A DNA stretch of 64,000 nucleotides from Candidatus Krumholzibacteriia bacterium (GTDB taxonomy: Bacteria > Krumholzibacteriota > Krumholzibacteriia > Krumholzibacteriales > Krumholzibacteriaceae): assembly GCA_963836185.1 (NCBI GenBank), contig CAWIIQ010000001.1, forward strand, positions 1,632,001 through 1,696,000, given 5' to 3'. The notes beneath the pieces were generated by a model. The model ran no database searches. It had not been told where the DNA came from and saw nothing but the letters and a program-made list of their open reading frames with translations. The position numbers were made by a program, and so were the translations under genes. Shown here piece after piece: positions 1 through 64,000 of the stretch. The stretch's first letter is position 1; the number at the start of each line of letters is the position of its first letter.

Positions 1-1
1 G

Positions 2-1474
2 ACTGTCGCTTCTCTTGCATCGTCCGCCATATCAGCCGGGGACGACAGGATGTCGAAGGACCTGATCGATCTGTTGAGGTCGAAAGGGCACTATGCGTGG
101 TTGGCCGATATCCTCGATGGAGATCTGCTCGCTTCTTCCGGCAGAAATACGAAGGCCCTGGCACGCTACAGGTCTGTCTTCCGTTCAGAGATCTACCCGA
201 TAGAGGGAAAGAAAAAAGCTCTTCAGCGACTCGCCGGCCTCCAGTACAGGATGAAGAAGTACTCTGATGCTTCATCGAGTTACAGGACGTACGGCCTCTA
301 CTATCCCGATGATCCTCTTGCCGAGATTTCGACCGACAGATCGGCGAGACTGGAAGCAGCTTCAGGACACTGGGACACAGCTGTAGAAACCTGGCGCAGG
401 ATCGCAGATGCCGGTCCGGTTACGCTGACGGGCCGCGAGGCAATCCTTGCCATGGCCGTGGTCCTCGAGAGGACCGGCAGAAAGGACGAGGCGTTCGATC
501 TCCTTGACGCCAATCTTGACGGCGCTGGGGGGAGGCTCCGTGCTGCCTACCTGTACTGGATGATCAGGACATGCGGGGACCAGGAGCTGCGCTCCGAACA
601 TTCATTGATCCTTTCAGGAGAATCCGCGAATTCTTTCTATGCAATAGCGATAGCGGAGGGGGCAGACTTCCTCGACGCGGATAGCGAGAGAGGCCCGGCC
701 CCGTCAATAGAAGCGCTGGAGACCGCCACGAGAAGATCTCCGTTTCCGGGCACAGGCGGACTGGCCGGGCACCCTTCACTCGGAGCGTTCAGATATTTCG
801 CCGGCGAAAAGATGAAGATAGATGCAGCGGCGTGTGCCAGGGCATATCTCGCATACCTTGAAAAAGCGGAGAGGAACGAGTCGATAGGGACCCTCTACAG
901 CGAGGCGCTGGAGGCGGGCCTGGAGGGCTTCTGCCTCGAGATCGCAGTCGGCCATCCCAGCCTTTTTACCGGGAGGGAGGATTACATCGAATACCTCTAT
1001 CCCTTTGCCTTCGGATCAGAGATCGACAGGTACTGCGAAGAAAGAGCGCTTCCACCCGAACTTGTGCTGGCAGTGATAAGAGAGGAGAGCAGGTTCGACG
1101 ACACGATCGAGTCACACGCGGGAGCCTGGGGCCTGATGCAGATAATGCCCTCAACAGGTGAATGGATCGGAGGAAAAGTCGGCAGGAAAGATATCGGCAT
1201 TTCCGATCTTCATGATCCCGGCTTCAACATCGAAGCGGGATGCTGGTACCTCCGTTTCCTCCTGGACCGGGCAGATGAATCGATCGTCGCCGCACTTGCC
1301 TCGTACAACGCCGGTCACGGACGGATGCGGTCGTGGAAAAAGAGATACCATCCCGACAAGGATCCACTGGCAGCCATAGAGATGATAGGCCCCTCAGAGA
1401 CAAGACAGTACGTGCGCCGCGTGCTCGACTCGATGACCGCCTACAGCCGGGAGCTCTCAAGCGGGAAAAGATGA
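2..1474 (+). CDS. Soluble lytic murein transglycosylase (TPR-like helical region + SLT domain), 5'-truncated by the window edge
   Basis: C-terminal SLT motifs IREESRF (catalytic Glu), GLMQIMP, SYNAG, ETRQYV; the frame is open back to base 2. Confidence 0.88.
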   Translation, partial: TVASLASSAISAGDDRMSKDLIDLLRSKGHYAWLADILDGDLLASSGRNTKALARYRSVFRSEIYPIEGKKKALQRLAGLQYRMKKYSDASSSYRTYGLYYPDDPLAEISTDRSARLEAASGHWDTAVETWRRIADAGPVTLTGREAILAMAVVLERTGRKDEAFDLLDANLDGAGGRLRAAYLYWMIRTCGDQELRSEHSLILSGESANSFYAIAIAEGADFLDADSERGPAPSIEALETATRRSPFPGTGGLAGHPSLGAFRYFAGEKMKIDAAACARAYLAYLEKAERNESIGTLYSEALEAGLEGFCLEIAVGHPSLFTGREDYIEYLYPFAFGSEIDRYCEERALPPELVLAVIREESRFDDTIESHAGAWGLMQIMPSTGEWIGGKVGRKDIGISDLHDPGFNIEAGCWYLRFLLDRADESIVAALASYNAGHGRMRSWKKRYHPDKDPLAAIEMIGPSETRQYVRRVLDSMTAYSRELSSGKR

Positions 1475-1670
1475 GGATTCTGCGCAACCCTTGCAGAATG
1501 CACGCGTTATAGCCTCATGTGACAATATTCCGATCGATCCGGCATTAATCTTTTCAACGGATCCAGGCAATGATACTCCCCGCCATGAGCTGATCGATAC
1601 ATGCTTCTGTAATACCTTGAATACATTACTGATACAAGCTTATCGCTGCACTGTCTCATAATGTCTCATT

Positions 1671-1686
1671 TGGCCTGCGAATTGCT
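1671..1686 (+). promoter_or_regulatory. Candidate sigma54 -24/-12 promoter for the TPR-DnaJ operon
   Basis: TGGC-ctgcgaa-TTGCT with correct GG-N10-GC spacing, 65 nt upstream of ATG 1752; preceded by a tandem TGTCTCAT repeat (1652-1659, 1662-1669). Confidence 0.6.
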
Positions 1687-1751
1687 ATTCCTTCCGCGAG
1701 GGGTGTCCTGAAGACACAATAAACGCCGAAAGGTAAGGAAGGTCGTATAAT

Positions 1752-2693
1752 ATGTTCGTCGAAAGGTTCCTCAGGTTTATCCCGAAAAAGAATCTCAAGA
1801 AGGCGATCGAGTTCTTCAATAAGGGGGACTACAGGAAGGCCTGCAAGGAATTTGAAGTCTATATCGACCATTCCGGTGACCTGGAATCGGGCAAAGACCA
1901 GGAACTCATCCGTATGTATATGGTCGAATCGTACCTCGAATACTCAAAGAAGCTGGAAAACGACGGCGAGACAACGCTGGCCATCGAGCAGCTGGAAAAA
2001 GCTATAGAGCTTCAGCCGAAATACGCAGACGTACATTACGGCCTGGCAAAGCTCTACGAAAAGAGCGGCCAGAGGGTCAATTCGCGGGAAAGCCTCAAGA
2101 GGGCCCTGTCGATCAACCCCAACTATTTCAAGGCTCGCGTAATGCTGGCCAGAAGCTACTGGCTCGACGGCAAATACGACCGCGGCTCCGAAGAACTGGT
2201 ATCCAGCCTGGCGGCATCGCCAGCTTTCTTTATCGAGCAGGTCCAGGAACTTACAGGGATGATGAACAATGATCCCGGCAATGAAGATATCAAGGATCTC
2301 TTCAGAAGACTTCTAGAGGAGAGGCCCTCCTCTTCGCAGGTCAGCAAGCAGCTGGCTCTGGAATCGATACAGAACGGTGATTATGATTTTGCACTTGCCG
2401 AGTTGAAGAAAGCGCTCTCGCTGCATCCGAATTATCCGGATCTCCACAACATGCTGGGAATCGCTTACGCGAATTCAGGAATGACCGACGACGCCATCAT
2501 GGAATTCGAGACAGCACTCAAGGTCAACCCGGACTACCTGAAAGCGAGGCTCAACCTCGCTCTCTCGCTCTATGAAAAGGGAGCCCGGGAAGAGTCCAGA
2601 AAGAACCTCGATATGGTACTCAGGCTCGACCCGGAAAATGAACTGGCGAAAAATCTCATGAATGAACTTTCACCGGTTGGGAGCGAGAGGTAA
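1752..2693 (+). CDS. Tetratricopeptide repeat protein
   Basis: Repeated TPR patterns (AIELQPKYADVHYGLA, ALSINPNYFKARVMLA, ALKVNPDYLKARLNLA); AAGGAAGG SD. Confidence 0.85.
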   Translation: MFVERFLRFIPKKNLKKAIEFFNKGDYRKACKEFEVYIDHSGDLESGKDQELIRMYMVESYLEYSKKLENDGETTLAIEQLEKAIELQPKYADVHYGLAKLYEKSGQRVNSRESLKRALSINPNYFKARVMLARSYWLDGKYDRGSEELVSSLAASPAFFIEQVQELTGMMNNDPGNEDIKDLFRRLLEERPSSSQVSKQLALESIQNGDYDFALAELKKALSLHPNYPDLHNMLGIAYANSGMTDDAIMEFETALKVNPDYLKARLNLALSLYEKGAREESRKNLDMVLRLDPENELAKNLMNELSPVGSER

Positions 2694-3392
2694 ATGGCCG
2701 TGAATAACACAAAAAGCGAATATTATTCCATACTGGAAGTCTGGCCCAAGTCTACCGCAGAGGAAATAAAGAAGAACTATTTCCGTCTCGCGAAGCTCTA
2801 CCATCCGGACGTCGCCGGTGACAAACCAGAGAACAGGGAGCGCTTCAAGCTGATAAATGAGGCTTTCAGCGTCCTCAGCGACCCGGAAAAACGAAGGGAA
2901 TATGACGAATTCACACGAGCCAAGGGTGCCACGAGGGAAGGGAAGGAGATGCGGGAGCAGGACGGCAGGAGTGCGTCAATGGCTTTCAGGCAGGCCCGCG
3001 ACTCGATGAGGGCGGGAAGGTACGACAAGGCTATAATGCTGCTGAGAACGGCAATACGTTTCGATGACTCGGATCCGGCGTATCACAGCTGGTACGGTTT
3101 CTGCCTCGCGATGACAAACTCTGATCTCCACGAGGCGAGGGATGCCTGCAGAAAAGCGATCGAGATCGAGTTCTACAGCGCTGATTTCCACGCGAATCTG
3201 GGATTCGTATACTTCAAGGCCGGTCTGAAGAATCAGTCTGTAAAGCATTTCAACGAGGCTTTGAAGTGGGATTCCGAACATAATCTGGCGAAAAAGGTCA
3301 TGGCTCAGCTTGACGGGGGAAATACCGTCTACGGCGGAGCGGGCCCGATCGACAAGATGATAGCGGGATTCAAGAAGATATTTGCCGGTTGA
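2694..3392 (+). CDS. J-domain (DnaJ-like) co-chaperone with C-terminal TPRs
   Basis: YYSILEV...IKKNYFRLAKLYHPD...FKLINEAFSVLSDPEKRREYD with intact HPD, followed by TPR helices. Confidence 0.88.
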   Translation: MAVNNTKSEYYSILEVWPKSTAEEIKKNYFRLAKLYHPDVAGDKPENRERFKLINEAFSVLSDPEKRREYDEFTRAKGATREGKEMREQDGRSASMAFRQARDSMRAGRYDKAIMLLRTAIRFDDSDPAYHSWYGFCLAMTNSDLHEARDACRKAIEIEFYSADFHANLGFVYFKAGLKNQSVKHFNEALKWDSEHNLAKKVMAQLDGGNTVYGGAGPIDKMIAGFKKIFAG

Positions 3393-3470
3393 TACAAAGC
3401 GAAATAAAAATCCGATTAATTGTTGATTTTTCAGGCGTCTCTGGCTAACCTCTCCCCCGAGGTGATTGCC

Positions 3471-5403
3471 ATGAGAAGGACCTGCTTTGTATGTTACGGC
3501 GCCGACGGCAAGAAAAACTCGCTCACCTATCATGAGATCTCACGAAAAATCGAGGGAGATGAATTCTTTCTCTTTCTTTCGCCGACCAGGCCGGAAGACG
3601 AAGCGCCGCTGAAAGAACTGTACAGGCGCATCGTTTCATCATCAAGACTGGGGCACCCGGCCAGGTTCTTCAAGGAACTGGCCGAATCGGTGGAGATGTC
3701 CGGTGAATACGGCCCGGACGATTCCTGGCTGGAGGAATCGATCGTCCTCCTTGTATGGAGAAAGAATGAAGAAGCCTTCATATTCAGAAACAAGAGGATA
3801 GAGCCTGTTCATTTCGACCCGGGAACAGGCAGGGAAGGTACCGATAGAGTCTCTCGAGAACAGGGTGGAGATCGGGCTTCAGAAGGACGGAAGTCAGGCC
3901 GACCTGTTCGACAAGAGATACGGGGATCATTTCATCCTTGAACAGTTTATTATGTCGACCGGTGGAAATACGCTCCTTTTCGCGCCCTCGAGGGATTTCG
4001 TGCGGAGAAACAGGGAAGCGCTGCTCGACAGCGTTCTCTTTCCTTCCTTCGATGTGCCTGCGAGCGGGGAGCTGGAGGTGGATACGGACAGGTCGCTGGC
4101 AGCCATGCACTGGGGAAAGGTCGAGGCTGCCGGTGAAGTTCCGGAACGGAAGAAACGGGGTGTGGAGATCATGAAAGCATCAGTACCGATGGCAGCAGGC
4201 GCAGTTGCGCTGATCATTGCGATCCTGCTTATATTCAAGCCTTTCGGAGGTAACAGTGACGAATCCGGAAACGGGGAGGATGTACTTCTTGCGCCTGCGG
4301 GAAACACGGATACCGGAGATATGGAGAATGGAGAAAACGAAGCGGCCGTGGAGGAAGTGACCGCCGCGGTCGACGCGGGCGAGCCTACGATACCCCCGAC
4401 CGGCAATACTAACCCGCCGGCTGCAAGAGTGGCCCTCTCGGAGGGGTGGAAGAAGAAATTCGGCGCTGCCGTGACATCTTCCCCCGTCATATGCGGGGAA
4501 AACGTCATGTTCGGGTGCAGGGACGGGAATCTCTACGCATTCTCTCTCGACGGCAGCATAAAATGGAAATACGCCGCCTCGACCGGAGTCGGCGCTACTC
4601 CCGCCTGCTCGGGCGGCCGTGTCGTCGGGGCCGATTACGAAGGGAACGTCTTCTGCCTGTCAGCGGCGGACGGCAAGATGATTTGGAATTATCGCAGCGG
4701 CACCAAGATCGTCAGCAGCCCGGTCATCAGGGACAAGACGGTCATAGTCTCCACGATGGACGGCAGGATCATCTCGCTCGACATGGAGACCGGCGACAGG
4801 AGATGGAGCCAGAAGATAGGCGATCAGGTCTGGGCGACGCCCGCTGTCGGCAGGGACTATATCGTGGCGGCCAGCACGGACGGCTCGCTGGTCAGGCTGA
4901 CTCTTGATGGAAAAGTAGTATGGAGGGTCGAACCGGGCGGAGAACTTCATTCGTCGCCGCTCGCAATAGAGCAGAAGGACCTCGTGATAGTCGGCACAGG
5001 TGACCGTTACCTCATCGGATATTCCCTTTCAGCCGGGATGCTCATGTGGAGGTACGGAGCCGGCAGCGAGGTAAGGAGCGCCCCCGTCACCTCCGGCGGC
5101 ACTATCGTAGCTGGAACGGAGGACGGACTGATCGTCGCCATCGATATGGACGGGCAGCTTTTATGGAAGAAGGACCTGGGGGGAGCTATCAGGTCAAAGC
5201 CCTTGATAATGGGTGAACTGATCGCCGTAACATCATACAATTCCAAACTATCCCTACTGTCGTTGTCAGACGGGTCGATAACCGCGGAGTACAGGGCCGA
5301 CGCGCCGATATATTCCTCTCCGGCCTATTACGACGGCAGGATCTTTTTCGGCTCGAACGGGGGATTCCTGCACGCTCCGGCGGTCTCGACCTCCGGAGGA
5401 TGA
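3471..5403 (+). CDS. Membrane-anchored PQQ/BamB-like beta-propeller protein; probable single gene split by a frameshift near 3840
   Basis: GAGGTG SD before ATG 3471; ORFs 3420-3941 and 3865-5403 join by removing one base; TM segment AAGAVALIIAILLIF; many 'SSPVI...G..DG.LYA....G...W' repeats. Confidence 0.75.
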
Positions 5404-5514
5404 TCCCGGGAGCTGGAACAAGGGCATCATTACGCCTCCGCCGCCTCGTCAAGGGTCTGCCTTGATTGACCGGAGGCGTTATATTATCTTGCTGTACGAC
5501 TGGAGGTCCTTTTC

Positions 5515-8500
5515 TTGTTCAAGGGATTGATACATAAGTTCGTCGGAGACAGGAAATCGAGGCTGATGAAGCGCCTCGCTCCCCGTATAGACGAGGTGAA
5601 AGAGCTGGCCGAAAGCTTTTCGGGGCTTTCAGACGATGATTTCCCCGTCAAGACCGCGGAGTTCATCGAGAGGCTTCGCGGCGGCGAGACAGTAGACGAT
5701 ATAATGCCCGAAGCCTTCGGGCTGGTATTCGAGGCCTGCAGGAGGCATGTGGGTCGTTCGTGGAACGTGGTCGGCCACGAGATCACCTGGGAGATGGTAC
5801 CGTTCGACGTGCAGATAGCCGGCGCGATAGCCCTGCATGAAGGTTCGATCTCAGAGATGGCCACGGGAGAGGGCAAGACCCTCGTGGCTGTCATGCCTCT
5901 CTACCTCAACGCCCTCGACAAGAGGGGCGCCCACCTGATCACAGTCAACGATTATCTCGCCAGGCGAGACGCAGAGTGGATGGGGAAGATCTACGAATTT
6001 CTCGGGCTGACCGTGGGATTCCTCCAGAACGAGATGGGGCCTGAGGAACGAAAACGGGTGTATGAGAGCGACATCACTTACGGGACGAACAACGAGTTCG
6101 GATTCGATTACCTCAGGGACAACATGAAGCTCAACAGCGAGTACCAGGTCCAGAGGATCCATCATTTTGCCATCGTCGATGAGGTCGATTCGGTCCTTGT
6201 GGACGAGGCCAGAACACCTCTTATCATATCGGGGCCTGTACAGGGCTCCTCAAGAGATGAAAACTTCTCATTTCTCCGAACCCGTATCGAGGGACTTGTC
6301 CGCAAGCAGAAGAGGATGATAAACGACCTGATGAGCGAGGTCGAGAGATCTGCCTCTGCAGACCTCGATGAGGAATCCGGAGAGGATGATCATGACCTCG
6401 GCGTAAAGCTTCTTCTCGCCCAGCGGGGCGACCCGAAGAACAAAAAGTTCACGAAGATCCGCAAGATGCCCGGGTATGAAAGGATGATGCTCAGCGCCGA
6501 AGCCGGGTTCATGAGGGACAAGACGATGCACGAGCTGGACGAGGAACTGTTCTTCGTCGTCGACGAGAAAGGGAATACGGTCGACCTTACAGAGAAGGGG
6601 CGGAACAATCTGTCCAAGGAAGACAGGGAGCTTTTCGTACTGCCCGATCTCAGCATCCAGGTCGAAGAGATAGATTCGGATGAGAGCCTCGAGCCGGCCG
6701 ACAAGATAAGAAAGAAGGATGCCGCTTACAGGCGATACGCTGAGAAAAGCGAGGTCATCCACAATTTCTCCCAGTTGATGAAGGCCTATTCTCTTTTCGA
6801 GAAGGACGTCGATTACGTCGTCCAGGATGGAAAGGTGATGATCGTCGATGAGTTTACCGGCCGCCTGATGCCGGGAAGACGCTTCAGCGACGGCCTTCAC
6901 CAGGCCCTCGAGGCGAAGGAGAATGTACGTATCGAAGGCGAGACGCAGACCTTCGCCACGATCACGCTTCAGAACTACTTCAGGATGTACGACAAACTCG
7001 CCGGTATGACAGGTACCGCCGAGACAGAGGAAGAAGAGTTCCACAAGATCTACTGATCTCGTGGTAAATGTCATCCCTACAAACAGGCCGGTCCGGCGTA
7101 TCGACTACGACGACATAATCTTCCGTACCAAACGTGAGAAATATGCCGCGATCATACAGGAGACAAAGAGGCTTCACGAGGCGGGCCTTCCCGTACTCGT
7201 CGGTACGGTCACCGTCGATGTGTCCGAGACGCTCAGCCGGATGCTGAAACGCGAAGGTATCCCTCACAACGTGCTCAACGCCAAACAACACCAGAGCGAG
7301 GCGGAGATCGTGGCAGCTGCAGGGAAGAAGGGAGCCGTCACGATAGCCACCAACATGGCGGGCAGGGGCACGGATATCAAGCTGGACAAGGGGATAGTCC
7401 AGTGCGAAAGATGCTGCATACTGTGCGAGACACCCGATGGTTGCGCCGAATGCCCCAATGAGGAGAAGAAGACGGACTGCGTAGAGGACGTCCCGTGCGG
7501 ACTCCAGATAATCGGGACCGAGAGGCACGAGAGCAGGAGGATAGACAGGCAGCTTCGCGGAAGATCGGGCAGGCAGGGAGATCCCGGGGCTTCGAGATTC
7601 TTCATCTCGCTCGAGGACGACCTGATGCGGCTCTTCGGATCCGAAAGGATCTCCGGAGTGATGGACAGGCTGGGAGCCGAGGAAGGCGAGGTGATAACTC
7701 ACCCCTTCATAACCAGAGCGATCGAAAAATCCCAGAAGAAGGTAGAGCTGTATAACTTCGGGATCAGGAAGAGACTGCTCGAATATGACGACGTCATGAA
7801 CAAGCAGCGCGAGGTGATCTACGGCAGGCGTAACAGCATCCTCGACACCGACGACCTGGACGGCATGGTCCACGGCCTTATAGATAATGTCATCGACCAG
7901 GTGACATTCGGATATATGCCGGAAGACTCGCTTCCTGAGCAGTGGGATATAGGAGGCGCTGCCGGCGAGCTCGAAACGATATTCCTTTTCAAGTTCGATA
8001 CGGCCGGCCTGTCAGAAAAAGACCGTAAGGAAGAGCAGGCGATAATCAGCCATTTTCGTTCCGAGGCCAGGAAAGCCTTCGAGATCAGAAAATCGATGAT
8101 CCCCGGGGATATAATGCTCCAGCTCGAGAAGATGATCATGCTGCAGAGCATCGATGAGAAATGGATGGACCACCTCAGGGAACTCGACAGCCTCCGCGAA
8201 GGGATCCATTTCAGGTCCTACGCTCAGAAGGACCCGCTCGTCGAGTATAAACAGGAAGCTTTCCAGATGTTCTCCGACATGGTGGATGATATAGACAGGA
8301 CCGTCCTCTGGGGCCTCTTCCACGCAAGGGTCGATTCCCCGGAAAAGGCCGAGCGGAAGCAGCCACGCCGTGAAGTGGCCATGCACCGGACTGTCGACGC
8401 CTATGCGGCCGCGCCTCAGAGTCAGCCGGATGCATCTCCCCGGGCTTCAGCCCCCGGAGGGGGCATCCGATCGGGGCCCAGAGCCGCCGCAGCGCCGCTG

Positions 8501-8590
8501 CAGCGTGAAGAGCCCAAGGTCGGAAGAAACGACCCGTGTCCCTGCGGAAGCGGTAAAAAATATAAAAAGTGTTGCGGCCAGGGTGCCTGA
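5515..8590 (+). CDS. secA: Preprotein translocase ATPase SecA (frameshift near 7054)
   Basis: [40 protein letters not shown] and C-terminal [13 protein letters not shown]; removing one T at ~7054 restores [12 protein letters not shown]. Confidence 0.96.
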
Positions 8591-8639
8591 GAGACATTAT
8601 ACATGCTTTCCGACATGAGATAGAGAAAGGACTGCACCT

Positions 8640-9086
8640 GTGACCGGCGGAAACAACGATGAGCGCATCAGGGAGATCATCTCCTGGATAATAGACAATG
8701 AGCCGGACGATCTCTACGATCCCGGGATACTCTATACCCGTCTCGAGGCTATGGGGTACTCGCAGGAGGAGATAGGAAAGGCTATGCTTCTGCTCGACGC
8801 CGATTCGATACGAGGAGGCATACTTGCGGATGACGGATTCACCGGTGGCACACGAATCCTGTCTGCCATTGAAAGAAGCATGCTCAGCCTGGAAGCGCAG
8901 GGCTGGCTCCTCTGGCTGCGCAGCGCCGGCTGGATATCGGAGACTCACCTGAGCCTGATCATAGAGAGCGCCGGACTGGAATACGGGTCTCCCGCCTCGC
9001 TCGAGGAAGTAATGGAGATCGCTTTCCGCTATGTGCCTTCGATACCGGACGGATCGGACGATTACGGATACGGGGAAATCAACTGA
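8640..9086 (+). CDS. Smg / DUF494 family protein
   Basis: ERIREIISWII...LEAMGYSQEEIGKAM...RILSAIER pattern; usual position just upstream of topA. Confidence 0.7.
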   Translation: MTGGNNDERIREIISWIIDNEPDDLYDPGILYTRLEAMGYSQEEIGKAMLLLDADSIRGGILADDGFTGGTRILSAIERSMLSLEAQGWLLWLRSAGWISETHLSLIIESAGLEYGSPASLEEVMEIAFRYVPSIPDGSDDYGYGEIN

Positions 9087-9098
9087 GGAAGCATTACA

Positions 9099-11295
9099 TT
9101 GGATAAGGTACTTGTCATAGTCGAGTCGCCCGCCAAAGCGAGGACGATCAAAAAGTATCTCGGCAAGGGATACGACGTAAAAGCTTCCGTAGGACATATT
9201 CGTGACCTGCCGAAACGCGAGCTCGGCATCGATGTGGAGAAGAATTTCACTCCGAAGTATGTAAGTATGCGCGCGAAGAGCAAGGTGCTTAAGGAGCTCA
9301 GGGCGAAGGCCTCTGCTAGCTCGAATATCCTTCTCGCGACCGATATGGACCGTGAGGGCGAGGCGATAGCCTGGCATCTCGAGGAACTGCTCAAGAAGAC
9401 CAAGACTCCGATACAGAGGATCATATTCAACGAGATAACGAAAAACGCCATCAGGGAAGCTGTAGATAATCCCAGGGATATAGACCTGGACAAGGTGAAC
9501 GCGCAGCAGGCACGAAGGATCCTCGACCGACTGGTCGGGTATCTCGTCAGTCCGGTCCTCTGGAAGATATTCTACCGGGGTCTCTCGGCTGGACGGGTGC
9601 AGACAGTCGGCCTTCGCCTGATATGCGAGCGTGAAAACGAGATCAGGGCCTTTGTCCCCGTCGAGTACTGGACGATAGAAAGTATCCTCTGCTGTGGAGA
9701 AGACAGGGAATTCGAGGCGAAGCTGCTCAAGATCGAAGGCGAGAAGCCGGAGATCGGATCGGAATCCGAGGCTCAGAGGATCGTCGGGGAGATAAAAGCC
9801 TCTGAGATAATGATCAACGCTGTCAGGGAAAAGAAGAAGAAACGAAACCCCCAGCCGCCCTTTATCACAAGCACTCTTCAGAGAGAAGCGGCTGGCAGGC
9901 TTGGCTTTACCGCAAAGAAGACGATGGCTGTCGCCCAGCAGCTGTACGAGGGTATCGTTCTCGGCGAAGAGGGTTCCGTAGGGCTGATCAGTTACATGAG
10001 GACGGATTCTACACGAGTCAGCAAGGAAGCCTACGCCCAGGGAAAGACATGGATCGAAGAGAACCTCGGAAAGGACCATGTCGGCGGAGGGCGCAGTTAC
10101 GCCAAGGGCAAGAAGGCTCAGGACGCGCACGAGGCGGTCAGGCCGACTGACTCCTATAAAAAGCCGGACGATCTCGCGGCTTTCCTGACGAAGGACCAGA
10201 TGGCCCTCTATACGCTTATATGGAGGAGGTTCCTCGCCTCTCTGGCTTCACCCGCGGTCTACGACGTGCTCGAGGTAGATATAGCGGCGGGAGAGAAGTA
10301 TCTCCTTCGGGCCGGTGGAAGAAGGCTTGTGCATCCCGGATTCCTCGCGCTCTATCCGGACAAGCAGGCGGAGGATGATAAATGGATGCCCGATGTCGAA
10401 GAGGGCGAGATGGTCGAGATCAGGAATATTGACGCGTCCCAGCATTTCACCGAGCCGCCGCCGAGATTCAGCGAAGCTTCGCTTATCAAGGAACTGGAGG
10501 ACAAGGGAATCGGGCGCCCGAGCACATATGCCAGTATCATCAGTATCATACAGGACCGCGGATACGTGGAGAAAGAGGGTAAGGCTCTTCATCCGACCGA
10601 ACTGGGCGAGAAGGTATGGGAATCTCTGTCTCAGCTGTTCAACGATATCTTCGAGGTCGATTTTACAGCGCGCATGGAAACCGAGCTCGACAAGGTCGAA
10701 GGAGCTGAAGGAAGAATGGCAGGACGTCGTCAGATTCTTCTACGAACCTCTCAATGCCGATCTCGAGAAATTCGCTGGTCGTGGTGATGAACTGAAGAGT
10801 CTTGTCCAGGAGGAAACGGACGAGGACTGCCCTAAATGCGGCAAAAAACTCATCAAGAAATGGAGCAGGAACGGCCCGTTCCTCGCTTGCCCGGGATTCC
10901 CCGAGTGCCGTCATTCGAAATCACTCGAGGAGGAGGAAGCGCTCGAGAAGAAATGCCCCGAATGCGGCGGGGACCTTCGATACAAATCGGGAAGATTCGG
11001 AAGATTCATCGCCTGCGATAACTATCCTGACTGCAAGTACACGGAGGCGGTCTCTCTGGGGATCTCATGTCCGGAGGAAGACTGCGACGGCAATATATCT
11101 GAGAGAAAGACCCGCAGAGGAAAGGTCTTCTACGGCTGCACGAAGTATCCAAAGTGCAAGTTCGCAAGCTGGGACAAGCCAGTAGAGAAAGAGTGTCCTT
11201 CCTGCGGCCATTCGTGGATGGTCGAGAAGAGCACGAAGGCGAAAGGAAGCTTTCTTCGCTGTCCCTCATGCAAGCACGAGGTCGAACCCGAATGA
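9099..11295 (+). CDS. topA: DNA topoisomerase I with C-terminal zinc ribbons (frameshift near 10701)
   Basis: IVESPAKA, DMDREGE, SAGRVQ, ISYMRTDS, GIGRPSTY; the second frame carries CPKCG/CPECG zinc ribbons. Confidence 0.95.
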
Positions 11296-12600
11296 AACGG
11301 GTGACGGTCATCGGAGGCGGCCTGGCCGGCTGCGAGGCCGCTCTCCAGTTAGCATCCCTTGAGATCCCTGTCAGACTTGTCGAGATGAGGCCGGGGACAG
11401 GCACGCCCGCTCACAGGACTTCTCTGCTCGCAGAGATGGTGTGCAGCAACTCTTTGAAATCGGTCGATCCCGTGACGGCCTCGGGGCTTCTCAAGGAGGA
11501 GCTGAAGGGCCTTCGGTGCATACTCCTCGAAACAGCCGCGAAGTGCGCTGTTCCGGCAGGATATGCGCTGGCAGTCGACAGGGAGTTATTCGCATCGGAA
11601 GTTACCGGCCTCGTCGAGGACTCTCCGCTGATCGATCTGGAACGGGGTGAAGAAGCAGTTCTGCCGGATGAGGGCTGCGTCATAGTCGCGACCGGTCCGC
11701 TCACATCTGATAATCTATCCTCATCGATAGAAGAGCATTTCGAAGGCGGGAAACTCTATTTCTACGATGCGATAGCGATATCTGTGGAGGCCGAATCGAT
11801 CGATGAATCACGTATCTTCCGGGGATCCCGTTACGGAAAGGGAGGGGACGACTATCTCAATGTCCCGCTTACTGAGCCGGAGTATTCAGACCTCGTGAGA
11901 TTTCTTCTCGATGCGCCCAAGACGGAGAAGCGTGGTTTCGAATCAGGACAGTGTTTCGATGCCTGCCTGCCGATAGAAGTGATCGCCTTCCGGGGAACGG
12001 AATCGCTGAGGTACGGGCCTCTTAAACCGAGAGGGCTCGCAGACCCATGCCAGCGGAAGGGAACCTCACGCTGTGCTGCAGCTTCGACAGGAGAAAAAAG
12101 ACGGTTCTCTTCTCGGCCTGGTCGGATTCCAGACCCGCCTGACGCGTCCTGCCCAGAAACAGCTCCTCGAATTTCTCCCGGGCCTGGAAAATGCGAGGAT
12201 AGCGAGGTGGGGAGCGATCCACAGGAACACATATCTGGACTCTCCCCGTCTGCTAGATGAGCGGCAGATGTCCTCCAGGCAGGAGGGGCTCTTCTTCGCC
12301 GGACAACTCGCCGGAGTGGAAGGGTATATGGAATCGATCGCACACGGCCTTCTGACCGCTCTCAACGCTGCTGCCTATCTCGAGGAAAGGCGATTGCCGC
12401 TTCTTCCCGCGGACACGATGACCGGTGCCCTGCAGCGCCATCTGTCATCGACGGAAGGATCATTTCAACCGATGAACGCCAACATGGGACTCCTGCCTCC
12501 GGCTGCGGGCAGCAAGCGTGAGCGAAAGGCGAGAAAAGCGGAAAGAGCCATTGCGTCACTCAACTCGTATCTTGCTGAAAATACGCTTTTTAGAACGTAG
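11292..12600 (+). CDS. trmFO: Methylenetetrahydrofolate-tRNA-(uracil-5)-methyltransferase TrmFO (frameshift near 12048)
   Basis: VIGGGLAGCEAA, CSNSLKS, LVGFQT, FFAGQLAGVEGY, FQPMNAN; ATGA overlap with the topA stop. Confidence 0.92.
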
Positions 12601-12658
12601 CCATTTTTCATATCGCCTTCTTGATGATATGCCTCCCGCTGTGCTAGTATCGTCCCCT

Positions 12659-13591
12659 ATGACAGAGAAGACGCTCAAAAGATACATTCTCCATCTGGGG
12701 ATAGAGAAGGGAGTCTCGGAGTCGACTCTCCGCGCGTACGAGGGTGATATCCTCCAGTTCTTCGAGTACCTGAGGGATGCCGGCGGCAACGCGGATCCCG
12801 TGTCTACCGCACCGGCACATGTGCGGAGCTGGCTCGGGTCTCTCTCGAGAAACGGGTATACGGCGCGCAGTATCTCTCGAAAGATAGCCTCGCTCAGAAG
12901 TTTCTTCTCCTGGCTTGCGAGAACGGGAGAGATCGAACGGGATCCGACTCTTGGGATCTCGACCCCTAAAAAGACACGGGACCTCCCCGTTTTCGTCGGC
13001 AGAGAAGCTGTCGGCAGGATGATGGAACTGCCTCCGAAGGATTCGAGGAAGGGTATCAGGGATAGAGCGGTCCTCGAGCTCCTCTACGGCACCGGCATGA
13101 GGCTGGCGGAACTTGTCGGCAGCACCGTTTCGATGTGTGATTTTGCGAGGGGCACGATAAAGGTCCTTGGCAAGAGGGACAAGGAGAGGATCCTGCCTCT
13201 GAGTGGAGAGGCTTCCGCGAGTCTCGAGGTGTGGATGAAAGAGATATTCGGGATGCCGGATGAGGCTTTTAAAGACAGGATCCATTACACCGCCTTCTTC
13301 GCGGGACGTCCAGATACTCCCGTCTTTCCCGGCCGGGACGGAAGAAGTATCAGCAGGCGCACAGTGCAGCGAATCGTAAAGAAATATCTGGAACAGGTCG
13401 CCGCTCTTACCAGGATGAGCCCGCATGTGATCAGGCATACTTTCGCTACCCACCTTCTCGATGGAGGAGCGGATCTGAGAGCCGTCCAGGAACTTCTCGG
13501 GCATGTCAACCTGACGACGACACAGATCTATACACATGTGACGATGGAAAAACTAAGGCAGATATTCGACAGGTCACACCCGAGAGCCTGA
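12659..13591 (+). CDS. xerC: Tyrosine recombinase XerC
   Basis: [47 protein letters not shown]...TTQIYTH; topA-trmFO-xerC-hslVU synteny. Confidence 0.85.
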
Positions 13592-13670
13592 GCTTCGGCT
13601 CGCAGGAAAAGTTTGTTTGCCGCGGCCAGGAGCTTATATTTGTCATCTGGAACCAGATATGGAGGATGTG

Positions 13671-14213
13671 ATGTTCAGGGGAACGACGATACTTGGAGTG
13701 AGGAACGAAAAGGGCGCAGCTCTCGGCGGTGACGGGCAGGTGACTTTCGGCGATACAGTAGTCAAGCATGGCGCGAAAAAGATAAGAAGCCTCAGGGATG
13801 GTGAGGTGCTGGCGGGATTCGCTGGAAGCACGGCTGACGCCATGACGCTCTTTTCAAAGTTCGAAGGCAAGCTGGATGAACATGCCGGCAACATCGTCAA
13901 AAGCGCGGTCGAGCTCGCGAAGGAGTGGCGAAGCGACAAGGTGCTTCGTCATCTGGAAGCGCTGCTGGCCGTTGTGAGCAGGGAACATTGCCTGATAATA
14001 TCCGGCAAGGGTGACGTTGTCGAGCCGGATGACGGGATAGTCTCGATAGGCTCGGGCGGACCGTACGCTCTGGCCGCCGCCAGGGCATTTATCGACGGCG
14101 GCAGAGAGGACGCGGCTGATATCGTCCAGGGCTCGCTGGAGATCGCTTCAAGGATATGTATATATACGAATGACAGCATAACGGTCGAATCGATCGGACC
14201 AAGAGGGAAATAA
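13671..14213 (+). CDS. hslV: ATP-dependent protease peptidase subunit HslV
   Basis: TTILGV N-terminal Thr nucleophile, [20 protein letters not shown]; GGAGG SD. Confidence 0.96.
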
Positions 14214-15550
14214 TGTATGAATTGACACCAAAGCAGATCGTTGTCGAACTCGACAAATACATCATCGGGCAGGACGAGGCCAAGCGCTCCGTTGCCATCG
14301 CCTTGAGAAACCGGTGGAGGAGAAAGAATGTCGAAGGCCCGATAAAAGACGAGATACTGCCGAATAATATAATCATGATAGGTCCTACGGGTGTCGGCAA
14401 GACCGAGATCGCGAGAAGGCTGGCCAGGCTCGCTCAGGCTCCTTTCGTAAAGGTCGAAGCTACAAAATTCACCGAGGTCGGATACGTCGGGCGCGACGTT
14501 GAATCGATGATAAGGGACCTTGTCGAGATCGGCATCAACATGGAGAAGGATAAGGTCTACGAGGAAGTAGCGGAGATGGCGGTCCGGCTCGCATCCGACA
14601 GGCTTCTCGACCTCCTTCTGCCTCCCGTGCCCCAGGAAGGCACCGACGGGCCGGAGATAGAGGAAAGAAGAAAGCGCACGAGGGAGAAACTGAAAAAGAA
14701 ACTCGATGAGGGAGCGCTTGACGCGAGGGAAGTGACGGTCGAGACACTCGAGAGGCCATCGAACTGGATAGAGATAATTTCCGGTTCCGGACTCGAGGAG
14801 ATGGGAGTAAAGTTTCCGGACAATCTCGGGAATATGATGCCGAAGAAAACGAAAGGGAGGCGGGTCTCGGTCGAAGAGGCGCGTAAGATCCTCGAATCGG
14901 AGGAGAAGGAGAAGCTTGTCGATCAGGACAAGGTGACTTCACGAGCGCTCAGGGCCGTCGAAGAGACTGGAATAGTCTTCATCGACGAAATAGACAAGAT
15001 CGCAACAACAGGACAGAAACATGGACCGGACGTTTCGAGGGAAGGTGTCCAGAGAGATATACTCCCGATCATCGAAGGATCGACCGTCAATACGAAATAC
15101 GGAGTCGTCAAAACGGATCATATCCTCTTTATCGCTGCGGGAGCCTTCCACATGTCGAAGCCTTCCGATCTAGTACCTGAGCTTCAGGGGAGATTTCCCA
15201 TAAGGGTGGAACTCAACTCGCTTACTGCCGATGATTTCGAGAGGATACTTCTCGAACCGGAAAACGCGCTGCTCAAGCAGTATAAAGCTATCATAGAGAC
15301 CGAGGGCTGCAAGGTCAACTTTACGAAGGGATCAGTGAAAGAGATCGCCCGTGTCGCCTTCCTCGTCAACAGAAAGATGGAAAACATCGGCGCTCGCAGG
15401 CTTCACACTGTACTGACGACCCTTCTCGATGAGATACTGTTCGATCTCCCGGACCCTGAGATCGACAAGTTCACGGTCAATGAGAAGACCGTCAGGGATA
15501 AACTCGAAAAGATCATTGAGGACGAAGATCTCGCCAGATACATACTTTAG
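14213..15550 (+). CDS. hslU: ATP-dependent protease ATPase subunit HslU
   Basis: [41 protein letters not shown]. Confidence 0.97.
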
Positions 15551-15562
15551 GAAGGAGTCTAC

Positions 15563-16483
15563 ATGAAACTCGGGAAGAAGGATTTTCTACGCATCACGGA
15601 CTTCACCAGGGAAGAGCTCCAGGGTATCATCGATCTTGCTATAAGTCAGAAACCGCTCGCCCGGAATTTTACTCTCGAGCATTCACATCCGGGACGCGTT
15701 CTCGGATGCATCTTCCACAAACCGAGCCTGCGGACAAGAATAAGTTTTGAGATAGCTATCAGGCAGATCGGCGGGTCAAGCCTCTACATCACTGACAGGG
15801 AAATAGGAATCGGCAGCCGCGAAGCGCCGAAAGATGTAGGCGAGGTTCTTTCGAGGTATGTAGATGGTATCATGATACGCACGTTCGATCAGAATATGGT
15901 CGAAGAGCTCGCGTCGAATGCTTCCGTTCCGGTCATCAACGGCCTGACTGACCTCCTGCATCCCTGCCAGATCATGGGAGACCTTCAGACGATAATCGAG
16001 CACCGTGGCCCGATCGAAGGTAAAAAGGTCGTCTTTATCGGTGACGGGAACAATGTAGCGAGAAGCTGGCTTAACGCAGCGGCGCGATTCCCGTTCAAAT
16101 TCGTCCTGACTTCTCCATCCGGATATGAGATCGCGGATTCATACATCGAGGAAGTCCGTGGTCTCGGCAATCCTGATTACGAATGGATCGAGGATCCAAG
16201 GGAAGCCGTTCAGGAAGCTGACGTCGTCTATTCCGACGTCTGGGCCAGCATGGGGCAGGAGTCCGAAAAGGCGGAGAGGCTCAAGATATTCAAGTCTTAC
16301 CAGGTCAACGAGGAATTGATGGCTCTGGCCCAGGAGAACGCGGTATTCATGCACTGTCTCCCGGCACACCGGGGAGAAGAAGTGACGGACGCGGTTATTG
16401 ACGGGAAGAACTCTATCGTATTCGATGAGGCGGAGAACCGTCTGCATATACAGCGGGCGATCATCGCGCTTCTTCTCAAGTAA
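15563..16483 (+). CDS. argF: Ornithine carbamoyltransferase
   Basis: SLRTR, HPCQ, DVWASMG, HCLPAHRGEEV, EAENR. Confidence 0.93.
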   Translation: MKLGKKDFLRITDFTREELQGIIDLAISQKPLARNFTLEHSHPGRVLGCIFHKPSLRTRISFEIAIRQIGGSSLYITDREIGIGSREAPKDVGEVLSRYVDGIMIRTFDQNMVEELASNASVPVINGLTDLLHPCQIMGDLQTIIEHRGPIEGKKVVFIGDGNNVARSWLNAAARFPFKFVLTSPSGYEIADSYIEEVRGLGNPDYEWIEDPREAVQEADVVYSDVWASMGQESEKAERLKIFKSYQVNEELMALAQENAVFMHCLPAHRGEEVTDAVIDGKNSIVFDEAENRLHIQRAIIALLLK

Positions 16484-16498
16484 CACAGGAGTATCAGA

Positions 16499-17569
16499 TT
16501 GAGAAGGACCCTGTTGCTTTTGACCTCGCTGGTCTTTCTGTCCTGCGCGGTCATGGAAGCTCCATCGGGAGGACCGAAAGATGAGGCGCCTCCCGAGGTC
16601 ACCGGCATCCAGCCGGTTCCGGGCAGCGCCGGAGTCGACAGGGATTCCTCGATCAAGATCGCCTTTTCCGAGAAAGTCGATGGAGACAGTTTTAAAAAAC
16701 TCGTTCAGATCTATCCGCCCCTCGAGTTCGACAAGATGCGGACAAAAGACGAAGTCTTCGAGATAATATTCCGCGAGGAACTTCCGGAGACGACTATCTG
16801 TGTCCTGATACGTAAGGGCTATGCCGATCAGCACAAGGTAAAAGGAGAGCGCGGGATAAATTTCTGCTTTTCCACAGCCGATTCGCTGGACAGCGGAAAG
16901 ATATCGGGGCGCGTACTCTTCAAGATGTCTCCGGATTCGACAGGCCTGGCGAAACTCGTATCCATTTCAGATGTCGATTCGACCGGCGACCTGTCCAGGG
17001 CGCCCGAGGCAAGGATAGCCTTTTGCGGCAGCGATGGGTCTTTCACCTTCGAAGCGCTTCCGACCAACGGCACGATGTTCCGTCTATGGGCCTTTACAGA
17101 CGGGAACGAAGATACGAGATTTTCACCCGGAGACGAATTCTTCACTGCGCTTGAAGATACATTCACTCTCACCTCCGGGATGCCCTCGATCGCCGGATTG
17201 GAGATCAACATAATCGATCCGGAAGAACCCGGGAAGATAGAGGGGACGATCACCGATCTCACCGGATCCGGAATACCCCCGACAGCCAGATTCGAACCTC
17301 TTTATGAAGACGGCACACCTCTCATCGTCAGCGCCGATACGACAGGCAGTTACACAGTCGCCGGCATACCGCCGGGTGATTATATCTTTACCGCCTTTAT
17401 AGACGCTTTCGCGGACAGCCTTCCCGGCAGTTATACGGATCCTGCTGATTCCACGAGCACACTTCCTGAACCGTTCGCCGTATATCCTGATACGGTGATC
17501 GTTCCGCCCGGCGATACTCTGACACTCGAGCCCCTATTCATACAGAAGGGCACCGGAAAAGATGAGTAA
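16499..17569 (+). CDS. Ig-like (Big_5) domain lipoprotein
   Basis: Lipobox VFLSC followed by CAxxxxPSGGPKDEAPP, typical of FCB-group Ig-like lipoproteins. Confidence 0.72.
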   Translation: MRRTLLLLTSLVFLSCAVMEAPSGGPKDEAPPEVTGIQPVPGSAGVDRDSSIKIAFSEKVDGDSFKKLVQIYPPLEFDKMRTKDEVFEIIFREELPETTICVLIRKGYADQHKVKGERGINFCFSTADSLDSGKISGRVLFKMSPDSTGLAKLVSISDVDSTGDLSRAPEARIAFCGSDGSFTFEALPTNGTMFRLWAFTDGNEDTRFSPGDEFFTALEDTFTLTSGMPSIAGLEINIIDPEEPGKIEGTITDLTGSGIPPTARFEPLYEDGTPLIVSADTTGSYTVAGIPPGDYIFTAFIDAFADSLPGSYTDPADSTSTLPEPFAVYPDTVIVPPGDTLTLEPLFIQKGTGKDE

Positions 17570-18377
17570 GTTCGAGTTTACCAAGATGCACGGCGCTGGA
17601 AACGACTTCATCATGATCGATGACATGAAGTCGATCTTCGATGAAAGCCCCGGGCTTATCGCCGCCCTCTGTGAATTCCACCGCGGCATAGGAGCGGACG
17701 GCATCATCCTCCTGAGGCCATCCGAAGAGACCGACTTTGCCATGAAATATTTCAACAGCGATGGAAGCGAAGCGGAAATGTGCGGCAACGGCGCCAGGTG
17801 CACGGCTGTGTTCGCGCTCGACAGAGGTATAGCGGGAAAGAAGATGAGATTCTCTACCGGGGCCGGCCCGGTATCAGCCGAGGTGGCAGGAGACCGGGTC
17901 AGGATCGGGCTCGAGCCGGTGCGCGGCCTCCGTCTGGGGCTTGTGCTGCCTGACGGCACTACGGCGGGTTTTGCTGTAAGCGGGGTCCCTCACGCGGCGA
18001 TCATCGTCGAAGACGCCAGATCGTGGGAGCGGGAGAGCTTCGTGAATATGGCACGGAGTGTCAGGTTCGATCCGCTTTTCGAGCCGACAGGGACGAATGT
18101 AAACATCGTCACGGTCGAATCAGGCAGCAAGCTGGTCTACAGGACGTACGAAAGAGGGGTGGAAGACGAGACTCTCGCCTGCGGCACGGGAGCGGTCGCC
18201 ATATCGGTGATAGCTGCTCACATGGGGCTCGTATCTTCCCCCGTGACCTGCGAGACTTCAGGCGGCGATATCCTGGAGACTTCATTCGAACTCAACGATG
18301 ACGGGGCCTATCAATGCACCCTCACTGGACCCGCGAAGGTCTCTTTCAGGGGTGAGGCGGACACGGCTTTGTATTAG
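17562..18377 (+). CDS. dapF: Diaminopimelate epimerase
   Basis: KMHGAGNDF, GIGADG, EMCGNG, TYERGVEDETLACGTG. Confidence 0.96.
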   Translation: MSKFEFTKMHGAGNDFIMIDDMKSIFDESPGLIAALCEFHRGIGADGIILLRPSEETDFAMKYFNSDGSEAEMCGNGARCTAVFALDRGIAGKKMRFSTGAGPVSAEVAGDRVRIGLEPVRGLRLGLVLPDGTTAGFAVSGVPHAAIIVEDARSWERESFVNMARSVRFDPLFEPTGTNVNIVTVESGSKLVYRTYERGVEDETLACGTGAVAISVIAAHMGLVSSPVTCETSGGDILETSFELNDDGAYQCTLTGPAKVSFRGEADTALY

Positions 18378-18441
18378 CCCTTGATATCCTTCCTTTCCAA
18401 CTGCAAATTATACTTGTAAGGGCAAGGAGGGAATATCGAAG

Positions 18442-21243
18442 GTGAAACGGTATCTTCCTATCATAACAACTGCGGCATTGATCCTGTTCACCACGGGATC
18501 GACTGCCCAGTATCCGTTCGGTAAGAACAAGATCACATACTATCCCAAGGACTGGAAGGTCATCCAGACGGACCATTACGATCTCTTCTATTATGAAGAG
18601 GAGATCGAGATCGCTGAATTCGTGGTGGCGATGGCTGAGGATATCTACTCTGAATTCTCAGCCTTTTTTGATCTTGAATTTGAACGGCGTGTACCTGTGA
18701 TCCTCTACGGGACTCATCACGATTTCAAGGAAACCAATATAATCCCCTACATAGTCTCTGAAGGTACCGGAGGTTTCACGGAGTTTATCAAGGGCAGGGT
18801 GGCCCTTCCGTTTATGGGTTCGTACGCCGATATGAAAGGTGTATTCAGGCACGAGATGGTCCACGCCTTCATGCTCGAGAAACTCCGCGTCACGATGAGC
18901 GGCCGGAGAAAATTCAACTATTCCCATCCGCCACTGTGGTTCACCGAAGGGCTTGCTGAATTCCTCGCACACGGCGGCCCGGATACCGAGGCGGACATGT
19001 TCATGAGGGATGCCGTTACAGACAACTTGATACAGCCGCTGCAGGATCTCTGGAAGATAGAGGGCACATACCTGATGTACAAGGAGGGGGAAAGCGCTCT
19101 TCATTATATCGCGACCGAGTACGGTGACGAGTCGATCAGGTTGATCCTTGAAAACTGGTGGAAGGGTGACCGTTTCGACTATGTCCTCGAAAAAACAATC
19201 GGCGTGACAGTAGAGGAACTTAATGACGACTGGATGGAATACCTGAAGAGGAAGTTCTATCCCGCAGTCCTGAAGCAGCGGAGAGCAGATGAGATCGCGG
19301 ACGGCATGTACAGGAGGAAGAAGTGGTCCTTCGAGAATCATCCCGTATGCGTAAAAGGTAAAGACGGGAAGGACAGGATATTCTGTCTCGGGTTCGGACT
19401 GGGATCCGTTGACCTGTTTGAGCTCAAAATAAACGGAAAGAGGGAGTGGCAAAGAAGCACAATCATCAGAGGCGGCCGGAACAACGCGTTCGAGTCGATA
19501 CCTCTCTTCAGAAGCAGGGTATCGGCCAAGGGCGACACACTGGCATTCGTCTCAAAGTCGGGCGCCAGTGACGTGATCTATCTTCTCGATACATCGAAAA
19601 AAAGAATCCTCAGACGGATCAGGCATGACGAGACGAAAATGATTAACTCTCCCGCTCTCTCCGGTGACGGAAGAAGAGTCGCCTTTTCTGGAATAGACGA
19701 CCAGGGAAGGACTGATATCTTTATTTACGACCTCGATACAAGTGTGTTCAAAAGGGTGACGGAAGATTACTACCAGGATGATCATCCCGACTGGCACCCA
19801 CACAAGGACCTTATCGTCTTTACATCGGACAGGTGCGGAGGGGAGCCTGGAAGTTCGACCGGACTCTATTCCATCGATCCGGGCTCGATGCAGATGATAC
19901 AACTCACCAGCGGGCAATGGAGAGACACCGACCCGCGTCACCTGCCGAGCGGAGACCTGCTCTTCTCTTCTGACAGGGCCGGAACGTATGATATCTACAT
20001 AATGTGGAAGAACGGCCGTGTTTCAAGGCAGACGAATGTTCTGGGAGGCGCCTTCGCGCCCTCGCCCTGCAGCGACGGGGAATCGTTTGTAACTGCCGTT
20101 TACAGCGGCAGCACCTATCATGCGTACAGGGTCCGGATCGACCGGGAGGCTCCCGGCATCCCCCTTGAGCACGAGGTATGCAGGGGATTCGACTGGGAAC
20201 CGGATCTTCCGGATTCCGGGCTCGCCTACACTCAGAATCCCTACCGTCCGAAATTCAGCCTCGATCTCATCGCAGCGGCTTTCGCTGTCGACCCGGATTT
20301 CGGATACATGGGGAACGGCGCTCAGCTTTTTCTTACCGATATGCTCGGCGACCATCAGATCTCCATACTTTTCGGAACGTCATCGAACGACTTCTCCAAT
20401 TTCTTCGATAACATCAATCTCGCTGTGACCTATTACAACCAGACCAAACGGTTGAATTACGGGTTCGGAGCTTTTCACCTGGCCAGCTATATAGGCTCCA
20501 GTTACGACATATTGAGATTCGAGAGGAGGTATGGCGTAGTGGGGGGGGTGAGCTACCCATTTTCGAGGTTCATGCGTATAGATTTTCAGACGATATTCAA
20601 AAAGATGTCTAGAGATGACGATATCACGGCGCTGGGAGTGTACCAGGGCGAAACGAAGATGATCACCAATTTCATCTCGCTCACGAGAGACAATATCATC
20701 TGGGGTATCGGAGGGCCGGTCACTGGACACAGAGCGAACCTCGCTCTCGGCAAGTCATGGGATCTCGATGGAAGCAGATACGAACTGACGACGGCTATCT
20801 TCGACATCAGATACTATCTCAATATCGGCTCACGTGTGGTACTGGCCCAGCGTTTCGTGACACGCAACTCGTGGGGGAGCGACGTACAGCTCTTTTACCT
20901 CGGCGGCTCCTGGGATCTGAGGGGGTATAATTACCGGGAATTCGCCGGGAAGAGGATGATGCTCTATAATGCCGAGTTGAGATTCCCTCTTCTTGACAGG
21001 CTGCTGCTGAACTTTCCGGTGGGACATATCGATTTCCCGATGTTCAGGGGAGCGCTGTTCCTTGACGCCGGCACGGTAAGCGGGTTCATCTATGACCCAG
21101 GTTGGATCGGAAGCATCGGAGTCGGAGTGGAGATGAATCTGGGCTATCTGCCGGTTATGAGGATCAACTTCAGCCGGTTGACCGATTTCGATCGCATAGG
21201 AAATGATACGAAAGTAGACTTCTTTCTCGGCTATAACTTCTGA
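18442..21243 (+). CDS. Omp85-superfamily outer membrane protein with N-terminal peptidase-MA-like domain and TolB-like propeller
   Basis: Signal peptide; HEMVH + WFTEGLAE; PD40-like repeats (SPALSGDG, HPDWHP); barrel with LRGY motif and terminal Phe (GYNF). Confidence 0.8.
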   Translation: MKRYLPIITTAALILFTTGSTAQYPFGKNKITYYPKDWKVIQTDHYDLFYYEEEIEIAEFVVAMAEDIYSEFSAFFDLEFERRVPVILYGTHHDFKETNIIPYIVSEGTGGFTEFIKGRVALPFMGSYADMKGVFRHEMVHAFMLEKLRVTMSGRRKFNYSHPPLWFTEGLAEFLAHGGPDTEADMFMRDAVTDNLIQPLQDLWKIEGTYLMYKEGESALHYIATEYGDESIRLILENWWKGDRFDYVLEKTIGVTVEELNDDWMEYLKRKFYPAVLKQRRADEIADGMYRRKKWSFENHPVCVKGKDGKDRIFCLGFGLGSVDLFELKINGKREWQRSTIIRGGRNNAFESIPLFRSRVSAKGDTLAFVSKSGASDVIYLLDTSKKRILRRIRHDETKMINSPALSGDGRRVAFSGIDDQGRTDIFIYDLDTSVFKRVTEDYYQDDHPDWHPHKDLIVFTSDRCGGEPGSSTGLYSIDPGSMQMIQLTSGQWRDTDPRHLPSGDLLFSSDRAGTYDIYIMWKNGRVSRQTNVLGGAFAPSPCSDGESFVTAVYSGSTYHAYRVRIDREAPGIPLEHEVCRGFDWEPDLPDSGLAYTQNPYRPKFSLDLIAAAFAVDPDFGYMGNGAQLFLTDMLGDHQISILFGTSSNDFSNFFDNINLAVTYYNQTKRLNYGFGAFHLASYIGSSYDILRFERRYGVVGGVSYPFSRFMRIDFQTIFKKMSRDDDITALGVYQGETKMITNFISLTRDNIIWGIGGPVTGHRANLALGKSWDLDGSRYELTTAIFDIRYYLNIGSRVVLAQRFVTRNSWGSDVQLFYLGGSWDLRGYNYREFAGKRMMLYNAELRFPLLDRLLLNFPVGHIDFPMFRGALFLDAGTVSGFIYDPGWIGSIGVGVEMNLGYLPVMRINFSRLTDFDRIGNDTKVDFFLGYNF

Positions 21244-23075
21244 TCATCGAATACTTCAAGTGCGAGCCTGTACCGGTTGAACGGCGCGCTTACCTGGACT
21301 CCGTTTACGATCGGCCTGATCCTCCGCAGTATATCCGAGGCTATCTCGACTCCGGCCTTCATCGACTCTTCTCCGCCGCCCGATGCTTCCATCCTCTTCA
21401 TCACACTGTCCGGCACCGATACGCCCGGCAGCTCGTTATTCATGAACTCGGCGTTTTTCAGGCTGGTAAGGGGCCAGATCCCGGCTATTACGGGGATTCG
21501 AAGAGATCTTGACTCGATATATTCCACAAACCTCTCAAGGAGGCCGGGATCGAACACGGGCTGGGTAATCGCGAATTCCGCCCCGGCATCGACTTTCCAG
21601 TAGAACCTGTTCATCTCCTCTTCAAAATCGACAGCGCCTGGATTGACCCCGACGCCAATAAGGAAGGAGGTCGGCTCATCAAGGCTGCGGTCCCCGATGT
21701 CGGCGCCCCTGTTGAGGTGATGGATGACGTTTGTAAGCCCTATCGAATCTATGTCGAACACAGCCGTCGCATCGGGATAATCGCCTGTCTTGATCGGATC
21801 ACCTGTTATCACGAGTATGTTTCTTAATCCGAGCGCGTGCGCTCCGAGTATATCCGACTGCATTCCGAGAATATTCCTGTCCCGGCAGCAATAATGGAGG
21901 ACCGTCTCTATCCCGGCGTCACGTTCGATAAGAACGGCCAGCGCCAGCGGGCTCATCCTGGACGAAGCCCGGGGGCTGTCCGGGATATTTATAGCGTCTA
22001 TCCCCGCCTCAGAGAGGAGTGCGGCCGCGTCAAGGACCTTTCTCGGATTTCCGCCGCGGGGAGGGACCATCTCGACGAGGCGCACGAATTCCCCATCTGC
22101 GATCTTCCGGGCGAGGGATGATTTTTCGGCCAGTGGAACTGCCCTGGAGATATCACTGTGTACCTTGTCAGTCTGTTGAGCATGCGCGGCGACTTTCATC
22201 GGCCTGACCGTCTTGAGGATATCGGAAATCGCCCTTATATGGGCGGGTGTCGTTCCGCAGCATCCCCCGATGATCCGGGCGCCGGCCTTTACGAATCGGC
22301 GGGCATATTCCGCCATATATTCAGGCGACGTCATGTAGATATTCCTGCCGTCGACACTCTGGGGGATTCCCGCGTTCGGCTGGGCCGATATCCATTTTTC
22401 GACATTGCCTGAGATCTTTTCTACAGCTTCCAGCATCACCCTGGGACCGACAGAGCAGTTTACTCCAAGAGCGTCGACATCCCACTTATCGAGACGTGAA
22501 GCGAATTCGGTCGGCTCGGTCCCGTAAAGGCCCAGGCCGTCATGCTGAAGTGTCATCTGGGCCACCACGGGGAGATCGCTTACCGACCGTATTCCGTTTA
22601 TCGCCCGGTGGATCTCGTTTAGATCGGCAAATGTCTCGAGGACGAATATGTCGATGCCGCCCTTGAGGAGTACAGCCGCCTGTTCAGCGAACGCGGCCTC
22701 AGCTTCTTCATTCGAAGTCGCCCCCCATGGCTCTATACGTATCCCGAGGGGGCCCATAGCGCCAGCCACGACGGCCCCGTTACCCGATGCGCGCCTCGCT
22801 ATCCGCGCGCCGGCCAGGTTGATCTCCTCGAGCTTTTCTTCGAGGCCGTACAGCGACAGCTTGAACCTGTTTGCTCCGAAGGTATTCGTCTCTATTACAC
22901 CAGCGCCTGCGTCGATATACTCCCTGTGGATCTCCTCTACAAGTCCGGGGTTGCTGAGATTTGTCTCGTCAAAGCATCTGTTTATGAATACGCCCCTGTC
23001 GTAGAGCATCGTGCCCATAGCTCCGTCAAACAGTACTACTCCCTCAGCAAGCATATCGAGAAACCTGGAACTCAT
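21231..23075 (-). CDS. Bifunctional homocysteine S-methyltransferase / methylenetetrahydrofolate reductase (YitJ-like)
   Basis: DGAMGT, TNTFGAN, GVNC, GGCCGTTP, followed by an MTHFR domain (CRDRN, TGDP, ITQPVFD). Confidence 0.92.
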   Translation of the reverse strand: MSSRFLDMLAEGVVLFDGAMGTMLYDRGVFINRCFDETNLSNPGLVEEIHREYIDAGAGVIETNTFGANRFKLSLYGLEEKLEEINLAGARIARRASGNGAVVAGAMGPLGIRIEPWGATSNEEAEAAFAEQAAVLLKGGIDIFVLETFADLNEIHRAINGIRSVSDLPVVAQMTLQHDGLGLYGTEPTEFASRLDKWDVDALGVNCSVGPRVMLEAVEKISGNVEKWISAQPNAGIPQSVDGRNIYMTSPEYMAEYARRFVKAGARIIGGCCGTTPAHIRAISDILKTVRPMKVAAHAQQTDKVHSDISRAVPLAEKSSLARKIADGEFVRLVEMVPPRGGNPRKVLDAAALLSEAGIDAINIPDSPRASSRMSPLALAVLIERDAGIETVLHYCCRDRNILGMQSDILGAHALGLRNILVITGDPIKTGDYPDATAVFDIDSIGLTNVIHHLNRGADIGDRSLDEPTSFLIGVGVNPGAVDFEEEMNRFYWKVDAGAEFAITQPVFDPGLLERFVEYIESRSLRIPVIAGIWPLTSLKNAEFMNNELPGVSVPDSVMKRMEASGGGEESMKAGVEIASDILRRIRPIVNGVQVSAPFNRYRLALEVFDDQKL

Positions 23076-23202
23076 CTTTAACAGCCTTTCACGTTTGCCA
23101 GTTCAACCTTGCATAGCCGCAACCGAACGTAGTATATACTCATTGCATGCAGAATCAATCGATTATAATCAGCCCTGAAGCCGGAGAGAAGAAAGAGGGA
23201 AA

Positions 23203-24909
23203 ATGCGCTGGTCCGATAGCCTGATACCGACACTAAAGGAAAATCCCAGGGAAGCGGAGATACCGAGCCACATGCTTATGCTGAGGGCCGGATTGATCAA
23301 GAAGCTCACATCCGGAGTCTACACATTCCTGCCCGTCGGACTCAGGGTTCTCAAGAAGATCGAACAGATAATACGCGAGGAAATGGACGAGGCTGGATGC
23401 CAGGAGCTGCTCATGCCGATACTCCACCCTGAGGAGATCTATGGCGAGAGCGGCAGACTGAAGAGTTTCGGCCCGGAACTTTTCAAGCTGAAGGACAGCA
23501 GGGAGAGAGTGTTCGCCCTCGGGCCGACGCACGAGGAAGTGATCACTATCATCGCCCGCGACGAGATGCGGAGTTACCGTGACCTGCCGCAGACACTGTA
23601 CCAGATACTCACCAAGTTCAGAGATGAGATCAGGCCGAGATATGGCGTGATGCGCGCCCGCGAATTCATCATGAAAGATGCCTACTCCTTCCACGCGGAC
23701 GACGAATGTCTCGACAGGACTTACAGGAGGATAGAGGCTGTCTACCGCAGGATCATAGAGAGGTGCGGCCTCGAATTCGCAATCGTGGAAGCAGAATCAG
23801 GATACATAGGCGGAAACGAATCCCACGAGTTCATGGTCCTCGCCGAAAACGGAGAGGACATGCTGCTCTCATGCGTGTGCGGCTATGCAGTAAACCTCGA
23901 GAAGGCCGCGGCGCGGGTAGCTGAGGGAAGCAGGGGAGAATCGCTGGACAAATACGAGGAGATCGATACTCCCGGGACCACTACCATAGAAGAGGTATCC
24001 CGGTTTCTCGAGGTCCCCGAGGAGGGGATCGTCAAGACACTCCTCTACAGAACGGGAGAGAAGAACGTCGCCGTACTGGTTCCAGGCGACAGGGAAGTCA
24101 ACGATATAAAACTCGCCCGCGTATTCGACGACCCTGAGATCCGCTTCCTCGAACCGGGAGAGATCGAGATCGTCACCGGCGGCCCTGTCGGATTCTCGGG
24201 CCCCGTCGGGCTCCCCGGGGATGTCGAGATCGTAGCGGATACCCTTATAGGGGACTTCGCCGGGATGGTAGTAGGAGCGAACAGAGCGGATACTCATCTC
24301 AAGGGTGTCGCCGCAGGCAGGGATTTCGAGATATCGAGATTCGACGACCTCGTCTACGCGCGCCAGGACGATCTCTGCCCGAGGTGCGGCAAGGGTCTTT
24401 CCTCAAGCCGTGGAATAGAAGTGGGGCATATCTTCAAACTAGGCACCAAGTACTCATCGGCGATGAACGCCACTTTCCAGGACGACAAGGGTGAGAGCCA
24501 CCCCTTTATCATGGGGTGCTACGGATTCGGTGTCAGCAGGATGGTCGCTGCCGCGATCGAACAGAACTTCGACAAGGACGGGATCGTATGGCCGATGTCG
24601 ATCGCGCCATTCCAGGTATTGCTGCTCCCGTTGAACACGAGCGATGAAGCAGTCATGGACGCCGCTCATGCCCTTGAGGAGAAACTGGCCGGAGCGGGCC
24701 TGGAAGTCCTGATGGATGACAGGGACCTCGGTCCGGGGGTAAAGTTCAAGGATGCGGACCTTACCGGCGTACCATTGAGGGTCACTATAGGCAGAAAGAT
24801 AAAGGACGGGATAGTCGAACTGTTTCACAGAAAAACAGGACAGGTCGATGACCTGACAGTCGACGACGCCGCCCTGAAAGTAATAGAAATAGCGGGGATC
24901 AGAGACTAG
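23203..24909 (+). CDS. proS: Proline--tRNA ligase (bacterial type with editing domain)
   Basis: LGPTHEE, FRDEIRPRYGVMRAREFIMKDAYSF, GIEVGHIFKLG, MGCYGFG. Confidence 0.97.
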   Translation: MRWSDSLIPTLKENPREAEIPSHMLMLRAGLIKKLTSGVYTFLPVGLRVLKKIEQIIREEMDEAGCQELLMPILHPEEIYGESGRLKSFGPELFKLKDSRERVFALGPTHEEVITIIARDEMRSYRDLPQTLYQILTKFRDEIRPRYGVMRAREFIMKDAYSFHADDECLDRTYRRIEAVYRRIIERCGLEFAIVEAESGYIGGNESHEFMVLAENGEDMLLSCVCGYAVNLEKAAARVAEGSRGESLDKYEEIDTPGTTTIEEVSRFLEVPEEGIVKTLLYRTGEKNVAVLVPGDREVNDIKLARVFDDPEIRFLEPGEIEIVTGGPVGFSGPVGLPGDVEIVADTLIGDFAGMVVGANRADTHLKGVAAGRDFEISRFDDLVYARQDDLCPRCGKGLSSSRGIEVGHIFKLGTKYSSAMNATFQDDKGESHPFIMGCYGFGVSRMVAAAIEQNFDKDGIVWPMSIAPFQVLLLPLNTSDEAVMDAAHALEEKLAGAGLEVLMDDRDLGPGVKFKDADLTGVPLRVTIGRKIKDGIVELFHRKTGQVDDLTVDDAALKVIEIAGIRD

Positions 24910-25151
24910 AGAGTCTGTCTGGAAAGCCTGGACTTGATACGCGCGGCGGTCCTGTGATGGATGATTCCCATCTTGGCTGACTTGTCGACCCTGGAAGCGA
25001 GGGCGGGAAAGCTCTCTTTCGCCACTGCGCTGTCATCGATGGCCTTGAAACCCTTGATCGCCTTACGGAGAAGACTCCTGTGCTTTTTGTTCATCAGGCG
25101 CCTCTTCTCGTTCTGGCGCATTCTTTTCCATGCGGACTTGTGATTCGGCAT
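24906..25151 (-). CDS. rpsT: 30S ribosomal protein S20
   Basis: MPNHKSAWKRMRQNEKRR...IIHHRTAARIKSRL; GGAGGTG SD on the minus strand. Confidence 0.95.
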   Translation of the reverse strand: MPNHKSAWKRMRQNEKRRLMNKKHRSLLRKAIKGFKAIDDSAVAKESFPALASRVDKSAKMGIIHHRTAARIKSRLSRQTL

Positions 25152-25200
25152 CCGGTATTCACCTCCAAGTGATGCGCTAACATAACGGAAGGCCCCTTCT

Positions 25201-27012
25201 TTGTCAAGTAGTCAGAGGAACAAAATACGCAAAAAGATAGAGCGGATGCCTGACTCTCCCGGGGTCTATTTCTTCAAGAACCTGAGGGGCCGGGTTATAT
25301 ATGTCGGGAAAGCGAGAAAACTCGTCAGCAGGGCACGCAGCTATATGCAGGACCCTGCCCGGCTGGATCCCAAGACCAGGGCGCTGATGGAGACAGCTGA
25401 CTCGGTCGATTATATCGCTACCGGAAACGAGATCGAGGCCCTCGTCCTCGAAGCCAGCATGATACGCGAGTACCGGCCGAAATACAATATCAGGCTGAAA
25501 GACGATAAACGTTATCCATATCTGAAGATAACGGCGAACGAGGAATTTCCGAGGCTACTGATCGTGCGAAGGGTCCTCGATGACGGCGGGGAGTACTTCG
25601 GCCCCTATACAGACGCCGGGGCAGTCAGGCGGACACTCAATGCCATAAAGACGATATTCCCCCTTCGTGACTGCAAGGGGCCATTCAGGAAAAGGAAGCG
25701 TGAGTGTCTCAACTTCCAGATAGGTAGGTGCCTCGGTCCCTGCACGGGAAGAACGGGGCAGACGGAGTATGCTGGCGTCGTAAGGCAGCTGCGGATGTTT
25801 CTCCGGGGTCACAACGAGGCGCTGCTGGAAGAGCTGCGAGCTTCGATGCAGGCACTTTCCGCGGTAAAACGGTACGAGGGAGCCTCTGTGATCAGGGACC
25901 AGATCGCCTCGATAGTGAAGATAAGCGAGAGACAGCATGCGGTAGACCCGGGCGGATCGGACGAGGATGCCGTTGCGATCGCCAGGGAAGGTGGAAATGC
26001 CTGCGGTGTCGTCATGAGGGTGCGTGAAGGGAGAATCATCAGCTCCGAAGCCTTTATGATGCCTGTGGTTCCAACAGATGATATTGCCGAATCTTACGAA
26101 GAATTCTTCAAGTTGTACTATAATAGCTCACTTGATATACCCCCCGGTATCCTGATCCAGTATCAGCTGCCGGATGGAGACCTTATAGCCAGATGGTTGA
26201 AAATGAGGACCGGGAGGAGCGTATCCATATCTGTTCCGAAGCGCGGTCACCGCACAAGGCTGGTCGGCCTGGCCGAGAAGAATGCCGCATCCAGGCTCAT
26301 CACACTTCGAGGAAGGAAAGCTTCGGCTAACAGGGAGCTGGGGGAGCTGAAAAAGGCTCTTGGCCTTGCCTCGACACCGTCCCGTATCGAGGCTTTCGAT
26401 ATATCGAATGTGCAGGGTACTGGAGCCGTGGGTTCGATGGTGACATTCGTTGATGGCAAACCCCTTAAATCGGGGTACCGGCACTTCAGGATAAGGAGTG
26501 TCGAGGGGCAGGATGATTTCGCGATGATGAAGGAGGTACTGGGCCGAAGGCTTGAACGGATGAAGGACGGCAAGACGAGGCGCCCCGACCTGATACTCGT
26601 AGACGGCGGTATGGGACAGGTCTCTTCCGCGATAGAGGCGATGGAAGCGAGCCGTGTCTCGCCGATACCTGTCATCGGCCTCGCCAAAAAGAACGAGGAG
26701 ATATTTGTTCCGGGGCGGAAGGATCCCGTCGTCCTCTCGAGAAGAAATCCCGGCCTCAAGCTTCTTCAGAAGGCTCGTGATGAGGCTCACAGGTTCGCCG
26801 TAGAGTACCACCGGAAGCTGCGGAGCAGAGGGCTCGTCGAATCGGAGATCGACGCGATACCCGGAGTCGGCGAATACAGGAAGATGCAGCTGCTGGTCCG
26901 TTTCGGAAGCCTGGCCGGGCTGAGAAAGGCCACGGAAGAAGAAATCGCCACAGTGCCGGGTATAGGCCGGGCTGTTGCGGGAAAGATCTATGAGCACATC
27001 CACGGAAACTAA
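25201..27012 (+). CDS. uvrC: Excinuclease ABC subunit C
   Basis: GIY-YIG domain (PGVYFF, YVGKA), IEAFDISN, ILVDGG, RDEAHRFA, HhH motifs. Confidence 0.96.
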   Translation: MSSSQRNKIRKKIERMPDSPGVYFFKNLRGRVIYVGKARKLVSRARSYMQDPARLDPKTRALMETADSVDYIATGNEIEALVLEASMIREYRPKYNIRLKDDKRYPYLKITANEEFPRLLIVRRVLDDGGEYFGPYTDAGAVRRTLNAIKTIFPLRDCKGPFRKRKRECLNFQIGRCLGPCTGRTGQTEYAGVVRQLRMFLRGHNEALLEELRASMQALSAVKRYEGASVIRDQIASIVKISERQHAVDPGGSDEDAVAIAREGGNACGVVMRVREGRIISSEAFMMPVVPTDDIAESYEEFFKLYYNSSLDIPPGILIQYQLPDGDLIARWLKMRTGRSVSISVPKRGHRTRLVGLAEKNAASRLITLRGRKASANRELGELKKALGLASTPSRIEAFDISNVQGTGAVGSMVTFVDGKPLKSGYRHFRIRSVEGQDDFAMMKEVLGRRLERMKDGKTRRPDLILVDGGMGQVSSAIEAMEASRVSPIPVIGLAKKNEEIFVPGRKDPVVLSRRNPGLKLLQKARDEAHRFAVEYHRKLRSRGLVESEIDAIPGVGEYRKMQLLVRFGSLAGLRKATEEEIATVPGIGRAVAGKIYEHIHGN

Positions 27013-27907
27013 CGGCCAGGGGCTGTTCGCGATGCTGGGAGAGGCATACATCGATCACCTCGCCGTAGAAAAGGGCCTCAGCCCCCTTACGATAGATGCC
27101 TACAGAAGCGACCTGCGGGAATATTTCAAATGGCTCAAGGCTGCTGGCATCGAATCGCCGGAAAAGATAGATCTAGATTCGAGCCTTCGTTTCACCGCCG
27201 GTCTCGAGAAGGAAAAGAGCCGTTCCTCGAGATCGCGGCTCCTCAGCGCCGTAAAGGGATTCCACAGATACCTCTATCGCGAAGGCGAACTGCCTGACCT
27301 CGATATTACGTCCATATCATCTCCCCGGATAAGGAGGCACGTCCCCTTTGTCCTCTCTCAGGAAGAGACCGCGGCGCTTCTCGGCCAGCCTGACGAGTCA
27401 GGTGCGGGCCTTCGGGACAGGGCCATGCTGGAGATAGCGTACTCGACAGGGATGAGAGTCTCTGAGGTCTGCGGGCTGCGCTTCGAATCTCTCGACCTCG
27501 AATCGAGGCTTGTGCGCATAAGGGGCAAGGGGGGCAGGGAGAGGATAGTGCCTGTAGGGTCGCATGCCATGAGGTCACTCGAGAGATATACATCTGAATC
27601 AAGGCCCGGGTTCCTCTCTGATCCCACGGTGCCCTTTGTATTTCTCAACTATAGAGGCGGGCCTCTGTCGAGAGTCAGCTTCTGGAAGCTCCTGAAGAAA
27701 TATGCCGCTATGGCCGGTCTTCCTGCCGATGTAACGCCCCATACCCTCCGTCATTCCTTCGCGACCCACCTGATAGAGGGAGGCGCCGACCTCAGGGCCG
27801 TGCAGGAACTGCTCGGTCATTCGAGCATAGCAACGACCCAGATCTATACGAGTCTCGATGTCGATTATCTCCTCGAGGTCCACCGGACATTTCACCCCAG
27901 GGGGTGA
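26990..27907 (+). CDS. xerD: Tyrosine recombinase XerD
   Basis: [51 protein letters not shown] end; lies upstream of scpAB. Confidence 0.85.
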   Translation: MSTSTETNGQGLFAMLGEAYIDHLAVEKGLSPLTIDAYRSDLREYFKWLKAAGIESPEKIDLDSSLRFTAGLEKEKSRSSRSRLLSAVKGFHRYLYREGELPDLDITSISSPRIRRHVPFVLSQEETAALLGQPDESGAGLRDRAMLEIAYSTGMRVSEVCGLRFESLDLESRLVRIRGKGGRERIVPVGSHAMRSLERYTSESRPGFLSDPTVPFVFLNYRGGPLSRVSFWKLLKKYAAMAGLPADVTPHTLRHSFATHLIEGGADLRAVQELLGHSSIATTQIYTSLDVDYLLEVHRTFHPRG

Positions 27908-27914
27908 TATCTTG

Positions 27915-27943
27915 TTGACACAAGCCCGTGTATCACTTAGCAT
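27915..27943 (+). promoter_or_regulatory. Sigma70-type promoter for scpA
   Basis: TTGACA-17 nt-TAGCAT. Confidence 0.5.
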
Positions 27944-28014
27944 TCCGTTTGGTTTGCATCATCCGGAGAAGCCTCCGGATCAGACAGGGGCGACCGACTG
28001 GAAACGGACCATCC

Positions 28015-28770
28015 ATGAGCTATCACGTACGCTTGACACATTTTGAAGGCCCCCTCGATCTGCTTATGCATCTTATCCGCAGGGACAAGATAGATGTGCA
28101 GGACATACCGATATCCCATATAACGAAAGAATATCTATCCTACATCGAGATAATGCAGGAACTGCGGCTCGAGGTGGCCGGAGAGTTCTTCGTCATGGCC
28201 GCCACCCTCATGAGAATAAAGGCCCAGATGCTCCTTCCGCGGAGGCAGGAAGAGGAGGAAGAAGAGGATCCGAGGGAAGAGCTTGTCAGAAACCTCCTCG
28301 AGTACAGAAAATTCAAGGAAGCGGCCAGCCACTTCGCTGAAAAGGAAGATGACAGAAGGAAGGTCTTTACCAGACCCGCGGCCAGACAGCCTGAAGGAGG
28401 GCAGGAACCTTCGCTCATGGAAGTCTCCATCTTCGACCTGGTTGATGCATTCAAAAAGGTCATGGATGACCTGAAGAAGCAGATAAGTTACAGGGTCGAG
28501 AAAGAATCCCATACTGTCGAAGAGAAGATCGACCATATACGCGGCAAGGTGGACACCAGCTCGGAAGTCCTGTTCACAGAACTTTTTTCCGGCGAGACCG
28601 ACAGGCTGGAGATCATCGTGACATTTCTTGCCATCCTCGAGATGGTAAAACTCGGTGAACTCTCAGCCAGGCAGATGAAGGCTGGAGGTGACGTCTGGCT
28701 CTACAGGCCGGGCGGCGCGCCGAATGAAGGACCGAAGGAGATACCCGATGGAGTCAGGGAAAAAGGTTGA
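28015..28770 (+). CDS. scpA: Segregation/condensation protein A
   Basis: FEGPLDLLMHLI, AGEFFVMAATL, DPREELV, IVTFLAILE. Confidence 0.94.
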   Translation: MSYHVRLTHFEGPLDLLMHLIRRDKIDVQDIPISHITKEYLSYIEIMQELRLEVAGEFFVMAATLMRIKAQMLLPRRQEEEEEEDPREELVRNLLEYRKFKEAASHFAEKEDDRRKVFTRPAARQPEGGQEPSLMEVSIFDLVDAFKKVMDDLKKQISYRVEKESHTVEEKIDHIRGKVDTSSEVLFTELFSGETDRLEIIVTFLAILEMVKLGELSARQMKAGGDVWLYRPGGAPNEGPKEIPDGVREKG

Positions 28771-29380
28771 GCCCGGCAGGCTTGCCTCGGAAATAGAAGC
28801 GGTCCTCTTTGCATCCGATGCCCCGATAAGCATCAGCAGGCTTTCCGCTATAACCGGTGAGACCTCCGTAAAAACGATAAAGGAAACTGTGGCGGAACTC
28901 GAGGAGTTCTACCGATCATGCGACAGGAGCTTCGGGATCGTCGAGGTCGCGGGCGGGTTCCAGATAGCTACTCTGCCGGAATACGCTTCGACAGTATCAC
29001 TTCTCTTTAAGAGCAGGCGAAAGGCGAGGCTCTCGCAGGCCGCGCTCGAGACCCTGGCGATCATAGCGTACAGGCAGCCGATCAGCAGGATGGGAGTCGA
29101 AGCCATAAGGGGCGTGAATTGTGACGGGGTCCTCTCGACTTTGGTCGACAGGGAACTGATCGTTATCAGCGGCCGCGGAGAAGGACTGGGAAGGCCCTTC
29201 CTTTTTTCGACCACATCAAGGTTCCTCGAGTACCTGGGCCTTAAGGACATCAGGGATATTCCTGAGATGGAAGAACTCGAGAAAAGCCTGGAATCTATAG
29301 ATCTAATACCACCGCCGGAGTCACAGGAAGAAGCCGGGGATCAAGCCGAAGAAGAAGACCACGGGACTGATGAGTCCTAG
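28748..29380 (+). CDS. scpB: Segregation/condensation protein B
   Basis: IEAVLFAS, LSQAALETLAIIAYRQP, IRGVN, GRPFLF..FLEYLGL. Confidence 0.95.
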   Translation: MESGKKVEPGRLASEIEAVLFASDAPISISRLSAITGETSVKTIKETVAELEEFYRSCDRSFGIVEVAGGFQIATLPEYASTVSLLFKSRRKARLSQAALETLAIIAYRQPISRMGVEAIRGVNCDGVLSTLVDRELIVISGRGEGLGRPFLFSTTSRFLEYLGLKDIRDIPEMEELEKSLESIDLIPPPESQEEAGDQAEEEDHGTDES

Positions 29381-30107
29381 AATGAGGATCAACCGTTTCC
29401 TCGCCTCCGCGGGGATCGGATCTCGAAGAAAATGCGAGAATGTGATCAGGGAGGGGAGAGTTCAGATAAACGGCGAGGCTATCTCTGAACTTGCCAGGTT
29501 CATCGATACTGAGACAGACAGTGTGACCGTTGACGGCAAAACTGTCGAAGCGCTCAGAGACAGGATGATCCTGGTGATCGACAAGCCTTCCGGGGTCCTC
29601 AGCACTGTAAGCGACGATCGTGGAAGAAAGACCGTTATCGATCTGGCCCGGGAGACGGGATACGGAGACAGGCTCTTTCCGGTCGGACGGCTGGACATGG
29701 ACACCACCGGCCTGCTTCTTTTGACGAACGATGGCGATCTTGCATACAGGCTGACACATCCCCGGTACAAGATAGAGAAGAGATACCTCGTAACCGTTGA
29801 GGGCTTTATCGACGATGGGAGTGTGGGATCGATCGGATCCGGAGTCGACCTGGAAGATTATGTGACGATGCCATGTGAAGTTCGCGTGATCGAGCGATCG
29901 AGAGATACATCACAACTCGAAATACGGCTTAAAGAGGGTAAGAAAAGACAGATCAGGAGGATGTTAGCGGAATCTGGACACAAGGTTTTAAAACTGAGGA
30001 GAGTCGCTCTCGGTGACCTGGAGTTCGACGATCTTGAGGCGGGTGACATCCGCCCGCTTACCGCTGAAGAGGAATCAAGGCTGAAGGAATTAACAGGACT
30101 GTTGTGA
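29370..30107 (+). CDS. rluB: rRNA pseudouridine synthase (RluB/RsuA family)
   Basis: S4 domain; GRLDMDTTGLLLLTNDG; EGKKRQIRRM; scpAB-rluB synteny. Confidence 0.85.
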   Translation: MSPRMRINRFLASAGIGSRRKCENVIREGRVQINGEAISELARFIDTETDSVTVDGKTVEALRDRMILVIDKPSGVLSTVSDDRGRKTVIDLARETGYGDRLFPVGRLDMDTTGLLLLTNDGDLAYRLTHPRYKIEKRYLVTVEGFIDDGSVGSIGSGVDLEDYVTMPCEVRVIERSRDTSQLEIRLKEGKKRQIRRMLAESGHKVLKLRRVALGDLEFDDLEAGDIRPLTAEEESRLKELTGLL

Positions 30108-30120
30108 AGGAGAGTACCGG

Positions 30121-31230
30121 ATGGATTTCAAGAAACTGATGCAGCCTCATCTCAAGAATGTCAAGCCTTACGTGCCTGGCAAGCCGATCGAGGAACTGCG
30201 CAGGGAACGTAATATCGAAGGTGAGATCATCAAGCTCGCCTCGAACGAGAATCCGTATCAGCCTCTCGAAGAGATAAAGCGGATGATCATCGAGGAACTC
30301 GACAACATCAACAGATATCCCAACTCCGGCAGCCATTATCTTTCTCTCGAGCTCTCTGAAAAACACGGCCTCGGTCAGGACCAGATATTCGTCGGTAATG
30401 GCTCTAACGAGATCATCGATCTTCTCGTACGAGCCTTCGTGCGGCTCGATGAGGATGTCTTGTATCCCTTCCCCAGTTTCATCGCCTATCCTCTGATCAT
30501 CCATCAGATGGGAGTGGGGGAGGTAAAGGTACCGCTCGTAGATTATACGCTCGACCTTGACGCTATGAAGAACGCTGTTACAAGCAAGACAAAGATGGTG
30601 TTCATCTGCAATCCCAACAATCCGACAGGAACGTACGTGCCGGAAAATGATGTGATCAATTTCCTGAAAGGGATCAGAAAAGATATAATCGTCGTCTTCG
30701 ACGAAGCGTATTTCGAGTACGTAACCGCGGACGACTATCCCGATTCCAGAAAGCTCCTCGACAGATTCAGGAACATTGTCATACTGAGGACTTTCTCCAA
30801 GGCCCACTCACTGTCCGGGGTCAGGATCGGGTACGCGATGGCTGACCCGGAAGTCGTGACGATCCTTCACATGGTAAGGCAGCCGTTCAACGTCAACAGA
30901 CTCGCGCAGGCAGCCGCGAGAGCCGCACTCAGACACTCCGGGATTCTCGCGGACAGGATCGCTGAGAACAATTCAGAAAGAACAAGGGTGGCCATGGAAA
31001 TGCGGGCGCTCGGATTCTCCGTGCCCGACTCCCAGACGAACTTTCTGCTTGCCGTACCTGAAGGGCCTGACAGCGATATCGTAGACAGATTGATGGACCT
31101 CGGGATAATTGTCAGGAGCGGAGCTCCCTGGGGGCTGGGAGCAGAATCGTTCCGTGTGTCGATCGGGACCCCGGCCGAGAACGACAGGTTCCTGGAAGGT
31201 CTCCGGCAGGTCCTCAAGCAGGAACGATAG
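30121..31230 (+). CDS. hisC: Histidinol-phosphate aminotransferase
   Basis: KLASNENP, GNGSNEII, CNPNNPTG, DEAY, RTFSKAHSLSGVRIGY. Confidence 0.92.
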   Translation: MDFKKLMQPHLKNVKPYVPGKPIEELRRERNIEGEIIKLASNENPYQPLEEIKRMIIEELDNINRYPNSGSHYLSLELSEKHGLGQDQIFVGNGSNEIIDLLVRAFVRLDEDVLYPFPSFIAYPLIIHQMGVGEVKVPLVDYTLDLDAMKNAVTSKTKMVFICNPNNPTGTYVPENDVINFLKGIRKDIIVVFDEAYFEYVTADDYPDSRKLLDRFRNIVILRTFSKAHSLSGVRIGYAMADPEVVTILHMVRQPFNVNRLAQAAARAALRHSGILADRIAENNSERTRVAMEMRALGFSVPDSQTNFLLAVPEGPDSDIVDRLMDLGIIVRSGAPWGLGAESFRVSIGTPAENDRFLEGLRQVLKQER

Positions 31231-31234
31231 ATCC

Positions 31235-32581
31235 ATGGATTTCCTGCGTGATATGATCGTGACAGTAGACGGCCCTGCCGGTTCCGGCAAGAGTACTACT
31301 GCGCAGGCCCTGTCCAGAAGGCTCGATCTGGCCTATCTCGATACGGGTGCGATGTACCGGGCCGTGACATGGAAGGTGCTGCAGTCCGGCATCGACCCTG
31401 AAGACGGGGCAGCGGTCACCGGTATCGCCGAGAATATTTCTCTCGAAATCGAAATCAGGGAAGACGGTCCCGTTCTCATAGTCGACGGTATCCCCGCCGG
31501 CAGCGAGATCCGGGGGCCAGAGGTATCCGAAGCGGTCTCTCCCGTCAGCGCCCATCCGGGAGTCCGGCGGGAGATGGTCCGCTTCCAGAGGAAGATCGGG
31601 AACAGAGGAGGCATAGTAGCCGAGGGACGCGATACCGGCAGCACTGTCTTTCCTTTCGCTCACGTCAAGATCTATCTCATTGCGGACATGGAAGCCAGGA
31701 TCGAACGCCGTGTCAGTCAGCTCCGCCAGATGGGTATCACCCAGACCGGTGATGAGATCCGCGGCAACCTCGTCAGAAGGGATGAGATCGACTCGGGTCG
31801 CGAACACAGCCCCCTTGTCCGGCCGGTCGGAGCCTTCACCGTCGATACCTCAGGCATTACGATCGAGGAGCAGGTGTCGATCATTGAAGAGATCGTCCGG
31901 AAAGAGGCTGCTCGGCTTGGGGACCTGTACGTGCCGAAGGGCAAGAGGAATCCCGTCAGCAGCGGTCACAGCTTCCTTTTTACCCTCGGCAGGAATATGA
32001 TCAGGTTCCTGGAATGGCTTCTGTTCGGCATCAAGATCTACGGCTCTGATAACCTTCGCTTCGCGGAGGCCTTCTTTTTCGCTTCGAACCACATATCGTA
32101 CTACGATCCACCTATGGTCGGGTCGACATTCAAGCGGGAACTCTGGATAATTGCCAAGAAGGAACTCTTCAGGAACAGAGCATTCGGATGGCTCATCAGT
32201 AAGGTAAATGCGATACCGATCGACAGGGACGGCTTCACAAGGTCGACTCTCAAGGCTATCGATAAGGCTTTCGAAGCTGGAGACTCATTGCTGATGTTTC
32301 CAGAGGGGACAAGATCAAAGACCGGAAGGCTGAAGGAATTCAAGCCGGGTATCGGTATGATCGCCTATCGGTCGGGGAAGAGCATAATCCCGGCTTACAT
32401 TTCCGGAACGGACGCGCTGAAGGAGTGCTTCCTCAGAAAACGCCGCCTCAGTGTCCGTATTGGCAGAGCGATACGGATACCGGAAGAATATCAATCTGAA
32501 GACAGAAAGAAAGACTACGAGATCCTCTCGATGATGATCTATGAGGCGATGAAGATGCTGGAGGATGAGACATATGCTTGA
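31235..32581 (+). CDS. cmk: Cytidylate kinase fused to 1-acyl-glycerol-3-phosphate acyltransferase (Cmk-PlsC)
   Basis: DGPAGSGKST, DTGAMYRA, EGRD, then NHISYYD and FPEGTRS in one uninterrupted frame. Confidence 0.9.
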   Translation: MDFLRDMIVTVDGPAGSGKSTTAQALSRRLDLAYLDTGAMYRAVTWKVLQSGIDPEDGAAVTGIAENISLEIEIREDGPVLIVDGIPAGSEIRGPEVSEAVSPVSAHPGVRREMVRFQRKIGNRGGIVAEGRDTGSTVFPFAHVKIYLIADMEARIERRVSQLRQMGITQTGDEIRGNLVRRDEIDSGREHSPLVRPVGAFTVDTSGITIEEQVSIIEEIVRKEAARLGDLYVPKGKRNPVSSGHSFLFTLGRNMIRFLEWLLFGIKIYGSDNLRFAEAFFFASNHISYYDPPMVGSTFKRELWIIAKKELFRNRAFGWLISKVNAIPIDRDGFTRSTLKAIDKAFEAGDSLLMFPEGTRSKTGRLKEFKPGIGMIAYRSGKSIIPAYISGTDALKECFLRKRRLSVRIGRAIRIPEEYQSEDRKKDYEILSMMIYEAMKMLEDETYA

Positions 32582-33422
32582 AGTGATCGTCTCGCCCATC
32601 ACCGGCTTCTGCTTCGGAGTAAAGAGAGCGATGAGCCTTATAGACGAGGGCCTCGGTGATGGAGGGAAGACGTTATATTCCATCGGGGACGTCATTCACA
32701 ACCCGCAGGCGGTCGATGACCTCAGATCAAGGGGAGTGATCCCCGTCTCATCCATGGATGAACTGTCCGAGGGAGATACTCTGATCATAAGAGCTCACGG
32801 TGTGATGCCCGAGCTTATCGAAAAGGCACGCGGCAGGGGGATCGATCTGATCGATACTACTTGTCCTTTTGTCCAGAAAAGCCAGAAATACGTTCGCAGG
32901 ATGGCAGCTGAGGGAAGAAAGGTCATAATCATCGGAGACAGCAGCCATCCCGAGGTACGCGCCATATCCGGCCAGGCCGGGCCCGATCCGGTCATCATAT
33001 CCACACTTGAGGAAGCACAGGCGCTCTCAGGGATCGATTGTGCCGGAGTAGTGGTTCAGACCACACTTTCGCGCGAAAAAGCGATGAGGATCGTCGAGCA
33101 GCTCGAGAAGAATATCGATGACCTGAGGGTTCATGACACTATCTGTCAGGCTACGGTACTGAGGCGAGAAGCGACACTGGAACTTGCCCGCGATGTAGAC
33201 ATGGTGCTTGTCGTCGGCGGAAAAGGCAGTTCCAACACCAAGAGGCTCTTCCAGATGTGCTCAGAGGAGGGCATAACCGCCAGATTCATCGAAACAGCGG
33301 AGGAAATCGACCCTTCCTGGTTCGACGACGGGAACAGGGTCGGGCTGACGACAGGGACGTCGACTCCCGACTGGGTAATAGAAGAGGTCCTCTCCCGCCT
33401 GGGCCAGATATCCGACTGCTGA
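32574..33422 (+). CDS. ispH: 4-hydroxy-3-methylbut-2-enyl diphosphate reductase
   Basis: GFCFGVKRA, DTTCPFV, HPEV, TICQAT, SSNT, STPDW. Confidence 0.96.
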   Translation: MLEVIVSPITGFCFGVKRAMSLIDEGLGDGGKTLYSIGDVIHNPQAVDDLRSRGVIPVSSMDELSEGDTLIIRAHGVMPELIEKARGRGIDLIDTTCPFVQKSQKYVRRMAAEGRKVIIIGDSSHPEVRAISGQAGPDPVIISTLEEAQALSGIDCAGVVVQTTLSREKAMRIVEQLEKNIDDLRVHDTICQATVLRREATLELARDVDMVLVVGGKGSSNTKRLFQMCSEEGITARFIETAEEIDPSWFDDGNRVGLTTGTSTPDWVIEEVLSRLGQISDC

Positions 33423-33518
33423 AACACCTTAAAACAGCCCCCAGAATTCACTTGCGATCAATCGAAAAAGCACATATCATTCTTCATTAAATCCATTTTG
33501 AAAGGGGAGATAGCTAAA

Positions 33519-35606
33519 ATGCAGGAAGAAACATTCGAGTCGACACAGCATGACCCCGGGATACCCGGGACAATGGAGAAAAAGGAGGGTGGAGACCCTG
33601 CGGGCAGGAACAACCTGTCGTATCTCAAGATCTTTGATCAGGTCAGCGAGGAAGAACTCGAAGACCGGGAGCCTACCGAAGAAGACTGGCTCAAAATGGT
33701 GGACGCGTTACCCGCCGAGATCCAGGAGCTTAAAGAGGGCAAGATCGTCAAGGGGACCGTCTATTCCGTGAGTGAAAAGGAAGTCATCCTCGACGTCGGA
33801 TTCAAGAGCGAGGGTACGATTCCTATCGCTGAATTCGCCAACTGCGCAGAAGTCAAGCACGGCGATGCCTTCGATGTCTTTCTCGAGAAGATGGAGAACC
33901 AGGACGGGCTTATCGTCCTCTCCAAGATCAAGGCCGATTTCCTCAAGGCCTGGGACGAGATCAAGGATTCATACGACAGCGGCCGGGTCGTTACCGCGAC
34001 CGTCGACAGACGGATCAAGGGCGGACTGGTCGTCAAGCTCATGGGCGTCGATGCGTTCCTTCCCGGATCGCAGATCGCGCTCAGGCAGGTTCCCAACCTT
34101 GACGAGATGCTCAGTGAGGATCTCGACTGCAAGATCATCAAGCTCAACAAGAGGCGCCGCAACATCGTCGTCTCTCGCAGGGTGGTCCTGGAAGAGGAAC
34201 GCGAAGAGAAGAAGAAGACTCTGCTTGCCGAGCTCGAAGTCGGCCAGGAGAGAGAGGGAGTCGTCAAGAACATCACCGATTTCGGCGCATTCGTCGATCT
34301 CGGCGGTATCGACGGCCTTCTCCATCTCACCGACCTCACCTGGGGCCGTGTGAGCCATCCTTCGGAAGTAGTCGCGATCAGCGACAAACTCAAGATCAAG
34401 ATCCTCGACTTCGACCGGGAGAGGGAGAGAATCTCTCTCGGCCTCAAGCAGCTCACCCCGTATCCCTGGGAGGGTGTCGATGAGCGATATCCCATCGGGA
34501 AGAAGATGCGAGGCAAGGTCGTATCGATCACCGACTACGGCGCATTCGTCGAGCTGGAAAAGGGTATCGAGGGTCTGATCCATATCTCCGAGATGTCATG
34601 GACAAGGCATGTCAAGCACCCCTCGAAGGTCGTCGCTATAGGCGATACCGTAGAGGCCGTGGTGCTTAACGTCGACAAGGAGCATGAGAAGATCTCGCTC
34701 GGTCTCAAGCAGCTCGAGCCGGATCCGTGGAAGGCTCTCGAGAGCAAGTACCCTCCCGGCACGAGGCTCAGGGGCAAGGTCCGAAACCTTACCAACTTCG
34801 GAGCTTTCGTCGAGATAGAGGACGGCATCGACGGCCTGGTCCATATTTCGGATATGTCATGGGCCAAGAGGATCCGGCATCCATCAGAGATGGTCAAGAA
34901 GGGCGACGACGTGGAAGTCGTTGTACTCGAGATAGACAGCGACAAGAGACGCATCAGCCTCGGCATGAAGCAGACACGGGAAAATCCCTGGACCGAACTC
35001 GCGACCGAATTCAATATCGGCACTGAGACTGACGGTCTGATCACCCGTATCCTCGACAGGGGCGCGGTTGTAGAACTGCGTGACGATGTCGAGGGATTTG
35101 TTCCCCTTTCGCACCTTGGTGTTGAAGGTATGAAGCAGCCTGCCGAGTTTTTCGACAACAACATGACGCTGCCGCTCAAGGTCATCAAGGTCGATCCTCA
35201 GAACAAGCGGATCGTCCTGAGCGTAAATGCCTACTTTGAGGGAAGGAGTGCGGAGGAGCTGGCCGAGTACAGAGAAGCTCATCCCCGCCGTGCCGAAGCC
35301 GTGCCTGATGAGCCGGCAGAGAAGCCTGTCGAGGAGAAGGCAGCCGCTGAAACCATCATTGATGATTATGATGACATCGATGATATCGACATACCGGTCG
35401 AAGAGACTGCTCCGGCAACCGAACCTGAAGCAGTCGAAGAAGCCGTCGTCGAGGAAGCGCCTGTGGTGGAGGAAGCTCCAGTACCGACAGAAGAGCCTGC
35501 AGTGGAAGAGGCTCCAGCCGAACCTGTATCTGAAGAGCCGGAGGCTCCGGCCGCGGATCTGCAGGAAGAAACGGAAGAACCTGAAGATAAAAAGGGGACC
35601 GAATAG
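33519..35606 (+). CDS. rpsA: 30S ribosomal protein S1 with long acidic C-terminal tail
   Basis: Six S1 repeats (FGAFVDLGGIDGLLH, YGAFVELEKGIEGLIH etc.); GGGGAG SD. Confidence 0.96.
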   Translation: MQEETFESTQHDPGIPGTMEKKEGGDPAGRNNLSYLKIFDQVSEEELEDREPTEEDWLKMVDALPAEIQELKEGKIVKGTVYSVSEKEVILDVGFKSEGTIPIAEFANCAEVKHGDAFDVFLEKMENQDGLIVLSKIKADFLKAWDEIKDSYDSGRVVTATVDRRIKGGLVVKLMGVDAFLPGSQIALRQVPNLDEMLSEDLDCKIIKLNKRRRNIVVSRRVVLEEEREEKKKTLLAELEVGQEREGVVKNITDFGAFVDLGGIDGLLHLTDLTWGRVSHPSEVVAISDKLKIKILDFDRERERISLGLKQLTPYPWEGVDERYPIGKKMRGKVVSITDYGAFVELEKGIEGLIHISEMSWTRHVKHPSKVVAIGDTVEAVVLNVDKEHEKISLGLKQLEPDPWKALESKYPPGTRLRGKVRNLTNFGAFVEIEDGIDGLVHISDMSWAKRIRHPSEMVKKGDDVEVVVLEIDSDKRRISLGMKQTRENPWTELATEFNIGTETDGLITRILDRGAVVELRDDVEGFVPLSHLGVEGMKQPAEFFDNNMTLPLKVIKVDPQNKRIVLSVNAYFEGRSAEELAEYREAHPRRAEAVPDEPAEKPVEEKAAAETIIDDYDDIDDIDIPVEETAPATEPEAVEEAVVEEAPVVEEAPVPTEEPAVEEAPAEPVSEEPEAPAADLQEETEEPEDKKGTE

Positions 35607-35637
35607 GCTCCCTGACTATCTATTCAGTTCATTGATC

Positions 35638-35673
35638 AGAAGTGAGGGTGGTGTTCCCACCCTCATTTCTTTT
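35638..35673 (+). terminator. Intrinsic terminator after rpsA
   Basis: Stem gaagtgagggtgg / ccaccctcatttc followed by a T-run. Confidence 0.75.
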
Positions 35674-35694
35674 CCAGCTTCATGGAGACTGGCT

Positions 35695-36996
35695 TTGACT
35701 GGAATCACTGATATTATAAATCCCACATTCTCGATCACCACGCTGGGGTGCAAACTTAATCAGTATGAATCGGAATGCATCCGGCAGGCCCTGGTTTCAA
35801 AGGACTGGGAATTCAGAGCCTTCGGCGAGAACGCTGATTACTACATCATAAATACCTGTACAGTGACGGGGCGAACCGATTCGAGGTGCCGGAACGCTAT
35901 CAGGAGAGCGAGAAAGTACGCGCCCGATTCCACTATCATCGTCACGGGATGCTATGCCGAGACCCAGGCTGAGATACTGGAAAAGATGGCCGAGACAGAC
36001 ATGGTCATTGGCAACGGGGAAAAGGATTCTATCGTTCGTACACTTGAAAGACTTGCCGGGCGGCCGGTATCCGAAGAATCAGACATCCTGGACATCGCCG
36101 ACTTCAGCGAACACTCCAGAGCATTCATTAAAATACAGGAGGGATGCGATGCGTCCTGCACATACTGCATCATACCGAAAGCCAGGGGCAGGAGTCGAAG
36201 CGTACCGTTCGACCGTGTCCTCGCACAGATCAGAAAACTCGTAGATAACGGTATCGAGGAGATCGTTCTCACCGGCATTCATATCGGCAGATACGGCAGG
36301 GATCTCAGCGGCGGCCCCTCTCTCGATGGCCTCATAGAGTCTCTCCTGTCCGAAACAGACTCGCTGCGGATAAGATTGAGCAGCATTGAGGTCAACGAAG
36401 TCACCGACGGAATACTCAATATTATTTCAAGCACCGAAAGGCTCGCGCCACATCTTCATATTCCTCTGCAGAGCGGAGATGACGCAATACTCAATGCGAT
36501 GAACAGGCCTTATGACACGGCATTCTTCAGAGAAAGGATAGAGGCTCTCAGAGCACTGTCGGATGGCATAGGAATAGGGACAGACATAATAACCGGATTC
36601 CCCGGCGAGGACGATTCGAGCTTCAGAAATACATTCGAATTCGTCAGGGATCTTCCCCTGACCTACTTCCACGTATTCTCTTTCTCCAAACGTCCCGGCA
36701 CTCCGGCCGCGAGCATGGATGGACAGGTCGATCCTGAAACGCGGAAACGCCGCAGCAGAAAACTCATCGATCTCGGCAGATCGAAAAAGAGAGAATTCAT
36801 GAGATCATGCACTGGCAGACGCGAGCTTGCCGTGATCCAGGGAAAGGCAAAACGTTTCTCGCGCTTTTCAACGGCGCTTACCGGAAATTACTGCGAGGTC
36901 AGTGTCGACTCATCTTCTTCCCTCAACGGAAGACTTGTCCCCGTCGAGATCACTCACTATTCCAGGGGAAGGCTTTATGGAAGGACCGGACCATGA
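35695..36996 (+). CDS. mtaB: tRNA t6A methylthiotransferase MtaB
   Basis: TLGCKLNQYES, INTCTVT, KIQEGCDASCTYCIIP radical SAM motif, LTGIHIG, HVFSFS.RPGT; the TTG start is inferred. Confidence 0.9.
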   Translation: MTGITDIINPTFSITTLGCKLNQYESECIRQALVSKDWEFRAFGENADYYIINTCTVTGRTDSRCRNAIRRARKYAPDSTIIVTGCYAETQAEILEKMAETDMVIGNGEKDSIVRTLERLAGRPVSEESDILDIADFSEHSRAFIKIQEGCDASCTYCIIPKARGRSRSVPFDRVLAQIRKLVDNGIEEIVLTGIHIGRYGRDLSGGPSLDGLIESLLSETDSLRIRLSSIEVNEVTDGILNIISSTERLAPHLHIPLQSGDDAILNAMNRPYDTAFFRERIEALRALSDGIGIGTDIITGFPGEDDSSFRNTFEFVRDLPLTYFHVFSFSKRPGTPAASMDGQVDPETRKRRSRKLIDLGRSKKREFMRSCTGRRELAVIQGKAKRFSRFSTALTGNYCEVSVDSSSSLNGRLVPVEITHYSRGRLYGRTGP

Positions 36997-38297
36997 GTTC
37001 GAGGAAGGTCTACCTGGAATCTTTCGGCTGCCAGATGAACGCCTTCGATTCAGAGGTTCTCGAATCCATGCTGGAGGGCGAAGGATTTGTGATCTCTGAT
37101 GACCCTTCGACGGCTGACGCGATCCTGGTCAATACGTGCAGCGTAAGGGAAAATGCCGAGAGAAGAGCGATCGGGCGCCTCAATGATCTCTCCCGGAACA
37201 AAGACGCCGTCCTGGCAGTCTGCGGCTGCATGGCACAGAGACTCGGAGACAAACTGTTCGATCTCGTACCGGCTCTGGACGTCATCGCCGGACCGGACAC
37301 CTATTCGGAACTCCCATCCGCTATCCTGGCTGTCATCTCGGGAGAGAGAAGGACAGTCCTTGTCGAAAGTGACGCGACTGTGACCTACAGGCTTGGAAAC
37401 GTTTCCGGCTCATCTCCTTCCAGGTATCTTTCTATTACACGAGGCTGTGAGAACTTCTGCTCCTACTGCATCGTTCCGTACGTAAGGGGGAAGGTCAGAA
37501 GCAAAGGGACAGCGGCAGTCATAGAGGACCTGAGGATTCTCGCCGCGGCGGGAGCAAAAGAGGTGACACTTCTCGGTCAGAACGTGATGGCTTACCGTTC
37601 CGGAGATGTCGGGTTCACCGGGCTCCTCGGCGAAATACTAAAAGAGACAGATATAGAGAGGATCAGATTCCTTACTACTCATCCCAGGGATGTGAATGAA
37701 GGTATTTTCACTCTGATGTCTCAAAACAGACGGATATGCCCGCATATACATCTTCCATTCCAGTCTGGAAGCGACCGGATACTCTCCCTGATGAACAGAG
37801 GGTATACCAGATCGGAATATCTCGACATCATCGACAGGGCAAAAGAGATCTGCCCCGATATATCTTTCACGACTGATGTAATCGTCGGGTTTCCCGGCGA
37901 AACGACCGGCGACTTCGAAGAGACTCTCGCTATTGTCGAGAAAGTGAGATATGACTCTGCGTTTACATTCAAATACTCCCCGAGAGAAGGAACCGAGTCC
38001 GAGGGAATGAAGGACGATGTCCCCACCGAAGTAAAAAAGGAAAGGCTGGAGACGCTGAATGCCGCCATCCAGCGTATAAGGAGGGAGGTCATGGTCTCCC
38101 GGCTGGGATCAACAGAGGAAATCCTCCTTGACGCTCACGTCAAAAAGGGAGAATATCAATATCTGAAAGGAAGAACCCCCCATTTCAGGAACGTACTTGT
38201 CGGTCCGGAAAACCGGAACCCGGGGGATATCATAAACGTAGTACTCAAGGAACTGAGCAACTTTACTTTTATCGGTGAAGAGATCACTGGGAGGTAA
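36993..38297 (+). CDS. miaB: tRNA i6A37 methylthiotransferase MiaB
   Basis: FGCQMN..DS, NTCSVRENAE, GCENFCSYCIVPYVRG, LLGQNV, FKYSPREGT. Confidence 0.94.
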   Translation: MSSRKVYLESFGCQMNAFDSEVLESMLEGEGFVISDDPSTADAILVNTCSVRENAERRAIGRLNDLSRNKDAVLAVCGCMAQRLGDKLFDLVPALDVIAGPDTYSELPSAILAVISGERRTVLVESDATVTYRLGNVSGSSPSRYLSITRGCENFCSYCIVPYVRGKVRSKGTAAVIEDLRILAAAGAKEVTLLGQNVMAYRSGDVGFTGLLGEILKETDIERIRFLTTHPRDVNEGIFTLMSQNRRICPHIHLPFQSGSDRILSLMNRGYTRSEYLDIIDRAKEICPDISFTTDVIVGFPGETTGDFEETLAIVEKVRYDSAFTFKYSPREGTESEGMKDDVPTEVKKERLETLNAAIQRIRREVMVSRLGSTEEILLDAHVKKGEYQYLKGRTPHFRNVLVGPENRNPGDIINVVLKELSNFTFIGEEITGR

Positions 38298-38302
38298 GAC
38301 AG

Positions 38303-38629
38303 GTGTGGATCTTAAGAGGGATCATACTCCTGATCGGCGTAATTGCCCTCGTGTGGCTGGGTATGCTTAATGCCGACCAGAAGGTAGCTGAATTTCATCT
38401 GTTCAACTGGACATTCCATCAACTGCCTGTAAACATAATACTGGTTATTACCTTCCTTGCAGGCATGCTCGTCTGGGCTATCGGCGGATGGGTCAGGGAA
38501 GCCCAGCTTCTGCTTCGAATAAACAAGGAAAAGAAGAACTGCCGGAGGCTTCAGGACGAGATCGAGGCTCTTCGAAACCTGCCCCTGGAAGAAGAATCCG
38601 TGGATGTCCTTCCTGAGGACACGCCCTGA
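38303..38629 (+). CDS. LapA-family membrane protein (lipopolysaccharide assembly protein A)
   Basis: Two TM helices, then a coiled coil ending EIEALRNLPL; directly upstream of a lapB-like gene. Confidence 0.72.
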   Translation: MWILRGIILLIGVIALVWLGMLNADQKVAEFHLFNWTFHQLPVNIILVITFLAGMLVWAIGGWVREAQLLLRINKEKKNCRRLQDEIEALRNLPLEEESVDVLPEDTP

Positions 38630-38644
38630 CAGGAGCATCACCGT

Positions 38645-39790
38645 ATGGATACCCTTAATATCAGGTTGATTGTAATCGGAGTACTTGCTTTCGCCGTTGT
38701 ACTTCTGTCAGTGATAGTGCTCCTGCAGAGAAAGAAAAGGGGAGGAGCGAGACGGAGTAAGTACATCGAAGCGCTCTACGCACTGATCGATGGCAGGAAG
38801 GACGACGCGTACTCTTTTCTGGCGTCCGCCGTCCGTAACGGCGAAGACGATATCGACGCGTATATTCAACTCGGCAAATTGATGCGTGAAAGAGGGCAGG
38901 TCGAAAAGGCACTCCAGCTCCATCGTGGACTCACCGTCAGGCCAGGCCTGACATATGATGATGAAAAAGCCATTCAACTCTCGATTGCGGAAGACCTCGC
39001 CGCGCTGGGCAGGACAGAGCGGGCGATAACAGCGCTTGAGACGGTCCGTAAAAAGAGAAAAGACGCCGATGTGCTCGCAGCCCTTCACCGGCTCTATCAC
39101 ACCCAGGGAGATTTCGAGAACTCGTATGGAGCAATGCGCGAACTTTCCCGTGTCGACGACGCGGTCACGCCGCATATGAGGTCATCCTATCTTACATCCG
39201 TCGCCTGCGCATTACTGGAAACAGGAAATAATGATGAAGCCGGTAAATATCTCGACAAGGCGAGAAAGGAAGACGCATCGTGCCCTGGCGCGCTTTATCT
39301 AAGCGCCGGGCTTGCTATGGATAAAGGCGATCTTAACAGGGCCGTAAAGATGTGGGAAGGACTTCTCTCGATCGATATGGGTTATTTCCCCGAGGTTGCC
39401 GCACTGCTCGAAAAGGCGCTTTTTGAATCGGGAAGGTTTGACGAACTCGAGGGTATTCTTTTAAGACTCCTGGAGAAATATCCGTCCGACGCTCTTTTAC
39501 TTTCGACCCTGGCCGGTTTCTACGCCAAGAAGGGTGAGATATCCCGAGGTATCGATCTGCTTGAAGGCGAGAGAGGCAGGATGACAGGAGACAGGATACT
39601 GGCAATCTCCCTCGCCTCACTTTACATCAAGAGTGGAAGAGTCGATGAAGGGCTCAGCGTTCTTGAGGAAAATGACAAGGTTCCATCCTCCGCCGGCACG
39701 TGGAAATGCGGCAGGTGCGGAGAGACTTACGGTACCAGTCTTGGTTTCTGCAGGGCATGCTGCAGTTACGATTCCATAAGTAAAAAATGA
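38645..39790 (+). CDS. LapB/YciM-like TPR protein with C-terminal rubredoxin-type motif
   Basis: N-terminal TM, 'LGKLMRERGQVEKALQLH' TPR, C-terminal CGRCG...CRAC. Confidence 0.78.
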   Translation: MDTLNIRLIVIGVLAFAVVLLSVIVLLQRKKRGGARRSKYIEALYALIDGRKDDAYSFLASAVRNGEDDIDAYIQLGKLMRERGQVEKALQLHRGLTVRPGLTYDDEKAIQLSIAEDLAALGRTERAITALETVRKKRKDADVLAALHRLYHTQGDFENSYGAMRELSRVDDAVTPHMRSSYLTSVACALLETGNNDEAGKYLDKARKEDASCPGALYLSAGLAMDKGDLNRAVKMWEGLLSIDMGYFPEVAALLEKALFESGRFDELEGILLRLLEKYPSDALLLSTLAGFYAKKGEISRGIDLLEGERGRMTGDRILAISLASLYIKSGRVDEGLSVLEENDKVPSSAGTWKCGRCGETYGTSLGFCRACCSYDSISKK

Positions 39791-40809
39791 CAGCACTCAC
39801 AAAAGCAGCCATGTTCGTGGCCGTGACAACGGCACTGTTCCCCGGAGACGCCGGTGGAGCCGGCCTGCGGACTATCCGCGGTCAGTTCAACCGCAAGGAA
39901 TACACTGCCGCCGAAAAGAGCCTTCGAGAGGAGCTTCCCGGAATGCGAGGCAGGACCCGCGATCAGGCGAGGCTGCTTCTCGCGGATCTCGAAACAGACG
40001 CCGGCAGCGCAGCCTCGACCCTGGAAGACGTCATCAATGCGGGTGACGACAGGGAAGCCCTTAAGGCGCGCATGGAACTGGCCAAGATACATTACTCTAC
40101 CGGCCAGTACCATCAGGCCATCCGGCTTCTGGAGGGCATCCGGGCCGAAGGACGGGGCGGAGATAAATATGAAGCCGTCTATTTCAGGGGACTCTCAAGG
40201 AAACAGCTCGGCGATCTCGATGGCGCAAGAAGGGACTTTGAGAGAGTCGACAGGGGAGACTACCTGCATTGGAGTTATATCGCCCTTGCCGAGATAGATA
40301 TCCGCTCTGGCAGGATCAGTGAAGCGGTAGACCGGTACGAGACGATAGCCGCCGGTCATTCCAGTCCGATAGCCGGATTCCGTCTGGGTGAATGTTACGA
40401 GTTGACCGGAGAGAGAGAAAAAGCACTTCAGACTTACAGAAACGTGGCAAGAAATTTCCCGGGTTCCCCGGAAGCTCCCAAGGCCAGGGAAAAAGTACAG
40501 ATGATAGATTCATCGCTGCAGCGGTCTGGACCGGAAACAAGGGTGGAGGGAGGTGAAGTGGGAGAGATCCCTTCCGCCGGGTACACGCTTCAGTTCGGGG
40601 CCTTCAGCGAAAAAGAGAATGCCCATGCGTTCATCTCTGATCTGAACTCGATGATAGACGATCTGCATATCGAAGTCGCCGAAAGCGGCGGCGGCCTCTG
40701 GTATCGAGTACGCGCCGGGAAATACGTTTCACGTGAGGCGGCTGAAGAGGCTGCCCTGAAGATCATGGAACGCACAGGTTATTCGAGCAAGGTCCTCCCT
40801 CTTGATTAG
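39787..40809 (+). CDS. Exported TPR + SPOR domain protein
   Basis: Signal peptide, TPRs, C-terminal YTLQFGAFSEKENA...WYRVRAG SPOR motif. Confidence 0.82.
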   Translation: MTALTKAAMFVAVTTALFPGDAGGAGLRTIRGQFNRKEYTAAEKSLREELPGMRGRTRDQARLLLADLETDAGSAASTLEDVINAGDDREALKARMELAKIHYSTGQYHQAIRLLEGIRAEGRGGDKYEAVYFRGLSRKQLGDLDGARRDFERVDRGDYLHWSYIALAEIDIRSGRISEAVDRYETIAAGHSSPIAGFRLGECYELTGEREKALQTYRNVARNFPGSPEAPKAREKVQMIDSSLQRSGPETRVEGGEVGEIPSAGYTLQFGAFSEKENAHAFISDLNSMIDDLHIEVAESGGGLWYRVRAGKYVSREAAEEAALKIMERTGYSSKVLPLD

Positions 40810-43392
<2,583 letters not shown>

Positions 43393-43399
43393 GCCCTGA

Positions 43400-43415
43400 T
43401 GGCTTGGTTCTTGCT
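43400..43415 (+). promoter_or_regulatory. Candidate sigma54 -24/-12 promoter for the GAF-domain gene
   Basis: TGGC-ttggttc-TTGCT in the short gap after mutS. Confidence 0.55.
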
Positions 43416-43465
43416 CATTTTCTCACCGGAAAAGCGTGTTTCAGGGTATCTTTCCGGAGGGAAAA

Positions 43466-45745
43466 GTGGAGGCGGCAAAGATAGCCATTCTAGGCGGCGG
43501 TGAGGATGAACTGAATATCCTCAGCGAGTATCACAGAGACCCGGGTTTCGATATCCTGGGGATCTATGACCGCGATCCGAGAGCTGTCGCCATGGAAGTC
43601 GCCGAGATCATCGGTGTTCCTGTTTTCACGGACAGGTCCTTTCTCAAGGCATTCGAAAAGGCGGATTACGTCGTAGTCTCCGGGAAAAGCGGGATCTATA
43701 ATTCGGAACTGGGCATGCTCTCCAATGCCGGAATAAGGATCCTCAATCCTTCTGAAGCCGCTTCGAGCATGGCCGACAGCGCCTCCGAGAACGATATCGA
43801 ACCCGGCGAGAAACCACCCTGGCCGAGACATCTCGAACAGGCGCTGCAGTATATCAACAGGATAACTGATCGAGACAGACTGCTGAAATGGCTTCTCGAG
43901 ATATCTGTAAGAGCCGTCGAAGCCTCTACGGGCTCTATCATGCTGCATTCCGAGAACACGAGCGAACTGTATATCGGCTATGCGATGGGGCTCAGCCAGG
44001 ACGTGGTCTCAAACACGAGACAGAAGGTAGGAACCGGGATCTCCGGCAAGGTGGCCGAGACTGGTGAGGCGCTGCTCGTTCATGATATCGTCGACGATCC
44101 TCTCTACAGGGAGGGACGGGAAAGAGAATCGATAAGCAGCTCGGTATCCGCTCCTCTCACTGTAGGCAAGACGCTGATAGGGGTCCTCAACGTATCTACA
44201 AGCGAGGGGGAGCGCCGGCTGGACGAAAATGACCGGGACACGATAGGCCTTCTGGCGTCGAAGATATCTCCGATCCTCGCGCAGCATCTGAGGATCGACA
44301 CTGAAAAGATACGTGAGACCGAATTCAAGATCAGGAACTACATCGAATCGCTTTTCCAGAGAGACATTGAATTTCATGACAAATTCCTCTTTCTCTGCCG
44401 TGCCCTTGCGGACATCCTTTCCGCGGATACGGTCACGATCTATACTGCCACCGATGAAGGCGACTGGCTCATACTGGGCGGCAGCGACCAGCAGATACAG
44501 GATGGGGGCAGAGCTCCCAGGATCCACTGTATCAAGGGAAGCCTGGCACGCTCCTATGTGAACAGCGAAGAAGTGATGATGACCGAGGCCAATCATGACT
44601 CCGGCCTCAAGATATCCGGGCGCAGGGACGCGCTGACATCGATATATATTCCGCTGGAGCATGAAGATCCCCTGGGCGTGGCACTGTTCGAATTCTCAAG
44701 CCTTGATTCACTTGAGAGCTTCATCAAGATCAAGGACGTCCTGCGATTCCAGCTGGGGTTCTTTGTCTATACCCAGCTCAGAGAGCTCCGGCAGGCCCGC
44801 AAGATGCACAGTCTCGAAGACCTCTCCGGTCTGACTCCGGCACTTATGGGCGCTCCGGTCCTCGCTAAAAAGCTGAAGATGCTTCCAGGGCTGATCTCTC
44901 CGATCATTGGAGCGAGCAAAGGCAGTTTCCACTTCATCGGACATAGGTTAGAGGAAGCGGCCTATCATGGCTTCCCCGAGGACGAAAAGGAATGGTCCAT
45001 CCTCAGGGCTACCGATGAACAGATGCTTCTGCGCGCCCTGGAACAGGGGAAACCTGAATGCATCAGCTTCCTTTCAAGGGATATAGGAGCGTACGACAAC
45101 CCTCCGCCATACAGGTCACTGGTCATCTATCCCTTTGCAGGTGCGGATTTCAGGGCCTACTACCTTGGATACGATCGCGTTCCGGGATCCCCGCTCGATC
45201 CCTCGATCTTCGGTACGCACGAACTCGAGCTTCTCGGCAGGATATCGGAGATAATCCTCCCTATACTTCATGAAAGCGGAGTAGAAAAGCGGGAAGGGAA
45301 AGCGGCATCATTCGATGACCTTCTTCGCTCCAACCAGAAGATCCTTCTGGAAAGGGTAAACGAGGAGATAGAACGCGCCGAGAGGTATCATCACGGATTT
45401 ATCGTAACCCTCTACAAGGTAAACGGTCTGAAGGAAGTGCTCACTACGGAGTACAATGCGACACTCGAGGTGATAAACGAGATTAGTATCGGGGTGCGTA
45501 AACAGGTTCGAAGAACCGACTATTTTTCGTGGATAGAACCGGATATTTTCGCTGTGATCTCCCTTGAAAGCCACCACCGGATCGAATTCCTCGAGCAACG
45601 CCTTCTTGATTTCATAGCCACCGTCCTGAAGAAAAGGAATCTGTTCGTCGAGAACAAAGTCTACCCATCGAGTTCCTTCGCCGTATACCCCGGCGGTTCG
45701 GAGACATCATCCGAACTTATCACCGAGGCGAAAAACCGCTTCTGA
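43466..45745 (+). CDS. Multi-GAF signalling protein with N-terminal Rossmann-like domain and degenerate GGDEF domain
   Basis: GAF motifs (GTGISGKVAETGEALLV, SVSAPL...IGVLNVS); C-terminal EEIERAERY...VRRTDYFSWIEPDIF; GGAGG SD before GTG 43466 (alternative start 43436). Confidence 0.75.
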   Translation: MEAAKIAILGGGEDELNILSEYHRDPGFDILGIYDRDPRAVAMEVAEIIGVPVFTDRSFLKAFEKADYVVVSGKSGIYNSELGMLSNAGIRILNPSEAASSMADSASENDIEPGEKPPWPRHLEQALQYINRITDRDRLLKWLLEISVRAVEASTGSIMLHSENTSELYIGYAMGLSQDVVSNTRQKVGTGISGKVAETGEALLVHDIVDDPLYREGRERESISSSVSAPLTVGKTLIGVLNVSTSEGERRLDENDRDTIGLLASKISPILAQHLRIDTEKIRETEFKIRNYIESLFQRDIEFHDKFLFLCRALADILSADTVTIYTATDEGDWLILGGSDQQIQDGGRAPRIHCIKGSLARSYVNSEEVMMTEANHDSGLKISGRRDALTSIYIPLEHEDPLGVALFEFSSLDSLESFIKIKDVLRFQLGFFVYTQLRELRQARKMHSLEDLSGLTPALMGAPVLAKKLKMLPGLISPIIGASKGSFHFIGHRLEEAAYHGFPEDEKEWSILRATDEQMLLRALEQGKPECISFLSRDIGAYDNPPPYRSLVIYPFAGADFRAYYLGYDRVPGSPLDPSIFGTHELELLGRISEIILPILHESGVEKREGKAASFDDLLRSNQKILLERVNEEIERAERYHHGFIVTLYKVNGLKEVLTTEYNATLEVINEISIGVRKQVRRTDYFSWIEPDIFAVISLESHHRIEFLEQRLLDFIATVLKKRNLFVENKVYPSSSFAVYPGGSETSSELITEAKNRF

Positions 45746-45880
45746 TACTCTCCTGCTGCCCCGTTCATTCTCCGTTGCCATCAGGTAAAATACTGTGTTA
45801 TCTTAAAGGTCCGGATGGTCCCCGATTGGGGCGCCCCGTCCGCATCACAGCCTTAACAGCAATAATAACTGGGTGTTACC

Positions 45881-47629
45881 GTGGCAAGGATAAAGAAACT
45901 CACACCAGAGACTGCGGGAAAGATAGCTGCCGGCGAAGTCGTCGAGCGGCCGTTCAATGTGATCAAGGAACTCGTCGAAAACTCTCTCGACGCCTCTGCC
46001 AGCCGCATCGTCCTCGAGATCGAAGACGGGGGGAAGCGCTCGATCAGGATCGATGACGACGGGACAGGAATAGCCTCCGAGGACATGCCAAGGGCGGTAG
46101 AGAACTACTCTACCAGCAAGATCTCCGATATAGACGATATATACAGGGTCCGTTCCCTTGGATTCAGGGGAGAGGCCCTAGCGAGCATCAACTCTGTATC
46201 GAGGATGACTATCAGGTCGAGCGAAGAGAACGCCGACGTCGGGCGGGAGATCCGCTGGGTCGCGTCAGAGCTTCGTGATGACGGTCCGTTTGTCAGGACG
46301 GTCGGCACGGAGATCATCGTCGAGGACCTGTTCTTCAATCTTCCAGCGAGAAAGAAGTTTCTGTCATCCGGCCCCTCCGAGACAAGAAGGATCGTCTCGT
46401 CCATACAGGGGTTTGCCCTCGCCTGGCCACAGACGGCATTCGTCATGCGCAGTAACGGGAGAGAAGTGCTGTCCTTCCCCGCAGGTACGATCGAGGAACG
46501 CGTTGAGATGGTACTTGGTCCTTCCGTATTTCCACACCTCAAACCATTTTCCAGAACAGACGGACGCGTCGAGGTCAACGGGTACGCCTCGATGCCCTCG
46601 ATGACAAAAGCGAACCGGTCGTCACAGTTCATGTTCGTCAACGGAAGATCAGTCAAAGACAGGTTGCTCGGACACGCGGTGCGTCAGGCATATCAGTCGA
46701 TAATCCCGGGGGACAGATTTCCGATAGTAGTGTTGAGGCTCGACATACCGCCCGAGATGCTTGACGTAAACGTCCACCCGGCCAAAGCCGAAGTGCGTTT
46801 TGAAAACGAGAGAGACATTCATCGCCTCGTATCATCTGCGATCAGGGAAGCGCTCGAGGACAGGACCATATCCTTCAGAGACAAGGTCGAATCAGTTTAC
46901 AAGTCTATATTCCCGCAGGATGGATCAGCTGATACCGGAGATGAAACCGCCGCCCAGGGGACATACAGGGCCGATGAAACGGGAAGATCGGACTGGCTAT
47001 TTCAGGAATCACCCCAGCCTCTCTTCGAAACGGATCCGGGAAAGGTTCAGAGCCAGGTCTCTACCGGTCTTTACTGGCAGCTTCACGACAGCTACATAAT
47101 GATCCAGATTCGGGGCGGTATGGTCATCATCGATCAGCATGCCGCTCACGAAAGGATCCTTTACGATATAGCCAGAAGAAACGTCGACGGAGAGAAGGCG
47201 GTTGTCCAGTCCCTTCTCTTTCCCGCGACACTTGAACTCTCGCCCGATGAATACGACAGTTTCGAGAAAGTCATCGAGACCCTGCCGAACCTCGGATTCG
47301 AAGCTGAACCATTCGGGATGAGGACGATAATCGTCCGTGGTATTCCTGCAGGTGTGAGGAACTGGGATGACGGCAGGCTTCTGCGCACGATCCTTTCCGA
47401 TCTCGGGCGAGGGCTGCCTGCGACCGATTCCATCCTCAGATCCTTCGCTTGTCATGCCGCCGTCAGAGCCGGTGAGCGGCTCAGCCTGGAAGAGATGGAG
47501 AGCCTGACAGACCAGCTGTTCGCCACAGAATTCCCATTTACCTGTCCACACGGAAGACCGACAATGCTACGCGTCGAGATGCGGGAACTGGAGAAAAGAT
47601 TCCAGCGCACCCCCAAAACGGAGGGGTAG
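45881..47629 (+). CDS. mutL: DNA mismatch repair endonuclease MutL
   Basis: IAAGEVVERP, ELVENSLDA, GFRGEAL, DQHAAHER, CPHGRP. Confidence 0.97.
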   Translation: MARIKKLTPETAGKIAAGEVVERPFNVIKELVENSLDASASRIVLEIEDGGKRSIRIDDDGTGIASEDMPRAVENYSTSKISDIDDIYRVRSLGFRGEALASINSVSRMTIRSSEENADVGREIRWVASELRDDGPFVRTVGTEIIVEDLFFNLPARKKFLSSGPSETRRIVSSIQGFALAWPQTAFVMRSNGREVLSFPAGTIEERVEMVLGPSVFPHLKPFSRTDGRVEVNGYASMPSMTKANRSSQFMFVNGRSVKDRLLGHAVRQAYQSIIPGDRFPIVVLRLDIPPEMLDVNVHPAKAEVRFENERDIHRLVSSAIREALEDRTISFRDKVESVYKSIFPQDGSADTGDETAAQGTYRADETGRSDWLFQESPQPLFETDPGKVQSQVSTGLYWQLHDSYIMIQIRGGMVIIDQHAAHERILYDIARRNVDGEKAVVQSLLFPATLELSPDEYDSFEKVIETLPNLGFEAEPFGMRTIIVRGIPAGVRNWDDGRLLRTILSDLGRGLPATDSILRSFACHAAVRAGERLSLEEMESLTDQLFATEFPFTCPHGRPTMLRVEMRELEKRFQRTPKTEG

Positions 47630-48553
47630 ATGAATGGCGTCGTGATCATCGGACCCACCGCCGTGGGCAAGAGCTCTCTCGGAATGACCCTGGCGGAAAA
47701 GCTCGGTGGAGAGATCGTCTCGATAGATTCGAGACAGATATATCGCGGGCTGGATATTGGGACCGCCAAGGCCTCCGCGGATGAACAGGCACGAATCAGG
47801 CACCATTGCCTCGATCTGCTTGATATCACTGAAAAGAGCAATGCCAGATGGTTCGCCGATATGGCGCGCGAAGCGATGGAGAAGATCCGGACAGAGGGAA
47901 AGCTTCCGATCCTTGTCGGGGGATCAGGGCTTTACCTTCGCGCGGTCACACAAGGCCTCTTCGATATCTCCCTTGCCGACTCCGAAAGGCACGAGTTCGA
48001 GAAGAGCATCGAGGATACACCGACATCCGATCTTTATCTGCGTCTCAAGGCATCCGATCCGGAGAGCGCGGAAAGAATTCACGAAAACGACAGGTACAGG
48101 ATCGTCAGGGCTATCGAGGTCCAGAGCCTGACAGGGGTGAGCCTCAGCGAGCACTTCAGGCGCCAGAAGGAATCGTGCATGGAGAATTCTCCCGGACTGG
48201 TCAGGGTCGGCCTCGATATGGACAGAGAGCGGCTTCGTGAGCGTATCGCGGCGAGGACGGGGGAGATGTACGCGGCTGGCTGGCCGGACGAGGTCTCCAG
48301 CCTCCTCGAGAACGGAGCGGATCCGGCGTCCCCGGGGTTGCAGACTCTTGGATATCCCCAGACTGTCAGTTTCGTCAGGGGCAGACTGGACCTTGAAACC
48401 GCAACGGGGGATATCGCCATGCTGACCGGCCAGTACGCCAAACGGCAGATGACCTGGTTCCGGAAGGAACCGGAAGTCGCCTGGTTCGACGCGGAAGACG
48501 TAAACCTGCTCGATTCCGTATTCAAGAACCTTGACAGCGCGGGTTCCAGTTGA
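47630..48553 (+). CDS. miaA: tRNA dimethylallyltransferase
   Basis: GPTAVGKS, DSRQIYRGLDIGTAK, GGSGLY, YAKRQMTWF. Confidence 0.96.
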   Translation: MNGVVIIGPTAVGKSSLGMTLAEKLGGEIVSIDSRQIYRGLDIGTAKASADEQARIRHHCLDLLDITEKSNARWFADMAREAMEKIRTEGKLPILVGGSGLYLRAVTQGLFDISLADSERHEFEKSIEDTPTSDLYLRLKASDPESAERIHENDRYRIVRAIEVQSLTGVSLSEHFRRQKESCMENSPGLVRVGLDMDRERLRERIAARTGEMYAAGWPDEVSSLLENGADPASPGLQTLGYPQTVSFVRGRLDLETATGDIAMLTGQYAKRQMTWFRKEPEVAWFDAEDVNLLDSVFKNLDSAGSS

Positions 48554-48559
48554 TAACTT
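48531..48559 (+). promoter_or_regulatory. Sigma70-type promoter for tRNA-Gly
   Basis: TTGACA-17 nt-TAACTT ending 20 nt before the tRNA. Confidence 0.5.
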
Positions 48560-48579
48560 CGAAGCAACCGGAATTATAT

Positions 48580-48652
48580 GCGGGAGTAGCTCAGTTGGTA
48601 GAGCATCAGCTTCCCAAGCTGAGGGTCGCGGGTTCGAGTCCCGTTTCCCGCT
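48580..48652 (+). tRNA. tRNA-Gly (CCC)
   Basis: GCGGGAG/TTCCCGC acceptor stem, anticodon arm tcagc-ttCCCaa-gctga, GTTCGA T-loop; CCA not encoded. Confidence 0.95.
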
Positions 48653-48712
48653 CTTTTTTTAGAGCGCGCAACCTGGGACCGCAAGACGGATTGCGCGCTT
48701 CTCGTAATACAC

Positions 48713-50022
48713 ATGCCTGTAAAGATCTCAGAAATATGCGGCCGCGAAGGATTCTTCCGCAAGGGAGACCGGATAACCGCCGTTGACGGAAGAAAGGTCG
48801 ACGACCAGCTCGATCTTTACTTTAACCTGTCAGGGATGGAATCCGCTCTTTTCAGTATTGAGCGGGCGAACGGCAGGAAAGTGGAGAGGAGGATAAGGCT
48901 CGAGACCTTTGAAAGAGCGGCGCCTGTCTTCGAGGAGATGAGGTTCATCCGTTGCGCGTCACGATGCATATTCTGCTTTGTCGACCAGATGCCCCCGGGA
49001 ATGAGGGACACTCTTTATTTCAAGGATGACGATTACAGGCTCAGCTTTCTCTTCGGCAACTATATTACCCTGAACGACATCTCAAAGGCGCAGGTTAAAC
49101 GGATCATAGAGTACAGCCTGTCGCCTCTCTTCGTTTCCGTTCACGCTACTGACATACTGATCCGCGAAAAGATCTTCGGACGCCCGATGAAGAACGACAT
49201 CATGGAGATACTTTCACATCTGGCTGACCGAGGGATATCGATACACGCCCAGATAGTAGTGATCCCGGGAGTAAATGACGGCCGTGTTCTCGCGAGAACG
49301 ATGCGCGACCTGTTTTCACTCTACCCGGCATGCAGATCCCTTGCTGTGGTCCCTGTAGGCCTGACCGGTCACAGGACGGGCCTGACGGACCTCAGGAAGA
49401 TCACTCCATCCGAGGCCAGAGAGATGATAGACTTGTCAGAACTGATGAACGCTGGATTCAGGAAGAAGACGGGGGGAATGATTTCGTTTTCATGTCGGAT
49501 GAATTCTACCTTCTCGCCGGCCGCGTTTTCCCCGACGCGGAAAATTACGGCGCGTTCGAACAGCTCTCCAACGGAGTCGGAATGAGCCGGCTGCTGATCG
49601 AAAGTATCAAGGACCGTGTTGAACATCTGGGCAAGAGGAAGGTCAGGCCTTCCGGGAGGATGACACTTGTCACCGGACGCCTTGGAAGCAGACTGATGAA
49701 CAGGCACCTTCTCCCGATAGTGAGCAAAGCTCTGCCTGATCTCTCCATCGAAGTGATAACCGTGACCAATTCAACTTTCGGCAGATCAGTAACAGTGTCG
49801 GGGCTTCTCTCAGGGGCCGATATAGCCTCCGCCGTTAAGCATCGCGGCATACATGACGGAATACTCGTCCTTCCTCCGAATACGGTCAATCACCGGGGAC
49901 GGATGATCGACGATATCCGCCCGGCCGACCTGGGAAAGACGCTTGGAATGAAAGTGCTCGTACCGGAGGAGGATTTCCTCGAGTCCAAGGTACTCAGAGC
50001 GCTCAGGAAGGCGGCCGGATGA
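48713..50022 (+). CDS. DUF512-family putative radical SAM protein with PDZ-like N-terminus (frameshift in G-run near 49471)
   Basis: CASRCIFCFVDQMP, KDDDYRLSFLFGNYITL, SVHAT, VVPVGLT, SDEFY, QLSNGVG, VTVSGLLSG; typical neighbour of der. Confidence 0.85.
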
Positions 50023-51346
50023 AGAACTCTCCGACAGTAGCGATCATCGGCAAGGTCAATTCCGGCAAATCGACACTGTTTAACCGGATCGTCGGCTCGA
50101 GGCGGGCAATAACACACGAGACACCCGGTGTGACGCGGGACACGATGGAAGGTACAGCCACCTGGAACGGCAAGGAATTCAGGGTGATCGATACGGGGGG
50201 ATTCGGATTCGATTCCGATGACCACCTTCAGAAGAGTATCACCGAAAGGATCGTACGCACCGTTCAGTTGGCCCGGGCCATAATCTTTCTTGTCGACGTG
50301 GATACCGGCCCTACTGATGAAGACGAAAAACTACTCCTGAGGTTCCGTGACCACAGGGACCGGATCGATCCTCGCCGTAAACAAGGTCGAGAATCCCCAG
50401 GACGAGATAGAGGCGAACGTTTTCTACCGGCTCGGGTTTAAAAAGCTCTTCATGGTCAGTGCGCTTCATGGCAGGGGAATAGGCGACCTCCTCGATGAGA
50501 TCACTGGAGATCTTCCGGACAGTGTGAGCGAACCTGTCACTTCCTGACGATCTTATGATCGCGATAACCGGCAGGCCCAATGTCGGGAAGAGTTCTCTTA
50601 TCAACGCACTCTCCGGGGAGGACAAACATATCGTTTCAGAGGTGCCGGGCACGACCCGTGACACGATCGATATAAGGATCAGGCATCACGGACGCGATAT
50701 TGTCCTGATCGATACGGCGGGGGTGAAGAGAAGGGCGAGGACTGAAAAGGGACTTGATTCTATAAGCAGCATGATGAGCATCAGAAGTGTCGACCGGGCC
50801 GATATAGTCCTGGTGATGCTCGACGCCTCGACAGGGGAGATCTCCAACCAGGACACCCGCATGGCCTCACTTGCGCACAAGGCTAAAAAGGGTGCTCTGA
50901 TCCTGATGAACAAATGGGACCTGGTCGATCGCCAGACCGATACCTTCAAGTTTTTTGAGAAGAAGATAAGGGAAGAGATGCAATTCCTCTCCTACGCCCC
51001 GGTACTCTCGATCTCTGCTGTCAACGGCACCCGTCTCTCGAAGATCATCCCGACATGCCTGAGGATCCAGGAGCAGCGGATCAGGCAGATCCCTACATCG
51101 GAGCTCAACAGGCTACTTGAGGAGGCCGTCAGGAGAAATCCCCCTAAATTCCATGATGGAGGCTCAGGGAAGATATATTACGCGACTCAGACAGGCGTCG
51201 AACCGCCAACCTTCACCCTGTTTGTAAATAAAGCTGCCTATTTCCCTCGTTCTTATGTACGTTATCTCAATAATCAGATCAGAAAAATGTTTACCTTCGA
51301 GGGTACCGCGGTTAGAATCTCCCTGAGATCCAAAGGAGAGTCTTGA
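50019..51346 (+). CDS. der: Ribosome biogenesis GTPase Der (two frameshifts, near 50367 and 50545)
   Basis: Two G-domains (GKVNSGKST/DTGG/NKVE; GRPNVGKSS/DTAG/NKWD) and a KH-like C-terminus. Confidence 0.93.
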
Positions 51347-51960
51347 TGGATACCGCATGGAGAGTCGCGCTATTGATAGTTTCGAGCTATTTTCTCGGCG
51401 CGATACCGTTCAGCTATATCGCAGGCAGGATTTTCAGAGGTATAGACCTGAGAGATCATGGCAGCGGTAACCTTGGCGCTGCCAACACCTTTCGTGTCCT
51501 CGGCAAAGGAGCGGCAATACCTGTGCTGCTTGCCGATATCGGCAAAGGGTACCTCGCCGTCAAGCTTGTCTCCCTGTACGGCCTGGACGGGTATCAGTAT
51601 ATGCTGGTAGCCGCTCTGGTCGTAATCATCGGGCATAACTATTCGATATTTGTCCGGTTCGCGGGAGGGAAGGGGGTCGGCACCACGGCCGGCACATTCC
51701 TGGCGATGGCGCCGTGCGCCGTCCTATTGTGCCTGGGAATATGGGTCGCTCTCCTGATGATATCGAGGATCGTCTCGGTGGCCAGTATGATATCCGCCGC
51801 CTGCCTTCCGCTGGCTATCGCGGTTATGAACAGGGTCACATCGTGCTCTACGCACAGCTCTGTATTCTACCTTTCCATCGTGGCGGCGCTGTTCGTGATC
51901 TACAAGCACAGATCCAATATCCGCAGGCTGCGTGAAAGGACCGAGAAAAGGATATTCTGA
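51346..51960 (+). CDS. plsY: Glycerol-3-phosphate acyltransferase PlsY
   Basis: YFLGAIP, GSGNLGAAN, GH..SIF.RFAGGKGV, KHRSNIRRL. Confidence 0.95.
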   Translation: MDTAWRVALLIVSSYFLGAIPFSYIAGRIFRGIDLRDHGSGNLGAANTFRVLGKGAAIPVLLADIGKGYLAVKLVSLYGLDGYQYMLVAALVVIIGHNYSIFVRFAGGKGVGTTAGTFLAMAPCAVLLCLGIWVALLMISRIVSVASMISAACLPLAIAVMNRVTSCSTHSSVFYLSIVAALFVIYKHRSNIRRLRERTEKRIF

Positions 51961-51965
51961 ATATT

Positions 51966-52993
51966 ATGGCTAAGAAGACTAAAGCAAAACGTATCGCGGT
52001 CCTTGGAGCGGGCAGCTGGGGCACCACACTCGCTCTCCTGCTTAACGATAACGGACATGAAGTAGTGCTCTGGGAATTCTTCACAGATCTCGCGAAAACG
52101 ATCGCGAAAAAACGAGTGAACAGCAAATACCTTCCCGGGGTGAGGATACCGGCCTCTGTCAAGGTGACTTCCGATCTCGACCTGGCGCTGTGCGGCTGCA
52201 CTCACATTCTTTTCGTGACCCCGAGCCATACGGTCAGAAACGTCGCCCGGATGGTCCAAGCCTCAGATTCATTCAGGAAATCGATGGTCATCATAAACGC
52301 CTCTAAGGGCCTCGAGGAAAAGACACTATGCAGGATGAGCGAGGTACTAGGCCAGGAACTTCCCCAGACACGGGCAAGATAGTAGGTCTGCTCGGCCCGA
52401 GTCATGCGGAGGAGGTAAGCCGAAAGATGCCGACTTCGGTGGTGGTAGCCGGCTCTAACCCGCAGATCCTTGAAAAAACACAGCAGCTTTTCATGAACGA
52501 GTACTTCAGGGTCTATACTAACACCGACCTGATCGGCGTGGAGCTCGGTGTCTCCCTGAAGAATACGATAGCCATCGCGGCTGGAATATGTGACGGGCTC
52601 GGATTCGGAGATAACACGAAAGCCGCTCTCCTGACAAGAGGGCTGGCAGAGATAAAGCGTCTCGTATCGAGGCTCGGGGGCAGGGAAGAGACCCTGAGCG
52701 GGCTCGCCGGGGTGGGTGACCTTATCGTGACATGCATGAGCAGGCACAGCAGAAACAGGTATGTCGGCGAGCAGATCGGACAGGGCAGAACTCTCCAGGA
52801 AGTCCTCGACAGCATGGTCATGGTCGCCGAAGGGGTGAAAACGACGAAGGCCGCTGTCGCTCTTTCCCGGAGGTCCGGCGTCGAACTGCCCATCGCCGAG
52901 CAGGTATACCGGGTCCTTTTTTACAGCAAGGATCCAAAGAAGGCTATAAGGGATCTTATGGTCCGGAAAGCGAAGAAGGAGATGTACCGCTGA
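51966..52993 (+). CDS. gpsA: NAD(P)H-dependent glycerol-3-phosphate dehydrogenase (frameshift near 52370)
   Basis: [45 protein letters not shown]. Confidence 0.94.
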
Positions 52994-53012
52994 AACGGAA
53001 GGGTTGCAGAGT

Positions 53013-53375
53013 ATGAAAAAGGTTCAGAAACTGTACTACTCGATCGGGGAGGTCAGCGAGCTCCTGGGCGTCAAGGCTCATGTCCTGAGGTACTGGGAGA
53101 CTCAGTTCCCCATGCTCAAGCCGAAGAAGAACAGGGCCGGAAACAGGACGTACAAGGTCAGGGACATCAAGTTCCTGATTACGATCAAGAACCTGCTTTA
53201 CGATAGAGGTTACACGATCGCGGGAGCGCGTCAGAAGCTGAGGGAATCGAATAATAATCCCGACGTTCTTATCGAGCAGCTGGCGATACCGTTCGCCGAT
53301 CCGTCCAGGAGAGAGAGGCTGCTTTCACTCAAGCAGGACCTTCTGGAACTGAAAGAGCTGGTAAATACTCTCTGA
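53013..53375 (+). CDS. Short MerR-family HTH regulator
   Basis: [43 protein letters not shown]; sits before tRNA-Pro, as in many Proteobacteria. Confidence 0.9.
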
Positions 53376-53431
53376 ACGGCAGAAAAATCAACCTTGTAAA
53401 TCGAACAGGATCATATATATTATCTTCTGGT

Positions 53432-53505
53432 CGGGGCGTGGCGCAGTCCGGTAGCGCACTTGCATGGGGGGCAAGTGGTCGCTGGTTCGAATCCAGTCGC
53501 CCCGA
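53432..53505 (+). tRNA. tRNA-Pro (GGG)
   Basis: CGGGGCG/CGCCCCG acceptor stem, cttgc-atGGGgg-gcaag anticodon arm, GGTTCGAATCC. Confidence 0.93.
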
Positions 53506-53535
53506 CTCATTCTTTATTCCCGGGAGCTATAGACC

Positions 53536-54213
53536 TTGAACGAGGAATTCGGCGCTCTTATTCCCGCTTTCAATGAAGCCGGCCATATCAGCGGAGTGAT
53601 TCAGGGCGTAGCGGGACAGATCCCCTTATCAAATATCGTGGTGATAGATGACGGCTCGTCAGACTCCACTGTCTCCGAGGCAGAAGGGACCGGCGTCAAG
53701 GTCGTAAGCAACGAGATAAACCTGGGAAAAGGCGCCACTCTCCTGAAGGGTTTCGAGCTTATGGCCGAGAAAAAGGGAATCGAGGCCGTTTTCACTCTCG
53801 ATGCCGACGGCCAGCACGACCCTGCCGAGATGTCATCCTTCATCAGCGCTTTCCGCGAGAAAAAGGCCGATATCGTCATAGGAAGCAGAATGGCGGATAC
53901 CGCCGGTATGCCGGCCCTGAGAAGGTGCACCAACTGGTCGACCTCGGCGATCATCAGCCTGCGGGCAGGTGTAAGGATAGCGGACACCCAGTCGGGATAC
54001 CGCCTGTTAAGACTCTCGATGCTGAACAAGCTTGAGCTTGTTACCCGTAACTTCGACCTTGAGAGCGAGATCCTCATAAAGGCCGCTCGTCTCGGGGCCG
54101 TGATCGTCTCTGTACCGATCACTACGATCTACGGAGAGGAAAAGAGCAAGATCAATCCGGTTGTCGACACCTGGCGATTCCTTAAACTGGTCTTCCGCAG
54201 CTTTCTCTGGTAG
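53536..54213 (+). CDS. GT2 family glycosyltransferase (DPM1-like)
   Basis: IPAFNE, DDGSSD, GKG, DADGQHDP, DTQSGYR. Confidence 0.9.
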   Translation: MNEEFGALIPAFNEAGHISGVIQGVAGQIPLSNIVVIDDGSSDSTVSEAEGTGVKVVSNEINLGKGATLLKGFELMAEKKGIEAVFTLDADGQHDPAEMSSFISAFREKKADIVIGSRMADTAGMPALRRCTNWSTSAIISLRAGVRIADTQSGYRLLRLSMLNKLELVTRNFDLESEILIKAARLGAVIVSVPITTIYGEEKSKINPVVDTWRFLKLVFRSFLW

Positions 54214-54226
54214 TATCCCTTTTCAT

Positions 54227-54988
54227 ATGAATAAGACGATCCTTATAACAAATGATGACGGAATAAGGGCATCAGGTCTCAAGACGCTCGAGGACTCCCT
54301 CTCCGGACTGGGTGATATCGTTCTTGTAGCTCCTGAAAACGAACAGAGCGCTACAAGCCATGCCATCACACTGGACAGGCCCTTACGCATCAAAAAATAC
54401 TCCGATACCAGGTACAGCGTTTCAGGCACCCCGACAGATTGCGTTCTGCTGGCTGTACACGGGATACTCGACAGGAAACCTGACCTGGTCGTATCAGGGA
54501 TAAATCACGGCCCTAACATGGGTGAGGATGTCACATACTCCGGCACAGTTGCCGCGGCGATCGAGGGAAACATACTCGGTATAGACTCGATCGCTGTATC
54601 GATAACATCCTGGGAACCGGATTCGTTTCAGGCAGCGGGAAAGATCTCCCGCTATCTCGCCTCACGCATGCTGGAAAGGGAGGGGAAAGGGGAATCTTTC
54701 CTCTGGAACGTAAACATCCCGCCTCTACCTGAGAGCGAGCTGAAAGGGATGCGGGTCACCAGGCTCGGCTCCAGGGTATACAATGACTCGATCGTCAAAA
54801 AGACCGACCCGAGGGGCAAAGATTATTTCTGGATCGGCGGCGGGGAGCCAGGCTGGAACACCGATGAAAAATCAGACTTTACCGCAGTGAGTAACGCCTG
54901 CGTAAGCGTCACTCCGCTCAAGGTCGATATGACTGATTACAAGAGCGTCATCGAGCTTGAGCAGTGGAAGCTCGACTGGAGATCATGA
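54227..54988 (+). CDS. surE: 5'/3'-nucleotidase SurE
   Basis: ILITNDDG, GTPTDCV, SGINHGPNMG, YSGTVAAAIEG, SVTPL. Confidence 0.96.
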   Translation: MNKTILITNDDGIRASGLKTLEDSLSGLGDIVLVAPENEQSATSHAITLDRPLRIKKYSDTRYSVSGTPTDCVLLAVHGILDRKPDLVVSGINHGPNMGEDVTYSGTVAAAIEGNILGIDSIAVSITSWEPDSFQAAGKISRYLASRMLEREGKGESFLWNVNIPPLPESELKGMRVTRLGSRVYNDSIVKKTDPRGKDYFWIGGGEPGWNTDEKSDFTAVSNACVSVTPLKVDMTDYKSVIELEQWKLDWRS

Positions 54989-55618
54989 CTGATTACGTAA
55001 TAGCAAGAAGAAGGATGGTAGAGGAACAACTCGTTGCCCGCGGAATAAAGAACCCGCGCATCATAGATGCCTTTCTTACTGTCCCGCGTCACCTTTTTCT
55101 CGATCCCGCCGTAAGATCAAGGGCCTACGATGGATGCTCCTTCCCCATAGGATATAACCAGACGATCTCGCAGCCGTTCATCCAGGCGGTGATGATGCAG
55201 TATCTCGACATAGATAGTTCCGACAGGGTACTCGAAATAGGGACCGGCTCTGGATACCAGACGGCAATACTCTCCCTTATCGCCAGAGAAGTATGTTCCA
55301 TTGAGCGGATAGAGGCTTTGAGCACGGCCGCTGAGACGGTCCTGAAGGAGATACCGACCGGGAGGATACGCCTCAGAGCGGGAGACGGCTCGAACGGATG
55401 GCCGTATTACGCTCCTTTTGACAAGATAATCGTATCTGCAGCCATGAGCGAATATCCTCACGACCTCCTGTCACAACTTTCTGATGGAGGGTGCCTTATC
55501 GCTCCGGTACAGGAGATCGAAGAGCAACTCGTACTTTACCGGAAAAAGGGAGAGGAGATCGAGGAAGCAGAAACTTTCCAGATGCTCCTTCGTACCACTT
55601 CTGAAAGGAGTTGGCTGA
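54985..55618 (+). CDS. pcm: Protein-L-isoaspartate O-methyltransferase (extra base near 55563; the corrected frame ends CSFVPLLKGVG*)
   Basis: VPRHLF, QTISQP, VLEIGTGSGYQTA, APFDKIIV; the conserved FVPL terminus lies in the shifted frame. Confidence 0.92.
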
Positions 55619-56120
55619 TTTGGCCCCCATTTTCGCTTTTGCCCTCAATCTCTCACCCAGGGTGATGACTTTCATCCTGTCGATGCTGCCTATCTCGGAG
55701 TTGAGGGGAGCGATACCTTATGCTATATGGGTAGGGAAGATAGGCTGGAAAGAGGCATATATCATCGCCGTCATCGGCAATTTCATTCCAGTGATCCCCC
55801 TGTTGTTCTTTATGGAGAAAGCTTCGGTATGGTTGAGGAAATATCCCCTGGGGGACAGGTTCTTCACCTGGTTCTTCAACAGGACGAGGAGGAAGGGCAA
55901 GCTGATAGAGCGCTTCCACGCGATAGGGCTCACCATGTTTGTGGCCATCCCCCTGCCGGTGACGGGAGCCTGGACCGGATGCGCCGCCGCTATAATCTTC
56001 AATATTCCGAGAAAGTTCGCCATACCGTGTATTTTCCTCGGTGTACTGATCGCAGGATGCGTCGTCACCCTGGCCAGCATGGGGGTTATATCGTTCTGGG
56101 GGATAGAGAGTCATGGCTAG
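55611..56120 (+). CDS. Small multidrug export (COG2426-like) membrane protein
   Basis: SMLPISELRGAIP, FVAIPLPVTGAWTG. Confidence 0.85.
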   Translation: MADLAPIFAFALNLSPRVMTFILSMLPISELRGAIPYAIWVGKIGWKEAYIIAVIGNFIPVIPLLFFMEKASVWLRKYPLGDRFFTWFFNRTRRKGKLIERFHAIGLTMFVAIPLPVTGAWTGCAAAIIFNIPRKFAIPCIFLGVLIAGCVVTLASMGVISFWGIESHG

Positions 56121-56171
56121 CGGAATTCGTTTGTGTTGGAACGCAATAAATGATATTTTACCGTCTGGCGT

Positions 56172-56249
56172 CGGGGTGTAGCGCAGTCCGGTTAGCGCGC
56201 CTGCTTCGGGAGCAGGAGGTCGCTGGTTCAATTCCAGTCACCCCGACCA
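56172..56249 (+). tRNA. tRNA-Pro (CGG)
   Basis: CGGGGTG/CACCCCG acceptor stem, cctgc-ttCGGga-gcagg, encoded CCA. Confidence 0.95.
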
Positions 56250-56258
56250 TTTTTTGTT

Positions 56259-56828
56259 ATGACACGTCAAAGCTTATATCAATTAATTCTCCTCATCTCG
56301 TTCTCCATTTCTTTGCTGGTCTCATGCACGCCTTCGCCGAGATATCGGAGCGGGACCCAGGATACGCGCACATCGACTCAGGCTCCTTCGACGCAATCAG
56401 ACAAGCCGGGTTCAGGCGACCTCGACATTGTACTGAGCAATCCGCTCAGAGGATCGGGAGGGGGCAAGATAAACAGCCCTTTCGGCATGAGGACCCATCC
56501 ATCATACGGGACCCAGGAATTTCATCAGGGTGTTGATTTCGAGGCGGAAACAGGAGATGATGTATATGCCTCCGCCAGCGGCAGAGTGACTTACGCGGGC
56601 AATCAGAAAGGGTATGGGAAGGTAGTGATCATAGATCACGGCAGGGATATATCTTCCGTATACGCTCATCTCTCTTCGACCGCTGTAAAAAAAGGAGCGC
56701 AGGTAGAATCGGGACAGAGGATCGGCAAGGTGGGAGTAAGTGGAAACGCCACAGGCTCACACCTGCATTTTGAATTGAGAGTTTCGGGAGAAGCGGTCGA
56801 TCCGCTTGATTACATGGAGATAAGATGA
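56259..56828 (+). CDS. M23 family peptidase lipoprotein (NlpD position, no LysM)
   Basis: Lipobox LLVSC; HQGVD and HLHFE zinc motifs. Confidence 0.88.
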   Translation: MTRQSLYQLILLISFSISLLVSCTPSPRYRSGTQDTRTSTQAPSTQSDKPGSGDLDIVLSNPLRGSGGGKINSPFGMRTHPSYGTQEFHQGVDFEAETGDDVYASASGRVTYAGNQKGYGKVVIIDHGRDISSVYAHLSSTAVKKGAQVESGQRIGKVGVSGNATGSHLHFELRVSGEAVDPLDYMEIR

Positions 56829-57649
56829 CCGGAAGGCACCCGGACGACGATATCCAGAGACAGTACTTTAATGATATCAGCAGATATCCCGTACTGACTG
56901 CTGAGGAGGAGAAGGACCTTGCCAGAAAGTCACGTGACGGGGACGAAGCAGCCAGGAAGAAGCTGATCGTAAGCAACCTCAAGCTCGTTATAACCATCGC
57001 GAAATCTTACGCATCCTACGGAGTGCCGTTCCTTGATCTGATCGAGGAAGGCAACCTGGGCCTTATAAAGGCGGTAAGCAGGTTCGATCCGGAAAAGGGA
57101 TTCCGCTTCAGCACATATTCATCGTGGTGGATAAGACAGGCGATCGTCAGGGCCATATCGAATTACTCGAGGACGATAAGGATCCCTATACATGTCTTTC
57201 AGCTCATGTCGAAGTATGTGGGGATTGAAAAATCGACAAAACACGGCACTTCCGAAGAAAAGGCGTCCGCCCTCGGTATATCAAAAAAGAGGTACAAGAC
57301 ACTCGAGCAGCTTGTCCGAAATATCCGGGCCCTCGACCTGTCAAGCTCGATAGATTCATATAGTCAGCTCGCTACAAACATGGAGGCGATCGACCCCTCC
57401 GATCCGGAAAAAATCGTACTCAGCCAGATCGAGCACGAGGAACTGTCGGCGCTGCTCGACCGCTTGTCCGAGAGGGAAAAATTTATAATCAAGGTGAGAT
57501 ATGGATTCGAGGACGGCATACCCAGAACTCTGGCCGAGACCGGAAAACTCATACACGTATCGAGGGAAAGGGTGAGGCAGCTCGAGATGCGCGCTCTGAA
57601 AAAACTGAAATTCCTCGTGGACCCTGAAAAGACAGGCACAAAAGAATAA
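56825..57649 (+). CDS. Sigma-70 family group 2 sigma factor, RpoS-like
   Basis: Regions 1.2, 2 (DLIEEGNLGL, GFRFSTY, WWIRQ) and 4 (SRERVRQLE); lacks region 1.1. Confidence 0.88.
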   Translation: MTGRHPDDDIQRQYFNDISRYPVLTAEEEKDLARKSRDGDEAARKKLIVSNLKLVITIAKSYASYGVPFLDLIEEGNLGLIKAVSRFDPEKGFRFSTYSSWWIRQAIVRAISNYSRTIRIPIHVFQLMSKYVGIEKSTKHGTSEEKASALGISKKRYKTLEQLVRNIRALDLSSSIDSYSQLATNMEAIDPSDPEKIVLSQIEHEELSALLDRLSEREKFIIKVRYGFEDGIPRTLAETGKLIHVSRERVRQLEMRALKKLKFLVDPEKTGTKE

Positions 57650-57659
57650 AGGAGTGAGG

Positions 57660-58178
57660 ATGGAGCAGGATATCAGCAGATGGATCAGGGACATCCCGGA
57701 TTTCCCCGAAAAAGGAATACTGTTCAGGGACATTACACCGGCGCTTCTTGATCCGGTACCCTTTAAAAGCATCTGCGACACCCTGACTGCCCGATATCAG
57801 GGAAAGAATATAGACAAGATCGCCGGGATAGAGGCGAGAGGCTTCTTCTTCGCATCGGTACTGGCTTACAATCTCGGGATCGGTATGATACCACTGCGCA
57901 AACCGGGGAAGCTTCCCTGGAAGACGATCTCGAGAAGCTACAGCCTCGAGTACGGCGAAGCGACGGTTGAGATGCATGAAGATGCTGTTTCTAAGGGAGA
58001 ACGGATACTCCTGGTAGACGATCTTCTCGCCACAGGCGGCACTGCCGCCGCCGCTGCCTCACTGATAGAGAGCAGGGGGGGAGTCATCGAGGAGATCGCC
58101 TTCGTAATCGAGCTGTCCGATCTCGGAGGAAGGGAAAAGTTGGGGGAGAGGCCGGTATTTTCCCTGCTCACATACTGA
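57660..58178 (+). CDS. apt: Adenine phosphoribosyltransferase
   Basis: IPDFPEKGILFRDIT, EARGF, RKPGKLP, YSLEYG, VDDLLATGGT. Confidence 0.97.
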   Translation: MEQDISRWIRDIPDFPEKGILFRDITPALLDPVPFKSICDTLTARYQGKNIDKIAGIEARGFFFASVLAYNLGIGMIPLRKPGKLPWKTISRSYSLEYGEATVEMHEDAVSKGERILLVDDLLATGGTAAAAASLIESRGGVIEEIAFVIELSDLGGREKLGERPVFSLLTY

Positions 58179-58243
58179 TGAGATCGAACAAAGCGTTTGC
58201 CTTTCGAGTCACTTATACATAATATACCCCTTGAGAATAATCC

Positions 58244-58320
58244 GCCCCCGTAGCTCAGGCGGATAGAGCACCGGTTTCCTAAACCGGGTGTCGCATGTTC
58301 GAGTCATGCCGGGGGCGCCA
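58244..58320 (+). tRNA. tRNA-Arg (CCT)
   Basis: GCCCCCG/CGGGGGC acceptor stem, ccggt-ttCCTaa-accgg, encoded CCA. Confidence 0.95.
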
Positions 58321-58325
58321 TCGCC

Positions 58326-58362
58326 AGAGGGGAGTGGGCTATTCACTCCCCCTCTTCTTTTT
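58326..58362 (+). terminator. Intrinsic terminator after tRNA-Arg
   Basis: agaggggagtg / cactcccctct stem followed by tcttttt. Confidence 0.85.
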
Positions 58363-58630
58363 AAACTCATCATCCCACCCTTTCTACTTACACCCGATAA
58401 TTGCATTATACCGGACAAGCCGCAGAATTACACAGTCATCACATTCTATATTGCATGGCATATTGCATATATCCATCCACCATCCGGCAATATTCTACCC
58501 GGTCCAGGGTAGGGGTGAAGTGGTACGAGATGACGACGCGATATTCTCTATAGGCACTATCTCATACATTTGCAAGGGATTAGCGGGTAGAAAGCTTTCC
58601 AGTGATTTCTCATCATATCTTTTCATCGAA

Positions 58631-58646
58631 AGGCACGAGGTATGCA
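58631..58646 (+). promoter_or_regulatory. Candidate sigma54 -24/-12 promoter upstream of the micropeptide ORF
   Basis: AGGCAC-gaggt-ATGCA, GG-N10-GC spacing. Confidence 0.5.
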
Positions 58647-58711
58647 ATTCCACCAGCAGCCGGACTTCCCGGCACCGGGAGACTGAGAAATTTGCCATGG
58701 AGGTGATCACG

Positions 58712-58768
58712 GTGCTGCCGATACTTTCGATTGTTTTAATCATTGATCTGTTCTGGTGGCTTCGCTGA
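58712..58768 (+). CDS. Putative 18-aa hydrophobic micropeptide MLPILSIVLIIDLFWWLR
   Basis: Strong SD GGAGGTGA 5 nt before GTG; single TM-like sequence; flanked by a promoter motif and a terminator (alternative in-frame ATG at 58697). Confidence 0.5.
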   Translation: MLPILSIVLIIDLFWWLR

Positions 58769-58789
58769 AAATACTCTCGCTCCTGAAAG

Positions 58790-58838
58790 GTAAAACGTTC
58801 CCGTCGATAGGGGTGTATCGGCGGGAACGTTTACTTTA
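58790..58838. terminator. Strong hairpin terminator after the micropeptide ORF
   Basis: 17-bp stem aaacgttcccgtcgata / tatcggcgggaacgttt (one G-U pair). Confidence 0.75.
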
Positions 58839-58953
58839 TCCTCAAGATATGTTTTGTCATTAAAATATCATAATATAATCCACTTTATAAGATAGTCGGG
58901 TTATCCCACTGTTATCACAACACTTGCAAAATGATAATATTTTGATTTTTTTC

Positions 58954-58981
58954 TTGACATGGCCTTCAGGAAGATTATAAT
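58954..58981 (+). promoter_or_regulatory. Consensus sigma70 promoter with AT-rich UP element
   Basis: TTGACA-16 nt-TATAAT preceded by T-tracts; no downstream + strand gene. Confidence 0.75.
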
Positions 58982-58986
58982 AGGCA

Positions 58987-59160
58987 AAAGTTTGGGGCAA
59001 GCGGACTGCGCGATCGTGATTCATCGGCTCCCAAGCCAATCCTATCAAGCGAAGCGATCTTGCTGCTCAGGCCTCTGTAGAGTTGAAAAGACACGTAACG
59101 CAATGTAGTCCGTCTGGTCCCAATAAAAAATGGAGAGTGGTTCGCCACTCTCCATTTTTC
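58987..59160 (+). ncRNA. Putative structured small RNA (rod-shaped; family unassigned)
   Basis: Lies between a consensus promoter and a terminator; ends pair (TTGGGGC/GTCCCAA, GCGGACTGC/GTAGTCCGT, CGTG/CACG, TCGGCTC/GAGTTGA). Confidence 0.6.
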
Positions 59161-59163
59161 TTT
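59125..59163. terminator. Bidirectional intrinsic terminator
   Basis: aaaaatggagagtgg-TTCG-ccactctccattttt perfect stem with A/T tails, between the ncRNA and the convergent PP2C gene. Confidence 0.9.
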
Positions 59164-59179
59164 GCCTGTCTTGAGGTGC

Positions 59180-61642
59180 CTACTTGACCCTGAGGATCAA
59201 AGCCGTCATATCATCCGTTACACTTCCATCCCCGAAAGCCAGTACATCACGAAACAGCTTATCCATCAGTTCGGTCATCTCGAGTGACCTGTTCGACTTC
59301 AGGAATTCGATGATCCTCTCCTCGCCGAAGTACTTTCCAGCGCTCGTTTCCTGGTCGATAAATCCATCGGTGTACGATATGAGCAGATCTCCGCTCCTGA
59401 GCTTGAGAACACCGTTGATGAAACTGGAATCGGGATCGACACCTACAAGGATCCCGCCGCGCTGAAGTTTTGTCAGACTGCCGTCGCCGCGAAGAACGAT
59501 GGGGGGGAAGGCTCCACCATTGCTGAAACGCAGGATTCCTGTCTCATCGTCGTATATGCCGTAGAAAAAGGTGGCGAACCTGCTCAATTCGCTTCTGTCA
59601 TAGAGCAGCCGGTTAAGAGCGGTCAATACCTCCGCCGGAGATCTGGCCTCTGTTGCTTCCGCTCTGAATCCGGCCTGGAGAGTCGTCATCAACAATGAGG
59701 CGGGAATACCCTTGCCGGAAACGTCAGCCACGGCAAAACCCGTTACACCGGGAGCAAGGTCGAGATAGTCGTAGAAATCTCCTCCGACCTCTCTGCAGGT
59801 CCTCATCGCTCCGAGTATCTCGGCGTTCTTCATGACGGGAGGAGAGGCGGGAAGGAGGCGTTGCTGGATCTCGCTCGCCAGATGGACCTCTTCCTCCAGT
59901 TTCTCTTTCTCCTTTGAGTCCTTGTAGAGCAACTTGTTCCTCACCGCCACGGCGCTCCTCTCTCCGAGAAGCTCCAGTATCTCAGCGTCTATCCTGCCGT
60001 AGGGCTTTCCGGAAAGTTTACGTCCGATGACCGCGAATCCCAGAAGGTCGCCATGCTCTACGAGAGGGACGATCACCGATGGATCCGTAAGCGAAAGGAA
60101 TTCTCTCGAAGTCCTGTCGAGGTTGCTGTTGATCCAGATACGATCGTAGTACTCGACCATCAGTGGCATATTTTTTTCCTGTGCTATGGATATCAATGCG
60201 GTATCTCTGGGAAGAGACGAGAGTGGTACCGCCGTTCCTGCCGGGCAGCATCCGGCCATGACGAAATTCCTGCCGCCGTCGCCGAGAAAGATAAGAGCGT
60301 ATCTGGCATCGAACATGTCGCGGAGTGTGCAGGTCACGAATTCCGTCATCTGATCCAGGGAACCATGAGACTGGATACTCCTCGAAAAGTCAAAGACCTG
60401 TTCCCGGAAGATCTTCCTGTTCGTATTGAACATCCTGTCTATCATCCCCAGCAGGCTTATGCGGGCAGGAACGAATATCGCTATCACCAGGACTACGGCG
60501 AGAAACGCGAGGAAGTAATACCGCGCGTCCAGAAAAGCGGAAAAGCTATCTCCCATGATGCCGCTGCCGAATAAAAGAGCCGCGGCGAGAACCGCCGGCA
60601 CAAGTACGAAGAACAATCCTGCCCTGAACACAAAGCTCATATCGAAGGCATCGTGTTTTAATATAGCGTATGCGAAAGAGGCCGATATAAATGACAAAAA
60701 GAGTACCGCCGCGTGCTCATGGGGTATCTGGACACCCGGCAGAAAGAAACGGGTCACCATGATCAGCAGGAGGGGAAGCACTCCAAGCGTAAGTCCGATC
60801 GCGGCTATCCGGAACTTGACCTTCTGGATACGGTCGGAACTCATGTATGTCCTGACGAAGAAGAATACACTCGCCAGCATGTAGAGGAGCCAGTATATGG
60901 ATGTCACTCCGTTGAGCGCGAGTACGAGCCCCCGTTCGATCCCTGAGGAATACCGCAGCATCGCCATGATGAACAGGGCGAGAAATATGAGGGTAGGGGG
61001 GATATACAGAGTCTTTCTTATGAAATACCTGCGGGAACCGGAAGTTATCTCCTTGCCGGGAAAGATCAGGAAGAAGTGAAGAAAGAAGGCAGGAAAGAAG
61101 ACCATGAGGAAGTCGTAGACAAGTTCACCGGCCAGGTGAAAGAACGGCACCTGAGTTACGGGCCTGATCGTGAACAGAAACGCTATGGTTAGACAGTTTG
61201 CCGTAAAGAGGAACCCGAGTTGATCCGGCCTTCTCAGGATCACAACCAGCCCGAGAAATATGAAAGTGAAAGCTGTCAGGCTGTACGCCAGTCTCCTGTA
61301 GACCCTCTTGGCTGGCTGGGGGATGCTCTTTACGGTCACCTCAAGGACTGAATATCCTCTTGCGACGGTGTAGACCTGGGATTCCAGGTCGGGGGTCGAT
61401 TCAGTGAGAAAGCGGAAATGGTTGATGTTCCGGACAGCTATACCATCGACAGCCGCAATCTCATCGCCCCTTTCCAGGCTCAGGCCTACATTGGGGCTTT
61501 CCTTATCGATCTCGAAGAATACGAGGTTATTATGGCGGATTCCGGTGTAGGGGGTATCCGGCAGCCTCGATATCCCCACGATGTCGAGAACAGTGATCAG
61601 AATAGCGCCGGCGATCAGCCCAAATCTGATGAACCTGATCAC
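59180..61642 (-). CDS. Membrane-bound PP2C/SpoIIE (RsbU-like) phosphatase with PDZ, multi-TM and GAF domains
   Basis: SPN..LERGDEIAAVDG (PDZ), many TM helices, GAF, then VGGDFYD, VADVSGKG, YTDG, DDMT. Confidence 0.88.
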   Translation of the reverse strand: MIRFIRFGLIAGAILITVLDIVGISRLPDTPYTGIRHNNLVFFEIDKESPNVGLSLERGDEIAAVDGIAVRNINHFRFLTESTPDLESQVYTVARGYSVLEVTVKSIPQPAKRVYRRLAYSLTAFTFIFLGLVVILRRPDQLGFLFTANCLTIAFLFTIRPVTQVPFFHLAGELVYDFLMVFFPAFFLHFFLIFPGKEITSGSRRYFIRKTLYIPPTLIFLALFIMAMLRYSSGIERGLVLALNGVTSIYWLLYMLASVFFFVRTYMSSDRIQKVKFRIAAIGLTLGVLPLLLIMVTRFFLPGVQIPHEHAAVLFLSFISASFAYAILKHDAFDMSFVFRAGLFFVLVPAVLAAALLFGSGIMGDSFSAFLDARYYFLAFLAVVLVIAIFVPARISLLGMIDRMFNTNRKIFREQVFDFSRSIQSHGSLDQMTEFVTCTLRDMFDARYALIFLGDGGRNFVMAGCCPAGTAVPLSSLPRDTALISIAQEKNMPLMVEYYDRIWINSNLDRTSREFLSLTDPSVIVPLVEHGDLLGFAVIGRKLSGKPYGRIDAEILELLGERSAVAVRNKLLYKDSKEKEKLEEEVHLASEIQQRLLPASPPVMKNAEILGAMRTCREVGGDFYDYLDLAPGVTGFAVADVSGKGIPASLLMTTLQAGFRAEATEARSPAEVLTALNRLLYDRSELSRFATFFYGIYDDETGILRFSNGGAFPPIVLRGDGSLTKLQRGGILVGVDPDSSFINGVLKLRSGDLLISYTDGFIDQETSAGKYFGEERIIEFLKSNRSLEMTELMDKLFRDVLAFGDGSVTDDMTALILRVK

Positions 61643-61723
61643 ATTTCCCTCCCGGGTCAGGACTGCCTGATGTCAGTCTCGCAGGAGATAGGCCTGATGT
61701 CAAGGATTTCAGAGAGGCAGTAC

Positions 61724-61739
61724 TGGCACAAAGATTGCG
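61724..61739 (+). promoter_or_regulatory. Candidate sigma54 -24/-12 promoter for the TPR membrane-protein gene
   Basis: TGGCAC-aaaga-TTGCG, near-consensus, 60 nt before the start. Confidence 0.6.
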
Positions 61740-61798
61740 TTTTTCCTTGAAATCCGGGCTGATCCGATGTTTATTACAAGTGAAGGAGGTATCTGGAT

Positions 61799-62467
61799 TT
61801 GGCACATAACAGGCTATCGAAACACGACATAAAAGATGACAATTTCGTCACCACGGTTCTGCGTGCAAAGGAATTCATATATACGCACCAGAACGCGTTT
61901 TTCATCGGGCTGGTGGCGGTGATCGTAATCATTGCCGGAACCCTCTGGATGACTAACTCCAGGGAAAAGACTCACGAGTCGGCAAACTCCCAGTTCGCGG
62001 AAGCTCTCGTCTCGTTCAGGAGCGGTGATGTCAAGACAGCTGAAGAGATGTTCAAGATCATCGATGAGAGATTCGGCGGATACGAGGAGGGAGCGTATTC
62101 AGCTTACATGGCTGGAAAATGCGCTCTCGAGGACGGGCGGAATACACACGCGATCGAGCTCTTCGACAGCTATATCCGCAGGTCGGGGAAATATCCCTTC
62201 TTTCACGATGCGGCCCTGGAAGGACTCGCTGTAGCATGGGAAAACGAGCGTGACTACGACAAGGCATCGGATGCGTACCTGCAGCTCGCTGACAACATGA
62301 AAACGAATTCCTTCGTAGAGACGGCCTACCTGAGAAAGGCGGCCGATGCGCTCAAGATGAGCGACAGGAGGGAGCAGGCGATCGAGGTCCTGGAAAGACT
62401 CCAGGAACTTTCAACTGGAATAGAGAAGCGAGACATAGAGATAGAGATCGAGATCCTGCGTGGTTGA
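61799..62467 (+). CDS. YfgM-like membrane-anchored TPR protein
   Basis: RLSKHDIKDDNFVT N-terminus, one TM helix, then TPR helices; AAGGAGG SD. Confidence 0.75.
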   Translation: MAHNRLSKHDIKDDNFVTTVLRAKEFIYTHQNAFFIGLVAVIVIIAGTLWMTNSREKTHESANSQFAEALVSFRSGDVKTAEEMFKIIDERFGGYEEGAYSAYMAGKCALEDGRNTHAIELFDSYIRRSGKYPFFHDAALEGLAVAWENERDYDKASDAYLQLADNMKTNSFVETAYLRKAADALKMSDRREQAIEVLERLQELSTGIEKRDIEIEIEILRG

Positions 62468-62882
62468 TCTCATGGATGATGAACTGATAAAAACCCCACC
62501 TGACGAGAAGGAACAGACGCCTTCTCCGTCGGAGAGATCAAGGTGGATAGCCGCGGTGAGCTATCTCACTTTCTTCTGTTTTTTCTCTCTGTGGCGGTCA
62601 AAGGATGATCCCTTCATCAAGTACCACGCGAGACAGGGATTCCTTCTGCTGCTTGGAGAATGTGTTGTCCTTGTGGCGACATTCATACTGGAGGTGACGA
62701 TAGGAAAACTCAGACTGGTCGGAATGCTCGTTATAGTGATGTTCCGGCTTGCCGCGGGGCTCACGGCACTGACACTGTCTGTGATAGGCTTCGTAAAGGC
62801 GCTGTTCGGGGAGTACTGGCACCTGCCTTTCCTGGGAGATTACAGGGAAAAGGTGCCGGGTCTGCATGTCGAGGAGAACTAG
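62460..62882 (+). CDS. DUF4870-like membrane protein
   Basis: AAVSYL...DPFIKYHARQG...VKALFGEYWHLPFLG pattern; alternative start ATG 62472. Confidence 0.7.
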   Translation: MVDLMDDELIKTPPDEKEQTPSPSERSRWIAAVSYLTFFCFFSLWRSKDDPFIKYHARQGFLLLLGECVVLVATFILEVTIGKLRLVGMLVIVMFRLAAGLTALTLSVIGFVKALFGEYWHLPFLGDYREKVPGLHVEEN

Positions 62883-62988
62883 TTTTTTCTTGACACCCCG
62901 AAAAACCTGCGGTTATTCTGCGGTTGGTTACTAAGAGACTGTTAAAGACCAGAAGGGCATGGAAAGCTGGAAGAAGGAGGATGGAAAG

Positions 62989-63570
62989 ATGAAGAGACTG
63001 ACATTGACTGCACTGCTCCTTATCGTTCTTACTGTCGGAGCGGTAGCTCACGAGGGATCGATAGGACTGTACACGACCCAGGAAGCGACCGATTGTGACG
63101 CGACGTTTACGCCTTTCCTGTCGAGTAATATCTACGTCATGTATTACAAAAGCGATGCGGGACCAGACGGGATCTCAGGCGCACAGTTCAGGGTAGAGAT
63201 ACCTGCCGGGGGATCGGTCGTAGTACAGTCATTTACGCCTCACCCCGACATCAACTTGACGATAGGCGATATAGCCGGGGCCGGGTTATCCGTCACTTAT
63301 TCGGGATGCGCTGGAGCCGGCTCGGATCTTCTCCTGATCGGAACCATGCAGGTATTTCCCATGGCAGCCGGCAGCTACACTTTCAAGGTGCTGGGCTCGA
63401 CAGACATCAATCCCGAGGAACCAGTACTATCGCAGAGGGTCGCGATATGTGATTTCGACAAGACTGTAGTCGGTGTCCTCGGCGGATGGTATTCGACACC
63501 CGACGGGTCATGCAACGTCGGTACAGAGGAAAAGACCTGGGGAGCTATCAAGGAGATGTACAAGGACTAA
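62989..63570 (+). CDS. Secreted hypothetical protein with C-terminal TWGxIKxxY motif
   Basis: AAGGAGG SD, signal peptide MKRLTLTALLLIVLTVGAVA, beta-rich core with Cys residues, ends VGTEEKTWGAIKEMYKD; own TTGACA...TATTCT promoter at 62890-62919. Confidence 0.8.
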   Translation: MKRLTLTALLLIVLTVGAVAHEGSIGLYTTQEATDCDATFTPFLSSNIYVMYYKSDAGPDGISGAQFRVEIPAGGSVVVQSFTPHPDINLTIGDIAGAGLSVTYSGCAGAGSDLLLIGTMQVFPMAAGSYTFKVLGSTDINPEEPVLSQRVAICDFDKTVVGVLGGWYSTPDGSCNVGTEEKTWGAIKEMYKD

Positions 63571-63599
63571 GCTCTCGGGCAGTTACAGAAGAGACCATG

Positions 63600-63632
63600 A
63601 GGGGGCCCGGACAGAATACCGGGCCCTTTATT
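63600..63632. terminator. Hairpin terminator between convergent genes
   Basis: gggcccgg / ccgggccc stem followed by tttatt. Confidence 0.65.
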
Positions 63633-63729
63633 CATACCTCCTGTAACATGACGCATAATATATATTATGTTAACCATTAGATATGCTGATTATCCCGTCC
63701 AGGCTGAAATCCATGTCATTTGCAGGTAG

Positions 63730-64000
63730 TTATACGACTATATTGACAAGGCGCCCGGGAACGACGATCACCTTCCGGATATCCCTGCCATCGATGATAT
63801 TCCCTGATCCTTTCGTCCTCCAGCGCGAGTTTCTCGAGCTCTTCCTTTGAGGCTTCCTTTCAGCTTCGATACGGGAACGGACCTTTCCATTTACCTGTAC
63901 GACGAGCGTATAGACATCGCCCTTCAGCCAGCCCGGATCAGCTTCGGGCAGGTTCTGGAGGAATATCGACCCATTATTGCCGAGACGCTCCCATATTTCC
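63730..64000 (-). CDS. leuS: Leucine--tRNA ligase, 3' end only (not in the ORF track; contains two compensating indels)
   Basis: Manual translation gives EIWERLG...VVQVNGKVR...IRKVIVVPGRLVNIVV*, the canonical LeuRS C-terminus. Confidence 0.9.
   Translation of the reverse strand, partial: EIWERLGNNGSIFLQNLPEADPGWLKGDVYTLVVQVNGKVRSRIEAERKPQRKSSRNSRWRTKGSGNIIDGRDIRKVIVVPGRLVNIVV

Follow-up and report, generated by a model that had tools for sequence, protein, structure and literature searches.

A structured non-coding RNA of the Krumholzibacteriota with its own promoter and a tip motif that shares its distribution with an RpoS-like sigma factor

At positions 58954-59163 of the window, by which we mean the whole 64,000-nucleotide stretch of Krumholzibacteriia DNA that was analysed, a sigma-70 promoter is followed by a 132-nt rod and a 15-bp terminator. 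What kind of gene is this, how widely is it kept and on what might its product act? The original prediction, made from the letters alone, took it for a divergent 6S-like or an undescribed structured RNA, next to an RsbU-like phosphatase gene and near an RpoS-like sigma gene. Our analyses show a gene of about 135 bases with its own promoter and a single copy per genome. Its product is a real, phylum-wide structured non-coding RNA (ncRNA) that belongs to none of the tested families, and its rod fold is kept across much of the uncultured phylum Krumholzibacteriota. The features of the locus are listed in Table 1.

Table 1. Features of the ncRNA locus and its surroundings (positions in the window)
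Feature	Position	Strand	Remarks
RpoS-like sigma factor	56825..57649	+	Own clade, 'A'; candidate partner from distribution and tree
tRNA-Arg(CCT)	58244..58320	+	Tail-to-tail with the RNA in most other genera
Peptide unit	58632..58832	+	Unannotated conserved gene, not part of the RNA
Sigma-54-type promoter motif	58632-58645	+	Peptide unit
Shine-Dalgarno sequence	58699-58706	+	Peptide unit
ORF of 18-aa hydrophobic peptide	58712-58768	+	Peptide unit; ends IIDLFWWLR
Conserved hairpin (terminator)	58793-58832	+	Peptide unit
TGATAA box and A/T tract	58932..58953	+	5' of the -35 box; possible UP element or regulator site
Sigma-70-type promoter	58954..58981	+	TTGACA-N16-TATAAT; 12/12 consensus match; boxes kept in relatives
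Predicted ncRNA transcript	58988..59163	+	Start placed from the -10 box; RNA-library contigs within 58996-59158
Rod	58992..59123	+	MFE fold and covariation; stems P1-P6
P1	58992-58998/59117-59123	+	Rod stem
P2	59001-59009/59105-59113	+	Rod stem
P3	59010-59012/59099-59101	+	Rod stem
P4	59015-59021/59090-59095	+	Rod stem with bulged A
P5	59024-59030/59080-59086	+	Rod stem
P6	59035-59037/59070-59072	+	Rod stem
Near-invariant tip motif	59048..59066	+	Bulged hairpin: GCG/YGC, AA bulge, GC/GC, 4-6-nt loop
Intrinsic terminator	59126..59163	+	A tract before, U tract after; 15-bp stem 59126-59159, TTCG loop
Membrane GAF/SpoIIE (RsbU-like) phosphatase	59180..61642	-	In other genera upstream of the peptide-RNA pair

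Promoter, transcript and fold

The predicted TTGACA-N16-TATAAT promoter is borne out and is the only perfect one in the 64-kb window; none of 100 shuffled sequences produced another. In a low-redundancy selection of 67 members chosen by us, a TTGAC with a -10-like box was found at most 55 nt upstream of the RNA in every member (67/67), the -10 box being tested loosely. Among the BLASTN homologues of family f1 (families of the phylum are labelled f1 to f9), the promoter boxes and the RNA are kept, and the promoter spacer and the terminator sequence drift. The A/T tract described as UP-like is present at 58927-58953. It contains a TGATAA box (58932-58937), which stands 22-24 nt ahead of the -35 box in 13 of the 18 members from the same family and is absent from the 48 others. 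We take this box to resemble half of a Fur box; it also resembles a divergent -10 box. At the other end of the gene, the stem, loop and U tract of the predicted terminator are all present, the loop being closed by a G-C pair and not conserved in relatives. In family f1 the position of the terminator is kept and its sequence is free, and in most members of families f6, f7 and f9 a U run directly follows the P1 stem itself. The terminator is likely shared with the convergent gene.

Metatranscriptomes were chosen for sequence words of 58700-59400 (seven runs from six studies). Short contigs, which give no strand or ends, nor a level to bear out the proposed high expression, and could include carried-over DNA, lay on the RNA body in seven of the eight runs examined, all within the interval given in Table 1, so that the transcript proposed for this locus is represented in RNA libraries. 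The contig of run X1 is 132 nt long with one mismatch. Adapter sequence is present at both contig ends in X1, X3 and X4, and the library inserts therefore correspond to the RNA body. In run X11 the RNA is covered by no contig, and in X1-X4 close cover of the flanks is lacking; we took neither as a sign of silence. Contigs from three studies (X1, X3 and X6) end at 59137, within the 5' half of the terminator stem, which weakly suggests 3' trimming or a library artefact.

All nested stems that had been proposed (P1, P2, GCG/CGC, CGTG/CACG and TCGGCTC/GAGTTGA) are found in the minimum free energy (MFE) fold. The rod alone has a folding energy of -47.7 kcal/mol (z = -2.8), and equal stability was reached by 2 of 200 shuffled sequences. 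Over 66 members, the mean z is -3.0, with 56 below -2, and the length varies from 116 to 145 nt (median 130). In an unfitted MAFFT alignment of 24 family members, 92% of the cells pair, compared to 28-39% in slid controls. Two-sided changes occur there in 12 of 39 pairs, a number reached in 1 of 500 shuffles, and the covariation score of this alignment was reached in none of 500. Model-fitted alignments, which lean toward the model and whose shuffles ignore relatedness, show two-sided changes in 29 of 37 pairs, and in 30 of 37 with 66 distinct members. The stems covary on both kinds of alignment, as the original prediction had proposed to check. The structure counts exclude the metagenome copy L162:1462-1651, whose tip half is duplicated in tandem, probably through an assembly artefact.

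The sequence drifts in the lower stems and hardly changes in P4 (CG/CG core), P6 (GCY/GGC) and the tip. The large internal bubble that had been proposed as a central feature is instead an asymmetric loop adjoining the tip, with 4-12 nt on its 5' side in most members and 3-4 nt on its 3' side.

Relation to known RNA families and distribution

A search of Rfam 15 (4227 families) at E up to 10 gave for this copy four matches to miRNA models, on its hairpins and far below thresholds, and nothing but tRNAs and weak noise for the 12 further member loci searched. The 6S and 6S-Flavo models gave no match to the element at E up to 10. The canonical 6S RNA of this genome (G000, 92.5% complete) is at C1:1727883-1728068 (75.3 bits) and its SRP RNA at C1:2207642-2207906 (191 bits), and its tmRNA is also elsewhere than the element, which is therefore none of the three. 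As a family assignment, 'divergent 6S' thus finds no support, the length and the central bubble failing as well. The other half of that proposal, an undescribed and independently transcribed structured RNA, agrees with the lack of an Rfam match, the phylum-wide covariation, the conserved promoter and the RNA-library contigs. Canonical 6S RNA was found in 133 of the 151 phylum genomes. In family f7 it was detected with strict filters in 1 of 10 genomes, the new RNA in 10 of 10, and 6S may be diverged there rather than lost.

Several other classes were considered and rejected. The element has no Rfam SRP score and no GGAA-loop S domain, and a circularly permuted SRP S-domain does not fit either: compensating changes maintain the GC(Y)/GGC pairing, and the CAGG strand varies between members. 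A decoy of the CsrB/RsmZ type was discarded, the RNAs having 0-3 GGA each, with CsrA present in 2 of 5 genomes and not found in this one. Bacterial Y RNAs have Ro60 (TROVE) as their partner gene, and Ro60 (PF05731) was not found in this 92.5% complete genome. In retrons (msr-msd) the reverse transcriptase gene lies directly downstream; here the flanks are apt/tRNA-Arg and the GAF/SpoIIE phosphatase, and the terminator follows directly after the rod.

The ncRNA is apparently undescribed in the libraries and literature searched. The open full-text literature searched, supplements of structured-RNA surveys excluded, contained no description of an ncRNA for Krumholzibacteriota, and among the matches listed for structured-RNA surveys naming Latescibacteria there was none of the element.

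By BLASTN, the element was found in 18 of 24 same-family genomes and in none of 16 genomes of other families. A first covariance model, built from 24 family members, gave matches in 47 of the 151 phylum genomes, and a rebuilt model found one copy in each of 66, from seven families: f1 (25/32), f2 (1/1), f3 (1/6), f4 (5/61), f6 (15/17), f7 (10/10) and f9 (8/9), in addition to the source genome; f5 (0/5) and f8 (0/9) had none. A laxer search of 40 chosen genomes without a hit added one clear f4 copy. The position of the locus led to two diverged f3 copies that had escaped the model; they have the same rod (z = -3.7 and -6.0), and two checked misses in f1 are contig ends next to the locus. Synteny disclosed no hidden copy at 27 loci of f4, f5 and f8 genomes. 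A GC-rich rod beside a tRNA-His/Arg/Pro cluster of an f4 genome (L381:409-531, minus strand) scored 19.5 bits; it lacks a clear promoter and was left out of the counts.

An exact-pattern scan of GTDB species genomes gave 33 loci, the real ones all of the Krumholzibacteria type; 12 in Collinsella, other Actinobacteria and Rhodomicrobium were rejected as chance matches without promoter or rod. Among 120 loci from a pattern scan of metagenomes (41 of 64 parts), 20 reached at least 62 bits, and those read resemble the same phylum. For viral contigs, 80 of 120 pattern loci were scored with the model; the best reached 19 bits and none was convincing. No member outside the phylum was identified in these pattern scans, the covariance model having been applied to the phylum genomes and to pattern loci.

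The tip motif, the sigma factor and the neighbouring genes

The columns of the tip are identical in 57-63 of 67 members. The predicted apical hairpin fits the members in another register than the proposed AGC..AGCG/TGCT..GCT: of three registers, only GCG/YGC with a 2-nt bulge and GC/GC keeps all five pairs in 60 of 60 motif-bearing members, and it is the lowest-energy register in only 10 of these. The hairpin is weak (-0.6 to -5 kcal/mol) and its pairs barely vary, so that covariation cannot confirm them. Elsewhere in the genome, 24 loose matches to the motif were found, none of which was singled out. All six copies seen in family f4 are without the tip motif and keep the promoter, P4, P5 and P6.

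The RpoS-like sigma factor encoded nearby matches Pfam regions 1.2, 2 and 4, with no region-3 match. In a tree of all sigma matches from ten genomes and seven more orthologues, its clade A is separate (support 0.999) and includes no member from the seven f4/f5/f8 genomes in the tree. At a cut-off of E 1e-62 or better, this sigma is present in f1 (26/32), f2 (1/1), f3 (5/6), f6 (15/17), f7 (9/10) and f9 (9/9). Families f4, f5 and f8 have it in 0 of 75 genomes and the RNA in 6 of 75, all six copies lacking the tip motif. Over the 151 genomes, with f4, f5 and f8 counted separately and the f4 copies left out of the RNA-only class, 58 have both RNA and sigma, three (fragmented assemblies) have the RNA without a sigma match, and eight have the sigma without an RNA match, two of which carry a diverged copy. 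The mention of an RpoS-like neighbour in the original prediction therefore mattered, as the sigma clade and the tip motif share their distribution.

Where loci of f1, f2/f3, f6 and f7 were read, the sigma gene and the RNA are neighbours. The loci read in f4 and f8 have the M23 peptidase gene abutting apt or are otherwise without the sigma, and apt and tRNA-Arg remain. The abutting of M23 and apt means that the sigma gene alone is missing and that it was not lost with the RNA in one shared deletion. In an RpoB tree, f4 and f8 form one clade and the placement of f5 is weak (support 0.32), so that the co-loss of tip motif and sigma amounts to one or two events. Genus g19 has kept the sigma with no RNA at the locus (2/2 loci read), and genus g20 has kept it with a much changed tip. 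Conversely, the six f4 genomes retain promoter and lower rod without the sigma, and part of the function must therefore be sigma-independent. Any other protein lost in f4, f5 and f8 would fit the distribution equally well, a handful of candidates having been profiled. The geometry fits an open-complex mimic poorly: the first unpaired base after P6 is an A in only 33 of 58 members, and the loop has 4-12 nt on the 5' strand in most members and 3-4 nt on the opposite one. Clade-A sigmas keep the basic end of region 4.2, a region cited for 6S binding in passages of PMC3299989; the region-4 residues for this comparison came from parts of PMC4943231.

The gene order in most genera is GAF/SpoIIE phosphatase, a gap of 400-600 nt, the RNA and then, tail-to-tail with it, tRNA-Arg(CCT), apt, the RpoS-like sigma, the M23 peptidase and tRNA-Pro. 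In this genus the segment with peptide and RNA (58321-59179) is inverted compared to other genera. The peptide gene lies 200-400 nt upstream of the RNA in 55 of 62 members with enough flank, and 53 of 55 have upstream of it a GG-N10-GC motif, which we take to be a sigma-54-type promoter. The relatives' peptides have 14-18 aa and end in D-L-x-W-W-L-R/K, with a conserved hairpin behind. The peptide motif is found in 125 of the 151 genomes (reversed-pattern control, 0), including 59 of the 61 f4 genomes, most of them without the RNA, in which the gene stays beside the phosphatase and away from the RNA. RNA contigs of relatives cover 58659-58817 in this unit. No paper on the motif was found in the full-text literature, which leaves aside subscription journals. 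The phosphatase, present in 133 of 151 genomes, does adjoin the RNA as had been noted, but it travels with the peptide gene, which is nearly always just behind it, and not with the RNA. The peptide is a candidate small-protein regulator of the phosphatase. As a side finding, this near-universal, sigma-54-type peptide gene beside a membrane phosphatase constitutes a second unannotated conserved element.

Possible function and comparison with known systems

The reading that we favour, with a probability of about 0.4, is that of a regulatory RNA that binds a protein and is linked to the clade-A sigma module, and whose partner may be the sigma, its holoenzyme or a controlling factor. That the RNA binds a protein rather than base-pairs is probable, because a frozen and partly paired tip sits on a drifting scaffold, no Hfq was found and neither of two tested mRNAs is an antisense target. 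If it does, the odds that the partner belongs to the sigma-A module are slightly better than even. The strong housekeeping promoter would provide an abundant and stable RNA, the long interrupted helix would act as a scaffold whose sequence is free to drift, and the tip would present a bulged hairpin as recognition site to the protein partner, for which the RpoS-like sigma encoded nearby, the RNA-polymerase holoenzyme with this sigma and a factor that controls it are the likeliest candidates. Binding at the tip might then sequester the alternative sigma or adjust its activity, much as 6S acts on the housekeeping holoenzyme. A more detailed version is doubtful: a 6S-like RNA dedicated to the alternative sigma, whose rod docks via its tip on the clade-A holoenzyme and determines how strongly a stress regulon is expressed, as part of an ancestral module that comprises phosphatase, sigma-54-driven peptide, RNA and sigma. 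To our knowledge, the known RNA polymerase-binding RNAs act on the core or the primary holoenzyme.

The same structural evidence would suit a decoy or scaffold RNA with a different lineage-restricted protein as partner; its agreement with the sigma distribution would then reflect shared history. The small number of loss events, the counter-examples in family f3 (g19 and g20) and the profiling of a handful of proteins rather than whole genomes speak for it; against it stand the neighbourhood of sigma and RNA in four groups of loci, the change of the f4 tip in the very lineage that lost the sigma and nothing around it, and the profiles of phosphatase and peptide, which differ from that of the RNA. 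We consider this reading possible but somewhat unlikely. A trans-acting base-pairing sRNA, with the frozen tip as seed on mRNA targets, would equally have its own promoter and terminator and a frozen sequence block, and the weak tip hairpin could open. However, Hfq was not found in any of five genomes (0/5), the longest run complementary to the sigma leader is 7.68 nt in cognate and 7.66 nt in non-cognate combinations (34 pairs, sigma leader only), there is no pairing to the peptide mRNA and the RNA ends are locked in the rod. Going by Hfq and these two mRNAs, Hfq-dependent sRNAs were rejected as a class, and base pairing in general is quite unlikely.

An interrupted rod behind a strong promoter could also be an additional 6S-type RNA of reduced length that serves the housekeeping holoenzyme, comparable to B. 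subtilis 6S-2. Paralogous 6S RNAs are mentioned in portions of PMC8414754 and PMC11077062, and the latter also describes scr0792, an RNA of ~85 nt associated with RNA polymerase. This is nevertheless very unlikely given the failure of the 6S models, the absence of a central bulge with a long apical arm, the canonical 6S already present in most genomes and the length of the new RNA, which falls below the ~160-200 nt stated for 6S in the relevant part of PMC8414754. An antitoxin RNA of a type I toxin-antitoxin pair would find its toxin in the short, hydrophobic peptide encoded upstream in most members. But there is no antisense match between the RNA and the peptide mRNA, for which this pairing was rejected as highly improbable: over 54 pairs, the duplex energy is -80.0 kcal/mol in cognate and -80.1 in non-cognate combinations and the longest perfect run is 7.1 nt, as in shuffles (7.1 nt), and the peptide persists beside the phosphatase in f4 genomes, mostly without the RNA. 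There is next to no chance that the locus is a small-protein gene or a cis-regulatory leader instead of a free RNA. This genome has a GTG frame of 30 codons at 59016, but 1-2-nt indels break it in relatives, where the P4-to-P4' distance ranges from 70 to 78 nt; these indels exclude a protein product and agree with the original view that there is no convincing ORF. Furthermore, the rod is directly followed by a terminator or U run, and in most cases the gene beyond it is convergent.

As a proposed decoy with a conserved hairpin for a protein, the RNA resembles the protein-titrating sRNAs CsrB/RsmZ and GlmY, which are constitutive or regulated and have a conserved protein-binding hairpin; unlike CsrB/RsmZ, with their repeated hairpins, it has one tip motif on a rod. 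Chlorobi-1 and Acido-Lenti-1 of Rfam are also phylum-restricted orphan ncRNA motifs with promoter and terminator, to which no function is assigned, whereas the new RNA matches no Rfam 15 family. It is uncommon for a new conserved ncRNA family of bacteria to combine a promoter of its own with covarying stems and support from RNA libraries. This one occurs in most families of its phylum, for which the literature searched describes no RNA biology.

With 6S (RF00013; B. subtilis 6S-1/6S-2) it has in common a free-standing, interrupted and largely double-stranded rod, a strong promoter, a structure kept more than its sequence and the proposed action on the transcription machinery. It differs from 6S in being shorter (116-145 nt), in having an asymmetric loop at the tip with a 5-bp hairpin beyond instead of a central bulge with long arms, in its frozen tip motif, in its coexistence with canonical 6S and in a distribution that tracks an alternative sigma. 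E. coli 6S, according to passages of PMC3299989, does not bind the sigma-S holoenzyme. The sections of PMC11077062 available to us describe two RNAs of Actinobacteria, Ms1 (~300 nt) and CoRP (~516 nt), that bind core or primary holoenzyme, and the sigB 3' RNA, an earlier case of a structured RNA bound by an alternative sigma. Like these and scr0792, the new RNA is lineage-restricted, structured and of the kind missed by bioinformatic 6S searches, and CoRP is also located among tRNA genes (PMC11077062); no sequence relation to any of them was shown, and binding is only proposed for the new RNA. Should it bind the alternative sigma or its holoenzyme, it would represent a new class among the RNAs that control the transcription machinery, beside 6S, Ms1 and CoRP, and would indicate that RNA decoys can be sigma-specific.
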